In this document: positions 1 through 64,000 of the stretch, piece by piece
How the letters are laid out: the number at the start of each line of letters is the position of its first letter
How positions within the stretch are numbered: position 1 is the first letter of the stretch
Source: Chlamydiales bacterium
GTDB taxonomy: Bacteria > Chlamydiota > Chlamydiia > Chlamydiales > JAAKFR01
DNA length: 64,000 bases
Assembly (NCBI GenBank): GCA_022601635.1
Contig: JAJACG010000032.1
Span: 8,024 to 72,023 of the forward strand
Direction of reading: 5' to 3'
Made by a program: the position numbers and the translations under genes
Notes under the pieces: generated by a model
The model's database searches: none
What the model saw: the letters and a program-made list of their open reading frames with translations, nothing else
What the model was told of the DNA's origin: nothing

Positions 1-369
1 TTTTTGCCACACTCTTCGCCATCCCTGTGCCCTTTTGATACTTATTTCAATTGTGCTATTTAGCTGAAAATAGGTGGCAAAATCCTCTCTCTGATAACCC
101 TCGACCACTACCTCCAAAAGCTGACCTGAAGGCCGCATATAGGCTGTTGCCTCATCCTCATAAAGATAGGCAAAGGTAGGATCAAAATGTTTCACATATA
201 TTTTGAGTGAGCGCTGTGCAATCAGCTCACTCATCTCTTTTTTTTCAATGTGATAGTGAAAAAGACGCTGCATCACAGGCTGCACATCACTTGATGTGAG
301 CGTCCGCGGCGAAGCGACTAATGGAAAAGCAATGAGTAGGTTGAGGCAAAAAAATAGCTGTCTTCGCAT
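1..369 (-). CDS. S41-family C-terminal processing (tail-specific) protease paralogue; only the N-terminal 123 codons are present and the gene runs off the left edge
   Basis: Absent from the ORF track because it is open at the window edge. Reverse-strand ATG at 369..367, then MRRQLFFCLNLLIAFPLVAS (signal peptide) ...DVQPVMQRLFHYHIEKKEMSELIAQRSLKIYVKHFDPTFAYLYEDE. This is collinear with the N-terminal domain of the full-length Tsp at 31126..33042. There is no stop down to base 1. Confidence 0.6.
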   Translation of the reverse strand, partial: MRRQLFFCLNLLIAFPLVASPRTLTSSDVQPVMQRLFHYHIEKKEMSELIAQRSLKIYVKHFDPTFAYLYEDEATAYMRPSGQLLEVVVEGYQREDFATYFQLNSTIEISIKRAQGWRRVWQK

Positions 370-382
370 TCGTTATTCCTGT

Positions 383-1090
383 ATGATGATGGAAAGGCCC
401 ACACAGGTATCGGAAATTAAAGAAAATACTTTAGATAATTTCTCGCTTGAAAACTTTGAAGGTCCGCTCGACCTTCTGCTCTTTTTGATTCAAAAAGAGG
501 AGGTCGACATCACCGATGTGGAGTTAAAGCGTTTGACTGAACAGTTTGCAGAAAAAATTGATGCAACTGAAATTGACCGCGGCTCCAACTGGCTTGCTCT
601 GACAGCAACACTTTTATTGCTCAAAAGCCAGAAATTAATTCCCGGTGAGCAGATCGATGAGGAGGAGTTGCCACGCGTCGAGGTATTCCAAAAGCTGTTG
701 GAATATTGTCAGATCAAAGAGGCAGCGACAGCGCTGGTTCAACAAGAGGAGAAACAGAGACTCTTCTTCTCACGAGGTGAGATGGACAAGCCAAAGCGCA
801 GCTCAAGCGGCCTTGAAGAGGTGCAGCTCGAGGAGCTGACTGAGCTGATGCAAGAGGTGATCAGCCGAGCGCCCAAAGTGGCCACTATTGAACAGGAGCA
901 GTGGGAAGTAGCTCCAAAATTGGACTTTTTGCGGTCCATTACAAGGATGCCCTTTTCTGAGCTCTTTCATGAGAAGATGTGCCGAAACGAGCTGGTTGTC
1001 ACCTTCTTGGCACTGCTCGAGTTGATGAAATTAGAAGAGGTCAAAGTAATAAGAGACGGTAATATATATGTTGAATCTACTGGATGTTGA
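383..1090 (+). CDS. scpA: Segregation and condensation protein A (kleisin ScpA)
   Basis: ORF 296..1090. The FEGPLDLLLFLIQKEEVDITDV motif is typical of ScpA, and scpB overlaps immediately downstream. ATG 383 is preferred over the GTG at 296 because the upstream extension overlaps the divergent protease gene. The start is uncertain (332 is also possible). Confidence 0.85.
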   Translation: MMMERPTQVSEIKENTLDNFSLENFEGPLDLLLFLIQKEEVDITDVELKRLTEQFAEKIDATEIDRGSNWLALTATLLLLKSQKLIPGEQIDEEELPRVEVFQKLLEYCQIKEAATALVQQEEKQRLFFSRGEMDKPKRSSSGLEEVQLEELTELMQEVISRAPKVATIEQEQWEVAPKLDFLRSITRMPFSELFHEKMCRNELVVTFLALLELMKLEEVKVIRDGNIYVESTGC

Positions 1091-1631
1091 AACCGAATCA
1101 CAAACAAACACGCCAACGAAAGAGAGTCAGATCAAGCGCATCCTTGAAGCGCTCCTATTCTCCTGCTCAGAATCGATCTCCATCGATAAGCTAAAAGAGG
1201 TCATCTCCTCAACCTACCCGATTGGCAAAAGAGAGCTGCGTCGATTAATTGATGAGATGCGCGAAGAGTACCGGACGCAAAATCGCGCCTTCACCATCGA
1301 CGAAATTGCAGAGGGCTACCTTCTACGCACAAGCGCTGATCTCGGCCCCTATATCGAACTGCTTCATCTAAATAAAAGAGGTGAAAAACTCTCAAAAGCG
1401 AGCATGGAAGTTTTGGCCATTATCGCCTACAAATCCCCCATCACACGTGCCGAAGTAGAGGCTCTACGTGGCGTCGACAGCTCAGGCACAATCTCCTCAC
1501 TCCAAGAGAGAGGCTTGATTGAAGAGGTCGGTCGCAAGCAGGCGCCAGGACGACCCGTGCAATTTGGAGTGACCCGGAGGTTTTTAAAGCATTTTGGATT
1601 AAAATCTGCAGCAGATATTCCGCAGCTATGA
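1068..1631 (+). CDS. scpB: Segregation and condensation protein B
   Basis: 187 aa. ILEALLFSCSESISIDKLKEV and LAIIAYKSPITRAEVEALRGV are winged-helix motifs of ScpB. It overlaps the scpA stop by 23 nt, indicating translational coupling. Confidence 0.9.
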   Translation: MLNLLDVETESQTNTPTKESQIKRILEALLFSCSESISIDKLKEVISSTYPIGKRELRRLIDEMREEYRTQNRAFTIDEIAEGYLLRTSADLGPYIELLHLNKRGEKLSKASMEVLAIIAYKSPITRAEVEALRGVDSSGTISSLQERGLIEEVGRKQAPGRPVQFGVTRRFLKHFGLKSAADIPQL

Positions 1632-1961
1632 GTCAGCTGGCTGCTGAGCCGCAAGCTGTAGCCTGCACTGTCCCAGAATCGCAAGCGGTGTTGCCGCAAT
1701 AATTAGACCCGTTGCCACCGCCACAGATAAGACACCACCCATATAAGGAATCAAGCCCATCCCTATATTCATAAAGCGACGGCTCATCCCAATCCCCATA
1801 CAGCTAGCCCCAAGTGCAATAAAAACAACAGACGTAATAGCAAGCGCCACCGCACTTACCTTCATCGATCTCGCCATCTCAACTGGCACATAACGCTCAA
1901 ATTTTTCTCTAACTGCTGGTATCATGGAGCCTATATTAGAACACAAGTAATTATGTGTCAA
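1626..1961 (-). CDS. Small hypothetical membrane protein with two adjacent hydrophobic segments; last gene of the glycosyltransferase operon
   Basis: 111 aa. The hydrophobic stretches VSAVALAITSVVFIALGASCMGIGM and GLIPYMGGVLSVAVATGLIIAATPLAIL are separated by a short loop. Its start overlaps the stop of the upstream glycosyltransferase. I recognise no family. Confidence 0.45.
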   Translation of the reverse strand: MTHNYLCSNIGSMIPAVREKFERYVPVEMARSMKVSAVALAITSVVFIALGASCMGIGMSRRFMNIGMGLIPYMGGVLSVAVATGLIIAATPLAILGQCRLQLAAQQPADS

Positions 1962-3054
1962 TTAATTGACTCACTTCACTAACAAGAGTTTGTTGTAATT
2001 GCAACCAGCTATTGTGGTGAATATCATCGGCTAGTTGGCGATAGAGATGGTCTGCCAACTCTTTGCGCTCCTGAGGCGACGTCTGTAATAATTTCTTGAT
2101 TGTTTGCAGATTGTATTCAAAGTCATCGAAGCGCAAGAGGTAGGGATGATCATAGGGATAGCCCGTTTGGGGAGAGACCACGGGAATAAAGCCGCGCGCT
2201 GCTGCCTCTAAAATGGCTACAGACTGCCCCTCCCACATTCCTGGTTGGATGAAAAAATCAGCTTGGCTTGCAAGTCGAGCCGCTGCTGCTTGATCGAGAT
2301 TGTCAAAGCGCGCCTGCCCAGTTCCAAAAAGATAGAGCTTGCGATCTACAGCTTGTACCAGCTTGATTGATTCAGGCACACATTTCATGTGACCCATATG
2401 CCCAATATAGAAAAAGTTGGAGGTGACATAGTCATATTTGATGCGCTTGAATAGGTCGAGATCCACAGGCTGATGGACGACGCAGTAGCGCTGTTTTTGG
2501 AAGAAGGGTGCCCAAAAGTTTTGCTCCCTATCGAGATAATTCTGCTGATTGTATTCTGAAGTGAGCAAGATTGAGCAACACGCCTGATTGTAGAAAGCCA
2601 TCTCCTCCTCTTTGTCAGAGCAGTGACTCCCCTTCGAGACCACATGATCCTCATGGCCCACAAAGGGAGAGAAGGTGATCAGGCGACTCGTTCTTTTGGA
2701 GGCAAGGGCAAAGGTTTCCCCCGGATGACCAATCACCACATCACCCTCTTTGATTTTGGCGATTCGTTTGGGATTTTCACCGCTATAGCGCAAAAAAGTG
2801 ACACGCCCAAAGGCGCTCTTCAAAGCTGTGTAGCCAAAGTAGCTAATTTCAGTGTTGGCGCGCAAACCGTGGTGAAAACGATCATAACCATTTTTGTGAG
2901 TGTAAATGAAAAAGATGCGGCGCCCCGGCAGCTTCTCATTGAGAAGCAATGCTAGTTTACGTGCAAGTTTCAATGCGCTTTCTCCATGTACGGTACGATT
3001 TATAATGCCCCCAAATGGTACGCAAGTAGCGCTTGCGCACCTGATACGCCTCAT
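1951..3054 (-). CDS. Glycosyltransferase, GT-B fold (family 1/4-like)
   Basis: 367 aa. The C-terminal FIQPGMWEGQSVAILEAAARGFIPVVS resembles the E-x7-E sugar-donor motif of retaining GT4 enzymes. The annotated N-terminus overlaps the upstream GT2 gene by 98 nt, so the true start is probably an internal non-ATG codon. Confidence 0.75.
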   Translation of the reverse strand: MRRIRCASATCVPFGGIINRTVHGESALKLARKLALLLNEKLPGRRIFFIYTHKNGYDRFHHGLRANTEISYFGYTALKSAFGRVTFLRYSGENPKRIAKIKEGDVVIGHPGETFALASKRTSRLITFSPFVGHEDHVVSKGSHCSDKEEEMAFYNQACCSILLTSEYNQQNYLDREQNFWAPFFQKQRYCVVHQPVDLDLFKRIKYDYVTSNFFYIGHMGHMKCVPESIKLVQAVDRKLYLFGTGQARFDNLDQAAAARLASQADFFIQPGMWEGQSVAILEAAARGFIPVVSPQTGYPYDHPYLLRFDDFEYNLQTIKKLLQTSPQERKELADHLYRQLADDIHHNSWLQLQQTLVSEVSQLIDT

Positions 3055-3682
3055 CAGCTACCCCTCTTGGCTGCGAAGTAGAGAGTGAGTCGCCATGCTC
3101 ACGGAAACAGGAAAAGATTGCTGGAAAAGCAAGAGGCTTAGAAATCTTAGCCAGTCGTAACCAAAGCTCATAGTCCATGCAATATTTGAGCTTGGGATCA
3201 AATCCACCCACCTCTTCAAAGAGCGCTCTCTTCACAAAGGTAGCTGGATGGGTGATCGTATTGTAACGCTTCAACTTCTTCATTGAAAAGGGTCGAAAAG
3301 CTGTCTTGCGAATAACCTCATCCCTCTCATCAACAATGAGCGCTTGACCATAGAGCCAGCGTAACTTTGGATGCTGTAAAAAGGCCGTGTGCACAAAGGA
3401 GAGAACTTTTGGATGGGCCAGAAAATCATCCGCATGCAGATGAAGCAATATCTCCCCCTTCGCAAATCTGACACCACAATTCATCGCATCAGCAATGCCG
3501 CTGTCCTTCCCCTGATGAATTTTTACATCATATTTAGAAGCAATTTCTAAGGTTCGATCGCTACTACCGCCATCCCAAATAATATGTTCAAAATCTTGAA
3601 ATTCTTGCGAGGCGACACTGCGCAAAGTTTTCTCTAAAAAATCTTCCGCATTAAAGGTCGCCGTGATAATACTAAAACGCAT
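2957..3682 (-). CDS. Glycosyltransferase family 2
   Basis: 241 aa. The N-terminus MRFSIITATFNAEDFLEKTLRSVASQEFQDFEHIIWDGGSSDRT has the classic GT2 (GT-A) architecture, followed by a DxD-like HADD. Confidence 0.85.
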   Translation of the reverse strand: MRFSIITATFNAEDFLEKTLRSVASQEFQDFEHIIWDGGSSDRTLEIASKYDVKIHQGKDSGIADAMNCGVRFAKGEILLHLHADDFLAHPKVLSFVHTAFLQHPKLRWLYGQALIVDERDEVIRKTAFRPFSMKKLKRYNTITHPATFVKRALFEEVGGFDPKLKYCMDYELWLRLAKISKPLAFPAIFSCFREHGDSLSTSQPRGVADEAYQVRKRYLRTIWGHYKSYRTWRKRIETCT

Positions 3683-4700
3683 GAAAACGATTCTAACCGC
3701 TCTTTTGCTTTTTTGTCTCCAGCTCCATGCAGATCACCATGTCCTTGGGATAGGCTCTTATGTTTGGGACTATATCCAACCTGTTGATGATGAATTTCTA
3801 GACGCCCTTTATATGGAGAAGAAGGGTCATCTCGATTTAGATTGGCACAGCTTCTGTGACGTTCTATCGCTTGCCGAAAGCTACCCCAAGCCAATGATGA
3901 TCACTGGGGGCTCGATTGCCAATACTATCAAGGGACTTGCTGCTCTTGGCATCGATTGTGCGCTGACAGGAAAGGCTGGAAGAGACAAGACTGGCGACCT
4001 ACTTCTCGAAGCGCTCTCAAATGCAGGCATCACCCCTTTTGCCACACGCACTAATACTCCCACCTCTCAGATTATCTCGTTGGTAACACCAGATGGTGAG
4101 CGCTCCTTTTGCACCTTTGTTCAATCCTCCTATGAGATCGAAGAGAGCGACCTTCTGCCAAAATATTTTCAAAATCAAGATTTAGTCTACATTGAGGGCT
4201 ACCTCATTCCTAACAGCTGCGTCGTCGAGAAGGCAGCTCGTCTGGGCAAGGAATATGGAGCGCTTGTGGCCTATGACATTGGCAGTAAAGATTTGGGCGA
4301 GCGCTACCGTGAAAGACTTTGGGGATTACTTCGAGACTATATAGATATTTTATTTGTCGATAGCGATGAATCTTACTCCCTCACTCACCTGCCCCCTGCA
4401 GAGTCAGCTCGCCTACTTGGCGATCTTTGCAAAGTGGCCGTTGTTAAGGTAGGAGAGGAGGGCTGCTATGTATGCAGCAATGGCAAAGTCTTTCACAAGC
4501 CAGCCATCCCCACCAAGGTGGTCGATGCAACAGGCGCTGGCGACCTCTTCGCTGCAGGTTTCCTCTATAGCTATCTTGAAGATGCAGCATTGGAGAAATG
4601 CGCCCTTTTTGGAAATCTGATGGGAAGCGCCGCTGTTGAGCGCTTCGGCGGAGAGGTTCCCAAAGAGAGACTTGGCGAGATAGTGGCCACCTTGAAGTAA
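3681..4700 (+). CDS. PfkB-family carbohydrate/nucleoside kinase with an N-terminal signal-like peptide
   Basis: ORF 3663..4700. The PfkB signature DATGAGDLFAAGFLYSYL lies near the C-terminus and VLGIGSYVWDYI forms the N-terminal strand. The N-terminus MKTILTALLLFCLQLHA is hydrophobic. ATG 3681 overlaps the divergent GT2 start within CATG. Confidence 0.8.
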   Translation: MKTILTALLLFCLQLHADHHVLGIGSYVWDYIQPVDDEFLDALYMEKKGHLDLDWHSFCDVLSLAESYPKPMMITGGSIANTIKGLAALGIDCALTGKAGRDKTGDLLLEALSNAGITPFATRTNTPTSQIISLVTPDGERSFCTFVQSSYEIEESDLLPKYFQNQDLVYIEGYLIPNSCVVEKAARLGKEYGALVAYDIGSKDLGERYRERLWGLLRDYIDILFVDSDESYSLTHLPPAESARLLGDLCKVAVVKVGEEGCYVCSNGKVFHKPAIPTKVVDATGAGDLFAAGFLYSYLEDAALEKCALFGNLMGSAAVERFGGEVPKERLGEIVATLK

Positions 4701-4726
4701 AATTTATTCTATTAAAAAATATCCCC

Positions 4727-4755
4727 TTGCGAAAAAGGAGCATCCAGAGTATCCT
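4727..4755 (+). promoter_or_regulatory. Candidate sigma-70-type promoter of the rpsL-rpsG-fusA-rpsJ operon
   Basis: TTGCGA (4727..4732), a 17-nt spacer, then TATCCT (4750..4755). GGAG lies 6 nt upstream of the rpsL ATG. This is a pattern match only. Confidence 0.35.
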
Positions 4756-4780
4756 TGGTCCACTTTAATATGGAGTTCGT

Positions 4781-5152
4781 ATGCCAACGATTAATCAGTT
4801 GATTCGAAAAAAAAGAGGGCAAAAGAGCCGACGCAAGAAGTCGCCTGCCCTAAGTAAGTGTCCACACAGACGCGGCGTCTGCCTTCAGGTGAAGACTAAG
4901 ACCCCTAAAAAGCCAAACTCTGCGCTTCGCAAAGTGGCTTGGGTGCGTTTGTCAAATGGACAAGAAATCATTGCCTATATTGGTGGTGAGGGACACAACC
5001 TGCAGGAGCACAGCATTGTTCTTGTTCGTGGTGGCCGCGTAAAAGACCTGCCGGGTGTGCGTTATCACATCGTTAGGGGAGCTCTTGACTGCGCAGCAGT
5101 TAAGGATAGAAAGCAGAGCAGATCACATTACGGCGCTAAAAAGCCGAAGTAA
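4781..5152 (+). CDS. rpsL: 30S ribosomal protein S12
   Basis: [12 protein letters not shown]...[18 protein letters not shown]...[17 protein letters not shown] is near-universal S12 sequence. Confidence 0.98.
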
Positions 5153-5275
5153 TTCTAAGATGGGGTAACTCCTCATCTTGGTGTGAAGCCTCCTCATGTG
5201 GGGAGCCTTCGCAACCGTAGCACTCGCTACAGGTGAATAATGACTGCTAAAACATTTGAGTAGTAAGGAATTAAT

Positions 5276-5749
5276 ATGTCTAGAAGACGTAAAGCAGAGA
5301 AGCGCAAAGCAGAGAAAGACCCCCTTTATGGGAGTGAAGTCTTGGCCAAATTCATCAACAAAGTGATGATGCATGGTAAGAAGGCAAAATCACGTGCGAT
5401 TGTTTATGGCGCGATTGTTGATTTTTCTGCGAAGGCGAAAATTGATGACCCAGTTGAGGCCTTTGAACAGGCGCTAGAAAATGCGAAGCCGACACTTGAG
5501 GTGAAGAGCCGCCGTATTGGTGGAGCGACCTATCAGGTACCGATTGAGATCCCAGCTGGTCGCCGCACATCGATGGCGATGCGTTGGATTATTGCCAATG
5601 CTCGTTCAAAAGTGGGACGTGGCATGCAGCAGGGCCTTGCCCAGGAGCTTTTGGATTGTTTTAACAACCAAGGCGCAACGATTAAGAAGAAAGATGACAC
5701 ACATCGCATGGCTGAAGCGAATAAAGCGTTTGCACATTACAAGTGGTAA
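5276..5749 (+). CDS. rpsG: 30S ribosomal protein S7
   Basis: 157 aa with SRRIGGATYQVPIEIPAGRRTSMAMRWII, and it sits in the str-operon position after rpsL. Confidence 0.98.
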   Translation: MSRRRKAEKRKAEKDPLYGSEVLAKFINKVMMHGKKAKSRAIVYGAIVDFSAKAKIDDPVEAFEQALENAKPTLEVKSRRIGGATYQVPIEIPAGRRTSMAMRWIIANARSKVGRGMQQGLAQELLDCFNNQGATIKKKDDTHRMAEANKAFAHYKW

Positions 5750-5758
5750 GGAGAATAG

Positions 5759-7846
5759 ATGTCTAGGCCCGACAAGGACAAATTAGAGAATGTAAGAAAT
5801 ATCGGCATCATGGCTCACATTGATGCTGGAAAGACAACGACGACTGAACGAATCCTTTACTATGCGGGACGTTCTCACAAGATTGGTGAGGTGCATGAAG
5901 GCGCTGCAACCATGGACTGGATGGAGCAAGAGCAAGAGCGTGGTATCACCATTACCTCTGCTGCTACAACCGTCTACTGGGGAAGCTCCAAAGTAAATAT
6001 CATTGATACTCCAGGACACGTCGACTTTACAGTTGAAGTGGAGCGCTCACTGCGCGTTTTGGACGGCTCTGTAGCTGTCTTTGATTCTGTCTCCGGTGTT
6101 GAGCCTCAATCTGAGACTGTATGGCGCCAAGCTGATAAGTATGAAGTACCCCGTATCTGTTTCGTCAACAAGATGGACAGAATGGGCGCCGACTTCTTTG
6201 CAGCTGTTGAATCGATGAAAGAGAAGCTAGGTGCTCATGCAGTACCAGTACACTGCCCAATTGGTGCTGAAGCAGACTTCGCAGGAATGGTCGATCTAAT
6301 CACAATGAAGGCATTGATCTTTAAAGATGAGACAATGGGCGCTGAGTGGGAAGAGAGTGACATTCCAGATGATCTAAAAGAGAAGTGTGAACAGCTACGT
6401 GGCGAGCTACTTGAAGAGCTTGCAATGATCGACGAAGAAAACGAAGAGTTCATGAACAAGGTGCTTGAGGCTCCTGATACATTGACTCCAGATGAGATTC
6501 ATGCTGTATTACGCAAAGGTGTAACAGGAAACAAAATCAACCCAGTTCTTTGCGGTTCTGCCTTCAAAAACAAGGGTGTTCAGCAGCTACTAGATGCCAT
6601 TGTGCACTATATGCCATCACCCTTGGATCGTGGAAACCTAAAAGGGGTCGACATTGATAGCGGTGAGCCCTTTGAAGTGGAGCCAAAAGATGATGCTCCT
6701 CTTGCAGCTCTAGCCTTTAAGGTGATGACAGACCCCTATGTTGGTCGTTTGACATTTGTACGGGTTTACGCTGGTACAATGAAGAAGGGTTCCACTCTTA
6801 AAAACACCACAAAAGATAAGAAAGAGCGAGTCTCTCGACTTCTTGAGATGCATAGTAACTCACGTGAAGACCGTGATGAGTTCTATACTGGTGATATTGC
6901 AGCTTGCATCGGACTGAAAAATACAACAACAGGTGATACAATCTGTGAAGAGAACTCTAACTTCTTGCTAGAGAAGATGGAATTCCCAGAGCCGGTGATT
7001 GATATGGCAATTGAGCCTAAGTCAAAAGCGGATAGAGAGAAGCTAGCGCAGGCATTGAATGCTCTTTCTGAAGAGGATCCAACATTTAGAGTGAGTTCCA
7101 ACGAAGAGACTGGTCAAACGATCATCTCTGGTATGGGAGAGCTGCACCTCGACATTTTACGCGATCGCATGATTCGTGAATTCAAGGTTGAAGCGACAGT
7201 TGGTAAGCCGCAGGTTTCTTATAAGGAAACTATTACTAAGCCTAGCAAATCTGAGACAAAGTTTGTGAAGCAGTCTGGTGGACGCGGTCAGTATGCGCAT
7301 GTCTGCCTGGAGATTGAGCCAAACGAGCCAGGAAAGGGTAACGAGGTCGTAAGCAAGATTGTTGGTGGTGCGATTCCAAAGGAATATATTCCTGCAACAA
7401 TCAAGGGTATTGAAGAGGGATTAGCAACAGGTGTTGTCGCAGGCTACCAGCTTGTGGACGTCAAGATTGCGATCGTCTTCGGTTCCTACCACGAAGTTGA
7501 CTCAAACGAAATGGCTTTTAAGATCTGCGGATCTATGGCTCTCAAGGATGCTGCAAAGCAAGCTGGTGCTGTACTACTTGAGCCGATCATGAAGGTGGAT
7601 GTAACAACACCGGAAGCCTCTATGGGTGATGTGATTGGCGAGATGAACAAGCGTCGCGGTAAGATTTTGGGACAGGAGAGCCAGAAGGGCTCTGTCAAGG
7701 TGAATGTAGAAGCGCCACTAAGCGAAATGTTTGGGTGGACAAACAAGCTGCGCTCGATCAGTTCTGGTCGCGCCTCTTCGGTGATGCAGCCAGCCTACTT
7801 CGCTAAGGTCCCTCAGAAAATTCAAGATGAAATTGTGAAAAGGTAA
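5759..7846 (+). CDS. fusA: Elongation factor G
   Basis: 695 aa with the G-domain motifs [20 protein letters not shown] and NKMD, in the str-operon context. Confidence 0.98.
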
Positions 7847-7852
7847 AAAAAT

Positions 7853-8170
7853 ATGGCAAAGCAGAAGCAAAGGATACGCATTCGCCTTAAGGGATTCGAT
7901 CAGCGTCAAATTGATCGCTCTACAGGTGATATCGTCGAAACTGCAAAGCGCACAGGTGCACGTGTTGTAGGCCCGATTCCCCTACCTACAAAGCGCGAGA
8001 TCTACACAGTTCTCCGCTCTCCGCACGTAGACCGTAAGAGTCGTGAGCAGTTTGAGATCCGCACGCACAAAAGATTGATCGATATTCTCGATCCATCTGG
8101 CGGTACGATTGATGCCCTCAAAACGTTGGCACTGCCAGCGGGTGTGGACATCAAAATTAAAGCAGCGTGA
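7853..8170 (+). CDS. rpsJ: 30S ribosomal protein S10
   Basis: 105 aa. [17 protein letters not shown]...[39 protein letters not shown] is typical S10. Confidence 0.98.
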
Positions 8171-9156
8171 GTTATCTCGTCCCCATCATAGATCGAGTAC
8201 GATTGAATGAGGGCTCTGACAAAGAGACCTATCATATCGTACTCGATCTTACACACACAGACCTATCCTATTCAGTCGGGGATTGCGTCGCCGTATACCC
8301 AGAAAATGACCCTGACCTTGTTGAACAAATCTATAGCTATTTTGGAAAGCCAAACTGCTCGATCACATATAAAGAGCAGAAGTGGGACTTCTTAGAATTT
8401 CTACAAAAGCGTGCAAATCTACTGAAAGCTCCAAAAAAGCTTGGAATCGGAGATCATGTATTAGATGTTCTCAAAAGAGGTGAACCGATCGCCCCTCAAG
8501 AATTTGCCTCGCTACTACTGCCTCTTTTACCCCGTTTTTATTCGATTGCGAGTGCTGAGGAGGCGGTTGGTAGGCAGATGCATCTTACCGTCTCGATTAA
8601 TGAGAACCCTCCTCATTTCCCCACAAAATTTGGCACCTGCTCCCACTATCTTTGCAAGAGAGTTCCTCTGCATCAGCCTATTCAAGTAGAGCTACATAAG
8701 GCCAAAAGCTTCTTTCTTAGCCCTGATTCTTTTCAAAAACCGATTATTATGGTGGGGCCTGGCACAGGTATTGCACCTTTTCGCGGCTTTTTACAAAAAA
8801 GATTGCAGGCGGGTAATCGAGACAACTGGCTCTTTTTTGGTGAAAGAAGGAAGCAGTATGACTTCTATTACAAAGAGGAGTGGGAAAACGCGCAGGGACT
8901 CACACTTGATACTGCCTTTTCAAGAGATGGAGAGCAGAAGGTTTATGTCCAAGATCGTATGCTTGCCAATAGCCAAAAACTGTGGCGGTGGCTAGAAGAG
9001 GGAGCTTACTTCTATGTTTGCGGTGATGCCAAACAGATGGCTAAAGCTGTTGACCAAGCTTTGAAGGAAATTATTGAATCTGAGGGAAAGGTTGACTCAA
9101 AGGAATATATTAAAAATTTGAAGCAGCAAAAGCGCTACCTGCGCGATGTTTATTGA
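8167..9156 (+). CDS. FAD/NADPH-binding oxidoreductase of the ferredoxin-NADP reductase family (CysJ-like C-terminal module, no flavodoxin domain)
   Basis: 329 aa with a GTG start. RFYSIASA (FAD RxYS motif), [14 protein letters not shown] (NADPH) and [13 protein letters not shown]...YLRDVY at the C-terminus. The position after rpsJ is as I remember it in Chlamydia. Confidence 0.8.
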
Positions 9157-9192
9157 TTTTTAATAGTCATTTTTGTCATAATAATAGGGATT

Positions 9193-10362
9193 ATGAAATT
9201 ACATAAGTCTGGAATCGTTGCTGCAGGTCTTGCATTATTCTCTATGTTCTTTGGAGCAGGAGACTTAATATGGCCCCTCATTTTGGGTGGTCAGATGGGT
9301 TCGCAGATCCCCTATGCATTGGGCGGCTTTTTGGTAACAGCTGTTTCGCTTCCTCTTTTGGGTTTGATAGCGATGATGCTCTTCCAGGGTGATTATGATG
9401 CCTTTTTCTCTCGGGCGGGCCGTCGGATGGGCATTGTATTGCTCTTCTTGATTCAGATGATTTTGGGTCCATTTGGTACCCTGCCGCGCGGATTTGCGTT
9501 GGCACATGCAACACTTTTGCCCTACTTTCCTGACCTATCACTGCTTACTTTTAGCTTGATTTCGGCTGTGGTTATCTTGGTAATGGCTTATAAGAAGAAT
9601 AGCATTGTAGACATTGTAGGAATATTCTTAGCTCCAGTCTTGCTGCTTTCATTGGGTGCGATTATTTTACTCGGTTTTTGGCACCATCCAGCTGCGCCAT
9701 TGAATGATACATCGTCGGTCCATGCAGCTTTAACTGGTTTAAGCACGGGCTATAATACGCTAGATATGATTGCCTCATTTATCTTTGCTCCTCTGGTTTT
9801 TAGCTACTTTAAGCATGATGAGACTACGCAGAACAGCTTAGAGGCTCGGCGCCATATCTTCAAGAAGATGACGCTCTCCTGCATGATTGCTGGTGGCCTC
9901 TTGATTTTGATGTTTGCTAGCTTGTCGCTTTTGGGTGCTTACTACAGGCATACGCTTGGAGCACATACACCGGAGCAGAGTTTGGGTCTAATTGCGATTA
10001 GACTGCTTGGCACGAAGGGAGCGCTTTTCTCATGTATTGCAATTGCGCTTTCTTGTTTGACTACGGCAATTCCAGTAGCGGCAATTTCTGGTGAGTATAT
10101 CAAAAAGACTTTTATGAAGAAGAGTCGGGTCAGCGGCTTGGTGCCTTTGGCTATTCCACTACTGATCTCTGTATTGTTAACAAACTTGGGCTTTATGGGT
10201 ATTGCTTCGATGTTGGAGCCGATCTTACAAATTATGTGTCCAGGTTTGATCATTCTCTGTATTTTGAACGTCTTCCATAAGCTTTATGATATGAAGATGA
10301 GGACACTGCCTATCTTTGCTGCGTTTGTCATTTCATTTGCCGGCTTCTTTATTGCTCGATAA
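9193..10362 (+). CDS. brnQ: Branched-chain amino acid transport carrier (LIVCS family)
   Basis: 389 aa and polytopic. The N-terminus GLALFSMFFGAGDLIWPLILGGQMG is typical of BrnQ. Confidence 0.85.
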   Translation: MKLHKSGIVAAGLALFSMFFGAGDLIWPLILGGQMGSQIPYALGGFLVTAVSLPLLGLIAMMLFQGDYDAFFSRAGRRMGIVLLFLIQMILGPFGTLPRGFALAHATLLPYFPDLSLLTFSLISAVVILVMAYKKNSIVDIVGIFLAPVLLLSLGAIILLGFWHHPAAPLNDTSSVHAALTGLSTGYNTLDMIASFIFAPLVFSYFKHDETTQNSLEARRHIFKKMTLSCMIAGGLLILMFASLSLLGAYYRHTLGAHTPEQSLGLIAIRLLGTKGALFSCIAIALSCLTTAIPVAAISGEYIKKTFMKKSRVSGLVPLAIPLLISVLLTNLGFMGIASMLEPILQIMCPGLIILCILNVFHKLYDMKMRTLPIFAAFVISFAGFFIAR

Positions 10363-10385
10363 GAAGAGATGCACTGCGCTCTCAT

Positions 10386-11516
10386 TCACCAGCGCATTAG
10401 AGACTTTAACACTGATGAAAAATTGTCGATGTTGTGGTAGTTCAGGTAGTGTTGCTGCATCTTCTCTAATTTGTCTAACACCTTTTGATTGTCTGCTAGC
10501 TTGGCGATCTGCTCGATCGAAGTGAAGTCAACGATGAGTTCGCTTAGGTTGTGCTTTTCAAGCTCTGCTGCCATCCATGTTCCCTCTCTTACGACTGCAA
10601 TCTTTCCAGCTGAGATCGCCTCTACAAAGGGGCCGGAGGTGCGGGATGCATAGGCATTGGCATCATAGGGAAGTAGCAAGATATCGCTTTTTGCAAGCTG
10701 TTCAACATATTGCTCGCGCGTTAGCTCTGGCAGGTAGTTGATGCCAGGTGCTTTGAGATTGCCTGCAATGGGAGCATTTTGTGCTAGCTGTAAGATGGTG
10801 GCAATCCCCTTTTCTAAACGAGGAGGGCCTGGCCACCAAAAAGTTGGATTTTTGCTACTAACAGGTTTGGCTTTGATAGCCGTTGTGTGAGGAATGGGAA
10901 GTACATTTTGGCTGATTCGCTCACTATCAGAGACAATGGTAACACCACGCCAGCGAAGCAGTCGTTTCAATACTGTTTCGATATCCCGTTTTTCCGGAAA
11001 ACGGAAGAGCAGAATAAGCCGATCCCCTCTTTTTAGAAAGAGTGATGCCATTGCAATCGCCATCAGCTCTCGTAAAGGAATGGTTTCAAGAAAAAAGGTA
11101 GCCCTTTCCTTTGACTTATAGAAAAGGCGAACATAGTCAAAAAAGCGACCAGCTACACTTCGAGCGAGAGTTGGCACCCATGGTTTCTTAGTACTCTTTT
11201 CCTTAGAGAGATACTGAATAACTCGGTTATTAGAGATTCTGCCAAGATTTGTGACGTTGGGAAATTCGGAGCCTGACGCTAACCCCTTGTGGGTTAGTGA
11301 AGGCGAGAATGATGCAGCGGCGTGAAGATTGGCGGAAGATTCAATGAGCGAGTTATTCAGTGTCTCCCTAAGAGTAAGCCCTACAAATTGCATGCCTAGC
11401 AGTTCACATGCATTAGCCAGCTGGCCTTGATAGGCAAGTCCATGACCCATCTCAAAATCGTAGGGGATCAAAGAGTAAAACTTTTCTTTGGACACTACAT
11501 TATCCCTTCTTGGCAA
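10386..11516 (-). CDS. Glycosyltransferase-like protein (GT-B C-terminal half) carrying a 57-codon in-frame insertion of a palindromic repeat element
   Basis: 376 aa. The C-terminal ILLLPYDANAYASRTSGPFVEAISAGKIAVVREGTW resembles the GT1/GT4 donor-binding region. Residues 49-105 are encoded by repeat copy 11202..11372. It could be a tolerated insertion or a young pseudogene. Confidence 0.6.
   Translation of the reverse strand: MPRRDNVVSKEKFYSLIPYDFEMGHGLAYQGQLANACELLGMQFVGLTLRETLNNSLIESSANLHAAASFSPSLTHKGLASGSEFPNVTNLGRISNNRVIQYLSKEKSTKKPWVPTLARSVAGRFFDYVRLFYKSKERATFFLETIPLRELMAIAMASLFLKRGDRLILLFRFPEKRDIETVLKRLLRWRGVTIVSDSERISQNVLPIPHTTAIKAKPVSSKNPTFWWPGPPRLEKGIATILQLAQNAPIAGNLKAPGINYLPELTREQYVEQLAKSDILLLPYDANAYASRTSGPFVEAISAGKIAVVREGTWMAAELEKHNLSELIVDFTSIEQIAKLADNQKVLDKLEKMQQHYLNYHNIDNFSSVLKSLMRW
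11202..11372 (+). mobile_element. Palindromic MITE-like element, full-length copy A (171 bp), intragenic and in frame
   Basis: Terminal inverted repeats are CTTAGAGAGATACTGAATAACTCG and CGAGTTATTCAGTGTCTCCCTAAG. The core GGGAAATTCGGAGCCTGACGCTAACCCCTTGTGGGTTAG is shared with the copies at 18418 and 50005. Confidence 0.85.
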
Positions 11517-12324
11517 AATAAATAGGGCTTAAGTAGCCTCCCCTCTTTTTAGCTTCTTCTAGATCTAAGAACTCAAGACAGCCGCAAAAATCTGGCTCAC
11601 AGGAATTGCTAAAAATTTGATGCACAACATCCACCCCCTTTTCCTTTAGGAGACTTCTAACAACAGTCTCTTCAAGAGAATTGACTTCGAAAACATACTT
11701 TTCTACCGCCAGATCTCGATTCCCCAATAGCCATCTAAGGATAAATCGCTTTATGGGATAAGGCACTTGTCGTCCTAAAAAACGTCTAAATGATTTTAGA
11801 CGGCTGCATAAAAACATTGATGGAATTTGCATGATTAATGATCCACCAGGCTTCAAAATACGACCAAATTCTTTGATATAGGAAATCTGTTGCTGCCTTC
11901 CAATATGCTGTAACACAATACTGCTATAAATAAAATCAATCGAGTTATCGGAAATTACGGAGAGATCCGACTTAGGATTATGGATAAATTCAATATTCTG
12001 CTTATCACATGAAGCTTGTGCCTCATCAAGCATTCCCTGAGCTATGTCTACAGCAATAACCTTATGAAAGCAGGGTGACAATGCTAAAGAAAGCCGTCCC
12101 ACCCCACAGCCAAAGTCTAAAGCAGTCCCTGTAAATTCCACGGGCAGTCTATTTTGAGTGATGTACTGTCTTAATAGCTTAATCTCCTGCACACCTGTTG
12201 CAAAAAACTCCTCACGATTCCAAGCACCACTCTGGTGCTTCGATGAACTCAGGACAGCCCAATATGGATCTACCGATGCGTTCTGTTCCCACTCTTTCGC
12301 ATACTTTTCAACTGTCTTCATCAC
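11500..12324 (-). CDS. Class I SAM-dependent methyltransferase
   Basis: 274 aa with motif [16 protein letters not shown] and post-[12 protein letters not shown]. It overlaps both neighbouring genes by a few nt, which suggests an operon. Confidence 0.8.
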
Positions 12325-12794
12325 TCACTTACCGTAACAATACAGATACATTGAACACCATCACCACGGCCAAAATCTGTCAGCCGCTCTCCACTTGTTG
12401 CCGTCAATCCCACACTCTCAACAGAAATGTGGCACGCCTTTGCAATTGACTCTCTCACCTCCATATTCTTCTTCAAAATATGCGGCCGTGCACACTCCAG
12501 TGTGATCGCAATATGCTCAATTGACCCCTTCAAACTCTTCAACGCCTCCTCTAAATAGACCACGCTATCTGTAATACCGCGCGTTTCAAGAAGCCTGTCT
12601 GCCACATCCCCAAGAATGATCACGCCAGTAATCGAAGAGATCGCATTGCAAATAGCATGGAAGATCACATCACCATCAGAGTTAGCCTTAAAACCAGGCA
12701 CACCATCGAAGATCACCCCCCCAATGATACAAGGTTTGGTCCCCTCTTGCATAAAACGGTGGCTGTCTTGGCCAATACCAGTACGAAATCTCAT
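12321..12794 (-). CDS. ispF: 2-C-methyl-D-erythritol 2,4-cyclodiphosphate synthase
   Basis: [14 protein letters not shown]...[19 protein letters not shown] is the IspF signature. ATG 12794 is chosen over the 11-codon upstream extension of ORF 12321..12827. Confidence 0.9.
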
Positions 12795-12814
12795 AAACTC
12801 ACAATAACGAAGGC

Positions 12815-12853
12815 AAAAAAAAACCACCAGCCCTTAGAGCTGGTGGCTTTTTG
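12815..12853 (-). terminator. Rho-independent terminator downstream of omcB (bidirectional architecture)
   Basis: The stem CCACCAGC / GCTGGTGG (12824..12831 and 12839..12846) has a 7-nt loop. It is flanked by A9 on one side and T5 on the other. On the minus strand the hairpin is followed by T9. Confidence 0.7.
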
Positions 12854-12870
12854 ATCTCAACTTTTACCTG

Positions 12871-14493
12871 TTAGTAAACGTGAGTGCTCTCAGTGTCGAT
12901 CACCGGAGTGTTCAAGTTGTCAGACGAAAGCTTCGCCTCACCACGCGCATCACCAGGAGAGACCCCCTTCACAGTGATACAGAACTCTACCGACTGCTTC
13001 GGCGCCAAGTGCTCAATTGGTGCAAACTCAACAGTCTGACCAGAGATCGTGCCATGAGATGGACCCATCGCCTTTTCTGGCTTCAACTGATCAGTGAATG
13101 TCACACTCAACTTCACATTGGTATCTTCAGCAGAACCGCGGTTAGTCACACAGATGCGGTATTGAGCCGTGTCGCCAATGCAAACAGGATCTTTCGTATC
13201 TACCATGCACATATGTGTCGCAGCAATACCCTTCCAAAGAGTTGTCGCCTCAGCCTCACATGCACAAGGTCCGCAATCAGATTGGCTACATACAGTCACT
13301 CTGTTGGTCAACTTACCAGGCATTTGAGAACGCACAGAAAGCTTGAATGTCTTGCTCTCTCCAGGGCAAAGCTTTGGCAAACACCACTTCGCTCTGTTAC
13401 AGCAAATCTCAGCACCTTTCGCCTCAACAATTGTTGTGCCATTAGCAGAGATATCATCCACAATCACATCATGCAGTACAATACCACCTGGGTTTTTCAC
13501 CACAATTGTGTACTCAACAGTCTTACAGATATACGCCCAATCTGGACCAGTTTTCGTCACCTCAACACATGGCTGATTGATCATTGTTGTCGCCTCTGCT
13601 GAACACTTAGGTCCACCACAGTAACTCACAGTCGCTGTGTTTGTCACACAACCCTCATTCATCGCTGTGAAATCAACGCAGATACGCTTACAATCACCTG
13701 GACAAACTGTTCCAAGATCCCATGTTAGGCACTTCATACCACTCTCATGGCAGAGACCGTCTGGTACCTGATCCTGTACAACAACATCATAAGCAGGCGC
13801 TGAACCTGAATTCGTCACCTCAATCAAGTAGCTCACTGGGCAGTTAATGCAACCACACTCAGGACCACTCTTGTTGATGCAAATCACCGGCTGAGCACAG
13901 TTGGTGTAAGCACACAGCTGCGGACATGCACAAACTGTAGCAGCCGCCAAACAGCAGCCCTCTTTCATTGGACGAATCCATACACACACCTTCTGAGTCT
14001 CACCCATCTTCATATGGGGGAACTCCCAACGTAGCTGATTCTTCTCATCAGGCTTAGCTGGTGGATCACTCTTTACAAACTCAGAATCGCAAGGAAGCGT
14101 CTGATGTACAACAACATCTGCACACTCTTTTCTCGCTGTGATCATGATCTCTACAGGATAAGGCGAACCCACTGTAGCAACCTCAGGAGCTCTTTGGCAA
14201 AGCTCCACAACACAGTCGTCATTTGTGCGATAAGATGTCATTTTCCCATAGCAGCGATCCTCACTCGGAGCATCACAAGATCCATCTGCGCAAGGATAAA
14301 CAGAATTGCCATCAGGTGCGCAAGGCTTCGCGCCTGAAGAGCATGGCTTCTCGCATGGGCTGCACATCTCAGGTGGACATGACATTTTGCCAGATGGGAA
14401 AAGGCAATCACACCAACTCCCACTACAGCCTGCTAAGAAAAAGAGACTCGAAAATGCGAGTCCACTCATTAGGGTACGTATGGTCTTCACCAT
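12871..14493 (-). CDS. omcB: Large cysteine-rich outer-membrane-complex protein OmcB (60-kDa CRP)
   Basis: 540 aa and very Cys-rich. It has a lipoprotein-type signal (SLFFLAGC) and repeated DUF11-like beta domains (YLIEVTNSGSAPAYDVVVQDQVPDGL; YTIVVKNPGGIVLHDVIVDD; YRICVTNRGSAEDTNVKL). omcA lies immediately upstream. Confidence 0.95.
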   Translation of the reverse strand: MVKTIRTLMSGLAFSSLFFLAGCSGSWCDCLFPSGKMSCPPEMCSPCEKPCSSGAKPCAPDGNSVYPCADGSCDAPSEDRCYGKMTSYRTNDDCVVELCQRAPEVATVGSPYPVEIMITARKECADVVVHQTLPCDSEFVKSDPPAKPDEKNQLRWEFPHMKMGETQKVCVWIRPMKEGCCLAAATVCACPQLCAYTNCAQPVICINKSGPECGCINCPVSYLIEVTNSGSAPAYDVVVQDQVPDGLCHESGMKCLTWDLGTVCPGDCKRICVDFTAMNEGCVTNTATVSYCGGPKCSAEATTMINQPCVEVTKTGPDWAYICKTVEYTIVVKNPGGIVLHDVIVDDISANGTTIVEAKGAEICCNRAKWCLPKLCPGESKTFKLSVRSQMPGKLTNRVTVCSQSDCGPCACEAEATTLWKGIAATHMCMVDTKDPVCIGDTAQYRICVTNRGSAEDTNVKLSVTFTDQLKPEKAMGPSHGTISGQTVEFAPIEHLAPKQSVEFCITVKGVSPGDARGEAKLSSDNLNTPVIDTESTHVY

Positions 14494-14601
14494 CTCAAAC
14501 TCCAGTTGTTCATTCCGTTTCCAGAATCATTTTTAAAAAACCACTGACCTAAGTCGTGTTTGCCTGCAGCAAACAGGACTCAGTCAATGAAATAACCCAA
14601 A

Positions 14602-14624
14602 TGTCGAGACCAAAGGTCTCGACA
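14602..14624 (-). terminator. Intergenic hairpin after omcA (candidate partial terminator/attenuator within the omcA-omcB unit)
   Basis: A perfect 10-bp stem TGTCGAGACC-AAA-GGTCTCGACA lies 20 nt after the omcA stop. On the minus strand it is followed by TTTGGGTTATTT. A second hairpin, TGTTTGC-CTGCA-GCAAACA, is at 14557..14575. Confidence 0.5.
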
Positions 14625-14643
14625 CTCGGGAAGTTTTAGCCGT

Positions 14644-14928
14644 TTACTTGCACTTAGGCATGCAAGGTGAGCAGCTACGCTCTTTACAAGTTGGCTTGCA
14701 GCGTGGCTGCTTGCAGCATGGCTCGCACTTAGGCTTCGCACATGGCGCGCATTTCTTTGGGGCACATGGCTTGCACTCATTCTTAGGTGCACAAGACTTA
14801 CCACAATCACTACCGGCTGTGAACCAATTACATGGATCGCAAAAGCAATCGCAGAAATTGCTACAACCAGCTAAGCTGAACGCACCTACAATAAATAGAG
14901 CTGCGAAAGCAGTTTTCAAGTGTTTCAT
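14644..14928 (-). CDS. omcA: Small cysteine-rich outer-membrane lipoprotein OmcA (9-kDa CRP-like)
   Basis: 94 aa from ATG 14928, preceded by AAGGAG. It has the lipobox FSLAGC followed by an extremely Cys/Pro/Lys-rich sequence (CAPKNECKPCAPKKCAPCAKPKCEPCC). The longer track ORF to 15060 has no support. Confidence 0.85.
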   Translation of the reverse strand: MKHLKTAFAALFIVGAFSLAGCSNFCDCFCDPCNWFTAGSDCGKSCAPKNECKPCAPKKCAPCAKPKCEPCCKQPRCKPTCKERSCSPCMPKCK

Positions 14929-14967
14929 ATGAAACTCCTTATGTTGTTCAAGAAGCATTTCCTTTTT

Positions 14968-14981
14968 CCGGGTATACCCGG
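14968..14981. promoter_or_regulatory. Perfect 14-bp palindrome about 40 nt upstream of the omcA start (candidate operator)
   Basis: CCGGGTATACCCGG is self-complementary and lies in the omcA 5' region. Its function is not established. Confidence 0.3.
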
Positions 14982-15195
14982 TACCTGCACACATCCTATG
15001 TACAGCAGTTACACCTCCATTATCCCGACGATTCCAATATATAATCAAACTTTTTTTCACCTAATAAACTAAAATGAAAAGCACCGTTAAGCAATTAACT
15101 TGTTTTCTATTGTATATTAAATGGTTACGCCTCTTTAACAAATGTTCACACTTTTGAAGTTTGCATTTCATTCCGATTTGCTTATACTTTCCTGT

Positions 15196-15237
15196 TATAG
15201 AGATACTGAATAACCGAGTTATTCAGTGTTTCCCTAA
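15196..15237 (+). repeat. Internally deleted mini-copy B of the palindromic element (termini only)
   Basis: TTATAGAGATACTGAATAAC-CG-AGTTATTCAGTGTTTCCCTAA forms a hairpin with a perfect 10-bp stem. It ends 15 nt before the murA ATG. Confidence 0.7.
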
Positions 15238-15252
15238 TCAAAGGTTCCAAAA

Positions 15253-16641
15253 ATGGATGTAATTGAAGTCAAAGGTGGAGCGAAGTTAAAGGGTTCAGTC
15301 AGAGCGGCTGGAGCAAAAAATGCGATGACCAAACTGTTAGTTGCCTCTTTGCTCTCTGACAAGAAGTCAATTTTCTACAATGTGCCTAATATTGGAGATG
15401 TTGAGATCACCGTCAATCTCTGTAAAGAGATTGGTTCTGAGGTTCATTGGGACAGAGATAAGCGCATCATAGAAATCCAAACCAAAGAGTTGAAGACCTC
15501 CTATATTCCGCAGCGCTTCTGCGGCGCTAACCGTATCCCAATCTTGATGATGGGCGCCCTTTTGGGCCGTACCACTGAGGATGTGATGATTCCAACTGTT
15601 GGGGGTGATGACATCGGAGTGCGCTCTGTTGATTTCCATATCGAGGCGCTACAAAAGCTGGGCGCTACAATTGAGTTTCGCCAGATGCGCAAAGAGGGCG
15701 CCTACTTGGGCCATGCGCATAATGGTCTTAGTGGCAATCATATCCACCTACCCTATCCTTCGATTGGTGCCACGGAGAACGCCATCTTGGGCGCTGTGCG
15801 CGCTAAAGGGCATACCACAATTACCAACGCTGCAACTGAGCCAGAAATTGTTGATGTCATTCTCTTCTTGCAGAAGATGGGGGCGCACATCCATCTTGAT
15901 GCCAATCGCACCATCCGTATTGAGGGCAATAGTGTCTCTAAAGAGGTAGAACACACAGTCTTAACTGATAGGATTGAGGCAGCCTCATGGGGTATGGTAG
16001 CCATTGCCTCTCAGGGACGTGTCTTTGTAGAGAGAGCTCAGCATGCACCGATGCTCACCTTCTTGAACCGCATTCGTGACATTGGCGGTGGCTTCCAAGT
16101 CCGCGAAGATGGCATAGAATTCTTCTATGATGGCCCCCTCAAGGGCGGCGCTCACATTGAAACCGATGTCCACCCAGGCTTCATGACTGATTGGCAGCAG
16201 CCCTTCGGTGTACTGCTCACACAGGCGCAAGGCACCTCTGTTGTGCATGAGACAGTCTATGATAACCGTTTTGGCTACACCTTGACTATAAAAGAGATGG
16301 GAGCTGATATTGAGCTTTTCAAAGAGTGTTTGGGTTCCAAGCCGTGCCGTTTTGCCATGAAAAATTACTATCACAGCATTATTGTGCGCGGCAAGACACA
16401 GCTTGTTGGAAAGGAGATTGCTATTCCCGATCTGCGTGCTGGCTTCGCCTATGTGATGGCTGCGCTGATTGCCAAGGGAACCAGCTACATCAGTGGAGCT
16501 GGCTTCTTAGATCGCGGCTATGAGGAGCTAGTGCCCAAATTGCAGAAACTGGGTGCAGACATCCAAAGAATCCAAACTAAGCCCGATACGACACCCCTCA
16601 AACCGATCCGTCCACCTGCCAAGGTCAAAAGCAAAGTGTAG
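15253..16641 (+). CDS. murA: UDP-N-acetylglucosamine 1-carboxyvinyltransferase
   Basis: 462 aa. KLKGSVRAAGAKNA and PTVGGDDIGVRSVDFHIEAL are present; Asp119 occupies the position of E. coli Cys115. A short Pro/Lys-rich C-terminal tail follows. Confidence 0.95.
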   Translation: MDVIEVKGGAKLKGSVRAAGAKNAMTKLLVASLLSDKKSIFYNVPNIGDVEITVNLCKEIGSEVHWDRDKRIIEIQTKELKTSYIPQRFCGANRIPILMMGALLGRTTEDVMIPTVGGDDIGVRSVDFHIEALQKLGATIEFRQMRKEGAYLGHAHNGLSGNHIHLPYPSIGATENAILGAVRAKGHTTITNAATEPEIVDVILFLQKMGAHIHLDANRTIRIEGNSVSKEVEHTVLTDRIEAASWGMVAIASQGRVFVERAQHAPMLTFLNRIRDIGGGFQVREDGIEFFYDGPLKGGAHIETDVHPGFMTDWQQPFGVLLTQAQGTSVVHETVYDNRFGYTLTIKEMGADIELFKECLGSKPCRFAMKNYYHSIIVRGKTQLVGKEIAIPDLRAGFAYVMAALIAKGTSYISGAGFLDRGYEELVPKLQKLGADIQRIQTKPDTTPLKPIRPPAKVKSKV

Positions 16642-16643
16642 TC

Positions 16644-17576
16644 ATGTGGCGTGAGATCCAACGAACCAACTTTAGAAAACTACAACCTCTTTTAGACTTC
16701 CTAAAATTGGATGATTCTCAGCGTCAGATGGTTGAGAAAAATGATTTTGCATTAAACCTTCCACAGCGTCTAGCTCACAAGATGGAGAAGGGCACCTTAG
16801 ATGATCCTTTGGTGCGTCAATTTTTGCCACTTGTATTAGAAAAAGAGCCGTGTGAGGGTTTTTCATCCAATCCAGTTGGGGATGATCAGGCGAAGTGTGG
16901 GACACGCCTATTGAAAAAGTATCGAAACAGGGCGCTCTTGATGCCAACTGCTGCCTGTGCCATGCACTGCCGCTACTGTTTTAGACGCCACTTTGATTAT
17001 GGAGTGAGTGATCTCTCTAGCGAGATAAAGCAGATTGAGAGCGATAAAGATCTCAATGAGATCATTTTGAGTGGTGGAGATCCTCTTTCACTATCAGATG
17101 ATCGATTAGAGGAGATTTCGGATAAGCTGCCAGCTCATATCAAGAGGCTCCGCTTTCATACACGCTTTCCTGTGGGGATTCCGGAGCGGATTGATGCCTC
17201 ATTTTTAGCCTTCCTCGAGAAGATCTCCCAACAGGTATGGTTTTTGGTGCATATCAACCATGCTAATGAGTTAGATCTGCTTTTTTTTGAGAAGATGAGA
17301 GAGATTGCTCGTTTGGGTATTCCGGTGCTGACGCAGACAGTTTTGTTGAAGGGAGTTAATGACTCAGTCGACTGTTTACAGCGCCTCTTTGAAGAGCTTG
17401 TAGACAATGGGATTCAGCCCTACTACCTGCATCAGCTAGATCGCGTTGAGGGGGCGGTGCACTTTGAGGTAAGTGGTCATGAGTTGATGGAGGAGTTGGC
17501 TAAAAATCTCTCAGGCTATGCGCTTCCAAAATATGTGCGTGAAGTAGCTGGTATGCCCTATAAAGTTCCTCTATGA
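16644..17576 (+). CDS. epmB: KamA-family radical SAM lysine 2,3-aminomutase-like protein (EF-P beta-lysylation, EpmB/YjeK type)
   Basis: 310 aa with the CAMHCRYCFRRH radical-SAM CxxxCxxC cluster and SGGDPLSL. The size and motifs fit EpmB rather than a full KamA. Confidence 0.8.
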   Translation: MWREIQRTNFRKLQPLLDFLKLDDSQRQMVEKNDFALNLPQRLAHKMEKGTLDDPLVRQFLPLVLEKEPCEGFSSNPVGDDQAKCGTRLLKKYRNRALLMPTAACAMHCRYCFRRHFDYGVSDLSSEIKQIESDKDLNEIILSGGDPLSLSDDRLEEISDKLPAHIKRLRFHTRFPVGIPERIDASFLAFLEKISQQVWFLVHINHANELDLLFFEKMREIARLGIPVLTQTVLLKGVNDSVDCLQRLFEELVDNGIQPYYLHQLDRVEGAVHFEVSGHELMEELAKNLSGYALPKYVREVAGMPYKVPL

Positions 17577-18353
17577 TTCTGTAGCAGTGATGTTTGTGAG
17601 CTCATAGCCAAAATATTCGATGTAGGGCCTGAGTCTTTTCTCTAGATACTCAATTACTTCAGGATCTTCGTCTAAAAAGCGGTTAGTCTTACCCTTATGA
17701 AGAGTGGGTGTCTTTTGCCCAACATTTTGCTGGATCACGCTGAGCGCCTGATCGGGAGCAAGCGGCTCTGTGCCTAGCACCTGCCTTACGGTATTCAATG
17801 TATTGACCATAAGGTCGGGAGAGGCGGTCTGGGGATGAAGATCTTCGTAGCGGACGACGGTACAAGTTGCCATCTGTTCAAGAGAAATGGCCGCTTCGAA
17901 GTTAGAGATCTGCCCAAATGGTCTTGGTCCCATATCGTCGAGAATAAGCTCCAGCTGCTCAATCAGTGTTAGCTCATTCCAAGTCTCTAGGCTTACCTCT
18001 TGGTAGAGCCCGGCCCACCAGCAGACGCCCTCTTTAAAGGTACCGGTGTAATCGACAGTAGAGAGAGCTACATCTCTTGGATCGCGCACGAGTAGTACAA
18101 AGGGCTTTTGTTGCGGGATAAGGGGTAGAACATTTTGCTCTGCATGGCCAAATACAACTACTGTCCTAGGCATTCCTCTGTAAAACATGCGAAAATACTC
18201 ACAGTGCAGGAGTCGGTAGGTTTTAAACTCCATGGTTTGGAGCATGGCTCTAAGATAGTGGGTGCCCGATTTAGGAACAGTCAGAATAAAGGGCGCTCTT
18301 GCTTCAACGATAGAACAGAGCGATAACAGAAGTGCGAAGATTAGAGTTTTCAT
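17571..18353 (-). CDS. Sulfotransferase-domain protein with an N-terminal signal peptide
   Basis: It starts at MKTLIFALLLSLCSIVEA. PKSGTHYL resembles the 5'-phosphosulfate-binding loop PKSGTTW. LLVRDPRDVALS and HKGKTNRFLDED resemble the 3'-phosphate-binding regions of PAPS-dependent sulfotransferases. Confidence 0.65.
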   Translation of the reverse strand: MKTLIFALLLSLCSIVEARAPFILTVPKSGTHYLRAMLQTMEFKTYRLLHCEYFRMFYRGMPRTVVVFGHAEQNVLPLIPQQKPFVLLVRDPRDVALSTVDYTGTFKEGVCWWAGLYQEVSLETWNELTLIEQLELILDDMGPRPFGQISNFEAAISLEQMATCTVVRYEDLHPQTASPDLMVNTLNTVRQVLGTEPLAPDQALSVIQQNVGQKTPTLHKGKTNRFLDEDPEVIEYLEKRLRPYIEYFGYELTNITATES

Positions 18354-18417
18354 CAGTAAAACCAAGATAATTTGAAGGGAGCAGTCTAGCAAACGGCAAC
18401 CATTTACTCAATCTTTA

Positions 18418-18587
18418 CTATAGGAAACCCTGAATAACTCGGTTGTTGGAGGTTCTGCCAAGATTTGCGACGCTGGGAAATTCGGAGCCTGGCACTAACC
18501 CCTTGCGGGTTAGTAAGGTCGAAAATGACACCGAATCGAAAATTGTGAAGGAAGATGCCGACGGGAGTTAATCAGGGCTTCCATAAG
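18418..18587 (+). mobile_element. Palindromic MITE-like element, full-length copy C (170 bp), intergenic
   Basis: CTATAGGAAACCCTGAATAACTCGG ... CGGGAGTTAATCAGGGCTTCCATAAG, with the shared core GGGAAATTCGGAGCCTGGCACTAACCCCTTGCGGGTTAG. It lies between the sulfotransferase gene and argS. Confidence 0.85.
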
Positions 18588-18650
18588 GACCATTTTAACA
18601 TATGTGTTAAAACAGGCCAGACCAAACTAACATATATGTTAGAATGGTCC
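18587..18650 (-). terminator. AT-rich 24-nt-arm inverted repeat abutting the argS stop codon (candidate 3' stem-loop)
   Basis: GGACCATTTTAACATATGTGTTAA ... CTAACATATATGTTAGAATGGTCC matches at 21 of 24 positions with a 16-nt loop. There is no clear U-tract. Confidence 0.4.
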
Positions 18651-20323
18651 TACATGCGGTCGACGGTTTTTAGACCTAAGATCTGTAATCCCCTTTCCAT
18701 CACACGCGCTGTCACCTCACATAGCAAAAGCCTCTCATTTTGCTCCGGCTCACCTTCAACACGACAATCACGGAAAAAGCTATTGAACTTCTGCGCCAAT
18801 GTATAGAGATACTCAGTCAAGTAGTGAGGGAAAAGATCGCGCTCATACGCAGCAAGCGTCTCATGAAAACGAAGAAGCGCCAGTCCCAAATCAATTTCAG
18901 AGGAATGTTTTAGCGCTATTTTTTCATTGGCAAGATCAACGGCGCCTGTCTTACGCTTAATGCCATTTACCCGCACATAGGAGTAGAGAATAAAGGCAGC
19001 CGTGTTGCCCTCAAAACGGAGCATCCGATCAAAACTAAAGACATAATCACTCACACGATTGGAGCAAAGATCTGCATACTTCACAGCATCTATTCCAAGC
19101 ACATGCGCCAGCTTATCATCATCCTGACCACGCTCTTTTAGAATCTGTTTCGCCTTCTGTACCGCCTCATCAAGCAGATCCGCAAGCCGCACCACATCAC
19201 CACTGCGCGTCTTAAACTTTTTGCCATCCTCTCCAAGCACCACTCCAAAAGTGACATGATCAAATGGAACATGCTCAGGGTCATAGTAGCCCGCCTTTTC
19301 AGCTGTCTTTTTGATCAGATCAAAGTGCAAGCTCTGTCCTGCATCCGTTACAACAATAATGCGATCCGCTTTTTCCTCTTCAACACGGTGCAAAATCGCA
19401 GCCATATCGGTTGTATCATAGTTGTAGCCACCATCTGATTTCTGCACCATTAGAGGAATACGGAAGCCATCATGAAAAATGCATTTTGCTCCCTCAGAGA
19501 GCGTTACAAGCCCCTTTTTCTCAAGATCAGTAACAACTTTGGGAAGATCAGGATTGTAAAATGACTCCCCACGCTCCTCAAGTTTGATATCCAAAGTGTC
19601 GTAAATCTGAGCGAATGCCTTGCGCGAAATCTCACAGATGCGCTCCCACTCTTTCAATGCCTGCTCATCACCGCCTTGCAAAGCGACAACAGCCTCGCGC
19701 GCCCTTGTTTTGAACGCCTCATCACTGTCAAACCTCTCCTTAGAGGCGCGGTACCACTGCATCAAAGTAGGCAGATCAGCCTCCTGCTCACCTATCTCCT
19801 CTCGAATGTAAGCAATCAACATCCCAAAGGCTGTTCCCCAATCTCCCACATGGTTCAGACGCAAAACATCATGACCCAAAAACTCAAAAAGTCTGGCAAT
19901 ACTATCACCTATAATCGTCGAGCGTAGATGACCCACATGCATCTCTTTCGCAATATTTGGAGAGGAAAACTCCACTATGATTCGCTTTTTCTCTTTAGGA
20001 AGCGAGACAGCCAGGCGCTCATCGTGCGCCATCTCATTGAGTCTGCTGCTCAAATAGTTGGCATCAATCGTCAAGTTGATGAACCCTGGGCCAGCCACCT
20101 CAACCTTGGAAAACATCGGCCCCTCAAGCCTCTTGGCCAAAGCCGAAGCGATCTCGCGTGGATTCTTCTTCGCCGCCTTTGCCAACTTCATCGCAGAGTT
20201 ACACTGGTAGTGACCAAACTTCTCAGAAGTGGCAGGTGTCACCTCCACCGCGCTCTCAACTTCTGGAAATTCCGCAGCCAGTGCCTCTTCAACTTGGTGA
20301 TCTATTTCAGCAATCAATGTCAT
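18650..20323 (-). CDS. argS: Arginine--tRNA ligase
   Basis: 557 aa with SSPNIAKEMHVGHLRST (HIGH region), a class I ArgRS layout and a C-terminal anticodon-binding domain ending in ...DRM. Confidence 0.97.
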   Translation of the reverse strand: MTLIAEIDHQVEEALAAEFPEVESAVEVTPATSEKFGHYQCNSAMKLAKAAKKNPREIASALAKRLEGPMFSKVEVAGPGFINLTIDANYLSSRLNEMAHDERLAVSLPKEKKRIIVEFSSPNIAKEMHVGHLRSTIIGDSIARLFEFLGHDVLRLNHVGDWGTAFGMLIAYIREEIGEQEADLPTLMQWYRASKERFDSDEAFKTRAREAVVALQGGDEQALKEWERICEISRKAFAQIYDTLDIKLEERGESFYNPDLPKVVTDLEKKGLVTLSEGAKCIFHDGFRIPLMVQKSDGGYNYDTTDMAAILHRVEEEKADRIIVVTDAGQSLHFDLIKKTAEKAGYYDPEHVPFDHVTFGVVLGEDGKKFKTRSGDVVRLADLLDEAVQKAKQILKERGQDDDKLAHVLGIDAVKYADLCSNRVSDYVFSFDRMLRFEGNTAAFILYSYVRVNGIKRKTGAVDLANEKIALKHSSEIDLGLALLRFHETLAAYERDLFPHYLTEYLYTLAQKFNSFFRDCRVEGEPEQNERLLLCEVTARVMERGLQILGLKTVDRM

Positions 20324-20937
20324 TTTTGCAGTGCCTTCCTTAGCTTTCGAATCTCATCCATAATCTCACCACCAATTGCCCTTTGTAACTCTTTGCGATC
20401 CCCCCCCCTTTTGCTAAAGTCGATCGGCTTACCAAAGACAATGGTGATCCTCCCAAATAGTTTGGGCTTTTTGCGATGACAGCTCCACGCATCGTAGGTT
20501 CCATCAACATAGATTGGAACTACAGGAGATTTTGAGCGCATCACAAGCAGGCCAATTCCCGGCAACGCCTCCTGAAACTCTCCAGTCGTCGTCCGCGTCC
20601 CCTCTGGAAAAAGCGCCACCTTATAGCCCTCTTTTGTCTTCGCTATAACCTGACGAAAGAGCGCCGCATTCTCCTCCCCTCTCTTAATGGGTAAAGAACG
20701 ACACTGCTTCAACATCCATGTCAACACCTTTGAATTAAAGAGCGAGCCGCGCGCCAAGAAAAAGGGCACATCGGGCCACATCACACACCCCATCAATGGT
20801 GGATCGATAAATGAGGCGTGGTTAGCTGCCAAAATAGCAGCGCCCTTAGGTATATTCTCCTTACCCACAACACGGAGGCGAAAGAAGATTTTTAAGTAGC
20901 AGAAGACTATAACTGAAGCAAGGGTTCGGAAAATCAT
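20320..20937 (-). CDS. plsC: 1-acyl-sn-glycerol-3-phosphate acyltransferase
   Basis: 205 aa with the acyltransferase motifs NHASFIDP (HX4D) and FPEGTRT. It contains a G9 tract at 20400..20408. Confidence 0.85.
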   Translation of the reverse strand: MIFRTLASVIVFCYLKIFFRLRVVGKENIPKGAAILAANHASFIDPPLMGCVMWPDVPFFLARGSLFNSKVLTWMLKQCRSLPIKRGEENAALFRQVIAKTKEGYKVALFPEGTRTTTGEFQEALPGIGLLVMRSKSPVVPIYVDGTYDAWSCHRKKPKLFGRITIVFGKPIDFSKRGGDRKELQRAIGGEIMDEIRKLRKALQK

Positions 20938-21578
20938 GTGCGGTTGGGCAAAAGGGTTGAGATTTTCTCGACAACCTGCTCAATCGTCATGTCAGATGTG
21001 TCGATCAGATGCGCATCTTCAGCCTGCTTCAGCGGCGAGATTTCACGCGTGCTATCAAAATGGTCGCGCTCTGTGAGTTGCGTCAACACCTCTTCCTGAG
21101 TCGTTGCCACCTTGTCCTTCAACTCCAAATAGCGCCGCTCGGCACGAACCGAAGCGCGCGCTGTCAAAAAGATCTTGATGTCAGCCTGTGGAAAGACCAC
21201 AGTTCCTAAATCGCGCCCCTCAAAAACAGCGTGACGCGATTGTGCAAAGTTGCGCTGCACATGAATCAACATCTCACGCACAGAAGCAAGCGCCGCCACA
21301 GAAGAGACCTTCGCAGTCACCTCCGGTGTGCGAATCTTCTCCGTTACATCCTCACCATTGGCAAAGTAGTGACCATCCGTCACTTCAAATTCAAATTGTT
21401 TGAGACACTCCCCCATCTGCTCACTGTTTTGAATGTCTACCCCCCCCTTCAAAACAGCTGTAGTCAGACAGCGATACAACGCGCCCGTGTCAAAGTAGTG
21501 ATAACCCAGCTTTTTAGCAATCTGCTTAGCAATCGTTGTCTTGCCTGTGCCTGCTGGTCCATCAATCACAATAATCAT
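20934..21578 (-). CDS. cmk: Cytidylate kinase
   Basis: 214 aa with the P-loop IVIDGPAGTGKTTIAKQIA and YFDTGALYR. Confidence 0.95.
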   Translation of the reverse strand: MIIVIDGPAGTGKTTIAKQIAKKLGYHYFDTGALYRCLTTAVLKGGVDIQNSEQMGECLKQFEFEVTDGHYFANGEDVTEKIRTPEVTAKVSSVAALASVREMLIHVQRNFAQSRHAVFEGRDLGTVVFPQADIKIFLTARASVRAERRYLELKDKVATTQEEVLTQLTERDHFDSTREISPLKQAEDAHLIDTSDMTIEQVVEKISTLLPNRT

Positions 21579-22477
21579 GCGTACAATACCCTCAAAAAGA
21601 TGTAGAGAACAGGTGATGTGAAGAGCATCGAATCTGTCATATCCAAAATACCACCCACTCCAGGCAGCGTGTTACTATCCTTAACATTGGCATCCCGCTT
21701 CAACAGCGACTCCGCCAAATCCCCCAATTGACCAAATATGCCCAGCAAAACTCCCAGCCAAACTGAACTCATATAGGAAAACCCCATGAAAACCTGACCA
21801 AAACGTTTTCCTAAGTAGCAGAGCAAAAGACTCATGCCTATCGAACAAACCAAACCACCAAGTGCGCCCTCAAACGTCTTATTAGGACTGATCGAAAAGG
21901 CCAGCTTGCGCCTGCCTGCCGTTCGACCAACAAAGTAGCCCCCCATATCAGAGATCTTAGTCACCACAATGAGATAGATGATCCACCAGCTTCCTTGAAA
22001 ATGAGGATCTGCTTGTCCATCAAAAACAAAGAAATACATGATGCGCACCATCAAAGCAAAAGGCACCGCTAGATAGACAATGCCCAAAAAGCTGGTAGCA
22101 ATATTAACGATCGGATCCTTCCCGACCCAAGCATAGCGCACAAAACAGCCAAAAAAGCCAATGGTCAAAATAATCTCCGGCATCTTCTGCCAAAGAGTAT
22201 GCCAATGAGGATGCGGCCCTTGCGTTTTGAAGAAGGTGGCAAAAATGTAGAGGACAGCTGTCACTACACCCAGGGTAAAGGCGGGCGAAAAGCCCTTCTG
22301 CTTCACCAAAACATAGTATTCAAAAAGTGCAATCGCAGCAATGCCCGCAACTGCCGAGGTAAAGACCCAACGCAGCGGCGCATAGGCTCCTAAAAAAATA
22401 AATGCGGCCACAAGAACACTACTGATACTCATGATCAGCAATCTTGATGTAAACTCACTTCTCTTTTTTTCACTCAT
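21575..22477 (-). CDS. cdsA: Phosphatidate cytidylyltransferase
   Basis: 300 aa and polytopic. The C-terminal signature SLLKRDANVKDSNTLPGVGGILDMTDSMLF is typical of CdsA. Confidence 0.9.
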   Translation of the reverse strand: MSEKKRSEFTSRLLIMSISSVLVAAFIFLGAYAPLRWVFTSAVAGIAAIALFEYYVLVKQKGFSPAFTLGVVTAVLYIFATFFKTQGPHPHWHTLWQKMPEIILTIGFFGCFVRYAWVGKDPIVNIATSFLGIVYLAVPFALMVRIMYFFVFDGQADPHFQGSWWIIYLIVVTKISDMGGYFVGRTAGRRKLAFSISPNKTFEGALGGLVCSIGMSLLLCYLGKRFGQVFMGFSYMSSVWLGVLLGIFGQLGDLAESLLKRDANVKDSNTLPGVGGILDMTDSMLFTSPVLYIFLRVLYA

Positions 22478-23196
22478 TTCCCCACGCGCCTCTTTCGTTT
22501 TCCGAAGCTTAGCACAGCTTCTAATAATTCTTTAGGAGTAAAGTCGGGCCAAAGTGTTTCTGTCAAATAGATCTCTGCATAGCTTAGCTGCCAGAGCAAA
22601 AAGTTACTGACCCGCATCTCTCCACTTGTTCGTATAAACAGATCGAGAGGGGCAAGTCCAGAGGTATCGAGGTGATCATCAAAAAGCTCCTCGGTCACTC
22701 TATCTATCTCTCCCCTCTTGGCGCGTTCCAAAAGGCGGTTGCAAGCGCGGCAGATCTCATCTCTACCACCATAGTTGATCGCAATAGTCACCCGCATGCG
22801 CGTGCCATACCGGGTCGCCTCATGCACCCTCTTCAGCTCATTTTGAATTTTTTCTGGGAAAGCAGAAACATCGCCAATCACACCCATTGAGATGGAATTT
22901 TGCACCATCTTGTCACACTTATCACGAAGAAAAACCTCCATGATTTTCAGCAAAGTTTTCACTTCACTCTTGGAGCGATTCCAATTTTCTGTAGAAAAGG
23001 CATAGAGAGTGAGCTCACTGATGCCCATCTCAGCCGCCGCTTCAACAATTGTGTCGACATTGTCAGCACCTTGCCAATGGCCCGGTTTGAGAAGCCCACG
23101 CTTCTTCGCCCAGCGTCTGTTGCCATCCATAACAATGGAAACATGCTGCGGCATCTTCGTGATTTGGGCCAATTCCTCGGGTTGATAATGCGCCAT
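22474..23196 (-). CDS. uppS: Undecaprenyl (di-trans,poly-cis) diphosphate synthase
   Basis: 240 aa with HVSIVMDGNRRWAKKRG and FSTENWNRSKSEV, and the C-terminal RTSGEMRVSNFLLWQLSYAE. Confidence 0.95.
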   Translation of the reverse strand: MAHYQPEELAQITKMPQHVSIVMDGNRRWAKKRGLLKPGHWQGADNVDTIVEAAAEMGISELTLYAFSTENWNRSKSEVKTLLKIMEVFLRDKCDKMVQNSISMGVIGDVSAFPEKIQNELKRVHEATRYGTRMRVTIAINYGGRDEICRACNRLLERAKRGEIDRVTEELFDDHLDTSGLAPLDLFIRTSGEMRVSNFLLWQLSYAEIYLTETLWPDFTPKELLEAVLSFGKRKRRVGK

Positions 23197-23306
23197 GATT
23201 GATGTTGGGCATCATATAGGCTGTAAGATTTGATATCAAGGATGGAAGATTTGACAGTTAGTCGCGTGATTGATATCCTTGCATGATTCAAAAAAAGGGA
23301 ATCTAC

Positions 23307-26300
23307 ATGGAAAAACGCAAACGTTGGCAACTCTTTCTCATCCTGACCGTCTTAGCGCTCACTGTCTATAACATCCTTCCAACCGTCTTCTATTACTCCA
23401 AATCTTTGAAGAGTCCGATTGATGAAAAGGAAGCGTATAAGGTGAGTGAGCAGATTGCCCACCGTGTGAACGGCCTTGAGGCCTTTTCACTCTCCTGGAT
23501 CCGCGCACAGACGAAGAACTTAGGTGTCAAAACCACCAAAATTGCGCTTGATGAGAACGATCCTAAGCTGGTTCATGTCTACTTCAAAAAAGAAGCAGAT
23601 GCACTCTTCTTTCATAAAACACTTTATAGGGCGGGGGCGTTGATTCCCTTCACACCTGCGCAACTCTCTCCCACTGATCTCGATGAGAAGCATGTGGTTG
23701 TTCAAAGAAGAGTTGGTATCCATCTAAACAACAAGGAACTTAACGACTTCTTCCACTTTGTTCCTAAGACAGCAGATGGCGAACTTTCAGCTCCTTACCG
23801 CGCCCTGATTGGCGAGCGAGCTGCTGAAGTCGCTGTTGGCTTTGCTGGAGTGAGTGAGCCGGCGCGTCTCCTGATGGCGCTTGCAGATGGACGCTCTGAT
23901 GAGAATGAGGCGGTGATCCGTTTGGCTCGTTCCATTGTTGAGTATGACAACAATTTTGGTGATAAGAGCGCCATTTCAAAGCGCTATTTTTCCAGTTTCT
24001 CTGCCGTGCCTAAGGGTGTGGATCGCTCCAGATTGATCCACAGCTTTGTGGGCAGGCTGGAAAACATTAGTAAGATTTTGAAGACGCGCATTGCGAAATT
24101 AGAAGAGCAGAAGAGCGCTGAACAGTTCTTAGATTCTGTGCAGCAGCAGCGCCTTGAGGTCTTTGAAAATCAAAAGGGCATGGTTGATTCAGCTTTGACC
24201 ATTGTGCGTCGCAATAGCGCCCAATTTGAGAGGGGGCCAGCGCCACTTGAGCGTGAGCAGCTGATGCGCACTCTTGTTAGCAGCAAAATTGACCAGACCA
24301 AGGTTCAAAATATCGATCTTGGGAATCACAACCCCTTTGTGAGCCGCATCGAAATTGATTGGAATCGCGATCAGCTGGAAATCGTCTTGCATGATGATGT
24401 GGTTGCGATTCGAACAAAAGAGGGCCATTCTGAAGCGCTAGCCATTAAGCAGGAAAAGCTCAATCAACTTCTTTTTAATGAGGTTGCTCTTGTTGCTAGA
24501 TCAAGTGATGAGACGATCACACCGGCTGTTGCCCACTTTAAAGTGACGCTCAACCAACTGACTAATAGCTCAAGTCTCTTGCTTCTGGATCTTGAAAAGG
24601 TGGCCCAGGTACAAGCTGAGACGCTTGCCCATCTACTGCAGACGCAGTGGCAAGAGGAGAGTGGCGAGCTAAGTGCTACCAACTACCCAATTGTTTATGG
24701 TGGTGGGAAGGAGCCACGTCTTGGCCTTGTGATCATGACACCAACTGCCAATGAAAGCTCTAAAGAGGGCTTTAGAGCGGGTTCTTTGTATGTGATTGCG
24801 AAGGGCATGGGATCGATCCGTCAAAAGTATATGGATCTTCCAGACTCAGCAGAGAAGAGCGCCTATGAATCTAGCTTCATGCAGCTGCAGGAGCTTCTGC
24901 GAGCAAACGGCTTCATCGGCTATGCTGGTGAACATTCAGGTCTTCCTGCAAGCTACAAAGATGATTATGTCTTTGAGTTGGATGACTATGCTGCCTATTT
25001 GATTGCGGCAACGCGTGAGAATTTCCAGGTAAAGGGATCGAAGAGATCGGCGATCTTGGAATTCACTGACAAGGAAGAGCGTCTTTTGACGCGCAACAAG
25101 ATTGACACACGCATCCAAGAGGACTTGGTGAAGTGGCAAGATGAGTATCGTCAGGCGCGTGTGGCTGTTGATGAGAAGGCGCGTTATGATGTGCCTCGGC
25201 CGACAAAGAATGTTTTGTTTAGTAATTTGAAGTTGAGCGCTCTCAAATATTTCCGTGGTGATGAGCGCAAGATTTTGAAGTGGGGCCTCGATCTTTCTGG
25301 TGGTAAGACTGTGCGCATTGGCTTGCGTAATCAAGAGGGTCAAACCATCTCTGATGAGAATGATTTGAAGCAAGCAGTTGGTGAGCTCTACTCGCGTGTC
25401 AACCGTTTGGGTGTTTCTGAAGTTGCGATTCGCACAGAGGGTTCCTCCATTGTTCTTGACTTTCCAGGGTCTCAAGCACTCTCTGCTTCTGAATTGATTC
25501 AGTCGTCAGCGATGTATTTCAACATTGTGAATGAGAAATTTTCTCAGAGTAATCCGACGCTGGCTGAAGCGGTCAACACCTTCTTAGAGGAGGTGTGGAA
25601 CGAGGCTGTGATCACCAATCGCACCGATGTGGAGAGCATCAATGAGATTGCATGGTCACATTTGGGCGGAAATCCTGATAACCCTGAGGAATTTAATCCC
25701 TACACGAGCCACGGCAAACTACTCTACGACCACGGTCTGCGCTTTGCAGGACCGAGAGCTGCCGCGCGCTCGAACGCATTTGATGATACAGTGAGTGCGG
25801 TTGCGGTTTTCAGAGGCAGTGATTATACACAGTGGCAGGGGCAGACCTATCCGCTCTTGATCACCTTCCGCAACTATGCGCTTGAGGGTGCCAACTTGGC
25901 AGACGTTCAAGCTGGCTACGATCCAAAAGAGGGCAACATGCTCTTCTTTGGTGTGAAGGGTTCTTACACAAACAAGTTTGGCCAAAAGGTTAATCCGCGC
26001 GATCTCTTCCACACTTGGACTGCTGCTTATGCAGAGGACAAGATTGGTGGAACAGACAAGGAGAGCTATAGCCGTGGACGCGGTTGGAGAATGGCTGTGA
26101 TCCTCAATGGCACAGTGATCAATGCGCCAACGTTAAACTCCACTTTGAGGGATCAAGCGCGTATCACTGGAAACTTCTCTCAAAGAGAGGTAAACCAGCT
26201 TGTGGCAGATCTTAAGGCGGGCTCTTTGAGCTTTACTCCGCAGATTTTATCTGAGGAGAATGTGAGCCCAGATTTGGGAGCGGCTCAAAGAAGTCAGGGT

Positions 26301-27809
26301 GTCTTTGCTGCAACGCTTGGTTTGGTGCTGATGGCGATCATCATGATTTCAGTCTATAGATTTAGTGGTGTGATTGCTTGTGTAGCGGTCTTTGTCAACC
26401 TACTGATTATCTGGGCAGTCTTGCAAAACTTAGGTGCTGCACTGACACTTCCTGGAATTGCAGGTATTATTTTGGCAATCGGTATGTCGGTTGATGCAAA
26501 CGTTTTGGTCTTTGAGCGGATTCGTGAGGAGTTCTCTCTTTCTGGCCGTCTGCCCTCTGCTGTGGCGGCGGGTTATCGCAAGGCGTACTCGGCGATTATT
26601 GACTCCAATTTGACCACTATCTTGGCAGCGATCATTCTGCTCAACTTTGATGCGGGACCTGTGAAGGGATTAGCGCTCACTTTGATCATCGGTATTGTCA
26701 GTTCGATGTTCACAGCGCTCTTTATGACTCGCTTCTTCTTTGCTGGTTGGGTGCAGAATCCAAAGCGCAAAGCGTTGAAGATGGTGCAGCTGTTTAAGAA
26801 TACGAAGATTGATTTCTTGAAGATGGCGCGTCCAGCGATTGTGGCAGGCCTTGTCTTGATTATGGTTGGTGGCTTCTTCATGGTGCAGCAGCGCCACTCC
26901 ATTTTTGGTATGGACTTTACAGGCGGCTACGCTTTGAGTGTTGATCTGACAGAGCAGACTGTGGGTGAATATAAGGAGCGTGCTCAGAAGGCGCTTGCAG
27001 CAGCTGGAGTTGCGAAGGAAGACTTCCAGATCCAGGAGCTGAACAAGCCAAACCAGCTACGTATTCAGCTGGCGACAGCTCTTGAGCAAGCGGGCGGCGC
27101 CTTTGCTGATGTTGAGGAGATGACATTAGCTGAGAATCCGCTCTTTGCCTACCAGAGCTATCCACGTATCCAGTGGATTGTCAATGCACTGGAGATGGGT
27201 GGATTGGAGCTTAATCCTGCATCGCTGGAGGATCTCAATCTGCATTGGACAGAGATGAGCGGTCAGCTCTCGACTACAATGCGCAATCAAGCGCTTGTGG
27301 GGCTTCTTTTGGCTCTGATCGGTATGATGATCTACATCACCTTCCGCTTTGAGTTTAAATATGCGGTATCGGCGACTGTAGCGATTGGCCATGACTTACT
27401 CGTGACATTGGGTATCTTGGCGATCTTGCATAGCTTCTTTGGGATGATCCAGATTGATCTTCAGGTGATTGCGGCATTGATGACCATTGTTGGTTACTCG
27501 CTCAACGATACGATTATCATCTTTGATAGGATCCGAGAGGATATTCGTTTAATGCGCAAGGTGAGCTTCAAGGAGATTGTCAATCATGCACTTAATGCAA
27601 CGCTTTCAAGAACTGTGATGACTAGTGGTACAACGATGGCAGTTCTGCTAGCACTTGTGATTTTTGGTGGAATGAGCATTTTGAGCTTCGCCTTGATCAT
27701 GACGCTTGGTGTTGCAATTGGAACCTTCAGTTCACTCTTTGTAGCGCCTCCTATTTTGCTCTTCTTCCACAACAAAGAGCAGTTAAAAGCGCAGACAAAG
27801 CAGTCTTGA
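23307..27809 (+). CDS. secDF: Fused protein-export membrane protein SecD/SecF
   Basis: The ORF starts at 23283; ATG 23307 (MEKRKRWQLFLILTV) is preferred. It has a very long periplasmic domain followed by two RND-like six-helix bundles (GLDLSGG; IGMSVDANVLVFERIREE; VGYSLNDTIIIFDRIRED). The fusion and size match chlamydial SecDF. Confidence 0.9.
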   Translation: MEKRKRWQLFLILTVLALTVYNILPTVFYYSKSLKSPIDEKEAYKVSEQIAHRVNGLEAFSLSWIRAQTKNLGVKTTKIALDENDPKLVHVYFKKEADALFFHKTLYRAGALIPFTPAQLSPTDLDEKHVVVQRRVGIHLNNKELNDFFHFVPKTADGELSAPYRALIGERAAEVAVGFAGVSEPARLLMALADGRSDENEAVIRLARSIVEYDNNFGDKSAISKRYFSSFSAVPKGVDRSRLIHSFVGRLENISKILKTRIAKLEEQKSAEQFLDSVQQQRLEVFENQKGMVDSALTIVRRNSAQFERGPAPLEREQLMRTLVSSKIDQTKVQNIDLGNHNPFVSRIEIDWNRDQLEIVLHDDVVAIRTKEGHSEALAIKQEKLNQLLFNEVALVARSSDETITPAVAHFKVTLNQLTNSSSLLLLDLEKVAQVQAETLAHLLQTQWQEESGELSATNYPIVYGGGKEPRLGLVIMTPTANESSKEGFRAGSLYVIAKGMGSIRQKYMDLPDSAEKSAYESSFMQLQELLRANGFIGYAGEHSGLPASYKDDYVFELDDYAAYLIAATRENFQVKGSKRSAILEFTDKEERLLTRNKIDTRIQEDLVKWQDEYRQARVAVDEKARYDVPRPTKNVLFSNLKLSALKYFRGDERKILKWGLDLSGGKTVRIGLRNQEGQTISDENDLKQAVGELYSRVNRLGVSEVAIRTEGSSIVLDFPGSQALSASELIQSSAMYFNIVNEKFSQSNPTLAEAVNTFLEEVWNEAVITNRTDVESINEIAWSHLGGNPDNPEEFNPYTSHGKLLYDHGLRFAGPRAAARSNAFDDTVSAVAVFRGSDYTQWQGQTYPLLITFRNYALEGANLADVQAGYDPKEGNMLFFGVKGSYTNKFGQKVNPRDLFHTWTAAYAEDKIGGTDKESYSRGRGWRMAVILNGTVINAPTLNSTLRDQARITGNFSQREVNQLVADLKAGSLSFTPQILSEENVSPDLGAAQRSQGVFAATLGLVLMAIIMISVYRFSGVIACVAVFVNLLIIWAVLQNLGAALTLPGIAGIILAIGMSVDANVLVFERIREEFSLSGRLPSAVAAGYRKAYSAIIDSNLTTILAAIILLNFDAGPVKGLALTLIIGIVSSMFTALFMTRFFFAGWVQNPKRKALKMVQLFKNTKIDFLKMARPAIVAGLVLIMVGGFFMVQQRHSIFGMDFTGGYALSVDLTEQTVGEYKERAQKALAAAGVAKEDFQIQELNKPNQLRIQLATALEQAGGAFADVEEMTLAENPLFAYQSYPRIQWIVNALEMGGLELNPASLEDLNLHWTEMSGQLSTTMRNQALVGLLLALIGMMIYITFRFEFKYAVSATVAIGHDLLVTLGILAILHSFFGMIQIDLQVIAALMTIVGYSLNDTIIIFDRIREDIRLMRKVSFKEIVNHALNATLSRTVMTSGTTMAVLLALVIFGGMSILSFALIMTLGVAIGTFSSLFVAPPILLFFHNKEQLKAQTKQS

Positions 27810-27947
27810 CTCCGACGCCCATGCTTGCTACAATGCCGGCATGGGCAAAAAGGATATTCATGAACAACTACCGAAAAGAGAGGCTATGTGCTGAGTCTCT
27901 TTTCTACTTCCACGACGCCCCTGTAACGCTGTTTACAGGGAGGCGCT

Positions 27948-29714
27948 ATGGCAGAAACTGAGCGCACAGATCTATTTGAACCTGAAAGTGGTGGGAGTGA
28001 GCCGGTCTGGATCTATCCAGAAAATGACCGTGCCTGGGTTGAAACGATTATCCACCAATATGGCATCCATCCAATTACGGCTGAGATTTTAGCTTCGCGC
28101 GGCTATGGCGACCTCGATGCGATCCACAGCTTTTTGTATGCAAAGCTTCCCGACCTTCATGACCCCAAGCTCTTCTTGAATATGCGCAAGGCGATCGATG
28201 TGATCGCGACTGCTATTAGCAAGGGTGAGGGCATCATGGTCTATGGCGATAATGATGTTGATGGAATTACTGGCACAACTCTTCTGGTTGAATTTTTAAC
28301 GCGTATTGGTGGCAAGGCTTACTACCATATTCCCGGCTATAAGTTGAAGCGGCAGGATCAATTTGTTGATGCGATTCCAAAAGCGCAGGAGCTTGGCTGC
28401 AGCGTTATGATTACTGTAGACTCTGGAATTACTTCAGCGCGTGAAATTCAAAAGGTGGAGGCGGCTGGCATCTCTGTGATCATCACAGATCACCACGAGC
28501 CTACAGAGAAGATCCCGCAGTGTGCTGCTATCTTAAACCCAAAACTTCCAGACCAGACCTACCCTCACCGCGAGCTAGTCGGTGTGGGTGTTGCCTTTAA
28601 ACTGGCACATGGGATCACAAATGTGATGGTCTCAGATAAGAGATTGCCACCGAAAAAGGTTGATCTTAAGCGCTACTTGGATCTGGTTGCGTTAGGAACT
28701 GTTGCAGATATGGGGGTTTTGCATGATGAGAATCGTATTCTTGTACGCTACGGATTGGCACAGCTTCGCAAAACCAAGAGAACGGGGTTGCTCAAGCTTT
28801 ATGAGCTTTGCTTGTTAGAAAAGTCTGAGATTTCGACTGTTGATATTGCAACGAAGATAGCGCCGCGTTTGAATAGTCTTGGCCGTGTAGCAGACCCATT
28901 GAAGGGAGTGGAGTTACTTTTGGTGCGCCCTGAAGAGGAGGCCGCTAAGCTTGCTCAGGAGCTTGACCTTGTCAATGAGAAGAGGCAGAAAATCGAGCAG
29001 GAGGTAGCTGCAGATATTGCAAAGCGTTTAGAACAGGAGCCTAAGATTTTGGAAGAGAAGGCTATTGTTTTGAGCTCTGAGAAGTGGCATCCTGGCGTGA
29101 TCCCGATTCTTTCTGCGCGCCTTTGCAGGCAATATACTCGTCCTACTGTGTTGGTTGCGATTGAAGAGGGGTTGGGCAAAGGTTCTGCGCGTACTATTCG
29201 TGAGTTTCCGCTTCTACCGGCGCTCAAGAAGTCGGCTGATCTTTTTGAGAACTATGGTGGCCACAACTTTGCGGCAGGTTTGACAATTCAAGAGAAACAT
29301 ATCCCGCAGTTTACAAAGCGCTTCTTGCATGCGGCAAACTCAGCACTTGGTGAGCATGATATTACTTCAAAGCTATTCATTGATGCTGAGGCCAATTTTG
29401 ACGCGCTCTCTTATGATCTTTTGAGTTCACTGGAGCTCTTTGAGCCCTATGGTAATGAGAATCCCCCACCGCTTCTTTTTTGTGAGGCTGTGCAGACTTG
29501 GTCACCGAAGGTGATTGGTAACAACCATCTCAAGCTCTATTTGGAGCAGGGAGATCGCATGTTGGAGGGAATTGCTTTTGGGATGGCGCATCGGAAAAAG
29601 GAGATCAAAAAGCGCAATCTTCGCTTGCGCATCGCCTATACGCCGCAGATCAACCGCTTTCACAACAAGAGTAGTATTCAGCTACTGATTCGTGACTTTC
29701 AAGTGATTGAATAA
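27948..29714 (+). CDS. recJ: Single-stranded-DNA-specific exonuclease RecJ
   Basis: 588 aa with the DHH-family motifs VYGDNDVDGITG, TVDSGI and ITDHHEP, and DHHA1 GGHNFAAG. Confidence 0.93.
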   Translation: MAETERTDLFEPESGGSEPVWIYPENDRAWVETIIHQYGIHPITAEILASRGYGDLDAIHSFLYAKLPDLHDPKLFLNMRKAIDVIATAISKGEGIMVYGDNDVDGITGTTLLVEFLTRIGGKAYYHIPGYKLKRQDQFVDAIPKAQELGCSVMITVDSGITSAREIQKVEAAGISVIITDHHEPTEKIPQCAAILNPKLPDQTYPHRELVGVGVAFKLAHGITNVMVSDKRLPPKKVDLKRYLDLVALGTVADMGVLHDENRILVRYGLAQLRKTKRTGLLKLYELCLLEKSEISTVDIATKIAPRLNSLGRVADPLKGVELLLVRPEEEAAKLAQELDLVNEKRQKIEQEVAADIAKRLEQEPKILEEKAIVLSSEKWHPGVIPILSARLCRQYTRPTVLVAIEEGLGKGSARTIREFPLLPALKKSADLFENYGGHNFAAGLTIQEKHIPQFTKRFLHAANSALGEHDITSKLFIDAEANFDALSYDLLSSLELFEPYGNENPPPLLFCEAVQTWSPKVIGNNHLKLYLEQGDRMLEGIAFGMAHRKKEIKKRNLRLRIAYTPQINRFHNKSSIQLLIRDFQVIE

Positions 29715-30192
29715 TGGTAACGATTGTGGCCCGATCGGGCAGTTGTAGGTTGGCAACTACCGTGGTATAGCGTGTGTAGTGGCTGAGTGGATCGCCCACC
29801 TCCTTCGTAGAGCAGCTAAAGTCGCTTGCTTGATCAAATTTTGCAAGCATTCTCCAGCTGATGCGAGTAGCGACCATTTCAGCAAACTTCTTTTTATTCT
29901 CTTCACTGCTGCTCTTGTATTTTTGGTAGTTGAGTAATTCGCGACAAATGGAGCCGATGGTAAGGGATAGAGTGTGCTGATCAAAGGAGGCGCCCCGTTT
30001 GATTATGTGTGAGGTACCAGAATCGTAGGCGTAGCGAACTGGGTTGAAGTGGAGATAGTTTTTAACTTTTTCCTTAACTTGATTCGAATCCTTAAGACGC
30101 TGCTCAACTGCAATGGCAATGCGCTTCCCTGTGCTATTGGTGCCAAAATAGAGGCGGGGCACCAGCCCACCACAACTCATCCCTGTTCTCAT
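29650..30192 (-). CDS. Hypothetical protein (no recognisable family)
   Basis: 180-aa ORF between recJ and euo. Its 3' end overlaps the recJ 3' end by 65 nt (convergent). A TTGCCA-17-TATATA promoter-like sequence ends about 8 nt before the ATG. Confidence 0.4.
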   Translation of the reverse strand: MRTGMSCGGLVPRLYFGTNSTGKRIAIAVEQRLKDSNQVKEKVKNYLHFNPVRYAYDSGTSHIIKRGASFDQHTLSLTIGSICRELLNYQKYKSSSEENKKKFAEMVATRISWRMLAKFDQASDFSCSTKEVGDPLSHYTRYTTVVANLQLPDRATIVTIIQSLESHESVAEYYSCCESG

Positions 30193-30227
30193 ATAAAGAT
30201 TATATAAATCATCAAATCTTTTTTGGC

Positions 30228-30256
30228 AAAAAAAATAGCCAGCAATTGCTTGCTGA
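30228..30256 (-). terminator. Candidate rho-independent terminator of euo
   Basis: On the minus strand the short stem CAGCAA-GCAA-TTGCTG is followed by a T8 run, 30 nt after the euo stop. The stem is only 6 bp. Confidence 0.4.
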
Positions 30257-30284
30257 CTACTCTTAATAAAAGAGAAAATATCCT

Positions 30285-30728
30285 TTAGATAACCTCTGAC
30301 TGAGGCATCTGCTTCTTCTCTAAATACTCGTTACGGTAACGCTCAATCTCATCCGTATGAATGACCCAAGCCGCTCCCTTACGCGTACCCTTAATCATAC
30401 CCGTACGCGTCGCATAATAAATCTTCTGCGCCGGTACACTCAACTTCTGCGCTACCTGATTAACAGAGAAATAACCCCTCTCATTGTCAAACAGTAACTC
30501 ACCGTCAAACATCGACTTCTTACGCGAATACTTGTTGCGACGATACTCTTCCAAATCCTTGAGATCAATCTCCCAACGACTCTTCTTAGTCGCCCTCAAC
30601 TTCTTCTGCTTAATCGCAACATAAATCGCCTGGCGAGTCACATTGTTGATCTTAGCAGCCTCCGTAATCGAAACAACCTTCTTCTCCTCTTGGAGCGGCG
30701 CTTCTACCTGGTTTACTTGCTCTTCCAT
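30285..30728 (-). CDS. euo: EUO, the chlamydial early-phase repressor of late genes
   Basis: 147 aa. ITEAAKINNVTRQAIYVAIKQKKLRATKKSRWEIDLKDLEEYRRNKYSRKKS...GELLFDNERGYFSVNQVAQKL...YYATRTG...GAAWVIH...EIERY closely matches the EUO sequence as I remember it from Chlamydia spp. Confidence 0.9.
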   Translation of the reverse strand: MEEQVNQVEAPLQEEKKVVSITEAAKINNVTRQAIYVAIKQKKLRATKKSRWEIDLKDLEEYRRNKYSRKKSMFDGELLFDNERGYFSVNQVAQKLSVPAQKIYYATRTGMIKGTRKGAAWVIHTDEIERYRNEYLEKKQMPQSEVI

Positions 30729-31125
30729 GTTCCTAACCCCCTAAGGTTTTTATTAGTAACTTTTTAAACTTTATAACCATTTTTACAACTTCTTAATATT
30801 CGCTCAGACCAAGTATTTGGTTATAACACTCAATTTCTTCTTTTTACGACTCTATTATCGCCCATTTATCATTTATAGATCAAGATAATTTTAATATCGA
30901 ATCAAGGCAAATATCTAAGTCTTTTCCCTCTCCTCTCTCTAAGAAAGGTGATTAAGTGTAATATTTTGATTAAGGATCAAATTAAACACAACAAAAAACA
31001 GCTATTTTATTTAAAAAACATGAAATATTAATCTGTTCTTAATAGTCATTTTTCGAAAAACATTGGTTTACATATTTTTGTGAAGATAGTTTTTTATCTT
31101 TACATATTCTTTATTGTGACATTTA

Positions 31126-33042
31126 ATGGGTTCTCTTGCTATGTGGACGTGGATGAAACAGTACTATTTTCTCATTTTTTTACTATTTTTGGGTGCCAAG
31201 CTGCCGGAAATCGGCAGTGGCGATGTTCGAGCGATGCTCAAAGAGATCATGGGCAGCCACGCCTCACACCATGAGCTTACGGCTCCTCTTTTGGAACGAG
31301 CTGTTGACTGTTTCTTAGAGGAGCTCGATCCCACAAAGTGCTACCTTTTGCAGACAGACATTGAGCCCTTCACCTCACTTGAGAGCTCAGATGAGCTTCT
31401 TAAGGCGATCAACAGGGGTGATTATACGCTCTTTCGGAAAATTCAAGAGGCCTATTTGACAGCCATTGGGCGAAGGGCTGATTTGGATGAGAGAGCGCTT
31501 GCTATTACCTTTGATTCCCCTGTTTCTGTTGATGAGTTCAAGGAGATCGATTGGGCTACAAGCGAGGAACTTTTAGTGCTTAGGCTGGCAAAGATCCGTC
31601 AGCTTCAGATGGAGGCTGCAGCAAAGTTTGACGAGGAGAATCGAGAGCTGATCTGGCAGCGTATTGAGAAGAGACGTCATGTGAAGGAGAGTGAGCTACA
31701 AAGTGCCTCTCCCAAGCAGTTTGAGCGTCATGTACTTTCTAATGTATTAAAGGCTTTTTCCTCCGCTTTGGATGGACACACCTCCTATTTCACACCAGGC
31801 GAGGCGACGCAGTTTATGATTCAGGTGCAGCAGCGCCTCTTTGGGATTGGGGCTCAGCTTCGAGATGATCTCAACGGTTTCACTGTTGTGAAGGTTCTCG
31901 ATGGAGGCCCCGCGAGTCAGAATACTGGATTATTGGATGGAGATCGCATTATTGCGATTGATGAGGAGCCAGTTGTTGGCTATGAGATCACCGCTGCGGT
32001 GGAGCTAATTCGTGGTGAAGAGGGCACTGTGGTTAATCTCACGGTACTACGTGGTGAGGAGGAGGAGAAGTTTATCATTCCTATCACCCGTGGAGAGGTG
32101 GTGATTCAAGAGGCTCGGATTGAATCTCACAGCTACCCTTTTGGTGATGGTGTTATTGCGCATATTGCTCTTCACGCCTTTTATCAAGATCCAGTACACA
32201 GCTCCTGTTCTGACATCTATGAGCATCTGGAGAAGATCAAAAAAGAGGGGCGTATCAAGGGTTTGGTCCTCGATCTGCGCAGCAACTCTGGGGGCGTTTT
32301 ACCGCAAGCTGTGGCAGTCACTGGCCTCTTTATTTCCAAGGGCATTGTCTGCTCTGTAAAGGATAATTTGGGTCAGGTGGAACATCTGCGCGATATCGAT
32401 GGTAAGATCGCCTTCGACGGGCCGTTGATTGTCTTGATCAGCAAGGTGAGCGCCTCTGCCGCTGAGATCGTGGCGCAGACCTTACAAGATTATGGAAGAG
32501 CGATTGTTGTGGGTGATGAGCACAGCTATGGCAAGGGTACCTTCCAGACGTTCACACTGGATGCAGCGAGTAATGGGCGTGTCAATCCAAAGGGTGAGTA
32601 TAAGGTGACTCGTGGCCGTTACTACACAGTTTCGGGAAGAAGCCCGCAGCTTGTTGGGGTTGCTTCCGATGTCGTGGTCCCGGGGCCATTTTCAGCACTG
32701 GAAATTGGTGAGAAGTATACTAAATATCCGCTCGAAAATGACTCAATTTCTGAAAATTTTGATGATGATTTGAGTGATATACCAGCGAGACAGCGTGATC
32801 AGATCAGCTGGCTCTACCGCTACAATCTGCAGCCGCGCCTAAAGAGTTACACCAGATTTCTGCCCAAGCTGCAGGAGAATTCAAAGAGGCGAATTGAAGA
32901 GAATAAATTTTACCAAAGTTTTTTAGAGATCTTGGAGCATAATGAACCCTCATCGGACAAGATTGAGCTTTTTTCGAAGGGCGATCCGCAACTGCATGAG
33001 GCATTGAATATTACCAAAGACTTGATCCTGCTTTTGCAATGA
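31126..33042 (+). CDS. tsp: Tail-specific (C-terminal processing) protease, S41 family, with a PDZ domain
   Basis: 638 aa with the PDZ-like [41 protein letters not shown] and the catalytic region LDLRSNSGG...SASAAEIVA...GKGT. The start may be the internal MKQYYF at 31153. Confidence 0.9.
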
Positions 33043-33058
33043 CGTATACTTCTACCCT

Positions 33059-34525
33059 ATGAAAAACGTTCGAGTCAGAATAGCTCCCTCTCCAACAGGC
33101 GATCCTCATGTAGGAACAGCCTATATGGCCCTTTTTAACTACATTTTTGCTAAGCACTTTGGTGGTACTTTTGTTTTGCGTGTGGAAGACACCGATCAAA
33201 CGCGCAGCCGCGCAGAGTATGAGACCAATCTCTATGAGGCGCTCAAATGGTGTGGTTTGCAATGGGATGAGGGTCCTGATGTGGGCGGCTCATTTGGGCC
33301 TTACAAGCAATCTGAGCGCACAGAAATATATCGTAAACACGCCTTTGATCTGATTGAAGCGGGCAAAGCGTACAAATGTTTTGCTACAGCGGAAGAGCTG
33401 GCTGAGATGCGCGAGTTGCGCAAGGGATATGACCGCCGCTACCGTAATCTCTCTGCAGATGAGATTGCTAAAAGGGAGGCTAATGGTGAGCCCTATGTTG
33501 TGCGACTCAAGGTGCCGCTTACAGGTGAGTGTAGCTTTGAGGATGCGATCAAGGGGCGCATTGTCTTTCCATGGGCTGATGTGGATGATCAGATCTTGCT
33601 CAAATCGGATGGCTTTCCTACCTACCACTTGGCTAATGTTGTGGATGACCATCTGATGCAAATCAGCCATGTGATTCGCGGTGATGAGTGGATCAGCTCG
33701 ACGCCAAAACACATCTTGCTCTATGAGGCCTTTGGCTGGGAACCGCCGCAATTTTTGCACATGCCGCTTCTTTTGGGAACAGATGGCAAGAAGCTATCAA
33801 AGCGCAAGAATCCCACTTCAATCTTCTTCTACCGTGATAGCGGCTACTTGGCAGAGGGTTTCTTGAACTTCTTGACGTTGATGGGTTATAGCATGCCAGA
33901 AGATCGCGAGATCTATTCGCTGGATGAGATTGTGAAGGATTTTGATCCAAAGCGGATTGGAACATCGGGAGCTGTCTTTGATATCAAGAAGTTGGATTGG
34001 CTCAATCAGCACTACTTGATCAATGAGATTCCGGAGCAGGGCTTGTGGGAGCGTTTGCAGAGCTGGCGCTTTTCGGCAGATTATATGGCGAAGCTGATGC
34101 CGCTTGCGCATACGCGCATCAAGACTTTTGGTGAGTTCATGGAGCTATGTGACTTTTTCTTCATCAACCATCTCAACTATACGCAAGAGCTGCTTACACC
34201 TAAGAAGATTGATGAGCAGACAGCCGCTTCTTACTTACAGGTGATCATCTGGGAGTTAGAGAAGTTGGAAGATTGGTCAGGCAAGGGTATGGAGAGCGCT
34301 TCGCATACTGTCGCTGAGAAGTTTTCTATCCATCATAAGAAGGTGATGATGGCGCTGCTTTTTGGTGCAATAATGGGTAAAAAGCAGGGACCGCCCCTCT
34401 TTGATTCCGTGACAATTTTGGGCAAAGATGTGACGCGTGCGCGCCTACTTGGAGCGATTAGCTTTTTGGGTGGTATCTCGAATAAGAAATTGGCGACCTT
34501 GAAAAAGGAGTGGGAGGCAAAATGA
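33059..34525 (+). CDS. gltX: Glutamate--tRNA ligase
   Basis: 488 aa with [16 protein letters not shown] (HIGH) and KLSKRK (KMSKS). Confidence 0.97.
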
Positions 34526-34610
34526 GTGTTCCTATTGAAAACAAACAATCAAGATTTAGACGCATCTAGATACACTTTCACCACAGCTCTGTGGTGGAAC
34601 TCTTCCCTAT

Positions 34611-34844
34611 ATGGCTGCCAAAGCGCTGCTCTATCCGACTGAAAGGAGTCCTCAATATAGTGTGCGCTTTAGCAATGGCGAAGAGTTAACAACGGAGTTG
34701 GCTGGGTGCCTGTTGCAAGTCTTAGAGGATTGTGAGGTAGCTGTACCGTGGCAAAAGGGTGACTTTAGGGTGCAGCTGAACAGGCATTTTCACGGCAAGA
34801 GGCCGCATGGTGGCGACCGTCAACTCTACGTCGCGATGAGCTAA
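34611..34844 (+). pseudogene. Probable C-terminal remnant of a TauD/TfdA-family Fe(II)/2-oxoglutarate dioxygenase
   Basis: The 77-aa ORF ends VPWQKGDFRVQLNRHFHGKRPHGGDRQLYVAMS. This resembles the family C-terminus (W-x-x-GD-hhh-DN-xxxx-HGR-x-x-f-x-G-x-R-x-h-x-V-A-M). The DN and HGR positions have degenerated to LN and HGK, and the first 250 or so residues are missing. Confidence 0.35.
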
Positions 34845-34849
34845 TTTGT

Positions 34850-34878
34850 GAAAACTCGGAGTCTGCCTCCGAGTTTTC
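34850..34878 (+). terminator. Strong hairpin terminator closing the tsp-gltX region
   Basis: A perfect 12-bp stem GAAAACTCGGAG-TCTGC-CTCCGAGTTTTC is followed by ATGATTTTTA. Confidence 0.65.
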
Positions 34879-34913
34879 ATGATTTTTATCTCGGAAGGTG
34901 GTAGAATTTTGGT

Positions 34914-36020
34914 ATGGACCGAAAACACTTCCTAGATCAAATCCAGCGCTATTTCAAAACACATCCTGTTGTTGCTCTACTCGGCCCGCGACAGTGTGGC
35001 AAAACCACTTTAGCCAAGCTTTTCGCCTCTTCCAAGGCTCACTTCTTTGATTTAGAAGATCCAGCTGATCGCGCCGCTCTAGAAAACCCAAAGGCTGTAC
35101 TTGAACCTCTTGAAGGGTTGATTGTCCTCGATGAGATCCAGCGTACACCAGCTCTTTTTGAGCTTCTTAGGGTTCTAGTCGATCAGAAAAAGAGGAGACA
35201 GTTCCTCATCTTGGGCAGCGCATCGAGGGATTTGATTCAGCAATCCTCTGAGACCTTAGCAGGCCGCATCGCCTACTTAGAACTGACACCATTCACGAAC
35301 TTTGAGGTACCAAATCGCGATCGTTTATGGCTAAGAGGAGGCTTTCCAAATTCATATCTGGCTCATGCAAACCAGGATAGCTATTTTTGGCGTAAGCAAT
35401 ATATTGCTACTTTTTTGGAAAGAGATATTCCTAATCTTGGAATTAAGATCGCACCCCCTGCTCTTCGTCGCTTCTGGATAATGCTGGCACACTACCATGG
35501 ACAAACCTTTAATGCCTCGGAACTTGGGAGCTCACTAGCCATTTCTGATAAGACGATGCGCCACTACCTAGATATTTTGACAGGCACCTTTATGGTACGG
35601 CAGCTCCTACCTTGGATTGAGAATATCAAGAAAAGGCAGGTCAAGCGTCCAAAGACCTATATTCGAGACAGCGGTATCTTTCACACTTTGATGGGGATAG
35701 AGGATCGATCTGCACTACTGCGCCATCCCAAGCTGGGAGCTTCGTGGGAAGGTTTTGCCTTAGAAGAGGTGATCCGCAGCCTCGATGTCTCCGCTGAAGA
35801 CTGTTACTACTGGGGCATCCACAACCAGGCTGAGCTTGATCTACTCGTGATGTATAACGGGAAACGACTAGGCTTTGAGTTCAAATATAGCGATGCACCG
35901 AAAAAAACAAGTTCTATGGAAATTGCATTGGAAACACTGCAACTGGATGAACTAACTGTCATATATCCAGGGACAAAGAGCTATTCCTTGGGCCCTAAGA
36001 TGTTTGTTGATCCGCTTTGA
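34914..36020 (+). CDS. AAA+ ATPase with a C-terminal DUF4143-type domain (COG1373-like)
   Basis: 368 aa with Walker A LLGPRQCGKTTLAK and Walker B LIVLDEIQ. The C-terminal half (KRPKTYIRDSGIFHTL...WEGFALEEV...ELDLLV) is typical of the DUF4143 family. Confidence 0.8.
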   Translation: MDRKHFLDQIQRYFKTHPVVALLGPRQCGKTTLAKLFASSKAHFFDLEDPADRAALENPKAVLEPLEGLIVLDEIQRTPALFELLRVLVDQKKRRQFLILGSASRDLIQQSSETLAGRIAYLELTPFTNFEVPNRDRLWLRGGFPNSYLAHANQDSYFWRKQYIATFLERDIPNLGIKIAPPALRRFWIMLAHYHGQTFNASELGSSLAISDKTMRHYLDILTGTFMVRQLLPWIENIKKRQVKRPKTYIRDSGIFHTLMGIEDRSALLRHPKLGASWEGFALEEVIRSLDVSAEDCYYWGIHNQAELDLLVMYNGKRLGFEFKYSDAPKKTSSMEIALETLQLDELTVIYPGTKSYSLGPKMFVDPL

Positions 36021-36178
36021 GATAGCTCCTCCTTGTCAGCGATGATGTAGGTGCGGTCGTAGGGCTTTATGTTGCAACATCCTGTACAAATCAGGATCAG
36101 TAGTAGTGTGATTCTCATACATATTAGTGTAGGCAAAAAGTTTTTTTTTGGAATATATATGAGGCAGGAGGTGTTACT

Positions 36179-36358
36179 ATGAAAATCACAGACACACAAA
36201 AAACGCAGCGTCCAAGTCAGCTACCAGAAGAAGCACTTAAAGTGGTTCAGACCGCTCTACGCTCTATCGAAAATCCAGAAAGAGAAGCTCAACCCCTTTG
36301 TGGTAAGCGCTTTTCAACAAATGCGCCCTCTACTGCAGCTACTCATATAATGCGCTAA
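36179..36358 (+). CDS. Unannotated 59-codon ORF with a strong Shine-Dalgarno, upstream of the efflux operon
   Basis: Below the ORF-track size cut-off. AGGAGG lies 7 nt before the ATG. The product is MKITDTQKTQRPSQLPEEALKVVQTALRSIENPEREAQPLCGKRFSTNAPSTAATHIMR. TATATA is a -10 candidate at about 36156. I recognise no homology. Confidence 0.3.
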   Translation: MKITDTQKTQRPSQLPEEALKVVQTALRSIENPEREAQPLCGKRFSTNAPSTAATHIMR

Positions 36359-36479
36359 CCCAACCCTTTTGGGGATTTTACTGTCAGTTGATCGATCGAA
36401 TTGCGGTAAAAGCAACCAAAAGTCGCAACAAACAGGTGGAATTGCAGAATTGGCAGCATTCTTGCTTTCATAAAGATGT

Positions 36480-37652
36480 ATGGAACGCAAGAAGTTGCGA
36501 TTGCTTTCTCTTTGCACACTAACCCTGCTCTTTATCGGAGCAGGGATTTTGTGGTTTTGCCTCTGGTTCTTCCACTGGCGCTTCGAGATCTCTACCGATG
36601 ATGCCTACGTCCATGGAAATATCATTCCTATCTCCTCTCAAATGATTTCACCTATTGTCACTATCCACGTGGAGGAGAGTGATTTTGTTCATGAGGGCGA
36701 TCTTCTTGTTACACTCAATGACACCGATGCCAAGGCGCAGTTAGAAAGCGCAAAGGGGGCACTCGCTGCAGCCTGCCGCCGTTTCTATGAGCTGCAAAAG
36801 CAGAAAGAGGCTGCCTTTGAAACGTTGAAAATAAAACAGGCTCAGAAGCATCTCGCTCACTACACCTACTTTCATAAAAGCAGCTTGGAGGGCAGCGGCG
36901 TGCTTGCTGGCGCCGATATTGAGGGATCTGAAATCGGCTATGAGATTGCCGAGAGTGAGCTGCTGATTGCGAAAGCGCAATATGAAGCTGTCGCTGCACA
37001 GATTGATGGCACTACGATCAACACTCATCCCCTTGTTCAAGAGGCGCGTGGTCATTTAATCGCCGCCTTTTTGAACCTCAAACATACGCAAATTCGCGCA
37101 CCTGCCACTGGCTATGTGGCTGCTAGAGCGGCGCAAGTGGGTGAAATCGCTCTACCTCAAAAGGTTCTGCTCAATGTGATTCCCCTCTCAACTGTTTGGG
37201 TTGAGGCCAATTACAAAGAGGGACAGCTGCGTCATATGGGTCTTGGACAGACGGTGGAACTTTACTCCGATCTCTACGGAAAAGATGTCTGTTTTAGTGG
37301 CAAAGTGCGCGGTATTGCTCCTGGAACAGGGGGCGTTTTCAGCTTTTTGCCGCCGCAAAATGCGACAGGCAACTGGATCAAAGTTGTGCAGCGTATCCCT
37401 GTGATCATTGATCTTGATCCCGATCAAATCAAAGAGCATCCGCTACTTTTGGGAATCTCCATGCACGCCACAGTTCACATCGATGATGATGCTGATATAT
37501 TGTCTCAAACAAATCTCCCCTCCTTTGATCTCAACACAGTGATCTATAAGCATGAGCAAGCAGAGGCAGAAGATCTTGTGGAGCGCATCATTGAAAAAAA
37601 CAGCCCCAATGGAAAAAAACTGCTCTCCCTGTTGATCGATAGGAGGTTTTAG
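36480..37652 (+). CDS. HlyD/EmrA-family membrane-fusion (periplasmic adaptor) protein
   Basis: 390 aa with an N-terminal TM anchor, STDDAYVHGNIIPISSQ, a coiled-coil hairpin, IRAPATGYVA and a C-terminal beta-barrel. It is followed directly by an EmrB-like pump gene. Confidence 0.85.
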   Translation: MERKKLRLLSLCTLTLLFIGAGILWFCLWFFHWRFEISTDDAYVHGNIIPISSQMISPIVTIHVEESDFVHEGDLLVTLNDTDAKAQLESAKGALAAACRRFYELQKQKEAAFETLKIKQAQKHLAHYTYFHKSSLEGSGVLAGADIEGSEIGYEIAESELLIAKAQYEAVAAQIDGTTINTHPLVQEARGHLIAAFLNLKHTQIRAPATGYVAARAAQVGEIALPQKVLLNVIPLSTVWVEANYKEGQLRHMGLGQTVELYSDLYGKDVCFSGKVRGIAPGTGGVFSFLPPQNATGNWIKVVQRIPVIIDLDPDQIKEHPLLLGISMHATVHIDDDADILSQTNLPSFDLNTVIYKHEQAEAEDLVERIIEKNSPNGKKLLSLLIDRRF

Positions 37653-39172
37653 TGGCGCCCCTAAAAGGCCTTTCCCTTTTTTTAGTCACTATCGCTCTTT
37701 CAATGGGCGCTGCAATGGATGCTCTTGACATTTCTGTTGCCAATGTTTGTATCCCCGATATTGCGGGTGATCTAGATATCTCTCCCTTCGATGGCGCCTG
37801 GGTCATTTCTGGCTACGCCTTGACCAACGCTGCTATGATTCTGCTCACCGGTTTTTTGGCCACACGCATTGGTGAGGTGCGCCTCTTCGTACTCTCGGTA
37901 TTACTATTTACACTCGCCTCTTTTGCCTGCGGCCTTGCTCCCAATTTCTCAACTCTAATCGCCTTTCGCCTTCTACAAGGCATTGCTGCCGGTCCACTTG
38001 TGCCACTCTGTCAAAGCCTTTTGATGCATAGCTTTCCAGCTCGTCTTCGTACTGTTGGTCTCAGTATCTGCTTAATGCTACTCATTATTGCTCCCATCTT
38101 TGGCCCCGTTGTTGGTGGCTACATTGCAGACACGATTGGCTGGCGCTGGATCTTTTTCCTCAATATCCCACTCGGCATCTTCGTCGCTGCTCTCTCCTGG
38201 TTCGTTCTCAAGGAGCGCGAAACGCCGCGTTCCAAAGTGCCGATTGATTTTGTCGGCATCTGCTTGCTCGTTATCGGTGTCGGCAGCTTTCAACTCTTTT
38301 TAAGCACTGGCAATGACCATGGCTGGTTTCAATCCCCTCTTATTATTACACTCGCAGTCATCGCCTTCGTCTGCCTCAGTTACTTTGTTGTCTGGAGCAT
38401 CAGTGAAAAGCATCCAGTCATCGACTTTTCACTTTTCAAACTGCGCAACTATTCCATCGCCAATCTACTCACCTTTTTCGCCTATATCGCCTTCTACGCT
38501 GGCTTTGTGCTCTATCCCATCTGGCTACAGATTGAGATGGGATATACAGCACTTTGGGCTGGCTACGCACTGATTCCACTTGGCGCTGCAATACTATTTC
38601 TCACACCAATTAGCGGTCTTATTGTTGAAAAGGATCTAGTCGATCTGCGTCTTGTATTGACGCTTAGCTTTATCGCCTTTGCCTTGAGCTTTTACTGGGC
38701 AGGCCACTTTAATAATAGCGCCAGTTTTCGCTCACTGTTAGGTCCGCGCATTTTGCTTGGGGTTGCTCTTGGTCTTTTTGCCATTCCCAGCTATGTGGTT
38801 GCCCTTTCCAACATTGCAAAGTGGAAGCTAGCCAATGCTGTCAGTGTCTTCAATTTTGGTCGCGTCATTGGAGTGGGTATTGGAACAGCAATAGGCCTAT
38901 CGGGCTGGCAGTCACTCCAAAACATCCGCTACCATCAGATGCTGCCCTCAATTGGACCCAAAAACATACAGCTGCAGCCACTGCTCAACAAGCTGCAATT
39001 TTTGCCAGAACAGAGCCGCTACGCCATCATTCATGAGCAGCTGATGTCTCAATCCAACACGATCGCAATCAACGGCTTTTTCATCTATGCGGCAGCTGGC
39101 TTTCTCATCTGTATGGCGCTGATTTGGTTTCTCAAACCGCCCTTCCCTCACTTAGAAGGAGAGATGCTATGA
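37652..39172 (+). CDS. MFS drug:H+ antiporter, DHA2 (EmrB/QacA, 14-TMS) family
   Basis: 506 aa with about 14 hydrophobic segments. LDISVANVCIPDIAGDL and GFLATRIGEVRLF are characteristic of EmrB-type pumps. Its start overlaps the adaptor gene stop. Confidence 0.9.
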   Translation: MAPLKGLSLFLVTIALSMGAAMDALDISVANVCIPDIAGDLDISPFDGAWVISGYALTNAAMILLTGFLATRIGEVRLFVLSVLLFTLASFACGLAPNFSTLIAFRLLQGIAAGPLVPLCQSLLMHSFPARLRTVGLSICLMLLIIAPIFGPVVGGYIADTIGWRWIFFLNIPLGIFVAALSWFVLKERETPRSKVPIDFVGICLLVIGVGSFQLFLSTGNDHGWFQSPLIITLAVIAFVCLSYFVVWSISEKHPVIDFSLFKLRNYSIANLLTFFAYIAFYAGFVLYPIWLQIEMGYTALWAGYALIPLGAAILFLTPISGLIVEKDLVDLRLVLTLSFIAFALSFYWAGHFNNSASFRSLLGPRILLGVALGLFAIPSYVVALSNIAKWKLANAVSVFNFGRVIGVGIGTAIGLSGWQSLQNIRYHQMLPSIGPKNIQLQPLLNKLQFLPEQSRYAIIHEQLMSQSNTIAINGFFIYAAAGFLICMALIWFLKPPFPHLEGEML

Positions 39173-40479
39173 GGTTTCTATGGCTCCTACTTCTTGCCAG
39201 CTGCATCACACAGCCGCATCAGCAGCCTGTTCGTGAGTGCAGCTACAGCTTCTGGCAGCGCTTTCATGATCCCATCTTGGTCGAGCTTGTTGAAAAGGGG
39301 CAGGAGTGCAGCTTTGATGTGGAAATCGCCAAGGCAAAACTCTGCCAAGCACGCCTAGAACGCAAAAAGATGCTCTCTGCCATTTGGCCACGCCTCGGTC
39401 TTAACTTTGATACAGGTCGCTTTCATCTAAGCGATGAATTTCCTCTGCTCTCTACAGATCAAGGTTTCAATATCTTTGAGGGAGCCTTTGATGCCAGCTG
39501 GGAGATCGACCTTTTTGGTGCGAAATATGGCCAACGAGCAGCCAAATCAATCGTCGCCATCGAAGAGGAGCAGCTCAACATGGTGCGGCTGACAACCGCT
39601 GTCGAAATTGCTCGCAGCTATTTCGATCTACGCTACGTTCAAAATCAAGAAGTTTTGATACAAAAGGTGTTGAAAATCCAAAATGAACTGCTTCACTACG
39701 CTTTTTTGGAACAAGAGCATCAGCTTGCTGGCAGTCAAAAGGTTTTCGCTTTGCAGGAGCGGATCTCCAAGACAGAGGATCAGCTCCTTGTTCTTGCCAA
39801 TCAGATCGGCCTCCTCCAAAACCGCATCGCCTTCTTGATCAATGAAGAGCCTGGCTCCTTGAGCAGCAAACTCTCTGGCTTTTCTAAGCTGCCTCAAGCG
39901 CCACAGGTGCGAAGCTGCTCTAGCCAACAGCTTCTGCAAAATAGGCCTGATCTTAGAATCGCCGAGCAGCTTGTCTGCCTCAAGAGCGCCGAAGTTGGCC
40001 TTAGTCTCGCCGACTTCTTCCCCAACTTCGATCTACTCGCCAATGTGGGCTATTTGAGTCGAACCCTATCCAAACTCTTCAGCAGCGGCAGCTACAACGG
40101 TATCTACAACTTCTTTACCAGATTACCGCTCTTCGAAGGCGGACGGCTGACAGCTCAGCTCAATAGTTCAAAGTCGAAACAACATGAGGCACTTTTGCAA
40201 TATAGCAAGGCAGCGCTCGGCGCCCTGCATGAGGTTGACAGCGCGCTCACCCAGCTCCAGGAAAAAGAGTCTCAACTGCAAAGAGAGCTAAAAAATCGCC
40301 AACGCAGCGAAAAACAGCTCCAAAATATGGAAACTCTTTACAAACAGCAGCTAGTTTCTAAAGAGAAGGTTAAGAGCGAGCAACTACATCAAATAGCATC
40401 CGAGGCTGCTCATTTAAAGTCACAAGCAGCGCTTCTAGAGCGTAGCCTCGCCCTATATAAGGCGTGTGGCGGACATTAA
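39169..40479 (+). CDS. Outer-membrane efflux factor lipoprotein (TolC/NodT family)
   Basis: ATG 39169 overlaps the pump stop (ATGA). MRFLWLLLLASC is a lipobox. It has two repeats of the OEP coiled-coil/beta architecture. Confidence 0.8.
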   Translation: MRFLWLLLLASCITQPHQQPVRECSYSFWQRFHDPILVELVEKGQECSFDVEIAKAKLCQARLERKKMLSAIWPRLGLNFDTGRFHLSDEFPLLSTDQGFNIFEGAFDASWEIDLFGAKYGQRAAKSIVAIEEEQLNMVRLTTAVEIARSYFDLRYVQNQEVLIQKVLKIQNELLHYAFLEQEHQLAGSQKVFALQERISKTEDQLLVLANQIGLLQNRIAFLINEEPGSLSSKLSGFSKLPQAPQVRSCSSQQLLQNRPDLRIAEQLVCLKSAEVGLSLADFFPNFDLLANVGYLSRTLSKLFSSGSYNGIYNFFTRLPLFEGGRLTAQLNSSKSKQHEALLQYSKAALGALHEVDSALTQLQEKESQLQRELKNRQRSEKQLQNMETLYKQQLVSKEKVKSEQLHQIASEAAHLKSQAALLERSLALYKACGGH

Positions 40480-40565
40480 GGATTAGATAATAATAGATAA
40501 ATATTAATTAATATAACTTTATTGTATAATAATTCATGTTTTATAACTTATAATAAGGTTTAGTT

Positions 40566-43400
40566 ATGTCTGATCCTATTGGAAAGCATCGTAGTGAAGC
40601 AGCGGTTAATGCGCGTGTAGCTGATACAAGTGAGCGTAAGACGACCCGTAAGGTTGCGCGGTTTGGTAATCAGGTGCACACGGTGACGCACTATGAGGAT
40701 CCGCGTGGTATGGGAGCGGCGCGTCAAGCAACCCAAGCGGTTGCTGCTGTGGGAGCAACTGCTGCTACGCTTGCTGGAGTTACTCTCTCTCCTTTTATTC
40801 TGAGTGGAGCGGCGATTTATGGTGCAACTCAGGGAGATGCTAAGGAATCGGTCAAGTCTGCAGTTGTGCTTCCAAAGAAGATGTGGACAAAGGTTAGGGA
40901 TATCACTAAAGAGGGTGATGCTAAACGTTTAGCTTCCTTTGCAGCACGCATTATCCCAGCAGCTGTGGCACTTCCTGTGAGTCATACAAAAGCGGGTGAG
41001 ATCTTACTGAAAGGTCATGGTGAAGTGGTCACCCGCGCTACTTATGCAGAGAGAATAGAGCTGCGGAAGAAAGAGAAGCAGCAGATTGGAAAGGCTGGCT
41101 ATGATCACACTAGTGCTAAAAGCGTGGCTGCCTATCTGAATGAAATGCAAGAGGCTGGACGGGCGTTTACAGAAAATGGCAAGCTCATTTACGTCGATGA
41201 GAGCAACAAGCGATTCTTAATGGCAGAATGCAGTGCCGATGGAAGGGCTGTTCCAAGCACAGCGCGAGCATGGACAGTAACGCGTCGCTCTTTTTCAAAG
41301 GATAAATCTGTTTCGATCAAAGAGCTTTATCGTTATGCAAAGGCGTTTGCTCTTGGCTATGATGATATTATGGAGAAGTGGGGGGGGCATATAGATAAGC
41401 TCTCTGGTGCGGAGGTAATGAACTCCGCTTTCAACTTCTTACAGGGGATTGATGGCAAGGTTGTTAATATTAAAGCGCGAAAAGTTCTGCATAAGTATCT
41501 GAAGCATGGTCAGGCAATCGATGACCGTGAGCATGCTATATTGAAGAAGTATCTCGCTCGTGTGCCACTTGAGCTTGCTCCAGAGGGTATTGAGCATAAA
41601 CCTGGCGACCGCGCTGAAGAGCTTGAAATACGTACAGCAATTGCACAGATGGCTGATAACGACCAGGTTGCTGATCATGATGATTACTTCCGAAGATATG
41701 GCATTGAAAAAGATGTTGCCTCTGTAAAAAAGCACCTTGAGGCGCAAGAATTGCGCCACGCTGAGATTGTTGACCATATGCAGTGCTGCGTTTTAGAAGA
41801 CAGCGGGATTGAGTATACAGAGATTGGAAAAGAGAATGACAGACAAGCAGAAGCTGTAGAGGCTGCTATGGATGAGAAGCTTGGTCGTTTGGCCGCAACC
41901 ATCTACCCCAATGGCGTGCAGGAGCTTGAGACGATTAAAGAGTTGGCTGATGGCAACTACACTAATCTTCAAACAGAGCTTTACCTTGATCGAGCAGGTT
42001 TGAGATCAGCAGATGGATCTCCAAACCAAGAGGCAATTGAAAAGCATCTAGAGGAGTTGCAAAAGCGCTATAAGGTCACATCAAAGGATCAGCTCAAAGC
42101 TCGGATGGGCATTGAGATAGCTCAAGCAAATGAGATCTTTAAAGCAGGTGGAGCGCGCAATTTGCAAGCGCAGGCGCTTCTTTTAAGAGCGCTGGATAGA
42201 GAGGTTATGTCAGCCGAGAATCAATCTGTGATCACGCACTACTTGAAGCGAGAGGGCATTGTTCCCGAAAGATTTAGTGGAGAGATTCAAGATTTCCAAA
42301 ATGCTCCTGAGATCAATCGCGCTAAGCTAGATCGCCATCTAGATGTGTTAATGAACCGCTACGGTATTGGGCAGAGGCGCCTCTCTATGATTAGCAAGCA
42401 GAACACTCTTCTTTCCGCAAATAATGCTAGTGATCTAGCGCGAGCTGCCAATACAACTGCCAGCTTTAAGGAGTATCTGCAAGATCACGGTATCATTGCA
42501 CGCGATCACCGTGGAAATGTTGAAGAGGGTCATATTAACTTTCAACGAGCGGAAAACTGGCAGGCAGCACTTGTAGGTGAATCAGGCTCTGCCACAAAAG
42601 GAGACCTAGTTCAGGCTCAAAATCAGGAACTTGCGCCGATCATGCAAGCAATGCAAAATCCAGCTGTTGCTCTAAAAGCTAAAATATCAACTCTTCAGAA
42701 TACACCTGAAAAAGCTGCCGTGACGAAGAAGCAGGAAGCGATCGAGAAGATGGAAGAGCTCTACATACTGCGTGATATCTGGCAGATCACAACTTCAGAA
42801 AAGCAGCCAGCAGATTTTAGTGAGGAGCGAAGAGATGAACTGACACGCTATTTGAAAGCTCGAGGTGCTCCAGTTGCTGATCAACTCCATACGAATTGGT
42901 ATAGGATTGATTGGAGCAGTGATCCGATGGATTCTAATGAGGTTGACTTTAGAGAGGATCTGCAAGAGGCGCGCAACATTGCTCTTGAAGAGGTCGCTGA
43001 AGTGGTCAACACAGGCGGTGAGAATGCCAACCAGCACGTTTTGGGCGCTATCAATGACAAAATCCGTGATCTGCGTCCCGTGGCCAATGGGCAGAGCATT
43101 GCAATCCAAGAGCAGGTGCAATCCCACAAGCAGTGGCTGAAAGGCAACCCTCCAATGCAGGTGACCATGAATGCAGCACGCGGATCTGCCAGTATCTTGT
43201 GGCGCAAAAAATTTGATTTTGGATCAAAGGGATGGAAAGAGAAAGAGCATTTCATGAAACACACCATCTCACTATCAAGCGGAGTCAAAAAATCTGTCCA
43301 AGAGCTTTGGACTGATACTAATAGTGATAGACCTCTTATACCAAAGCAGCCTGAACCAAAGGCAAGGCAGGAGCGCAAGCGCCGTCAACGACTGCGATAG
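40566..43400 (+). CDS. Large hypothetical protein (944 aa): Ala/Gly-rich hydrophobic N-terminal segment, long helical/coiled-coil body, basic C-terminus; candidate secreted effector
   Basis: An uninterrupted ORF preceded by an extremely AT-rich 86-bp spacer. The hydrophobic stretch AVAAVGATAATLAGVTLSPFILSGAAIYGA lies at about residues 58-88, and the C-terminus is KARQERKRRQRLR. I recognise no family. Confidence 0.7.
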   Translation: MSDPIGKHRSEAAVNARVADTSERKTTRKVARFGNQVHTVTHYEDPRGMGAARQATQAVAAVGATAATLAGVTLSPFILSGAAIYGATQGDAKESVKSAVVLPKKMWTKVRDITKEGDAKRLASFAARIIPAAVALPVSHTKAGEILLKGHGEVVTRATYAERIELRKKEKQQIGKAGYDHTSAKSVAAYLNEMQEAGRAFTENGKLIYVDESNKRFLMAECSADGRAVPSTARAWTVTRRSFSKDKSVSIKELYRYAKAFALGYDDIMEKWGGHIDKLSGAEVMNSAFNFLQGIDGKVVNIKARKVLHKYLKHGQAIDDREHAILKKYLARVPLELAPEGIEHKPGDRAEELEIRTAIAQMADNDQVADHDDYFRRYGIEKDVASVKKHLEAQELRHAEIVDHMQCCVLEDSGIEYTEIGKENDRQAEAVEAAMDEKLGRLAATIYPNGVQELETIKELADGNYTNLQTELYLDRAGLRSADGSPNQEAIEKHLEELQKRYKVTSKDQLKARMGIEIAQANEIFKAGGARNLQAQALLLRALDREVMSAENQSVITHYLKREGIVPERFSGEIQDFQNAPEINRAKLDRHLDVLMNRYGIGQRRLSMISKQNTLLSANNASDLARAANTTASFKEYLQDHGIIARDHRGNVEEGHINFQRAENWQAALVGESGSATKGDLVQAQNQELAPIMQAMQNPAVALKAKISTLQNTPEKAAVTKKQEAIEKMEELYILRDIWQITTSEKQPADFSEERRDELTRYLKARGAPVADQLHTNWYRIDWSSDPMDSNEVDFREDLQEARNIALEEVAEVVNTGGENANQHVLGAINDKIRDLRPVANGQSIAIQEQVQSHKQWLKGNPPMQVTMNAARGSASILWRKKFDFGSKGWKEKEHFMKHTISLSSGVKKSVQELWTDTNSDRPLIPKQPEPKARQERKRRQRLR

Positions 43401-43413
43401 ATTTCCACAAGTT

Positions 43414-43473
43414 CTTAGGGAGACACTGAATAACTCGCTCATTGAATCTTCGATCAATCTTCGCGCCGCTGCG
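43414..43473 (-). repeat. Truncated half-copy D of the palindromic element (inverted orientation)
   Basis: CTTAGGGAGACACTGAATAACTCGCTCATTGAATCTTCGATCAATCTTCGCGCCGCTGCG is the reverse complement of the right third of copy A. It fills the gap between the convergent 944-aa and Fic genes. Confidence 0.7.
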
Positions 43474-43474
43474 A

Positions 43475-44830
43475 TTAGACCCATTTTTTCTTCCACAATT
43501 CATATTCAGATAGACGTAGACGGTATCGTGCAATATTTCCCTCGTGTAAACCTTTTAGCTCGATTTCGACTTTCTCAATAAATTGAGATTGATCTCTTTC
43601 AGCCACCGACTGTTTAGCGATCGATTTTATCGTGCTAACAGCATCTGTTTTATTCATCTCTTTCTTTACGACAGTAGACACAGCTTCAAAGATCACCTCC
43701 CTATAGCGCAGACGGAAAGGGTCGGGGTCACCAAGGGTTTGACGCGTTGCTGAGTATAGTGCGCAAGAACGCTCATATGCCCATATAAATACATCTCTAA
43801 GCAGGTCGATCTGATTTAGCTCATACACAGCTAAAAGTCCCTCGATATAGGTTTTTTGTGGAACATCTGCAAATGACAAGGGAGATAGGTTATGTCTAAT
43901 AAGCGGTATATTTGCTGCCAGTCGAGAAACACGTTTGTTTACGTCTTCAAAGGGTTGTAAATAAGGAAGGTGAACCATAAGAAAGAAAGCTTGCTCAAAG
44001 GGATTTTGAATTGCCTGGGCTGTGTGAAGCAGCTGTTCAAAACACTCTTTGATCACATTTGGGACAGCAAGAGGATGATAAACAGACTTGGCTATTCCGA
44101 TTATTTTTGACCGGAGACTTCCACACGCTTTCGGATCTGCAAGTAAATTATCTGAAAGCAGAGCATGGATATTCAACACCGTTTGTTTATTGATATCTAC
44201 TTGATCTGCAGAATCAACCAGAAATTCGATAGCCGCTTTATGATTTAATATCATTTGAGTTTCTGCCAAGTTTTTTCCAGCAGCAGCAGCATCTAACTCA
44301 AGTAACCTCTCCGTTTCAAGAAGAGAATAGGTATTCCCCTCTAGTCTACTAGAATTCCACGATAGATCAATCAGGATGCGATTAAAAATCTCCCGTGCAT
44401 AAGTGCCGGCTGGACGCTCTTCATCAATTCCTCCCAGGACAAGAAATTTATCACAAATTGTCTTTGGTAGATATGAAGTAACATTCGGTCGATATCGGTC
44501 TAAGAACGTCCTGTCATATCCAACAGGGGTGCGTGCTTGTATAGGCTGTTCGACTAAGCTTTGGAGATGCTTAGAGTTAGAGGTTAAAGGAATACTATAC
44601 TCTTCGATACTCTTCTTTTCTTCAGGCAGTGCATACTTTCTGGCACGAGATACCCCCACCACAACAATACGTCCATGCTCAACTAGAAGGGCCAAACGTC
44701 TCTGCAAGCTACGGCGTGGACATTGTATTTCTGGTGAACTCAGGAGCTCCCGTAGCGAGGCCCCACCCGGGTAAAGCCTAAGCACCCCAATCAAAGCTTC
44801 AAACTCCTCTTCTGGAACCTTTTTTGGCAC
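43475..44830 (-). CDS. Fic-domain protein with an N-terminal winged-helix region, an internal inhibitory motif and a degenerate active-site motif
   Basis: ORF 43475..44893. The Fic-motif position reads QPFEDVNKRVSRL, versus the canonical HPFx(D/E)GNGRxxR. SSRLEGN matches the (S/T)xxxE(G/N) auto-inhibition motif. The start is reassigned to GTG 44830, which follows AAGGAG; the track's N-terminal 21 codons translate the operator repeats. Confidence 0.8.
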   Translation of the reverse strand: MPKKVPEEEFEALIGVLRLYPGGASLRELLSSPEIQCPRRSLQRRLALLVEHGRIVVVGVSRARKYALPEEKKSIEEYSIPLTSNSKHLQSLVEQPIQARTPVGYDRTFLDRYRPNVTSYLPKTICDKFLVLGGIDEERPAGTYAREIFNRILIDLSWNSSRLEGNTYSLLETERLLELDAAAAGKNLAETQMILNHKAAIEFLVDSADQVDINKQTVLNIHALLSDNLLADPKACGSLRSKIIGIAKSVYHPLAVPNVIKECFEQLLHTAQAIQNPFEQAFFLMVHLPYLQPFEDVNKRVSRLAANIPLIRHNLSPLSFADVPQKTYIEGLLAVYELNQIDLLRDVFIWAYERSCALYSATRQTLGDPDPFRLRYREVIFEAVSTVVKKEMNKTDAVSTIKSIAKQSVAERDQSQFIEKVEIELKGLHEGNIARYRLRLSEYELWKKKWV

Positions 44831-44840
44831 AGACACTCCT

Positions 44841-44920
44841 TTTTGTGTCACAATAAGGCTTATTGTGTCACAAAAAGCCTTTTTGTGACACAAAAATCAG
44901 TATTGCGACATAAAAAGCAG
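44841..44920 (-). promoter_or_regulatory. Four 20-bp tandem units, each carrying an 11-bp palindrome TTGTG(T/A)CACAA; candidate operator array of the Fic gene
   Basis: The cores are at 44843..44853 (TTGTGTCACAA), 44863..44873 (TTGTGTCACAA), 44883..44893 (TTGTGACACAA) and 44903..44913 (TTGCGACATAA). The spacing is exactly 20 bp, and the array lies immediately upstream of the SD. Confidence 0.6.
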
Positions 44921-44929
44921 AGATCTTAC

Positions 44930-45628
44930 TCAGTCGACTGAGTCAATATGTATTACACTCGATGTTCCTAGTGCATTAATGCGAAAAAGTTTGGCTTCAG
45001 GTGGCAGCTCATCAAGCCGTATCACAACACGCCTCACCTTTTTCATCTGCCCAATTGCCACCCCAAAATAGATCGGTAAACGGTCTGGATCAGGAGTATA
45101 GAGCTGTCCATCTAATTCCCAGTAGAGATTGCCAACAGCTGTCTCCAAAATCTCCCCCCCCTCCCCTAAAAGCAGACAGTCATCACACGGCTTGGCCAAC
45201 TCCCTCAAATATAAACGCGGCATGTAACTCAATAGCTTGCCCGGAAAAAGCGGCGCCTTGATCGGCTTCAATGTGATCTGCTTCGGTATCACTGGCAGCG
45301 GCGCCGCCATAATGATCAAACTACCCCCTCTTTTGGGCAGCGCAAGCTCTGCCTCTTGACCGCCGGTCACAATGATCTTGAGCCGACCACCCTCCAACTT
45401 ATTGCGTCTGATAAAGTCGAAAACAAGTGATTGAGGAATGCTCTTTTCAATGGCAAAAAGATCCATTTGCTGCTTTAGTTTAGCAAGATGGGCGTCAAGA
45501 TATTGAGGTTGTCCCTCTTCTACTTTAATGGTTGTGAAGAGGCCATCTCCGAAGAGAAAGCCGCGGTCGTGGAGGGAGATTTTGGCGCTCTCATGTTCGA
45601 CAAACTCTCCATTGATATAGATGAGCAA
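44930..45628 (-). CDS. pabC: Class IV aminotransferase-fold protein, probably 4-amino-4-deoxychorismate lyase
   Basis: 232 aa with ISLHDRGFLFGDGLFTTIKV and a fold-type IV layout. It lies directly downstream of pabB and has a TTG start. Confidence 0.75.
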   Translation of the reverse strand: MLIYINGEFVEHESAKISLHDRGFLFGDGLFTTIKVEEGQPQYLDAHLAKLKQQMDLFAIEKSIPQSLVFDFIRRNKLEGGRLKIIVTGGQEAELALPKRGGSLIIMAAPLPVIPKQITLKPIKAPLFPGKLLSYMPRLYLRELAKPCDDCLLLGEGGEILETAVGNLYWELDGQLYTPDPDRLPIYFGVAIGQMKKVRRVVIRLDELPPEAKLFRINALGTSSVIHIDSVD

Positions 45629-46752
45629 AAGGCCTTTCCTTTGTGTAGGGTTTCTTCATATTCTTTGATTGGATTTGAGTCGGCGATGATGGCACCTCCA
45701 AGGCGTAGGCGCATCTGGTTTTCCTGCCAGATGGCTGTGCGAATAGCGAGGTTAAAGTGCATCTGCTTGCCGTGGATAAAGCCGATTGCTCCGGTGTAGG
45801 GTCCGCGCGCTGAGTTTTCCAGCTGGCTGATCAATTTGAGGGCGGAGATTTTGGGGCAGCCGGAGATTGAGCCACCGGGAAAGAGTGCTTTGAGAATCTG
45901 AATGGGGTTTTGCTCAACCAGACTTCCTTTTATGGTGGAGACGAGATGGAACAGTGTGGGGAAGCTCTCCAATTGGCAGAGCTTTTCGACGACCACCTGA
46001 TCACAGATACGATGCAGATCGTTGCGTAATAGGTCGACGATCATCATCAGCTCGGCGCGCTCCTTTTCAGATTGCAGCAGCTCATTTCTATTCTGTTCAT
46101 CTTCTTTTGGTGTACTGCCTCGTGGCGCTGTGCCTTTGATGGGCGCTGTTGTGACTGTTCTGCCATCGCTTTTGAGAAAGAGTTCTGGGCTGGCGCTGAC
46201 GATCGTCTCTTGATCGGTCTGTACAAAGGCGCTGTAGGGGTGACCTTGTGAGACTTTGTGAAAGAGCGAGTAGGGTGAGCCCTTGGTTTGGAAGTGCAGC
46301 TCTTGAGAGAGGTTGACTTGGTAGACATTACCGCAGGCGATCTCTTCTTGGATCTGCCGCACCTTTTGGCAGTAACTGGCAACTGTTTCGGATGAGCCGA
46401 CCAGGCGCGCATCGAAGTCTCCTGCGTCTGGTAGCTTGTCGAGGCGGATCACTTCGGTGGGGCGGTAGAAGAGAGCTCCTCTTTTGAGTGGGGCGTGGGG
46501 GATCTCTCCCCAGTCGGTGTAGCAGCCCATTTCGTAGTTGATGAAGCCAAAGTAGAGGTCATCCCCGATCTGCTCTTGCAGCTCATCCCAGCAGTTGGGC
46601 CCCAGCTCCACCTCAACTTTGCGATCGGGGTTACAGGCGAGATAGGTAGGCCCCGACCCATCACCCGAATGCAAACAGAGTGTGCCTTCAGGAAGTTGAG
46701 AATCAGATGTCCATATTGTGGTAGACTGCGTCGACATCATCAAGCTCCTCAA
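45520..46752 (-). CDS. pabB: Aminodeoxychorismate synthase component I (chorismate-binding enzyme)
   Basis: 410 aa with LFPGGSISGCPKISALKLISQLE..RGPYTGAIGF and LAIRTA...GGAIIADSNPIKEYEET. The 36-residue tail after the conserved end overlaps pabC by 109 nt. Confidence 0.85.
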   Translation of the reverse strand: MRSLMMSTQSTTIWTSDSQLPEGTLCLHSGDGSGPTYLACNPDRKVEVELGPNCWDELQEQIGDDLYFGFINYEMGCYTDWGEIPHAPLKRGALFYRPTEVIRLDKLPDAGDFDARLVGSSETVASYCQKVRQIQEEIACGNVYQVNLSQELHFQTKGSPYSLFHKVSQGHPYSAFVQTDQETIVSASPELFLKSDGRTVTTAPIKGTAPRGSTPKEDEQNRNELLQSEKERAELMMIVDLLRNDLHRICDQVVVEKLCQLESFPTLFHLVSTIKGSLVEQNPIQILKALFPGGSISGCPKISALKLISQLENSARGPYTGAIGFIHGKQMHFNLAIRTAIWQENQMRLRLGGAIIADSNPIKEYEETLHKGKAFCSSISMESLSNMRAPKSPSTTAAFSSEMASSQPLK

Positions 46753-47419
46753 GCCAATCGATTAGCGCTTGGTTGGATTTAATGACCTCCTCATCACACG
46801 CAATCGCTGTGTTGGGAATCCACTCAATTTCCGCTTCACTCGATGTGATTCCCTTCTCATCGAGCTTCTCCTTGACAGCGTAGAGCTCAGTTGGCTCTGT
46901 GGTCACCATAAAACTCTCATCGGTCACCTCAAAATCCTCAGCACCAGCAGCCAATACCTCTTCAAATACGACCTCTTCATCTAGCCCCTCTTTAGGCAGC
47001 TGGATCAGCCCTTTGCGATCAAAATTGTAGGTGACAGCTCCTGGCTGCGCGATGGTGCCTCCCCTCTTGTTTGTCGCAATGCGCATATCGGAGGCTGTAC
47101 GATTCTTATTATCTGTCATTGCCTCTACAATAATGCCAATGCCACCGTGACCATAAATCTCATAGGTGACTGAAACAAAATCTTCAGTATTGGGATCAGA
47201 GGCTTTTTTGATGTTTCTATCGATCACATCGTTGGGGACGTTGACCGCTTTTGCTTTCTGTACAGCGAGACGCAGGCGGGGGTTGGCTTTGGGGTCTGGC
47301 CCGCCCATTTTGACAGCGCTAATGATCTCCTTGGCGCTGCGCGAGAAGATTTTGCCCTTCTGCTTATCAGCGCGGTCCTTCTTATGTTTGATGTTTGCCC
47401 ATTTACTATGCCCAGCCAA
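46703..47419 (-). CDS. YebC/PmpR-family transcriptional regulator
   Basis: The track ORF extends to 47530. The family N-terminus AGHSKWANIKHKK follows a TTG at 47419, which leaves only a 14-nt overlap with the upstream gene. Confidence 0.9.
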   Translation of the reverse strand: MAGHSKWANIKHKKDRADKQKGKIFSRSAKEIISAVKMGGPDPKANPRLRLAVQKAKAVNVPNDVIDRNIKKASDPNTEDFVSVTYEIYGHGGIGIIVEAMTDNKNRTASDMRIATNKRGGTIAQPGAVTYNFDRKGLIQLPKEGLDEEVVFEEVLAAGAEDFEVTDESFMVTTEPTELYAVKEKLDEKGITSSEAEIEWIPNTAIACDEEVIKSNQALIDWLEELDDVDAVYHNMDI

Positions 47420-48059
47420 AGATCTTCTCCCTGTTTGCTTTTTCCCACCGTCTTGCACGCCCATAGGCGTGAAACTCTCTCTCTTTTTTCTTAAACTCAG
47501 GCCCATGAACGCGAAAATAGCCGCGCTCATCTAAGTAACCTGGAACCTTTGCATGCACCATCTCATGGTAGACTACAAAGGCGACAAAGAAGCGCGGATA
47601 GAAGGGGTCATCCAACATCTTGTGAATTTTGATCGCCTTGTAATCATCGAGATATTGCCCAAATGTGATATGCCTCCGCTTCTTAAACTCCCGGCCAAAC
47701 CAGCCAATTGTCAGATCCAAACTGTCCTCAAAATAGGCTGAGTTGAGCTCATCCATCATCTTTTTGAGATCATAGATCTCGCCGTAGGGATTGAGCTTTA
47801 AAGGGCGTGAGCTCTCGACAGAGCTTGTCTGGATAAAGTGGCGTAGAAGCGGCTTGGGTTTCTTGCCCATGGCATAGCGCGCCAGCTCCTTGATTACCTC
47901 CTCTGGCGCTTGCAGAAAGAGCTCATGGATGGAAAAGCGGCGCCCTTTGACGCTGAGCAGCGTGCTTCTATTTTGATTGATTATAAGCTGCATCTTGAAT
48001 GGGAGATAGCGATGGAGCCTCTGCTCAAATGAGGCGCTCCATGACGATCTTACTGACAT
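47406..48059 (-). CDS. SprT-like zinc-metalloprotease-fold protein (HExxH)
   Basis: 217 aa with VVYHEMVHAKVPGY...HGPEFKKKEREF. The family assignment is tentative. Confidence 0.55.
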   Translation of the reverse strand: MSVRSSWSASFEQRLHRYLPFKMQLIINQNRSTLLSVKGRRFSIHELFLQAPEEVIKELARYAMGKKPKPLLRHFIQTSSVESSRPLKLNPYGEIYDLKKMMDELNSAYFEDSLDLTIGWFGREFKKRRHITFGQYLDDYKAIKIHKMLDDPFYPRFFVAFVVYHEMVHAKVPGYLDERGYFRVHGPEFKKKEREFHAYGRARRWEKANREKIFGWA

Positions 48060-48513
48060 ACCGCCCCTTCTCTTTCATAAAATGTTTCTGCTCACCAATC
48101 GTCTCAAAGCCGAAGCGGCGGTAGAGTGAAATGGCGGGATTGCCCTCATAAACCTCTAAATAGAGCACCTCAATACCAAAATACTCTTTGGCCAAGTGGA
48201 AGAGGTTGTTTAATAGCTGTGTACCGACACCCTTGCCGCGCATCTTCTCAGTCACAATGATGGAGACGAGACATTGGTGCGCCAATTTCTTGTAGGGCAT
48301 CAAGCAAAGCGTTGCGAGTCCAACAGGCTCACCCTCATGTTCCACAGTCAAACTGCTCTTGTAGCGATAGAAGCTGATCCAATGCTTGACTGAATCATTC
48401 ACCTCCTTCTCATCACACATCGGAAAGCCGGCCAAAACTCCTGGCTCCAACAGCCAATCCTTCAAATAGGGGGCGTCAGCTTCCGTCGTGTAGCGAAATT
48501 TTAGCTCCATCAA
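48025..48513 (-). CDS. GNAT-family N-acetyltransferase
   Basis: 162 aa with the acetyl-CoA motif A, IIVTEKMRGKGVGTQLLNNL, and YRRFGFE. Confidence 0.8.
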   Translation of the reverse strand: MMELKFRYTTEADAPYLKDWLLEPGVLAGFPMCDEKEVNDSVKHWISFYRYKSSLTVEHEGEPVGLATLCLMPYKKLAHQCLVSIIVTEKMRGKGVGTQLLNNLFHLAKEYFGIEVLYLEVYEGNPAISLYRRFGFETIGEQKHFMKEKGRYVSKIVMERLI

Positions 48514-49608
48514 CCAAACTCCTTCAAATAGGCAACGACGAAACCATCCAAAAGCTCTCCATCCATCATCGCCTCAATATTGCCTGTTTCAAAATTTGTG
48601 CGCACATCCTTCACAAGAGTGTAGGGTTGAAAAACGTAGCTGCGGATCTGTGAGCCCCACTCGATTTTCATCTTCTCCCCGCCCATCTGCCTCAAACTCT
48701 CTTCTCGCTCCAGAACCTGCTTCTCATAGAGCTTCGATTTGAGCATCTTCATGCAGCTCTCTCTATTTTGGATCTGGCTGCGCTCATTTTGGCAGGTCAC
48801 AACAATCCCTGTAGCTAGATGGGTGATACGAACGGCAGAATCGGTGGTATTGACATGCTGTCCACCTGCTCCAGAAGCGCGGAAGGTGTCAACGCGAATA
48901 TCTTGAGGTTGGATGTCGATTTCGATCTCATCGCTCACTTCGGGAGTGACATCGACCGAGGCAAAACTTGTATGACGTCTTGCACCGCTATCAAATGGGG
49001 AGATGCGCACCAATCTGTGGACACCCTTTTCCGCTTTGCTGTAGCCATAGGCTGAAGGTCCTGTGAATTTTAGGGTGACACTTTTATATCCGGCGACATC
49101 ACCATCAAGAGCATCGACTACTTCGACCTTCCACTTTCTTTTTTCGGCCCAGCGCTGGTACATACGGCAGAGCATCAGGGCCCAGTCGCACGCCTCTGTT
49201 CCACCAGCGCCTGCGTTGATATTCAGGTAGCAGTTGCAGCCATCCATCTCGCCAGAGAGCATGCGTTTGACTTCTAGCTTTTCGAGTTCTTCTTCGACCT
49301 GATCTAGTTGTGTATGGAGCTCACCGATCAGCTCTTCATCACCCAATTCACAGGCGTCAACGACAAGGGAGTCGACCTCTTCGAATTGTATTTTGATAGC
49401 AGCGTAGGGTTCGGTCCAGCTTTTGAGTTCGTTGGCGTCGGCGATGGTTTTTTGAGCGCTCTCTTGATCATCCCAAAATTTTGGGTCTTCCATCACCTTT
49501 TCGAGTTTTTGGACTTCTTGAGATTTTGTTTCGAGGTCAAAGATACCTCCACATGTGAAGGACTCGCTCCTTCACCTTGCGACATCTTTCTTGAATTTCC
49601 TCTTTCAT
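48510..49608 (-). CDS. prfB: Peptide chain release factor 2, expressed via a programmed +1 frameshift
   Basis: Frame 0 runs from ATG 49608 (MKEEIQERCRKVKERVLHMWRYL) to the in-frame TGA at 49539..49537. The +1 frame continues DLETKSQEVQKLEKVMEDPKFWDD... through SPF and GGQHVN to 48510. Confidence 0.95.
49536..49550 (-). promoter_or_regulatory. RF2 autoregulatory +1 frameshift site
   Basis: The minus strand reads GGAGG TAT CTT TGA C. This is an internal SD-like element 3 nt upstream of the slippery CTT-TGA-C, the same architecture as E. coli prfB. Confidence 0.9.
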
Positions 49609-49615
49609 GTCGAAG

Positions 49616-49644
49616 AGTTTACTTACCTTGTCCAAAAAAGTCAA
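49616..49644 (-). promoter_or_regulatory. Candidate prfB promoter (would give a leaderless or near-leaderless mRNA)
   Basis: On the minus strand, TTGACT (49644..49639), a 17-nt spacer, then TAAACT (49621..49616), with only 7 nt to the ATG at 49608 and no SD in between. Confidence 0.35.
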
Positions 49645-49972
49645 AGCTCATAAACTACCTCTGTGATTACTCCTGTTTTATCAACAGTTGCGGCGGTTCC
49701 GACGTGGATGACACGGCATGGCTTTGAGGTAATTTTGAGGATTATTAACAATCCGGCGCAGAATGCGATGAAGATATTTATTTTTTCGGCTGTGGTGATT
49801 GTGCTACCGGTGACGGGCACTTGCTACGGCATCAAGAAGCTCTATGAGAGGCATTTTCCGGAGTAGAAGCTGCTGTACCTTATATCTTAACAATTTTACC
49901 TTGAAAATTCGAGAAGCTGTTTGGCGATATTCAAGGATAGCTCTTTCGAAATTTCCAGAATTGATTGTAGTG

Positions 49973-50010
49973 AAAGATGCTGAACGGCAGTTGTTCAGTG
50001 TCTTCTTAAG
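49973..50010 (+). repeat. Mini-copy E1 of the palindromic element (termini only), abutting the full copy E2
   Basis: AAAGATGCTGAACGGCAGTTGTTCAGTGTCTTCTTAAG is a degenerate left end plus an intact right end. It shares CTTAAG with the left end of E2. Confidence 0.55.
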
Positions 50011-50176
50011 GAGATACTGAATAAGTACCTTGCCAGAGATTTTGGTAAGATTTCTATCGAGGGGAAGTTCGGAGCCGAACGTCTAACCCCTTGTGGGTTA
50101 GTCGAGGCGAGAACGATGCCTCGATAGAAAGATTGTCGGAAGATCTGGTGAACGAGTTATTCAGTGTCTTCTTAAG
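50005..50176 (+). mobile_element. Palindromic MITE-like element, full-length copy E2 (172 bp), intergenic
   Basis: CTTAAGGAGATACTGAATAAG ... CGAGTTATTCAGTGTCTTCTTAAG. The internal arms are TTTCTATCGAGG / CCTCGATAGAAA and the central hairpin is CTAACCCCTTGTGGGTTAG. Confidence 0.85.
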
Positions 50177-50179
50177 TAT

Positions 50180-50203
50180 GCGGATGCGCCGAAGCGCACC
50201 CGC
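50180..50203 (-). terminator. GC-rich stem-loop with a UUCG tetraloop downstream of the MOMP-like gene
   Basis: The minus-strand RNA would read GCGGGUGCGC-UUCG-GCGCAUCCGC, which is 10 bp including one G-U pair. It lies 34 nt after the stop. There is no U-tract, so it may be a stabiliser rather than a terminator. Confidence 0.45.
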
Positions 50204-50236
50204 TCTATGGCTGTCTGCTTTCTGACAGGGTTACGG

Positions 50237-51238
50237 TTAGAAGCGGACTTGGCCGACGAGACTCATTTCCAAAGAGGAGGCGAAGCCACCTTCAAGAGTC
50301 AAAGCCATTTTCTGGCAGTCAGTCAAACTCACACCCACGGCATACCCAGTCGATTTGATCTGCTTAAAGTTTGGCAGATTTGCATTAAAGGTGGTAGTAA
50401 CACGGTCAACACCAGTAGTAGCAAGCGAAGGTGTAGGCACATTTGCTAGCTGAGCATTACCGCATTTTAGCTTGGCACCACTCCAACGAATCGCAGCATA
50501 GGGAACAAGCTTGTTAATGCGGTGTGAAATACCAAGACCGACCTGCCAATCTTCGTAGCGCACACGGTATCCATTACCAAATGCCTGGCGAAAATCTCTC
50601 GTAGTTATGACATTGTTGACGGTCACATTTTGATTCTGGTAGAGATCCAAGAACTTCAGATGAGGCCTACTTTGCAGATATTGCCCCTCAAGCCCAATCG
50701 CAGTGCACTCACACTCCCAAAGAGTGATACGCCCACCAATACTCCACGAAAACCCAGTATTAGTCTGCAGATGAGAGAGCACTTGCCCAGAAGCTGTGGT
50801 ACCAAATGTGGTGGTAGTTACCACGGGTGCAGTAGTAGGTCCAGTCGTATCTTGAAAGACAGAGTGGCCGGGATATAGAATCTGGTCACTCCATAGGTTG
50901 ACAGATGTAGCACCAAGTGTTCCAAAGATGTCAAAGCGATCCCAGAAATTGCCAGCAAAGTAGGCAGCATTGGTAATCACACGCGTCACATCGGTATCTC
51001 GCTTCGCTTCACTCGCAGAATCTTTTTCCAAATAGCGGTTAAACTGGTAGTCACCCCAATAACCGAAGCGCATGCTAAAAGCATCGCAAACAGTCAGACA
51101 GGGATCACAGGGATCACCGCAGTGTCCTTCGAAAAAGATTCCATCACAGAGAAGGCTTGCCTCACTTGGGTTACCAACTGGAAGTGCCCAAACAGCACTC
51201 TGAAGGGCTAAGGTTAAAAGTAGATATCGTGTTTTCAA
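50237..51238 (-). CDS. MOMP-like (chlamydial major outer membrane protein/OmpA-family) porin
   Basis: 333 aa with a TTG start after AAGGAG. ALPVGNPSEASLLCDGIFFEGHCGDPCDPCLTVCDAFSMRFGYWGDYQFNR parallels the MOMP N-terminus (LPVGNPAEPSL..DG..WEG..GDPCDPC..WCDAISMR.GYYGD), and the protein ends with a C-terminal Phe. Confidence 0.85.
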   Translation of the reverse strand: MKTRYLLLTLALQSAVWALPVGNPSEASLLCDGIFFEGHCGDPCDPCLTVCDAFSMRFGYWGDYQFNRYLEKDSASEAKRDTDVTRVITNAAYFAGNFWDRFDIFGTLGATSVNLWSDQILYPGHSVFQDTTGPTTAPVVTTTTFGTTASGQVLSHLQTNTGFSWSIGGRITLWECECTAIGLEGQYLQSRPHLKFLDLYQNQNVTVNNVITTRDFRQAFGNGYRVRYEDWQVGLGISHRINKLVPYAAIRWSGAKLKCGNAQLANVPTPSLATTGVDRVTTTFNANLPNFKQIKSTGYAVGVSLTDCQKMALTLEGGFASSLEMSLVGQVRF

Positions 51239-51281
51239 TTTTCACTCCTTGTTTTTTCAAAAAATGCAACACCCTATAAAT

Positions 51282-52742
51282 TCATGCAACACTTTTTAGA
51301 AGCGGACTTGTCAGATCTCTACTAACTCTTACATTCTTTAGATGGCAGGGACCCGAAATCTCAAGGCAACCATTTAAATCCAAGTTCTCAATGTAAACCT
51401 CCGGATCCTCAATAATTAGCTTCGAGCCACGAGCAATCCTTCCACCCCTCAACTTCCGCTCAATAATGCTGTAAAGTGGTCCCAAAGCGGGATTGTAGTA
51501 AAACTCATAACTAGGACCATGTAGCAAAAACTCCTCAGGTGAGGGAAAATCTGGCAATTCAAATCCACATCTATTGAGCAATTCATCATTGTTGCGCAGC
51601 AAATCATAGAGCGCCCCCTTCGGCGTCGCCTCCATACTCTGCCCCTTCTCATATTTCTTTTTTGCAGATGAAATCGTCCTCCCACGCGGACTAAAGGTCA
51701 CAAACGTAGACTCCGTTGTAAGCGCATCACTGATGTTTTGCATCATACTCTCAAGACGCGCATGCTCACCACCCTTCGTATTCACCATCAAACCGTGCAG
51801 AGGCTGCTTTTGAATCAGTGGAAGTATCTGCGGCAAATCAGCAAAGAGAATATTGGTGTTAGTCGGAAAATCTGGATCCGGGTTTTCTACTTCAGTGTAC
51901 TCAATGTTAGAAATGCGTCTTTTATCCCCCTCTTCAACCTCCACAAGCATCCCTTCCTGCACACCCTTGGGTCTCTCACATGAAGCAAAACCAAACGCCT
52001 TTTGCTGCAACACACCCGTCCCCACAAAACCCAGCAGCAGATTATCCAACCCCGCAATCGGATTGTTAATCTGCCGAATCAGCAGTTTGCTTCTCCCCCT
52101 CTCTTGAAACCACTCAAAGATACCGTTGTCCAACGCACACTTCCACAGCGCCCCATGACCATTTGGCTGACAAACAAGCTCATCATCCTCTAAAAGCCAC
52201 TCCCCCTCTTTCGTAATCACAGGAACAGAGGGCTGCTTAAAGATACGGAAATTCTGTTCACCGCGACCAAACCAGTTCGCCTTTTCACAGAGCTTGCGTA
52301 TCGCTGGAAAGTTGTGCGCCTCATCAGACGCCATCAACGCAATCGGCGTAATCACCTTTTCACCATGCAGTTTCCAATAGAGGTATTCGCGCGCAGCCAC
52401 ATCACGCACAAGCCCCTCTAGTAGGGATCGTCCACAAAAGGGCAGCGCTGCCGCTGGAAGCAGCTTTCCACTACTATCCCTAAGGTCTAGACGAGAACCA
52501 AGCCCGCCAATTGGATAGATCTCCGCCAGCTGCGGCATCGCCCTCAATCCAGCAGCAGTCGCCTCCTCTGTGATAGAAACTGTTTTAGGCATACTTAGCT
52601 TCGATCTGGCAGCTGGAGCAGCCCCCATCAACTCCATCACCTTGCGGTGATACCCATCAGCCCCGCCAATTGAGGCGTAAAAATGGTCCAATTCCTCCAG
52701 TTTTCGTCGATTTCGGTCCCTAATTGGCAGCTTTTCACTCAT
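51282..52742 (-). CDS. UDPGP-family nucleotide-sugar pyrophosphorylase (UTP--hexose-1-phosphate uridylyltransferase type)
   Basis: IGGLGSRL, FKQPSVPV, QPNGHGALW and IRQINNPIAG correspond to the conserved blocks of eukaryote-type UDP-sugar pyrophosphorylases. ATG 52742 is preferred over 52832, which would abut the divergent SWIB start. Confidence 0.62.
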   Translation of the reverse strand: MSEKLPIRDRNRRKLEELDHFYASIGGADGYHRKVMELMGAAPAARSKLSMPKTVSITEEATAAGLRAMPQLAEIYPIGGLGSRLDLRDSSGKLLPAAALPFCGRSLLEGLVRDVAAREYLYWKLHGEKVITPIALMASDEAHNFPAIRKLCEKANWFGRGEQNFRIFKQPSVPVITKEGEWLLEDDELVCQPNGHGALWKCALDNGIFEWFQERGRSKLLIRQINNPIAGLDNLLLGFVGTGVLQQKAFGFASCERPKGVQEGMLVEVEEGDKRRISNIEYTEVENPDPDFPTNTNILFADLPQILPLIQKQPLHGLMVNTKGGEHARLESMMQNISDALTTESTFVTFSPRGRTISSAKKKYEKGQSMEATPKGALYDLLRNNDELLNRCGFELPDFPSPEEFLLHGPSYEFYYNPALGPLYSIIERKLRGGRIARGSKLIIEDPEVYIENLDLNGCLEISGPCHLKNVRVSRDLTSPLLKSVA

Positions 52743-52831
52743 GTCGCTAGAATTGTTTTGACTCAAAAATGAACCCGAGGATAAAAGAATTGGAACGAAG
52801 AGTAAACACCTTTTGATAGGAGCAAATAACA

Positions 52832-53089
52832 ATGGCTAAAAAAAAGAACAGCGCCTTCATGAACCCGGTTGAGATCAGCGATGACCTAAAAGCTGTCGTC
52901 GGGCCAGGCCCCATGCCGCGCACAGAAATCATCAAAAAGTTGTGGGTATATATCAAAAAACACAACTGCCAAGATGCAAATAACAAGCGTAACATCATTC
53001 CCGATGAAAAACTTGCAAAAGTTTTTGGAACAAAATCTGCAGTAGATATGTTTCAAATGACAAAAAAAGTTTCAAAGCACATCCACTGA
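52832..53089 (+). CDS. SWIB/MDM2-domain protein
   Basis: 85 aa. VEISDDLKAVVGPGPMPRTEIIKKLWVYIKKHNCQD..NKRNIIPDEKLAKVFG is a typical SWIB domain, a hallmark of Chlamydiae. Confidence 0.9.
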   Translation: MAKKKNSAFMNPVEISDDLKAVVGPGPMPRTEIIKKLWVYIKKHNCQDANNKRNIIPDEKLAKVFGTKSAVDMFQMTKKVSKHIH

Positions 53090-53124
53090 TTGATTGAATT
53101 GCTGACAATGTCGATAATAGGGGG

Positions 53125-54072
53125 ATGTCTCGCTTTATTGATATTGTCAGCTCGCTCTCCATTCTCGGTATCTGGCCACGTTTCATTGAGCCCAAATTGG
53201 TGCGTACCACCACCCTCGACTGGAAACTGCCCGAGCAGCAGCGCCATCTTGATGGTCTAAAAATCGTCCAATTTAGCGATCTCCACTTCCACCCAAAAGT
53301 ATCGGATAAATTTTTAGACAGGGTCGCCCGCCGCATTTTGCGTCAAAAACCCGATATCATTCTCTTCACTGGCGACTTCATCTGCTACTCCAGCTTAGAG
53401 CAGCAAGAACGACTCAAATCTTTTCTTAATAGACTACAAGCCCCGCTCGGCTGTTTCTGCAGCTTTGGCAATCACGACTATGCCAACTATGTCAGCCGCA
53501 ACAGCCATGGTCTCTACGATGTGCGACGCCCCATCAACCCCGTTGTCGGCATCTGCACCGCCGTTTGGACCATCATCCGTACCAAACCGGAAATCTTCCA
53601 CATCACAAATGACGCCGCCTCCACGCCTTTGCACGATCCGCTCTGCTCCCTTCTGCGCCAAACAGCCTTCACCTTGCTGGAAAATATGACCGTCACTCTG
53701 CCAATTGGACTCAACGTGACCGGCCTTGGTGAATACGCCGTCGGACGCTGCAGGCCCGAAACCGCCTTTGCTGGCTATGAAAAGGGAAAGCCAGGACTCG
53801 TTTTGTCCCACAACCCAGACACCTTCCCCCACCTACGCGACTACCCCGGTGACTGGATCTTCTGTGGCCACACACATGGTGAGCAGATCCACCTCCCCTT
53901 CCTACGCCCACTCTCACGCAAACTAGCACGACTTGAAAATCCGCTTTACACACGCGGACTCTTTCAAGAGCGGGGTAAGAAGCTCTATGTCAGCCGCGGT
54001 ATTGGCAGTCCTGTTCCCTTTCGCTTCTGTTCCGCGCCTGAAGTTGTTGTTGTGAGGGCTAGGTATGGATGA
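53125..54072 (+). CDS. lpxG: Calcineurin-like metallophosphoesterase, probable UDP-2,3-diacylglucosamine pyrophosphatase LpxG
   Basis: 315 aa with the motifs FSDLHFH, FTGDF, GNHD and GHTHGEQ. The SWIB-phosphoesterase-ispD-truA order is the one I remember around chlamydial lpxG. Confidence 0.72.
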   Translation: MSRFIDIVSSLSILGIWPRFIEPKLVRTTTLDWKLPEQQRHLDGLKIVQFSDLHFHPKVSDKFLDRVARRILRQKPDIILFTGDFICYSSLEQQERLKSFLNRLQAPLGCFCSFGNHDYANYVSRNSHGLYDVRRPINPVVGICTAVWTIIRTKPEIFHITNDAASTPLHDPLCSLLRQTAFTLLENMTVTLPIGLNVTGLGEYAVGRCRPETAFAGYEKGKPGLVLSHNPDTFPHLRDYPGDWIFCGHTHGEQIHLPFLRPLSRKLARLENPLYTRGLFQERGKKLYVSRGIGSPVPFRFCSAPEVVVVRARYG

Positions 54073-54694
54073 TCTAGCTGTTGTCTTTCTAGCTGGTGGT
54101 GTTGGCAAACGTTTTGGCAGTACTACGCCAAAACAGTTTCAACCATTTGAGGGAAAACCATTAGCCTTACAAAGCTTTGAGGTTTTGAACCCGCTTGATC
54201 TAGAGACTGTTGTTGTGGTTGACAAGAGCTATGAGGAGCTATTTGATGGAGCTATTTTTGCCACTCCCGGTGCTAGGCGGCAGGACTCTGTTGCCAATGG
54301 GATTGCCAAGACAAACAAAGAGTGGATCATGGTGCATGATAGTGCTCGGCCCAATATCACTCTTGAGATGGTGCATAGGCTCTATGAGGCGGCCAAAAAA
54401 TGTGGAGCTGCCACAACAGGAATGCCGATGACCGCAACTGTAAAGCAGGTATGCGACAAGGGGCTTGTTGAAAAAACTTTGGATCGCGATCGCATCTGGG
54501 AGATTCAAACACCGCAGATTGTGAAGCGCGATGTTCTACTAGAGGGGCTTGCCCTTGACCAGGAGGTGACTGATGATGTTTCGCTTGCTGAGCTTGTAGG
54601 TTGCCCTGTCACAATAGTTGAGGGCTCTTTTCGCAACATCAAAGTAACGAAGAGAGAAGATTTGGAGTTAGCAAGGAGGCTGCGTGAGATATAA
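54065..54694 (+). CDS. ispD: 2-C-methyl-D-erythritol 4-phosphate cytidylyltransferase
   Basis: 209 aa with VVFLAGGVGKRFGSTTPKQF and VHDSARP. Confidence 0.93.
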   Translation: MDDLAVVFLAGGVGKRFGSTTPKQFQPFEGKPLALQSFEVLNPLDLETVVVVDKSYEELFDGAIFATPGARRQDSVANGIAKTNKEWIMVHDSARPNITLEMVHRLYEAAKKCGAATTGMPMTATVKQVCDKGLVEKTLDRDRIWEIQTPQIVKRDVLLEGLALDQEVTDDVSLAELVGCPVTIVEGSFRNIKVTKREDLELARRLREI

Positions 54695-55463
54695 GATTCA
54701 AGTTGCCTATGATGGTGGCCATTTTAGTGGCTGGCAGGTGCAGCCAAATGCCAGCTCCGTTCAAGCTGAGATTGAAAGAGCGCTCTTGTTGTTGACCAAG
54801 CAAAAGGTGCGCGTGATTGGATCGGGAAGAACCGATGCTGGTGCTCATGCGCGCGGCCAGGTTGCCCACTTTGATTGTGATCAAGAGCCTTCCCTATTGG
54901 CGCTTTGCGGCATTTTGCCCAAAGAGATTCGCATTCTTTCTATTGAACCGGTCGAAGAGAGTTTTCATGCGCAGTATGGCGCTAAGTCAAAGATCTACTA
55001 CTACCACCTCTGGCTCGATCAAGTGAGTGACCCGCTTCTCTACAAATATCGTTACAAGGTACCCTTCTCCATCTGCTTGGAAAAATTGAAGGAGGCTGCT
55101 GCCCTTTTTGTTGGCAGACAGGATTTTAAAAGCTTTTGCAATGCGGGAAGCTCTGTCAAAACGACTGTGCGTACCCTGAAGCGGATCGATATCGTGAAGC
55201 AAAGAGGCGGTGTGCGCCTAGAGTTTGAGGGCAACGGCTTTTTGTACAAGATGGTGCGCAACATTGTCGGTACACTACTCGAAGTGGCAAGCGGCAAAGA
55301 GATTGATATTGCCAAGCTTTTAGAGGCCAAAGATCGTAGAGAGGCGGGCGCCTGCGCACCAGCTCACGGCCTCTTTCTTATGGAAGTAAACTATGAAAAC
55401 TCTTCACATGGCCAAAAGTGCCAGGAAGCCTCTCAATCTCCTCAGTTGGCAGCACAGAGGTGA
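54684..55463 (+). CDS. truA: tRNA pseudouridine(38-40) synthase
   Basis: 259 aa with YKIQVAYDGGHFSGWQVQPN and the catalytic GSGRTDAGAHA. Confidence 0.93.
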   Translation: MRYKIQVAYDGGHFSGWQVQPNASSVQAEIERALLLLTKQKVRVIGSGRTDAGAHARGQVAHFDCDQEPSLLALCGILPKEIRILSIEPVEESFHAQYGAKSKIYYYHLWLDQVSDPLLYKYRYKVPFSICLEKLKEAAALFVGRQDFKSFCNAGSSVKTTVRTLKRIDIVKQRGGVRLEFEGNGFLYKMVRNIVGTLLEVASGKEIDIAKLLEAKDRREAGACAPAHGLFLMEVNYENSSHGQKCQEASQSPQLAAQR

Positions 55464-56019
55464 CCAAAATCCCCTCAGCACCAGCACCAAGCAGCGCAGA
55501 GAGTCCGCGCGGTGAATCCTCAAATCCAATCACACGCTTTGCCCCCTTTGAGGCAAACTCATAGCATTCAGGATCGGGTTTGGGCTTGCCATAGTCTTCA
55601 CGAGTGATCCAGCGCGGAATTGTCTGCAAAATAGGATGCATATCCTTGATCGCTTCGATCTGTACACGCGCAGAGTTGGTCACAACGCAGGTTGGAAACC
55701 CTTGTAGCATCTCCAAAAAGGGCGTAACTCCAGGCATCAGATCGACTCTTTTCGCCAAAAGCTCCTGATAACACGCCTTTTTCTCAGCATAAAGCCTCTC
55801 CCAAGGTACATCCTGCAGCTGCTCATACTCCTTCAGGAGCGCTTTTTTCAAGCCATCTGCGCTGTAGAGTGCAAATTTTGCATATTGCACCTCATCCCAC
55901 TTGAGAGAAATGCCCCTTTTCGCACACATTTGTTTGTAGGCATCAAAGTGTAGCTGCTCGCTATCCACCAAGACGCCATCAAAATCGAAACAGATGAGAT
56001 CGTAATCGTGCCAATTCAT
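55378..56019 (-). CDS. HAD-superfamily hydrolase (subfamily IA, phosphatase/beta-phosphoglucomutase-like)
   Basis: 213 aa with motif I LICFDFDGVLVDSE, TNS and GFEDSPRG. It overlaps the truA 3' end by 86 nt (convergent). Confidence 0.8.
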   Translation of the reverse strand: MNWHDYDLICFDFDGVLVDSEQLHFDAYKQMCAKRGISLKWDEVQYAKFALYSADGLKKALLKEYEQLQDVPWERLYAEKKACYQELLAKRVDLMPGVTPFLEMLQGFPTCVVTNSARVQIEAIKDMHPILQTIPRWITREDYGKPKPDPECYEFASKGAKRVIGFEDSPRGLSALLGAGAEGILVTSVLPTEEIERLPGTFGHVKSFHSLLP

Positions 56020-56760
56020 GCTGCCAAGTATATCCTACCGCTGCTTTTTTTGCTCGGCTGTGAAAAAAAAAGTGAGGGCGAGTACATCTACCGTCACTCC
56101 CAAGATCGCCTATTTGCTGCCAGCTCCTCACAAGTGGAGGCGCAGCCAACCTATCCTTGGCAATCAACTAGCGACCTGCCCACCATCACAAAAGAGTTTT
56201 TTCGCTGCAAAGGCAATCTGCTCAATCCTGTGCGTGAAAAAAAACGCGAAGGGCGCGAATCCTTCTTCTTCAGCGACTGCAATGGTACACACAGCCTTCC
56301 TATCGTAGATGGGAAGGAGTTCGTCTACCCAATTCTGCTTAAACTGCTCAACTTCGTCCAGCTGGATATCGGCAAGAGGATCACTGTGACAACGGGTCAC
56401 CGCTGCCCCACGCACAACAGCTACTGCGACTACACCCCCTACAACTACGGCTCCAAACATATGATCGGCGCTGAAGTGGACTTCTATATTGAAGATGTGC
56501 AACCAGAAAAAATCATCGAATCACTGCAAAAGTGCTACGAAACCCCCTTCTTACGCTACACAAAGGGTAACCTCAACATCTCTACTGAGGCTTGGTATAA
56601 TGATGAGGTTTTCATCAAACTCTATCTGCCAAATGAGGGTCGCGATGAGGATAATCTCCACAACAATGCCTACATCAGTATCCAAGTACGTTATGACTCT
56701 GAAAAAAAGCAAAGGGTACGTTTCGACCAAGCGATCAGCGAAAGCCTACTGCGGGGCTAA
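56008..56760 (+). CDS. Lipoprotein with a peptidase-M15-like (zinc D,D-carboxypeptidase fold) signature
   Basis: 250 aa with a GTG start and lipobox LLFLLGC. TTGHRCPTHNSYC...SKHMIGAEVDFYI resembles the SGYR..N...S.H..G.A.D motif set of M15/YcbK-type peptidases. The function is tentative. Confidence 0.5.
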   Translation: MPIHAAKYILPLLFLLGCEKKSEGEYIYRHSQDRLFAASSSQVEAQPTYPWQSTSDLPTITKEFFRCKGNLLNPVREKKREGRESFFFSDCNGTHSLPIVDGKEFVYPILLKLLNFVQLDIGKRITVTTGHRCPTHNSYCDYTPYNYGSKHMIGAEVDFYIEDVQPEKIIESLQKCYETPFLRYTKGNLNISTEAWYNDEVFIKLYLPNEGRDEDNLHNNAYISIQVRYDSEKKQRVRFDQAISESLLRG

Positions 56761-58569
56761 CATTTGTACAAGCGAGTTGAAAAGGGTGATTAGCTCCTCA
56801 CTATTGCCCTCACGATCAGCAAGAGCTCCTGACGCATCCAGCTCACCCATCGCAGAAAAAATTTGCCCATAGCGCGCTTTGGCTAGTGCGCCTTCTAGTG
56901 TCGGAGGCTGTTTGGCCAGCACCTTAAGCGCTGCTGGCGCTGTGCTCCAATTGCCCGTATAGGCACTAATCTTAAAGGCGCGCTCAGCAGCTGGCAGCTT
57001 AGCTTTTTTCTTATGAACAGCAAGTGCAGCTTTTTCAGGCTCTTTATACCCCCCAATCTGAGCATTTTCGACCACCTCATGATCACCAACTGCAAAAAGA
57101 GCTTGAAAAAGCCAATCTTCACCAGCACAGCCCAGATCTGATGCAAGAGCCCCAACCATCACAGACTCACCACAAGAAATCAGTTCAGTCAAAATATCAC
57201 GCGTTACAGCTGCATTATCCAGTTCATGCAAGAGATGGTAGACCACGTTACCAGAAACTTCTTGGATAATGTCCAACACCTCAGTGACCAGCTGAGAGTG
57301 ATCAAGGCCCTGTGTCGGCAAAGTCCGTGCAATAGCTCTTACATGACGCCCATCATAATCGTCAAACAGCTCGAAGCGTATATTTGCTAGTTTCAACTGC
57401 AGCCAATTCATATCTTCACAGTCTACTCCCCCAGCAATAATGTTATCTACCTCAGAAATAAGCACTTTCGCACTCTGCTTTTGTTGATGCGAAAGAGAGA
57501 TCTCAAGCACATCGACGAGCGTTATCAACCGTTTTAATGAAGGCAAGCCTGGCATATGGGAGATAGAAGTGATAATTTGATTGATCTCAGTAATGTTTAA
57601 GGCAGGGCAGGAGGCATAACTTTTAAGTAACTTGCTCTTAGTCGCAGATGGGGAAAGCAAAAACGCCGACTGCAGCCCACTTGTAATCAGAGATCTAGCG
57701 GCCTTTTGATCGAATTTCCATAGTGCCCGTCCTAGATTCTTAAGAGCTACAGCCTTAAATTCATTTGACTTTGTCATGATTTCCTCGCACAGTCTGCCCT
57801 TGGCAAAATCCACAATCTCAGAGGTCAAACGATCACTAGACGCAAGCTTATCTATGGTAACGACCATCCTCATACAGGCGATAGAGGTGTGATTTTCTCG
57901 TAAAAAATCGCTGGTCACGCGAGAAGAGATTTCCTTCCACTCCTTTGTTGCTGCATCTCGCCTGCCATCATAGCTAATCCAGTTAGAGATGGAGGAGGCC
58001 TTTTTAGGATATCTCATACAATCTTCAAAAACTGTGACCAGTTTCACCTGAGAATCTGATTGAGAAAAGGTCCATGAATTACAATTATTTTTAATCAGGC
58101 TGTATAGCCCAAATTCTTGACCCGCAGCCAACAGGGATTCAGCCCAAACCGTTGCTTTAGAAATGACTCTTGGTTCAATAGGCCCTTCGATCTGCAGCGT
58201 CTTCACAAAAAGATTTGCTATTTTTTTCAATTCACCCATCACAAGGGGATGAAGAGGTTTCTTACCATTCTCACTATTCCACAACTGCTCCAATGAGTAG
58301 GGTGGAATAAAAACTGGGATTTGCAAATGGCGCCATGAACGTAGAAGCAAGGCTTTTCTAACATGTGAATAGCATTTGAAATAGCCCCTCACCAATGCAA
58401 GATAGCGCTTTGAAGTGGTTCGCATGCAAGCAAGAGCTGTTAGATCCAGACGATCAAATATCAAATGCCACACATCATCCGGTAGCTCTTGGTGCGTGTA
58501 CACAACTTTGGCAGGTGTTGCTTCTTGCTGATGATACTCGAATCTTGGTAATTTATGGGCTGGTTGCAT
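56746..58569 (-). CDS. F-box-domain protein (eukaryote-like; candidate host-ubiquitination effector)
   Basis: 607 aa. Residues about 28-60, LPDDVWHLIFDRLDLTALACMRTTSKRYLALV, fit the F-box consensus LPxEhhxxIhxxLxxxDLxxxxxVxKxWxxLh. The rest is helical and I recognise no family. Confidence 0.72.
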   Translation of the reverse strand: MQPAHKLPRFEYHQQEATPAKVVYTHQELPDDVWHLIFDRLDLTALACMRTTSKRYLALVRGYFKCYSHVRKALLLRSWRHLQIPVFIPPYSLEQLWNSENGKKPLHPLVMGELKKIANLFVKTLQIEGPIEPRVISKATVWAESLLAAGQEFGLYSLIKNNCNSWTFSQSDSQVKLVTVFEDCMRYPKKASSISNWISYDGRRDAATKEWKEISSRVTSDFLRENHTSIACMRMVVTIDKLASSDRLTSEIVDFAKGRLCEEIMTKSNEFKAVALKNLGRALWKFDQKAARSLITSGLQSAFLLSPSATKSKLLKSYASCPALNITEINQIITSISHMPGLPSLKRLITLVDVLEISLSHQQKQSAKVLISEVDNIIAGGVDCEDMNWLQLKLANIRFELFDDYDGRHVRAIARTLPTQGLDHSQLVTEVLDIIQEVSGNVVYHLLHELDNAAVTRDILTELISCGESVMVGALASDLGCAGEDWLFQALFAVGDHEVVENAQIGGYKEPEKAALAVHKKKAKLPAAERAFKISAYTGNWSTAPAALKVLAKQPPTLEGALAKARYGQIFSAMGELDASGALADREGNSEELITLFNSLVQMLAPQ

Positions 58570-58603
58570 GCAAAGAGTCTATCAAAAAGCAGAAAAAAAG
58601 CCC

Positions 58604-58681
58604 GCTATTTCAGTATCTCCTATAGGAGATACTGAATAATACAGAAGATTCAATGAGCGCGTTATTCAGTGGATCCTAAAG
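58604..58681 (+). repeat. Palindromic-element remnants F: a right-end fragment joined head-to-tail to an internally deleted copy
   Basis: GCTATTTCAGTATCTCCTATAG | GAGATACTGAATAATACAGAAGATTCAATGAGCGCGTTATTCAGTGGATCCTAAAG. The junction TTCAGTATCTCCTATAGGAGATACTGAA is a perfect 28-bp palindrome. Confidence 0.65.
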
Positions 58682-58709
58682 TTTTAGAATAAAAAGAGAG
58701 TCTAATCTC

Positions 58710-58738
58710 TTGTGCTAAATGAGAGAGGGCTCTATAGT
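58710..58738 (+). promoter_or_regulatory. Candidate promoter of tRNA-Leu
   Basis: TTGTGC, a 17-nt spacer, then TATAGT, ending 10 nt before the mature tRNA 5' end. Confidence 0.4.
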
Positions 58739-58748
58739 TCTTTGCGAT

Positions 58749-58832
58749 GCCGATGTGGCGGAATTGGTAGACGCGGCAGACTCAAAATCTGCTCTTAGCA
58801 ATAAGGTGTTGGTTCGAGTCCAATCATCGGCA
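58749..58832 (+). tRNA. tRNA-Leu (anticodon CAA)
   Basis: The hand-folded cloverleaf has acceptor GCCGATG/CATCGGC plus discriminator A, D arm GCG-GAATTGGTAGA-CGC and anticodon stem GCAGA/TCTGC with loop CTCAAAA. It also has a long variable arm (CTTAGCAATAAG) and T arm GTTGG-TTCGAGT-CCAAT. CCA is not encoded. Confidence 0.9.
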
Positions 58833-58878
58833 TTCCATTTCTCTTGTGGTTTAATCTCTCATCATTATTTTGAAAGAG

Positions 58879-59187
58879 ATGGCACAAGAAAAACTTTTGC
58901 ATCTCCTACAAAAAAAACGGGGCTTCTTCGAAGCCATTTTGGACCTTTCTGAGGAAGAGAGCAGTCTCAACGTTCCTGATTGGATCTCCGTCCTAGAGCA
59001 GAAAAAAGTGCTTCTTTCTTGTATCGATGAGATCGACGGTGAGATCGCCCCATTCAAGGCAAAACTACACAACCTCTCCCAAGAGGTGAGTGATGAGCTG
59101 AAAAAGACCCGTACAATTGTCAAACGAATTCTTGACCTCGATGATCGCAATCAAGAGGTGCGACGCAAAATGCTAAACGATGAGTGA
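58879..59187 (+). CDS. Small helical/coiled-coil hypothetical protein upstream of the ctcB-ctcC pair
   Basis: 102 aa from ATG 58879 (the track starts at TTG 58870). It overlaps the kinase start by 8 nt, suggesting an operon. I recognise no family. Confidence 0.55.
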   Translation: MAQEKLLHLLQKKRGFFEAILDLSEEESSLNVPDWISVLEQKKVLLSCIDEIDGEIAPFKAKLHNLSQEVSDELKKTRTIVKRILDLDDRNQEVRRKMLNDE

Positions 59188-60166
59188 CCTACACGCCCTA
59201 TATACCCGACTCGAAGCGAAAGTTGAGAGGCTCCAAGAGAGACTTGAGGCTTCCCACCTTGTTTTGACCAGTATTGAAGAGGCCATCTTGTACCTCAATC
59301 CGATGGGCTTTATCATACTCTGTAACCCTGCGATGGAGCGCCTGCTTAATCTGAGCGACCTTGTCGACACCCTCTTTTGGGACCACTTCGATGACAGCTA
59401 CTTTGGATTCTCAATGCGAGATGCTCTAGACTCTCACAAGCGGCAGTGCCTATTCGTTGAACTTGATGGTCGGGAGGTTGAGATCTCCACTTCATATGCG
59501 CATGGCCTGATTCTTTTGTGTCGCGATCGCACTGAGATTCGCAAATTGGAAGCCGCTGTTGGACAGAGCAATCGCCTCAAAGTTTTGGGTGAGATGGCAG
59601 CCACACTAGCGCATGAGATTCGCAACCCTCTTGGCGGTATTGAGGGTTTTGCCTCCCTCTTAGCTCAAGATTTAAAGGAGGAATCTCATGCTTCGATGGT
59701 TGGCTCCATTTTAGAGGGAACGCGAACACTCAATGAGCTTGTTTCAAATGTGTTGGACTACACACGCAATGTGCAGCTGCACTTCACAGAGTGTGATCTA
59801 CTCACACTGTGCGAGGAGTTGATTCCCTATGCACCTGAGCTTAAAGTTTCAGGTTCATCTTCAATCTGTGCTGTCGATCGTCAAAAATTGAAGATGGCGC
59901 TTCTCAACCTTGTGAAAAATGGCATTGAGGCAGCAGGAGCGGTTTCGATCACAGTTTTGAAGGGCGGTATCATTGAGGTGCATGACAATGGGCCAGGCAT
60001 TGCTCCCGACTTGAGGGACAAAATCTTCACCCCCTTCTTTACAACAAAAAGTCGCGGAACGGGGCTTGGACTTGTTGAAGCTAAGAAGGTGATCGATGCG
60101 CATGGTGGAAAGCTAAGCGTAGAATCAAATAGTGGAACAACGATGAGGGTGGAGCTATGCCGATAG
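59180..60166 (+). CDS. ctcB: Cytoplasmic PAS-containing sensor histidine kinase (NtrB/AtoS-like; chlamydial CtcB)
   Basis: 328 aa with no TM segments. H-box LGEMAATLAHEIRNPLGGI, N-box LLNLVKNGIEA, G1 HDNGPGI and G2 GTGLGL. Confidence 0.88.
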   Translation: MSDLHALYTRLEAKVERLQERLEASHLVLTSIEEAILYLNPMGFIILCNPAMERLLNLSDLVDTLFWDHFDDSYFGFSMRDALDSHKRQCLFVELDGREVEISTSYAHGLILLCRDRTEIRKLEAAVGQSNRLKVLGEMAATLAHEIRNPLGGIEGFASLLAQDLKEESHASMVGSILEGTRTLNELVSNVLDYTRNVQLHFTECDLLTLCEELIPYAPELKVSGSSSICAVDRQKLKMALLNLVKNGIEAAGAVSITVLKGGIIEVHDNGPGIAPDLRDKIFTPFFTTKSRGTGLGLVEAKKVIDAHGGKLSVESNSGTTMRVELCR

Positions 60167-61299
60167 AGAGGATCTTGGTTGTCGATGATGAGCCACTGAT
60201 GCGCAGCTTCTTGCAAGAGGGGCTTACGCGTAAAGGCTTTGATGTGCAGCTTGCTGAAAATGGCAAAGAGGCCTTTGCTGCTCTACGCAAAAGCAGTTTC
60301 GACCTTGTGATCACCGACATGAAAATGCCGGATGTAAGTGGACTCGATGTTGTGCAAAAAACCAAAGAACTCTACCCCAATGCGATGATTTTGGTGATGA
60401 CAGCACATGGCACCATTGAAAATGCGGTTGAGGCGATGCAGCTGGGCGCTTTTCACTACATCCTAAAACCCTTTGCCTTTGATGCGCTGATGGTCTTGAT
60501 CAAAAAGGCGCAAGAGCATCAACATCTTGTTGCTGAAAATGTCTACCTTCGAGAGCAGATTCAAAGCACAAGCAAGCAGGCAATGATCGCGCAAAGCCCT
60601 GTGATGAAAAAGCTTTTGGAAGAGGCAATCAAAATTGCCAAAAGTAACGCCTCTGTCTTCATCCAAGGCGAATCTGGAACAGGAAAGGAGGTGATGGCTG
60701 CCGCAATTCACGCTCACTCTTTGCGCTCCAATAGCCCCTATATTCGAGTCAACTGCGCCGCTGTTCCCGACACCTTGATCGAATCGGAATTCTTTGGTCA
60801 TGAAAAGGGCGCCTTTACAGGTGCGCAAACAAGAAGAATGGGGCGTTTTGAATTAGCAGACAGAGGGACACTGCTGCTCGATGAAGTGACCGAAATTCCT
60901 CTCAACTTGCAGCCCAAGCTTCTGCGCGCCATTCAAGAACATGAATTTGAACGTGTCGGCGGAAGCAAGCCAATCAATGTCGATATCCGTCTTATCTCTA
61001 CCTCAAACCGCGATTTAAAAGAGGCTCTTGAGCAGAAAATCATGCGCGAAGATCTCTACTACAGACTCAATGTAGTTCCTATCAAACTCCCCCCTCTTCG
61101 CGAGCGCAAAGAGGACATCTTGCCACTTGCTCACTACTTCTTGGAAAAATTTTCTCAGGAGAATCGCAAGAAGAAGATGAAGCTTTCAAAAGCTGCTGAA
61201 AAAAAACTACTTGCTTATGATTTCCCCGGAAATATTCGCGAGCTTGCCAACCTAATTGAGCGCATGTGTGTGCTCGAAAGCGAAACTTTTTCTTTCTAA
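60157..61299 (+). CDS. ctcC: Sigma-54-dependent response regulator lacking a C-terminal DNA-binding domain (CtcC/AtoC-like)
   Basis: 380 aa with the receiver domain ILVVDDEPLMR...VITDMKMPDVSG, AAA+ GESGTGKE, the GAFTGA loop (EKGAFTGAQ) and DEV. The protein ends right after the AAA+ lid with no HTH. Confidence 0.9.
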   Translation: MPIERILVVDDEPLMRSFLQEGLTRKGFDVQLAENGKEAFAALRKSSFDLVITDMKMPDVSGLDVVQKTKELYPNAMILVMTAHGTIENAVEAMQLGAFHYILKPFAFDALMVLIKKAQEHQHLVAENVYLREQIQSTSKQAMIAQSPVMKKLLEEAIKIAKSNASVFIQGESGTGKEVMAAAIHAHSLRSNSPYIRVNCAAVPDTLIESEFFGHEKGAFTGAQTRRMGRFELADRGTLLLDEVTEIPLNLQPKLLRAIQEHEFERVGGSKPINVDIRLISTSNRDLKEALEQKIMREDLYYRLNVVPIKLPPLRERKEDILPLAHYFLEKFSQENRKKKMKLSKAAEKKLLAYDFPGNIRELANLIERMCVLESETFSF

Positions 61300-61351
61300 A
61301 ATTTAAGATTGCGCGCTAGACTTCCTTTATAATTCTTTAACGGAGGTATTC

Positions 61352-64000: not shown

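Follow-up and report, generated by a model that had tools for sequence, protein, structure and literature searches.

The window, that is, the whole 64,000-nt stretch of DNA analysed here, carries OmcB and MOMP genes and matches the MAG 'Chlamydiales bacterium S4CHLAM81', which agrees with its assignment to a chlamydial genome in the original prediction. Downstream of omcB and after ispF lies a glycosyltransferase (GT) gene, at a locus that holds an extra methyltransferase gene compared with the orthologous loci. The coding sequence of this GT gene contains a copy of a palindromic repeat. The features are:

10386..11516, minus strand: host coding sequence for a GT-B fold glycosyltransferase, from a family without a Pfam model; 376 aa if read from the TTG at 11516
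11373..11516, minus strand: first 48 codons of the glycosyltransferase, covering beta1, the G24-H25 motif, alpha1 and beta2; they precede the insert and are still homologous to the family
11202..11372, plus strand: repeat copy in the host gene, full length, subfamily A, 171 nt, aligned with the other copies
11207..11222, plus strand: terminal inverted repeat at the left end, AGAGATACTGAATAAC (family consensus GGAGATACTGAATAAC), with the 4-mer TTAG just before it (11203..11206)
11259..11312, plus strand: apical module, GGGAAATTCGGAGCC-TGACG-CTAACCCCTTGTGGGTTAG-TGAAGGCGAGAATGA, with an apical stem-loop and a pair of asymmetric internal loops in the consensus structure
11352..11367, plus strand: terminal inverted repeat at the right end, GTTATTCAGTGTCTCC, with the 4-mer CTAA just after it (11368..11371)

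The real start of the coding sequence is likely the GTG at 11495, giving 369 aa. The two genes join as in a tight operon, this codon lying 4 nt past the stop of the upstream methyltransferase gene, and ENA scaffold_116 has a gene call of 369 aa. Pfam returned a weak Glycos_transf_1 (GT1) match for the protein. Its AlphaFold (AF2) model (pLDDT 81, pTM 0.78) has two Rossmann-like domains with a nucleotide-sugar binding C-terminal domain, and the top Foldseek matches were GtfC/Gtf3 and other GT-B enzymes (E = 6e-9), supporting the earlier description of a glycosyltransferase-like protein. A total of 104 homologues were retrieved, the best of them 50% identical; in an alignment with 16 homologues (A2), G24, H25 and Y29 are invariant.

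A repeat copy inserted into the glycosyltransferase gene

Translation of the host ORF reads the element without a stop as residues 49-105 (LRETLNN...QYLSK), the 57-residue in-frame passage that had been predicted. At the insert junctions the protein sequence runs ...QFVGLTLRETLNN... and ...VIQYLSKEKSTK..., with QFVGLTLRETLNNSLIESSANLH... and ...NNRVIQYLSKEKSTKKPWVP as junction-spanning peptides. Residues 1-48 and 106-376 are homologous to the glycosyltransferase family and colinear with it in the A2 alignment. The segment between them is absent from all 73 homologues compared, none of which aligned more than 13 residues to it, and H25 and F142 are separated by 117 residues in the host protein as against 49-98 in homologues. 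Two positional orthologues (L010 and L011) share the gene order omcB-ispF-GT-brnQ-reductase and lack the element. The segment is thus a derived insertion of a repeat-family copy into an ancestral coding sequence, with the frame kept. A search for an empty site, meaning a close relative of the host gene without the element, returned none.

Structure prediction places the insert in a loop, as had been proposed. The model has strands at residues 12-16 and 43-49 and a helix at 25-39; residues 64-109, between beta2 (43-49) and beta3 (113-117), have pLDDT values below 50. The insertion point coincides with the most length-variable loop of the family.

The earlier statement that the element sits exactly on codon boundaries held in part: it is in frame and its length is divisible by three, but where its boundaries fall relative to codons varies with the ends chosen. 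Judged from the sequence, the net insert is more likely 165 nt, also a multiple of three, made up of a 161-nt element (GGAG..CTCC) and a 4-bp duplication.

Structure and spread of the repeat family

The 171 nt fold into one hairpin, with -89.6 kcal/mol for the plus strand (z = -12.9) and -60.3 kcal/mol for the minus strand (z = -8.7). The copy therefore has its well-folding orientation, hereafter the plus orientation, antisense to the glycosyltransferase gene, and the host mRNA contains the minus orientation. Further copies and derivatives in the window are:

15196..15238, no strand: short derivative consisting of the terminal repeats only, a ~43-nt hairpin upstream of an EPSP-synthase-family (Pfam) gene
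18418..18587, plus strand: intergenic full-length copy with a poor fold (-60 kcal/mol), chimeric in that its left arm is of subfamily A and its right arm of subfamily C
43414..43472, minus strand: partial copy, one arm, in the 74-nt gap of a convergent gene pair and 2 nt off the stop codon of a Fic-domain gene
49973..50010, plus strand: orphan right end of a further copy, tail-to-head against the copy at 50005, with one TTAA in common
50005..50176, plus strand: intergenic subfamily-B copy of 172 nt, with one extra base and no open frame, between a MOMP-like gene and prfB
58609..58681, plus strand: composite short derivative (right end, TATA, left end, right arm fragment), ~70 nt upstream of tRNA-Leu(caa)

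The original prediction had named the copies at 18418 and 50005 as non-coding relatives of the intragenic one, sharing its ends and core. Both indeed lie between ORFs, and the three copies align from end to end with a mean column identity of 78%; their core motifs occur three times, against about 0 to 0.07 occurrences expected by chance. Within about 190 kb examined, we counted 21 full-length copies plus fragments, falling into at least four subfamilies accompanied by chimeras and tail-to-head junctions. Surviving copies are nearly all intergenic, many of them right at stop codons, and seven overlap the last 3-18 nt of a gene. In the searches made, the family was detected in a few chlamydial MAGs only: a core-pattern scan of GTDB representative genomes revealed at least four copies in the MAG LOGT_bin.0132, a match in Bergeyella (L003) was dismissed as chance, and JGI metagenomes scanned with strict and relaxed core patterns gave no matches. 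The hosts of the repeat are sponge-associated chlamydiae.

The apical module is the part of the family best conserved across genomes, being near-identical in the LOGT_bin.0132 copies despite their differing arms. Compensatory changes affect 31 of the 61 stem pairs, and none of 500 shuffles reached the observed values. The constraint on the hairpin is specific to one strand: G.U pairs occupy 93 cells in the plus orientation and 14 in the opposite one, and the plus orientation of the copies folds better by 20-35 kcal/mol. At all seven loci with an absolute GC skew of at least 0.03, the C-rich strand carries the plus orientation of most copies, which hints at an orientation bias relative to strand composition. 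A plain DDE-type cut-and-paste MITE does not predict such strand asymmetry or a conserved apical core. The constraint on one strand points to a putative RNA or single-stranded DNA stage.

The element is non-autonomous and MITE-like, one long hairpin of ~161 nt between 16-nt terminal inverted repeats. It is small (below the limit of about 300 bp for MITEs), dispersed and devoid of a transposase gene, and GGAGATACTGAATAAC and GTTATTCAGTGTCTCC are conserved at the two ends of the copies. Direct, non-palindromic 4-mers flank GGAG..CTCC at several loci, namely TTTG (L009_905), ATAA (L006_6082) and, three times, TTTA (L006 tandem); the family thus probably generates a TTAA-like 4-bp target duplication. 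At the intragenic locus, the flanks TTAG and CTAA are complementary to each other rather than a direct repeat. The T/A-rich 4-mers resemble YTAR, the target of IS5. Comparison of the family end GGAGATACTGAATAAC with the IS5 end GGAAGGTGCGAATAAG showed identity at 9 of 16 positions in the same register (GGA....GAATAA.), a short match, possibly due to chance; we therefore did not classify the repeat as IS5 and retain the likeness as a lead. A Pfam scan of 40 window ORFs recovered no transposase, RAYT or HUH domain, nor did these ORFs include an autonomous partner element. Since its ends and probable duplication resemble those of IS5-group elements, we infer that the family may be mobilised in trans by an unseen transposase.

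Reading frame and fate of the host gene

We think it reasonably probable that a MITE-like copy happened to land in frame, was harmless and is seen today through survivorship, and that the enzyme, most likely, is still produced with the extra loop tolerated. The repeat would have multiplied within a small group of uncultured chlamydiae, and one subfamily-A copy would have entered the loop after strand beta2, in the N-terminal Rossmann domain of a conserved GT-B glycosyltransferase. Arriving in the sole stop-free orientation and phase of six, it would have left the ORF intact because the element length is a multiple of three. The protein would have gained 55-57 residues, predicted to be disordered, and the copy would have persisted by virtue of being harmless, in a family that is not built for life in genes.

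The insertion may instead have killed the glycosyltransferase, by disrupting the fold or by blocking translation through the hairpin, with the ORF still open only because the event is recent. The insert does lie within the N-terminal Rossmann domain, right after beta2, and it adds a very stable hairpin to the mRNA (-60 kcal/mol, ~125-145 nt past the start codon) that could impair translation of the enzyme; the full ORF was missed by one annotation pipeline, and the additional methyltransferase gene marks a locus in flux. Against such a young pseudogene, the 376 codons contain neither stop nor frameshift, and at the 45 columns conserved in at least 85% of the family the host protein deviates nowhere, compared with a family median of two deviations. 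The site of insertion, a loop of naturally variable length, also speaks for tolerance. In addition, five private differences in 171 nt set the intragenic copy apart from the three other copies of subfamily A, and it is therefore not necessarily very young; these argue for tolerance only if they arose after insertion, in which case a host gene evolving neutrally should have been damaged as well. The sequence evidence thus leans towards a tolerated insert, with the enzyme probably still functional, and we consider loss of the gene unlikely, albeit a serious contender. We also considered that the element might drive a truncated product from M152, and rejected this: between 10800 and 11700 there is no promoter-like site, and the one terminator-like site lies outside the element.

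An assembly error that threaded the repeat into the gene, or a minority allele, appears highly improbable. The source is a metagenome scaffold, and the only assembly to cross the whole element is ENA scaffold_116, identical to the window, three others breaking there. However, breaks at palindromes are expected assembler behaviour, and two independent assemblies from other samples enter the element from the side of the gene's N-terminal part for 44-76 nt, to or near the apex, ending at 11297 and 11329 with no mismatches up to those points. Moreover, the flanks join in frame and align colinearly with homologues, and the NCBI annotation holds a separately annotated protein of 225 aa that is 100% identical to the C-terminal part of the ORF. 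That NCBI records only this C-terminal piece is probably due to the contigs breaking within the palindrome.

The repeat could also serve the host as a structured RNA or regulatory module, whether as antisense RNA, processing site or stabiliser, and overlap the coding frame incidentally. The excess of G.U pairs and better folding on one strand, the compensatory changes and the inter-genome conservation of the apical module would all suit such a role, but the asymmetry is equally compatible with a single-stranded DNA transposition intermediate. Rfam recognised only a tRNA in the window at gathering thresholds, and the element itself, at E values up to 10, gave a single meaningless lncRNA match and hence no known RNA family. 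The intragenic copy lacks a promoter-like site, and the abundance of decayed, chimeric and truncated copies fits selfish repeats rather than genes. Copies take no consistent orientation relative to neighbouring genes, for which reason we also discarded a terminator or UTR function. Altogether, a host-serving RNA seems very unlikely.

The original prediction went further and saw in this copy the hallmark behaviour of Rickettsia palindromic elements (RPE-1 to RPE-10; Ogata et al. 2000, summarised in PMC10969869 and PMC3733652), of which nearly half of the R. conorii copies lie within ORFs. A true analogue would have evolved, or been filtered, to keep a translatable frame, persist in genes and donate peptide segments. 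The chlamydial repeat matches in being a palindrome of ~100-170 bp with many dispersed copies. In the intragenic copy, the six frames contain 5, 2, 6, 0, 3 and 6 stops, the minus orientation holding the sole open one, and the length is divisible by three. All four subfamily-A copies are open in the identical frame, and as three of them are intergenic, the open frame is intrinsic to the subfamily. Of 14 copies, 9 have no stop in the homologous minus-orientation frame; they come from subfamilies A, C and D, between which the arms are only 57-70% identical. In structure-preserving shuffles, one given minus frame was open at a frequency of 0.05-0.09, and any of the six at 0.16-0.26. A shared open frame in three diverged subfamilies hints at some selection for translatability, contrary to pure survivorship. 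However, the subfamilies have about one third of their sequence in common, so their open frames are not independent; the minus strand is C/A-rich, a composition that by itself cuts stop frequency; and the frame has been lost from subfamily B. Because an intact subfamily-A copy lengthens a gene by a multiple of three and only one of its six frames is open, about one random intragenic hit in six would keep the ORF.

On residence in genes, the prediction was not supported: only 1 of the 21 full-length copies is intragenic, against a coding density of about 91%. Two peptide searches over 5.8 billion protein clusters and one exhaustive HMMER search over 1.84 billion representative proteins returned the element peptide solely in eight ORFs of 54-99 aa that overlie copies, with no second long protein; two HMMER matches of 1,252-1,439 aa (P0107, P0108) were rejected as compositional matches to low-complexity repeat proteins. 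We therefore regard an RPE analogue as improbable. A convergent chlamydial counterpart, in which the hairpin spreads as single-stranded RNA or DNA while copies are filtered to retain one translatable frame on the opposite strand, and can thereby survive within genes and seed new protein loops, strikes us as equally doubtful. If true, it would explain the G.U bias, the compensation in the arms, the apical core as a conserved protein-binding module and the orientation bias, and the glycosyltransferase would be its first caught example.

Relation to known bacterial repeats

Compared by description, the chlamydial family and RPEs are both palindromic repeats of ~100-170 bp from obligate intracellular bacteria with one open frame (in 9 of 14 copies of the chlamydial family), and the glycosyltransferase copy is likewise in frame in a conserved enzyme gene, its peptide at a fold-compatible site. 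The chlamydial copies differ in being strongly excluded from genes, in their well-defined terminal inverted repeats and probable target duplications of 4 bp, and in belonging to another phylum.

Closer parallels are MITEs with occasional in-frame intragenic copies, such as ERIC and RU-1/RU-2 of enterobacteria (PMC2759123), QMITE1 and QMITE2 of Coxiella burnetii (PMC5896051) and the MITEs of Anabaena (reviewed in PMC10969869). Like these, the chlamydial repeat is small and non-coding, has terminal inverted repeats, forms long hairpins and lies mostly in intergenic regions, often at gene 3' ends, with rare copies giving translational fusions or internal peptide insertions. Unlike them, it represents a new sequence family in a new host phylum. 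Its hairpin runs from end to end, subfamilies differ by compensatory changes, one strand shows a marked G.U bias, and the apical part is better conserved than most of the arms.

The probable 4-bp T/A-rich flanking duplications and the 9/16 end match recall the IS5 group (E. coli IS5), whereas no transposase gene was found among the window ORFs scanned and DDE cut-and-paste leaves the strand-specific hairpin unexplained. That constraint and the hint of orientation bias are instead reminiscent of IS200/IS605 elements and of RAYT-mobilised REP/REPIN sequences. IS200/IS605 elements produce no target duplication and lack terminal inverted repeats, and the window ORFs scanned yielded no HUH domain. 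REPs measure 20-40 nt and carry GTAG or CGTC heads (PMC3733652); the chlamydial unit measures 161-171 nt and has different ends, and no RAYT domain was found in those ORFs. For students of MITE movement, a strand-specific hairpin constraint is of interest in its own right.

The literature on Chlamydiae, as far as searched, describes no such repeat family, and the source paper of the S4CHLAM81 MAG does not mention repeats; the original remark that in-frame palindromic repeats are not known as an established property of this phylum agrees with this. The hairpin repeat in the glycosyltransferase gene is genuine and a first for chlamydiae; it is one isolated event, and other bacteria provide known cases of its kind. 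It also bears on annotation: palindromes break short-read assemblies exactly at the hairpin and yield truncated gene calls, so that chlamydial MAG annotations near such repeats are to be read with care. Rickettsia, Coxiella, enterobacteria and cyanobacteria are already known to have gained protein loops from mobile hairpin repeats that survived in frame within genes, and the chlamydial case extends this to a further phylum, with a clean comparison, by synteny, of the locus before and after insertion.

Insertion of a palindromic repeat into a glycosyltransferase gene

End-to-end alignment of 11202..11372, 18418..18587 and 50005..50176 bore out the original prediction that these stretches are one repeat with common termini (CTTAG-GAGATACTGAATAAC ... 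GTTATTCAGTGTCTCC-CTAAG) and a common core (GGGAAATTCGGAGCC...CTAACCCCTTGTGGGTTAG); where the window has three occurrences of the core motifs, shuffled sequence has essentially none. Searching for repeats, and with an nhmmer profile, brought up further fragments and short derivatives.

Repeat copies in the window and the neighbouring tRNA gene
11202..11372, full copy, inside the glycosyltransferase (GT) ORF 10386..11516 (minus strand)
18418..18587, full copy, between ORFs
50005..50176, full copy, between ORFs
15196..15238, fragment or short derivative
43414..43472, fragment or short derivative
49973..50010, fragment or short derivative
58609..58681, composite short repeat derivative, ~70 nt upstream of the tRNA gene
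58748..58833, tRNA-Leu(caa), the only tRNA gene of the window

The window also holds other repeats and a recoding signal. At 44835..44920 the sequence TTTTTGTGTCACAA(A) is densely repeated, both inverted and direct; this cluster lies at the start of a Fic-domain gene (43475..44893, minus strand), adjoining an aminotransferase-IV gene, and resembles an operator or a further small palindromic unit. ORF 61352..63256 (plus strand) contains, at 62541..62774, a 78-nt (26-codon) unit repeated three times in tandem with 92-100% identity. The release factor 2 (prfB) ORF (48510..49496, minus strand) lacks its N-terminus; just upstream (49536..49610, minus strand), a short ATG-initiated frame precedes a classical programmed +1 frameshift site (GGAGG TAT CTT TGA C). 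Such frameshifting is ordinary for prfB and easily mis-annotated.

The window matches the metagenome-assembled genome (MAG) 'Chlamydiales bacterium S4CHLAM81' from a study of sponge chlamydiae, which does not mention repeats (PMC9666466). Its host ORF (minus strand, 376 codons) matches glycosyltransferases in Pfam only below threshold, and has 104 homologues, mostly of 320-390 aa and mostly chlamydial. An AlphaFold model computed with 16 homologues as input (mean pLDDT 81, pTM 0.78) found its best PDB matches in the GT-B enzymes GtfC/Gtf3. The gene order omcB, ispF, GT and, on the opposite strand, a branched-chain amino-acid transporter and an FAD/NAD reductase recurs around P0003 and P0002, the closest two homologues, making these positional orthologues. 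A class I SAM-dependent methyltransferase gene (11500..12324, minus strand) between ispF and GT is absent from these syntenic loci (L010, L011), implying a lineage-specific gene gain in the GT operon. The true GT start is likely the GTG at 11495, 4 nt past the methyltransferase stop; it yields 369 aa, the same call as on ENA scaffold_116.

As had been claimed, the host ORF runs through the element without a stop, as LRETLNNSLIESSANLHAAASFSPSLTHKGLASGSEFPNVTNLGRISNNRVIQYLSK; the remaining five frames of this copy contain two to six stops each. On sequence comparison, the resulting 57-residue segment is an insertion. In a 17-sequence alignment, the kind of check that had been proposed, all homologues are gapped over residues 49-105, and each of 73 homologues aligns at most 13 residues within the segment. 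Residues 1-48 of the host keep the family-invariant G24, H25 and Y29, and the H25-F142 spacing is 117 residues compared with 49-98 (median 74) in homologues. Neither L010 nor L011 contains a copy of the element. Deleting the element plus one flanking 4-mer leaves ...QFVGLTLKEKSTKKPWVP..., which, aligned by eye, corresponds to ...GLFPKKTKLDRLQKNWVP... in homologues.

Anatomy of the element family

Profile searches were run on the window plus ~125 kb from related loci, which were obtained via tiny ORFs lying on copies and a core-pattern scan. They yielded 21 full-length copies along with numerous fragments, a density of about one per 5-20 kb. The family resides in S4CHLAM81, SP1CHLAM42 and the MAG 'uncultured Chlamydiaceae LOGT_bin.0132', where its arms differ; core-pattern scans of the JGI metagenome collection returned no copies, and no Rfam family matches the element. 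There are at least four subfamilies (A, B, C and D), as well as chimeras, two of which fold poorly and indicate recombination between copies: 18418..18587 joins an A left arm to a C right arm, and 14753..14928 of related locus L009 a C left arm to a B-like right arm.

The element is bounded by 16-nt inverted repeats (GGAGATACTGAATAAC / GTTATTCAGTGTCTCC), which in three loci are flanked by non-palindromic direct 4-mers (TTTG, ATAA and, in one tandem, TTTA three times); tail-to-head neighbours have one 4-mer in common. Seven full-length copies extend 3-18 nt into the 3' end of a neighbouring gene and cover its stop codon, so that some genes receive their last codons and stop from an element end. 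The pattern is consistent with a target resembling TTAA/TTAG/CTAA, in which stop codons are contained.

Overlaps of full-length copies with gene ends in related loci
L004 4428..4431
L006 6249..6251
L006 10238..10243
L017 1529..1532
L017 1861..1863
L018 6507..6518
L018 10149..10166

The window encodes no transposase. Set in the same register, the ends of the element and of E. coli IS5 agree at 9 of 16 positions, a resemblance that we regard as a lead only. Taken together, the small copies, subfamilies, ends, flanks and lack of an encoded transposase make this the anatomy of a MITE, a small non-autonomous element, in every respect but two: an identified partner and, at the intragenic copy, a proven duplication.

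Hairpin, strand and reading frame

The 171-nt element folds into a single hairpin spanning its whole length, at -89.6 kcal/mol (z = -12.9) on the better-folding (+) strand and -60.3 kcal/mol on the complementary strand. Arms diverge between subfamilies but remain complementary, with compensatory double changes at 31 of 61 pairs; 92.8% of cells are paired, versus 81.5% in shuffles (0 of 500 reaching the observed value) and 38-46% with slid partners. Thirteen aligned copies, with all four subfamilies among them, add up to 93 G.U cells on the + orientation against 14 A.C cells, the latter being G.U pairs on the opposite strand; for most copies, though not the chimeras, folding of the + orientation is also more favourable by 20-35 kcal/mol. 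Being independent of a copy's direction in the chromosome, this asymmetry is intrinsic to the element and implies constraint on one single strand, RNA or single-stranded DNA. The apical third is the most conserved part, above the arms.

Across the window and loci L001, L002, L004, L005, L006, L009, L017 and L018, neighbouring copies tend to be co-oriented (for example 6/6 in both L017 and L006), and in all seven loci with an absolute GC skew ≥0.03 the + orientation of most copies lies on the C-rich strand. These few data hint at a replication-linked orientation bias, and are only suggestive. Nine of 14 copies have no stop in the frame that the GT gene uses: every A copy, two of the four C copies and three of the four D copies; subfamily B carries one extra base. 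Structure- and composition-preserving shuffles leave a given minus frame open at a rate of 0.05-0.09 and any frame at 0.16-0.26. The same open frame is thus unlikely to have arisen by chance in three diverged subfamilies, though their shared core and ends make them non-independent.

Survivorship, decay or gene compatibility

Nearly half of Rickettsia palindromic elements (RPEs) sit in genes (PMC10969869). Here, counting intragenic copies, as had been suggested, gave one of the 21 full-length copies from the window and related loci, though coding density is ~91%; for the first 14 copies, the binomial probability of at most one intragenic copy under random placement is 2e-13. Neither 5.8 billion protein clusters, searched with the element peptide and with an all-subfamily profile, nor 1.84 billion representatives, searched exhaustively with HMMER, yielded another long protein with the peptide; the hits were only 54-99-aa ORFs on copies and two matches rejected as compositional false positives. 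The chlamydial element therefore lacks the defining RPE feature, frequent residence inside genes: the RPE-like behaviour originally proposed describes the outcome at the GT locus but does not characterise the family. Survivorship at a permissive loop is the most economical interpretation. Insertion of an intact A copy lengthens a gene by a multiple of three bases, and one of the six frames of such a copy is open, so a random intragenic hit keeps the ORF in about one case in six; selection purges ORF-breaking hits and copies in intolerant sites. We accordingly consider an in-frame, tolerated MITE insertion persisting by survivorship the probable explanation.

Its main rival, a young pseudogene, strikes us as rather unlikely. 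It would accommodate the -60 kcal/mol hairpin now near the start of the GT mRNA, and an NCBI annotation covering only a 225-aa C-terminal piece. The latter probably has a trivial cause, since short-read assemblers break at the palindrome: the NCBI contig with the N-terminal part stops at 11297, the exact hairpin apex, and a second assembly at 11329, both identical to the window as far as they go. These breaks inside the palindrome, noted with loci L013, L014 and L015, come from independent assemblies of the same organism. Only one assembly spans the complete element, which limits certainty about its exact internal sequence, not about its presence at the site. Judged from its sequence, the gene leans towards being alive: it has no stops or frameshifts, and deviates at none of 45 columns that are ≥85% conserved (family median 2, maximum 7). 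The insert immediately follows strand beta2 (43-49) and precedes beta3 (113-117), at the loop whose length varies most within the family, and is probably a floppy surface loop as residues 64-109 have pLDDT <50; the structural model thus agrees with the suggested loop position. A gene-compatible hairpin element moving via a single-stranded intermediate, convergent with RPEs, appears less plausible still, although strand asymmetry, apical conservation and the shared open frame are unexplained by a cut-and-paste model.

MITE copies lying in frame within genes, as here, are on record for Rickettsia and Anabaena (reviewed in PMC10969869), enterobacterial ERIC/RU elements (PMC2759123) and Coxiella QMITE1 (PMC5896051); the literature searched contained no description of a comparable repeat family in Chlamydiae. 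What is new is therefore not the intragenic in-frame MITE as such, but the MITE-like family, its host phylum and a single clean insertion that keeps the reading frame. In chlamydial MAGs, these repeats break up contigs and cut gene calls short.

Follow-up and report, generated by a model that had tools for sequence, protein, structure and literature searches.

A hairpin-forming family of non-autonomous transposon derivatives (MITEs) in a Chlamydiales genome and its relatives in other Chlamydiota

At positions 49,964 to 50,175 of a 64,000-nucleotide stretch of Chlamydiales DNA (hereafter the window), a short and a long piece of a palindromic repeat lie end to end and share a few bases at their junction. 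This arrangement raises the question of what kind of element the repeat is, how it came to sit twice at one site, and why its palindrome has been retained. The window belongs to a Chlamydiales metagenome-assembled genome (MAG) with locus tags S4CHLAM81 and has a GC content of 47%. Copies of the repeat are surrounded by housekeeping genes (ribosomal proteins S12, S7 and S10, EF-G, murA, argS, gltX, secDF, recJ and a prfB-like gene), and the chlamydia-specific outer-membrane proteins Chlam_OMP and Chlam_OMP6 are also encoded in the window.

Copies, ends and target sites

Repeat search and sequence inspection recovered every copy that an earlier note had listed from the letters of this stretch, and gave an inventory of three full copies, two minis that consist of terminal inverted repeats (TIRs) only, and three fragments of one repeat family (Table 1). 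The full copies placed by that note at 11202-11372, 18418-~18588 and 50005-50176 do exist, but from TIR tip to TIR tip they measure 161 bp (range 160-162) and not 170-172 bp, because the duplicated 4-bp target on each side and one flanking base had been counted in. Copy 2 (18418), the most decayed of the three, lies between a sulfotransferase-like ORF and argS, and the 3' end of a MOMP-like gene on the minus strand (50237-51238) is ~60 nt away from copy 3, which lies downstream of it. Two of the deleted forms said to retain only their termini, 15196-15237 and 58620-58681, are indeed such minis (35 and 52 bp; the second is 70 nt upstream of tRNA-Leu(CAA)), whereas the third, 49973-50010, consists mostly of a right end (HMM positions 125-171, with a weak E of 0.03), its left end being degenerate. 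The right-end remnant reported at about 58604..58625 and the opposite-orientation half copy at 43414..43473 were both found as described; the latter is a minus-strand right arm with 93% identity to the reverse complement of 11314-11373, and it adjoins the stop codon of a Fic gene at 43475. A profile HMM built from 15 full copies matched this half copy (43473-43414, minus) and the right-end pieces at 58644-58681 and 49964-50010, and detected no full copy in the window beyond the three.

Table 1. Copies, minis and fragments of the repeat family in the window
Feature	Position	Strand	Length	Flanking 4-mers	Remarks
Full copy 1	11207..11367	+	161 bp	TTAG (11203-11206), CTAA (11368-11371)	
Copy 1 apex hairpin	11279..11297	+			CTAACCC-CTTGT-GGGTTAG
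Mini	15199..15233	.	35 bp	TTAT, CTAA	left TIR + 3 nt + right TIR
Full copy 2	18423..18582	+	160 bp	TATA, ATAA	decayed; apex 18495-18513
Truncated copy, right arm only	43419..43473	-			stops 16 nt before apex
Right-end fragment or very degenerate mini	49964..50005	+			directly upstream of copy 3
4-bp target duplication TTAA	50006..50009	.			common to the fragment and copy 3
Full copy 3	50010..50171	+	162 bp	exact TTAA repeat at 50172-50175	apex 50083-50101
Right-end remnant	58605..58620	+			followed by TATA (58621-58624), then the next mini
Mini	58625..58676	+	52 bp	TATA, TAAA	~20 nt left end + ~32 nt right arm

The tips were set by anchoring on the conserved CTGAATAA / TTATTCAG motifs and then moving seven bases outward. 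The TIRs are ~17-24 bp long and begin GGAGAYACTGAATAAC..., with GGAGAYACTGAATAAC(TCG) at both ends, and the terminal motif GAGAYACTGAATAAC (≤3 mismatches) occurs 13 times in the window against 2.8 expected (0/100 shuffles reached 13). All three full window copies retain an intact apex, CTAACCC-CTTGY-GGGTTAG. The element has no coding capacity of its own; its sole open frame is a read-through that lacks an independent start signal.

In 12 of 24 scored copies, the four bases just beyond one tip are repeated exactly, in direct orientation, just beyond the other. When one side was shifted by 1-4 bases the count fell to 0-1/24, permuting the partners yielded 1.5 on average and never as many as 12 in 10,000 permutations. 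These repeats are TTAA around window copy 3; TTTA (twice), ATAA and TCAA on contig L029 and TTTG on contig L032, both described below; and AAAA, TAAA, TTAT, TTTA, TCAA and TTAT in the MAG LOGT_bin.0132 (hereafter LOGT). Exact 4-bp repeats also flank the more distant relatives of the Waddliaceae type (AAAT, ACTT, AAGT) and the Parachlamydiales type (TAAA, TTTA, ATTA). Only one of five window copies has an exact duplication, the others agreeing at 1-3 of the 4 positions, as expected for old copies. The element thus integrates at AT-rich 4-bp targets, which become duplicated. A TA duplication of the IS630/Correia type and CTTAAG as the target were both dropped in favour of the 4-bp duplication.

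At the locus in question the order is fragment end ...CAGTGTCTTC, TTAA, GGAGATACTG... full copy ...CAGTGTCTTC, TTAA. The earlier note had seen a hexamer, CTTAAG, shared by a mini and a full copy, and had proposed nested or adjacent insertion at a preferred target. The junction and the adjacent insertion stand, but the hexamer is not a unit: its first letter ends the left-hand fragment, its TTAA core (50006-50009) is a single target duplication, and its last letter opens the full copy. The same pattern of end, single 4-mer and end recurs in the window at 58605-58625 (TATA, 58621-58624) and on L029, where TTTA is found three in a row and TCAA at ~1650. The simplest reading of these shared 4-mers is that one preferred 4-mer was hit repeatedly and was regenerated beside each resident copy.

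Copy 1 provides a view of an insertion within a gene. It sits in frame inside a 376-codon ORF (10386-11516, minus strand), a conserved glycosyltransferase-like gene, and adds 161 + 4 = 165 nt, or 55 codons. Ten homologues of this ORF (~330-390 aa) align to its N-terminal 48 and C-terminal 270 residues, and the segment carrying copy 1 is absent from all ten. On this protein alignment, copy 1 is an insertion when its host gene is compared with any of the aligned homologues. At the argS locus, the other assemblies that we compared in a search for empty sites are all filled.

Together, the TIRs, the duplication of an AT-rich 4-mer, the re-use of targets, and the decay by deletion and truncation identify the element as a non-autonomous transposon derivative (MITE). 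At 161 bp it is well within the size of such elements (under about 500 bp), contains no transposase gene, has TIRs and a duplication of fixed length, and occurs in many dispersed copies. The earlier designation as a MITE/REPIN-like family therefore holds for a dispersed palindromic non-autonomous mobile element (a MITE) and fails for the REPIN, in view of the TIRs, the variable sequence of the duplication and the lack of a GTAG or CGTC head in the element consensus. The element is a transposon-derived MITE rather than a REPIN because the 4-bp duplication that flanks its TIRs lies far above the controls.

Related families, fold and tip

The expectation that further copies would exist was borne out by other contigs of the same organism and by related families in other Chlamydiota MAGs. 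Two small ORFs called over element copies, P0105 (S4CHLAM81_01140) and P0106, pointed to two other contigs, from this organism or a near-identical one, which carry ~7 more full copies in 40 kb (L029, 20 kb, with a tandem pair, two more copies and one fragment; L032, 20 kb, with three copies and fragments). The three contigs, 104 kb in total, thus carry ~10 full copies plus 7 partial ones, or roughly one full copy per 10 kb and one element-derived sequence per 6 kb.

To look across genomes, we scanned a collection of species-representative genomes, in which the window genome is not included, for exact matches to the 19-mer of the apex. This returned 27 loci, 25 of them in Chlamydiota MAGs: LOGT, a single 1.8-Mb contig (12 loci), Parachlamydiales MFD04780 (6), Waddliaceae MFD09781 (5), Parachlamydiales MFD00082 (1) and Chlamydiales HK-STAS-VERR_A-1 (HK; 1). 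The 19-mer lies at the tip of an imperfect palindrome of 150-330 nt in 25/25 of the Chlamydiota loci. Full-length alignment with the window copies (alignment A2) was obtained for the LOGT and HK copies, and the arms of the Parachlamydiales and Waddliaceae elements were unalignable with them, the HMM matching only the central ~50 nt. The Waddliaceae-type element is ~330 nt long with the TIR AGTCGGCCCTGAAAAAG, and the Parachlamydiales-type element has the TIR GAGGTRCTTGCA; TIRs related to that of the window are found in the LOGT, Parachlamydiales and Waddliaceae families. Apex scans of metagenome and viral sequences added three copies of the chlamydial type, together with unrelated carriers of the same 19-mer (Clostridiales-1 RNA and others). 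The Rfam family Clostridiales-1 (RF01699) was considered and set aside, as it matches only unrelated metagenome loci with the same 19-nt hairpin. A distant blastn search of a plasmid collection with the element gave no match.

The earlier note had also proposed that the whole unit can fold into one long stem-loop, and RNA folding confirmed this for all three full copies, with minimum free energies of -89.6, -60.3 and -88.8 kcal/mol for the copies at 11202, 18418 and 50005 (z-scores relative to dinucleotide-shuffled sequences: -13.0, -3.5 and -10.8). Compensatory double changes are seen at 35 of the 61 pairs of the consensus structure. Of its cells, 94.1% are paired, compared with 81.2% after column shuffling (0/500 shuffles were as high as the real alignment) and 38-51% when the partners were slid. 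The fold is markedly asymmetric between strands. On the strand with the CTTGY loop there are 97 G:T cells versus 13 A:C cells, and this top strand outfolds the bottom strand in 28/28 chlamydial copies; within the window and LOGT families the margin is 20-40 kcal/mol. For copy 1 the better-folding strand is the + strand. The gap depends on the energy model: for copy 3, RNA parameters give -88.8 (top) versus -59.9 kcal/mol (bottom), and DNA parameters give -36.1 versus -29.8 kcal/mol, a gap that shrinks to ~6. As a double-stranded cruciform cannot account for such an asymmetry, a single-stranded form of one strand appears to be under selection; moreover, selection is a likelier cause than genome-wide mutation bias, which would give the opposite wobble pattern. 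G:T wobbles are also tolerated in single-stranded DNA, so that an ssDNA stage is conceivable too.

The tip itself is the part that recurs. Its 19 nt are identical in 4-5 Chlamydiota lineages with unalignable arms, an identity to be read within a set that was found by exact tip match and hence blind to diverged tips. A second subfamily of the same genome (subfamily B) has the tip CTAACCA-CTTGC-TGGTTAG, with a compensatory C:G to A:T change in the stem. Just below the tip, purine-rich internal loops recur in all families and might be read as putative tandem G:A pairs. Judging from these comparisons, the centre, rather than the TIRs, appears to be the most conserved part of the element across the chlamydial families.

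Mobilisation, strand constraint and rival explanations

We consider it probable that the family is best explained as a MITE moved in trans, on which hairpin and strand constraints are superimposed. A DDE-type transposase encoded elsewhere probably moves the element. Where the same 4-mer is hit again, head-to-tail arrays with a single common 4-mer result, as at 49964-50175, and the copies afterwards decay through internal deletion (giving the minis), truncation and recombination at the apex. The whole unit is kept as a long hairpin on the CTTGY-loop strand only, with G:U(T) wobbles tolerated and A:C not, and the purine-rich internal-loop region and the 7-bp stem with its CTTGY loop are preserved across chlamydial lineages.

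The window was described earlier as free of a transposase, and in agreement with this none of its ~55 ORFs gave a Pfam match to a transposase or an integrase. An autonomous partner whose ends match those of the element was sought without success in the window and in 55 other loci (~300 kb of related sequence), and a tblastn search of these sequences with InsH of E. coli IS5 returned nothing. A scan for solitary TIR pairs in the LOGT loci returned only the MITEs themselves, and an additional repeat around three Parachlamydiales copies, considered as a possible IS, is only ~100 nt long and not an IS. The ends of IS5, read from E. coli K-12 as GGAAGGTGCGAATAAG, match the window TIR at 9/16 and the LOGT TIR at 11/16 positions; a 4-bp duplication and ends that begin GG/GA with ...GAATAA... 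are common to IS5 and the element. However, the IS5 target is YTAR, whereas the chlamydial targets are AT-rich 4-mers in general (TTTA, ATAA, TCAA, TTTG, AAAA, TTAT and others) and mostly not YTAR. End sequence and duplication length thus seem to resemble IS5 weakly, and on these two features an IS5-like enzyme would be our best guess for the mobiliser, if a rather doubtful one.

Why the hairpin has been kept is a separate matter. We lean towards the view that hairpin and tip are retained because the single-stranded form matters, either for the spread of the element or for its tolerance by the host. It seems somewhat more plausible than the contrary that the selected strand is an RNA transcribed in the CTTGY orientation, with the tip as a putative recognition module for a conserved factor.

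The orientation of the copies bears on the same point. It shows no relation to the direction of flanking genes (~9 same, 10 opposite) and runs counter to the sign of the local GC skew at 19 of 25 loci (p roughly 0.01-0.04, from skew values in noisy 8-kb windows). On the LOGT contig, copies are "+" in 5/6 cases at ~0.27-1.2 Mb and "-" in 6/6 cases elsewhere, tracking the skew, a pattern consistent with two replichores on this 1.8-Mb contig. Contig L029 (skew +0.022, 5/5 pieces "-") agrees with the same rule. The C-rich strand, the template for leading-strand synthesis, thus tends to be the one that folds better. This bias might reflect selection against a strongly folding strand as template for the lagging strand, a suggestion that we offer tentatively.

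The rival that fares best would reverse the priorities and see the element above all as a structured RNA with a function of its own, either as an sRNA or as a module that acts in cis in mRNAs (for example for RNase III or stability), in which the apex is active and the transposon ends are a vehicle or exapted carrier. Its appeal lies in the extensive covariation and strong G:U asymmetry, in a tip and GA-rich internal loops that stay conserved between lineages whose arms and TIRs have drifted apart, and in a strand gap that is far greater under RNA than under DNA energy parameters. Yet no Rfam family matches the element: at the gathering threshold the whole window yielded tRNA-Leu alone and nothing on the elements, and with E up to 10 the interval 49900-50250 yielded only chance microRNA-like matches, so that assignment to any Rfam family was abandoned. 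A scan of two copies identified no sigma-70-like promoter inside the element, and orientation is random relative to neighbouring genes. Decayed, truncated and nested copies are numerous, as is typical of selfish DNA, and one copy lies within a coding sequence. Taken together, we regard a primarily functional RNA as unlikely.

A related and more speculative idea, to which we attach little probability, is that the tip (7-bp stem, CTTGY loop and tandem-GA-like loops) could be a module recognised in trans that chlamydial MITEs must keep. Such recognition would explain at once why the tip is more conserved than the TIRs across families, why wobbles are confined to one strand and why orientation follows the replichores. 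If true, it would imply a hairpin-dependent transposition pathway that acts via a folded single strand and still makes 4-bp duplications, or, alternatively, an RNA exploited by the host (an RNase III substrate or protein-binding rod) that shapes expression at hundreds of loci.

Mobilisation as single-stranded DNA would also give a role to the fold. An element derived from REP/REPIN-RAYT or IS200/IS605 (PATE) would have its folded strand recognised at the fork by a Y1 HUH transposase; a strand-asymmetric hairpin and a GC-skew-correlated orientation are what such an element might show, the small conserved apex hairpin could act as the recognition site, and the searched sequence yielded no DDE transposase. 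We nevertheless judge this very unlikely, since REP and PATE families lack the TIRs and duplication, whereas here both are clear, the 4-bp duplication varying in sequence. There is neither a GTAG nor a CGTC head, the Y1_Tnp domain is absent from the window ORFs, and the better-folding strand is the C-rich leading-strand template, opposite to the prediction from IS608-type elements.

The insertion in copy 1 invites comparison with an RPE-like element that has protein-coding genes as its main niche and is selected for translatability and a tolerated peptide. Copy 1 does add its 55 codons in frame while the N- and C-terminal parts of the host gene still align, and the same bottom-strand frame is free of stops in 11/11 indel-free copies (per-copy expectation 0.2-0.5 under random substitution). 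This retention of an open frame is only modestly unlikely, however, and the copies share ancestry. Moreover, only 1 of ~20 copies examined is intragenic, and the 57-residue peptide that spans the insertion, searched against 5.8 billion proteins, returned just two short ORF calls over other copies; we consider a protein-coding niche highly improbable. Finally, the notion that the repeats are not mobile at all, being fragments of a duplicated gene or an assembly artefact, draws on nothing more than the open frame in some copies and can be given practically no credence, as the copies have sharp boundaries and flanking duplications, lie scattered among housekeeping genes that are unrelated to one another, and are present in several genomes and in independent assemblies (ENA, NCBI, Logan), in agreement with the earlier reading of a dispersed element.

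Comparison with known repeats and implications

A MITE moved in trans has counterparts among the bacterial MITEs derived from DDE insertion sequences, with those of the IS5 family as the nearest guess, which are likewise small, non-coding and multi-copy, with TIRs, a duplication of fixed length, and internally deleted and nested derivatives. The chlamydial element differs from them in its covarying, strand-asymmetric hairpin interior, in a centre that is the most conserved part, and in that no cognate IS was found. The Correia elements of Neisseria (CREE/NEMIS) are close in architecture, with ~100-160 bp, ~25-bp TIRs, full and internally deleted forms, a very high copy number in a host-restricted bacterium and a central module (an IHF site in their case). 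Their transcripts fold into hairpins that are RNase III substrates. However, Correia elements duplicate TA whereas the chlamydial element duplicates 4 bp, on which ground membership was rejected; the phylum differs; and the long covarying stem with a conserved apical stem-loop is a feature of the chlamydial element and not of Correia. The two are not known to share any sequence likeness.

ERIC/IRU sequences of Enterobacteriaceae are imperfect palindromes of ~127 bp with shorter and longer variants, again like the present family, and their pairing is conserved in a manner that suggests constraint at the RNA level. As for the chlamydial family, no mobilising enzyme is known for ERIC. ERIC is not known to have a clear signature of TIRs and duplication or to occur outside transcribed intergenic regions, whereas the chlamydial element has clear duplications and one intragenic copy. 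Rickettsia palindromic elements (RPEs) are palindromic repeats of ~100-150 bp in an obligate intracellular host with no known transposase, and, like chlamydial copy 1, they sit in frame inside protein-coding genes without destroying them. The chlamydial element differs in being rarely genic (1 of ~20) and in its clear TIRs and 4-bp duplication; the phylum is unrelated, and no sequence relation to the RPE-1 to RPE-8 families is known. REPIN/REP-RAYT sequences resemble the element in that they are hairpin-forming and non-autonomous, with a stem kept by compensatory changes. Unlike them, the chlamydial element has TIRs and a duplication, is 161 bp long and forms a single continuous stem; assignment to this group, with its units of 20-40 nt, was rejected on account of the TIRs and duplication and of the absence of the head and, in the window, of a Y1 domain. 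An IS200/IS605-derived PATE was likewise rejected, as the element is a single continuous hairpin with TIRs and a duplication of variable sequence.

Classical chlamydiae are almost repeat-free (Waddlia genome paper, PMC2878342). Our literature search found no description of MITEs in Chlamydiota, and as far as we can tell this abundant MITE family has not been described previously. At one copy per ~6-10 kb, the family would make up a few per cent of the genome. Copies would supply sites for inversion (as in the chimera of L032) and can remodel proteins, as the in-frame insertion of 55 codons illustrates. A tip conserved beyond the ends at which a transposase would bind, combined with a strand-specific hairpin, offers a testable case of a selfish element constrained as a single strand, in bacteria that are hard to manipulate genetically. 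For genome annotation, the consensus lets annotators mask spurious small ORFs (such as S4CHLAM81_01140) and merge split genes (S4CHLAM81_08810). The family would also break short-read assemblies, an effect seen in L057 and in contigs of the Waddliaceae MAG.

Coding frame of the element and copy 1

The element and its target duplication together span 165 nt, a length divisible by three, and all 11 indel-free copies in the full-length alignment of window, LOGT (MAG LOGT_bin.0132) and HK (HK-STAS-VERR_A-1) copies share one stop-free frame on the bottom strand (peptide ...SFSPSLTHKGLAS...). Copy 1 constitutes a 55-codon in-frame insertion in a conserved glycosyltransferase-like gene, of which the public annotation (S4CHLAM81_08810) covers just the C-terminal 225 aa; the 48 N-terminal codons upstream of the insertion can still be aligned to homologues. 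Elsewhere, small ORFs have been miscalled over element copies (S4CHLAM81_01140 and P0106).

Features discussed in this part
Feature	Sequence	Coordinates	Strand
Glycosyltransferase-like gene containing copy 1	window	10386-11516	minus
Perfect palindrome	window	18587-18650	
HTH_17 ORF	window	30285-30728	
DUF4143/AAA_14 ATPase ORF	window	34914-36020	
Fic-domain gene	window	43475-44893	
Nested inverted repeats	window	44836-44920	
ORF with tandem repeats	window	61352-63256	
Three 78-nt repeats	window	62541-62774	
Chimeric element	L032	14756-14924	

Orientation and a chimeric copy

The element tends to be oriented opposite to the sign of the local GC skew, as found at 19 of 25 loci; the sequences concerned include LOGT loci L003-L026 on contig CALNYX010000017.1, and L029 and L032, two 20-kb contigs of the same or a near-identical organism as the window. 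Since its orientation also flips together with GC skew along the 1.8-Mb LOGT contig, these results suggest that element orientation is linked to the replichore. L032 further carries a chimeric element in which two left arms are fused at the apex, one of subfamily B and the other the reverse complement of the left arm of the 50005-type full copy, with differing 4-mers on the two flanks. This chimera looks like the scar of a recombination or inversion at the palindromic tip between oppositely oriented copies.

Relatives and a shared hairpin

Waddliaceae-type relatives (L001, L011, L012, L015, L024 and L039) are asymmetric and about 330 nt long, with a left arm longer by about 130 nt, and two of them lie side by side in L001. 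Several of these MAG contigs terminate within or beside the element, indicating that it broke the assembly. Three copies from Parachlamydiales MFD04780 (L006, L017 and L018) have extra flanks in common (~80 nt left, ~20 nt right), so that the MITE either sits within a second short repeat or has spread along with it.

The exact 19-nt apex hairpin (CTAACCCCTTGTGGGTTAG) also occurs in the first stem-loop of a multi-copy element matching the Clostridiales-1 RNA (Rfam RF01699), which frequently directly follows terminator-like hairpins on metagenome 'R14' and 'R05' contigs (L034, L036-L038, L040, L043, L044, L047, L048, L051 and L053). The two elements are otherwise unrelated, and thus the common hairpin is probably a coincidence around a CUUG loop.

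Other features of the window

A perfect palindrome (23-bp stem, GGACCATTTTAACATATGTGTTA...TAACATATATGTTAGAATGGTCC, -32 kcal/mol) separates copy 2 from the 3' end of argS. It is a possible terminator and occurs just once in all the sequence that was retrieved. The stop codon of the Fic-domain gene adjoins the truncated copy, and upstream of this gene are nested inverted repeats based on TGTGACACAAAAAG, which look like an operator. The three tandem 78-nt repeats, 92-100% identical, encode a 26-residue acidic repeat within an ORF that has no Pfam match. Amid housekeeping genes, the HTH_17 (excisionase/AlpA-like) and DUF4143/AAA_14 ATPase ORFs could be what is left of a different mobile element.
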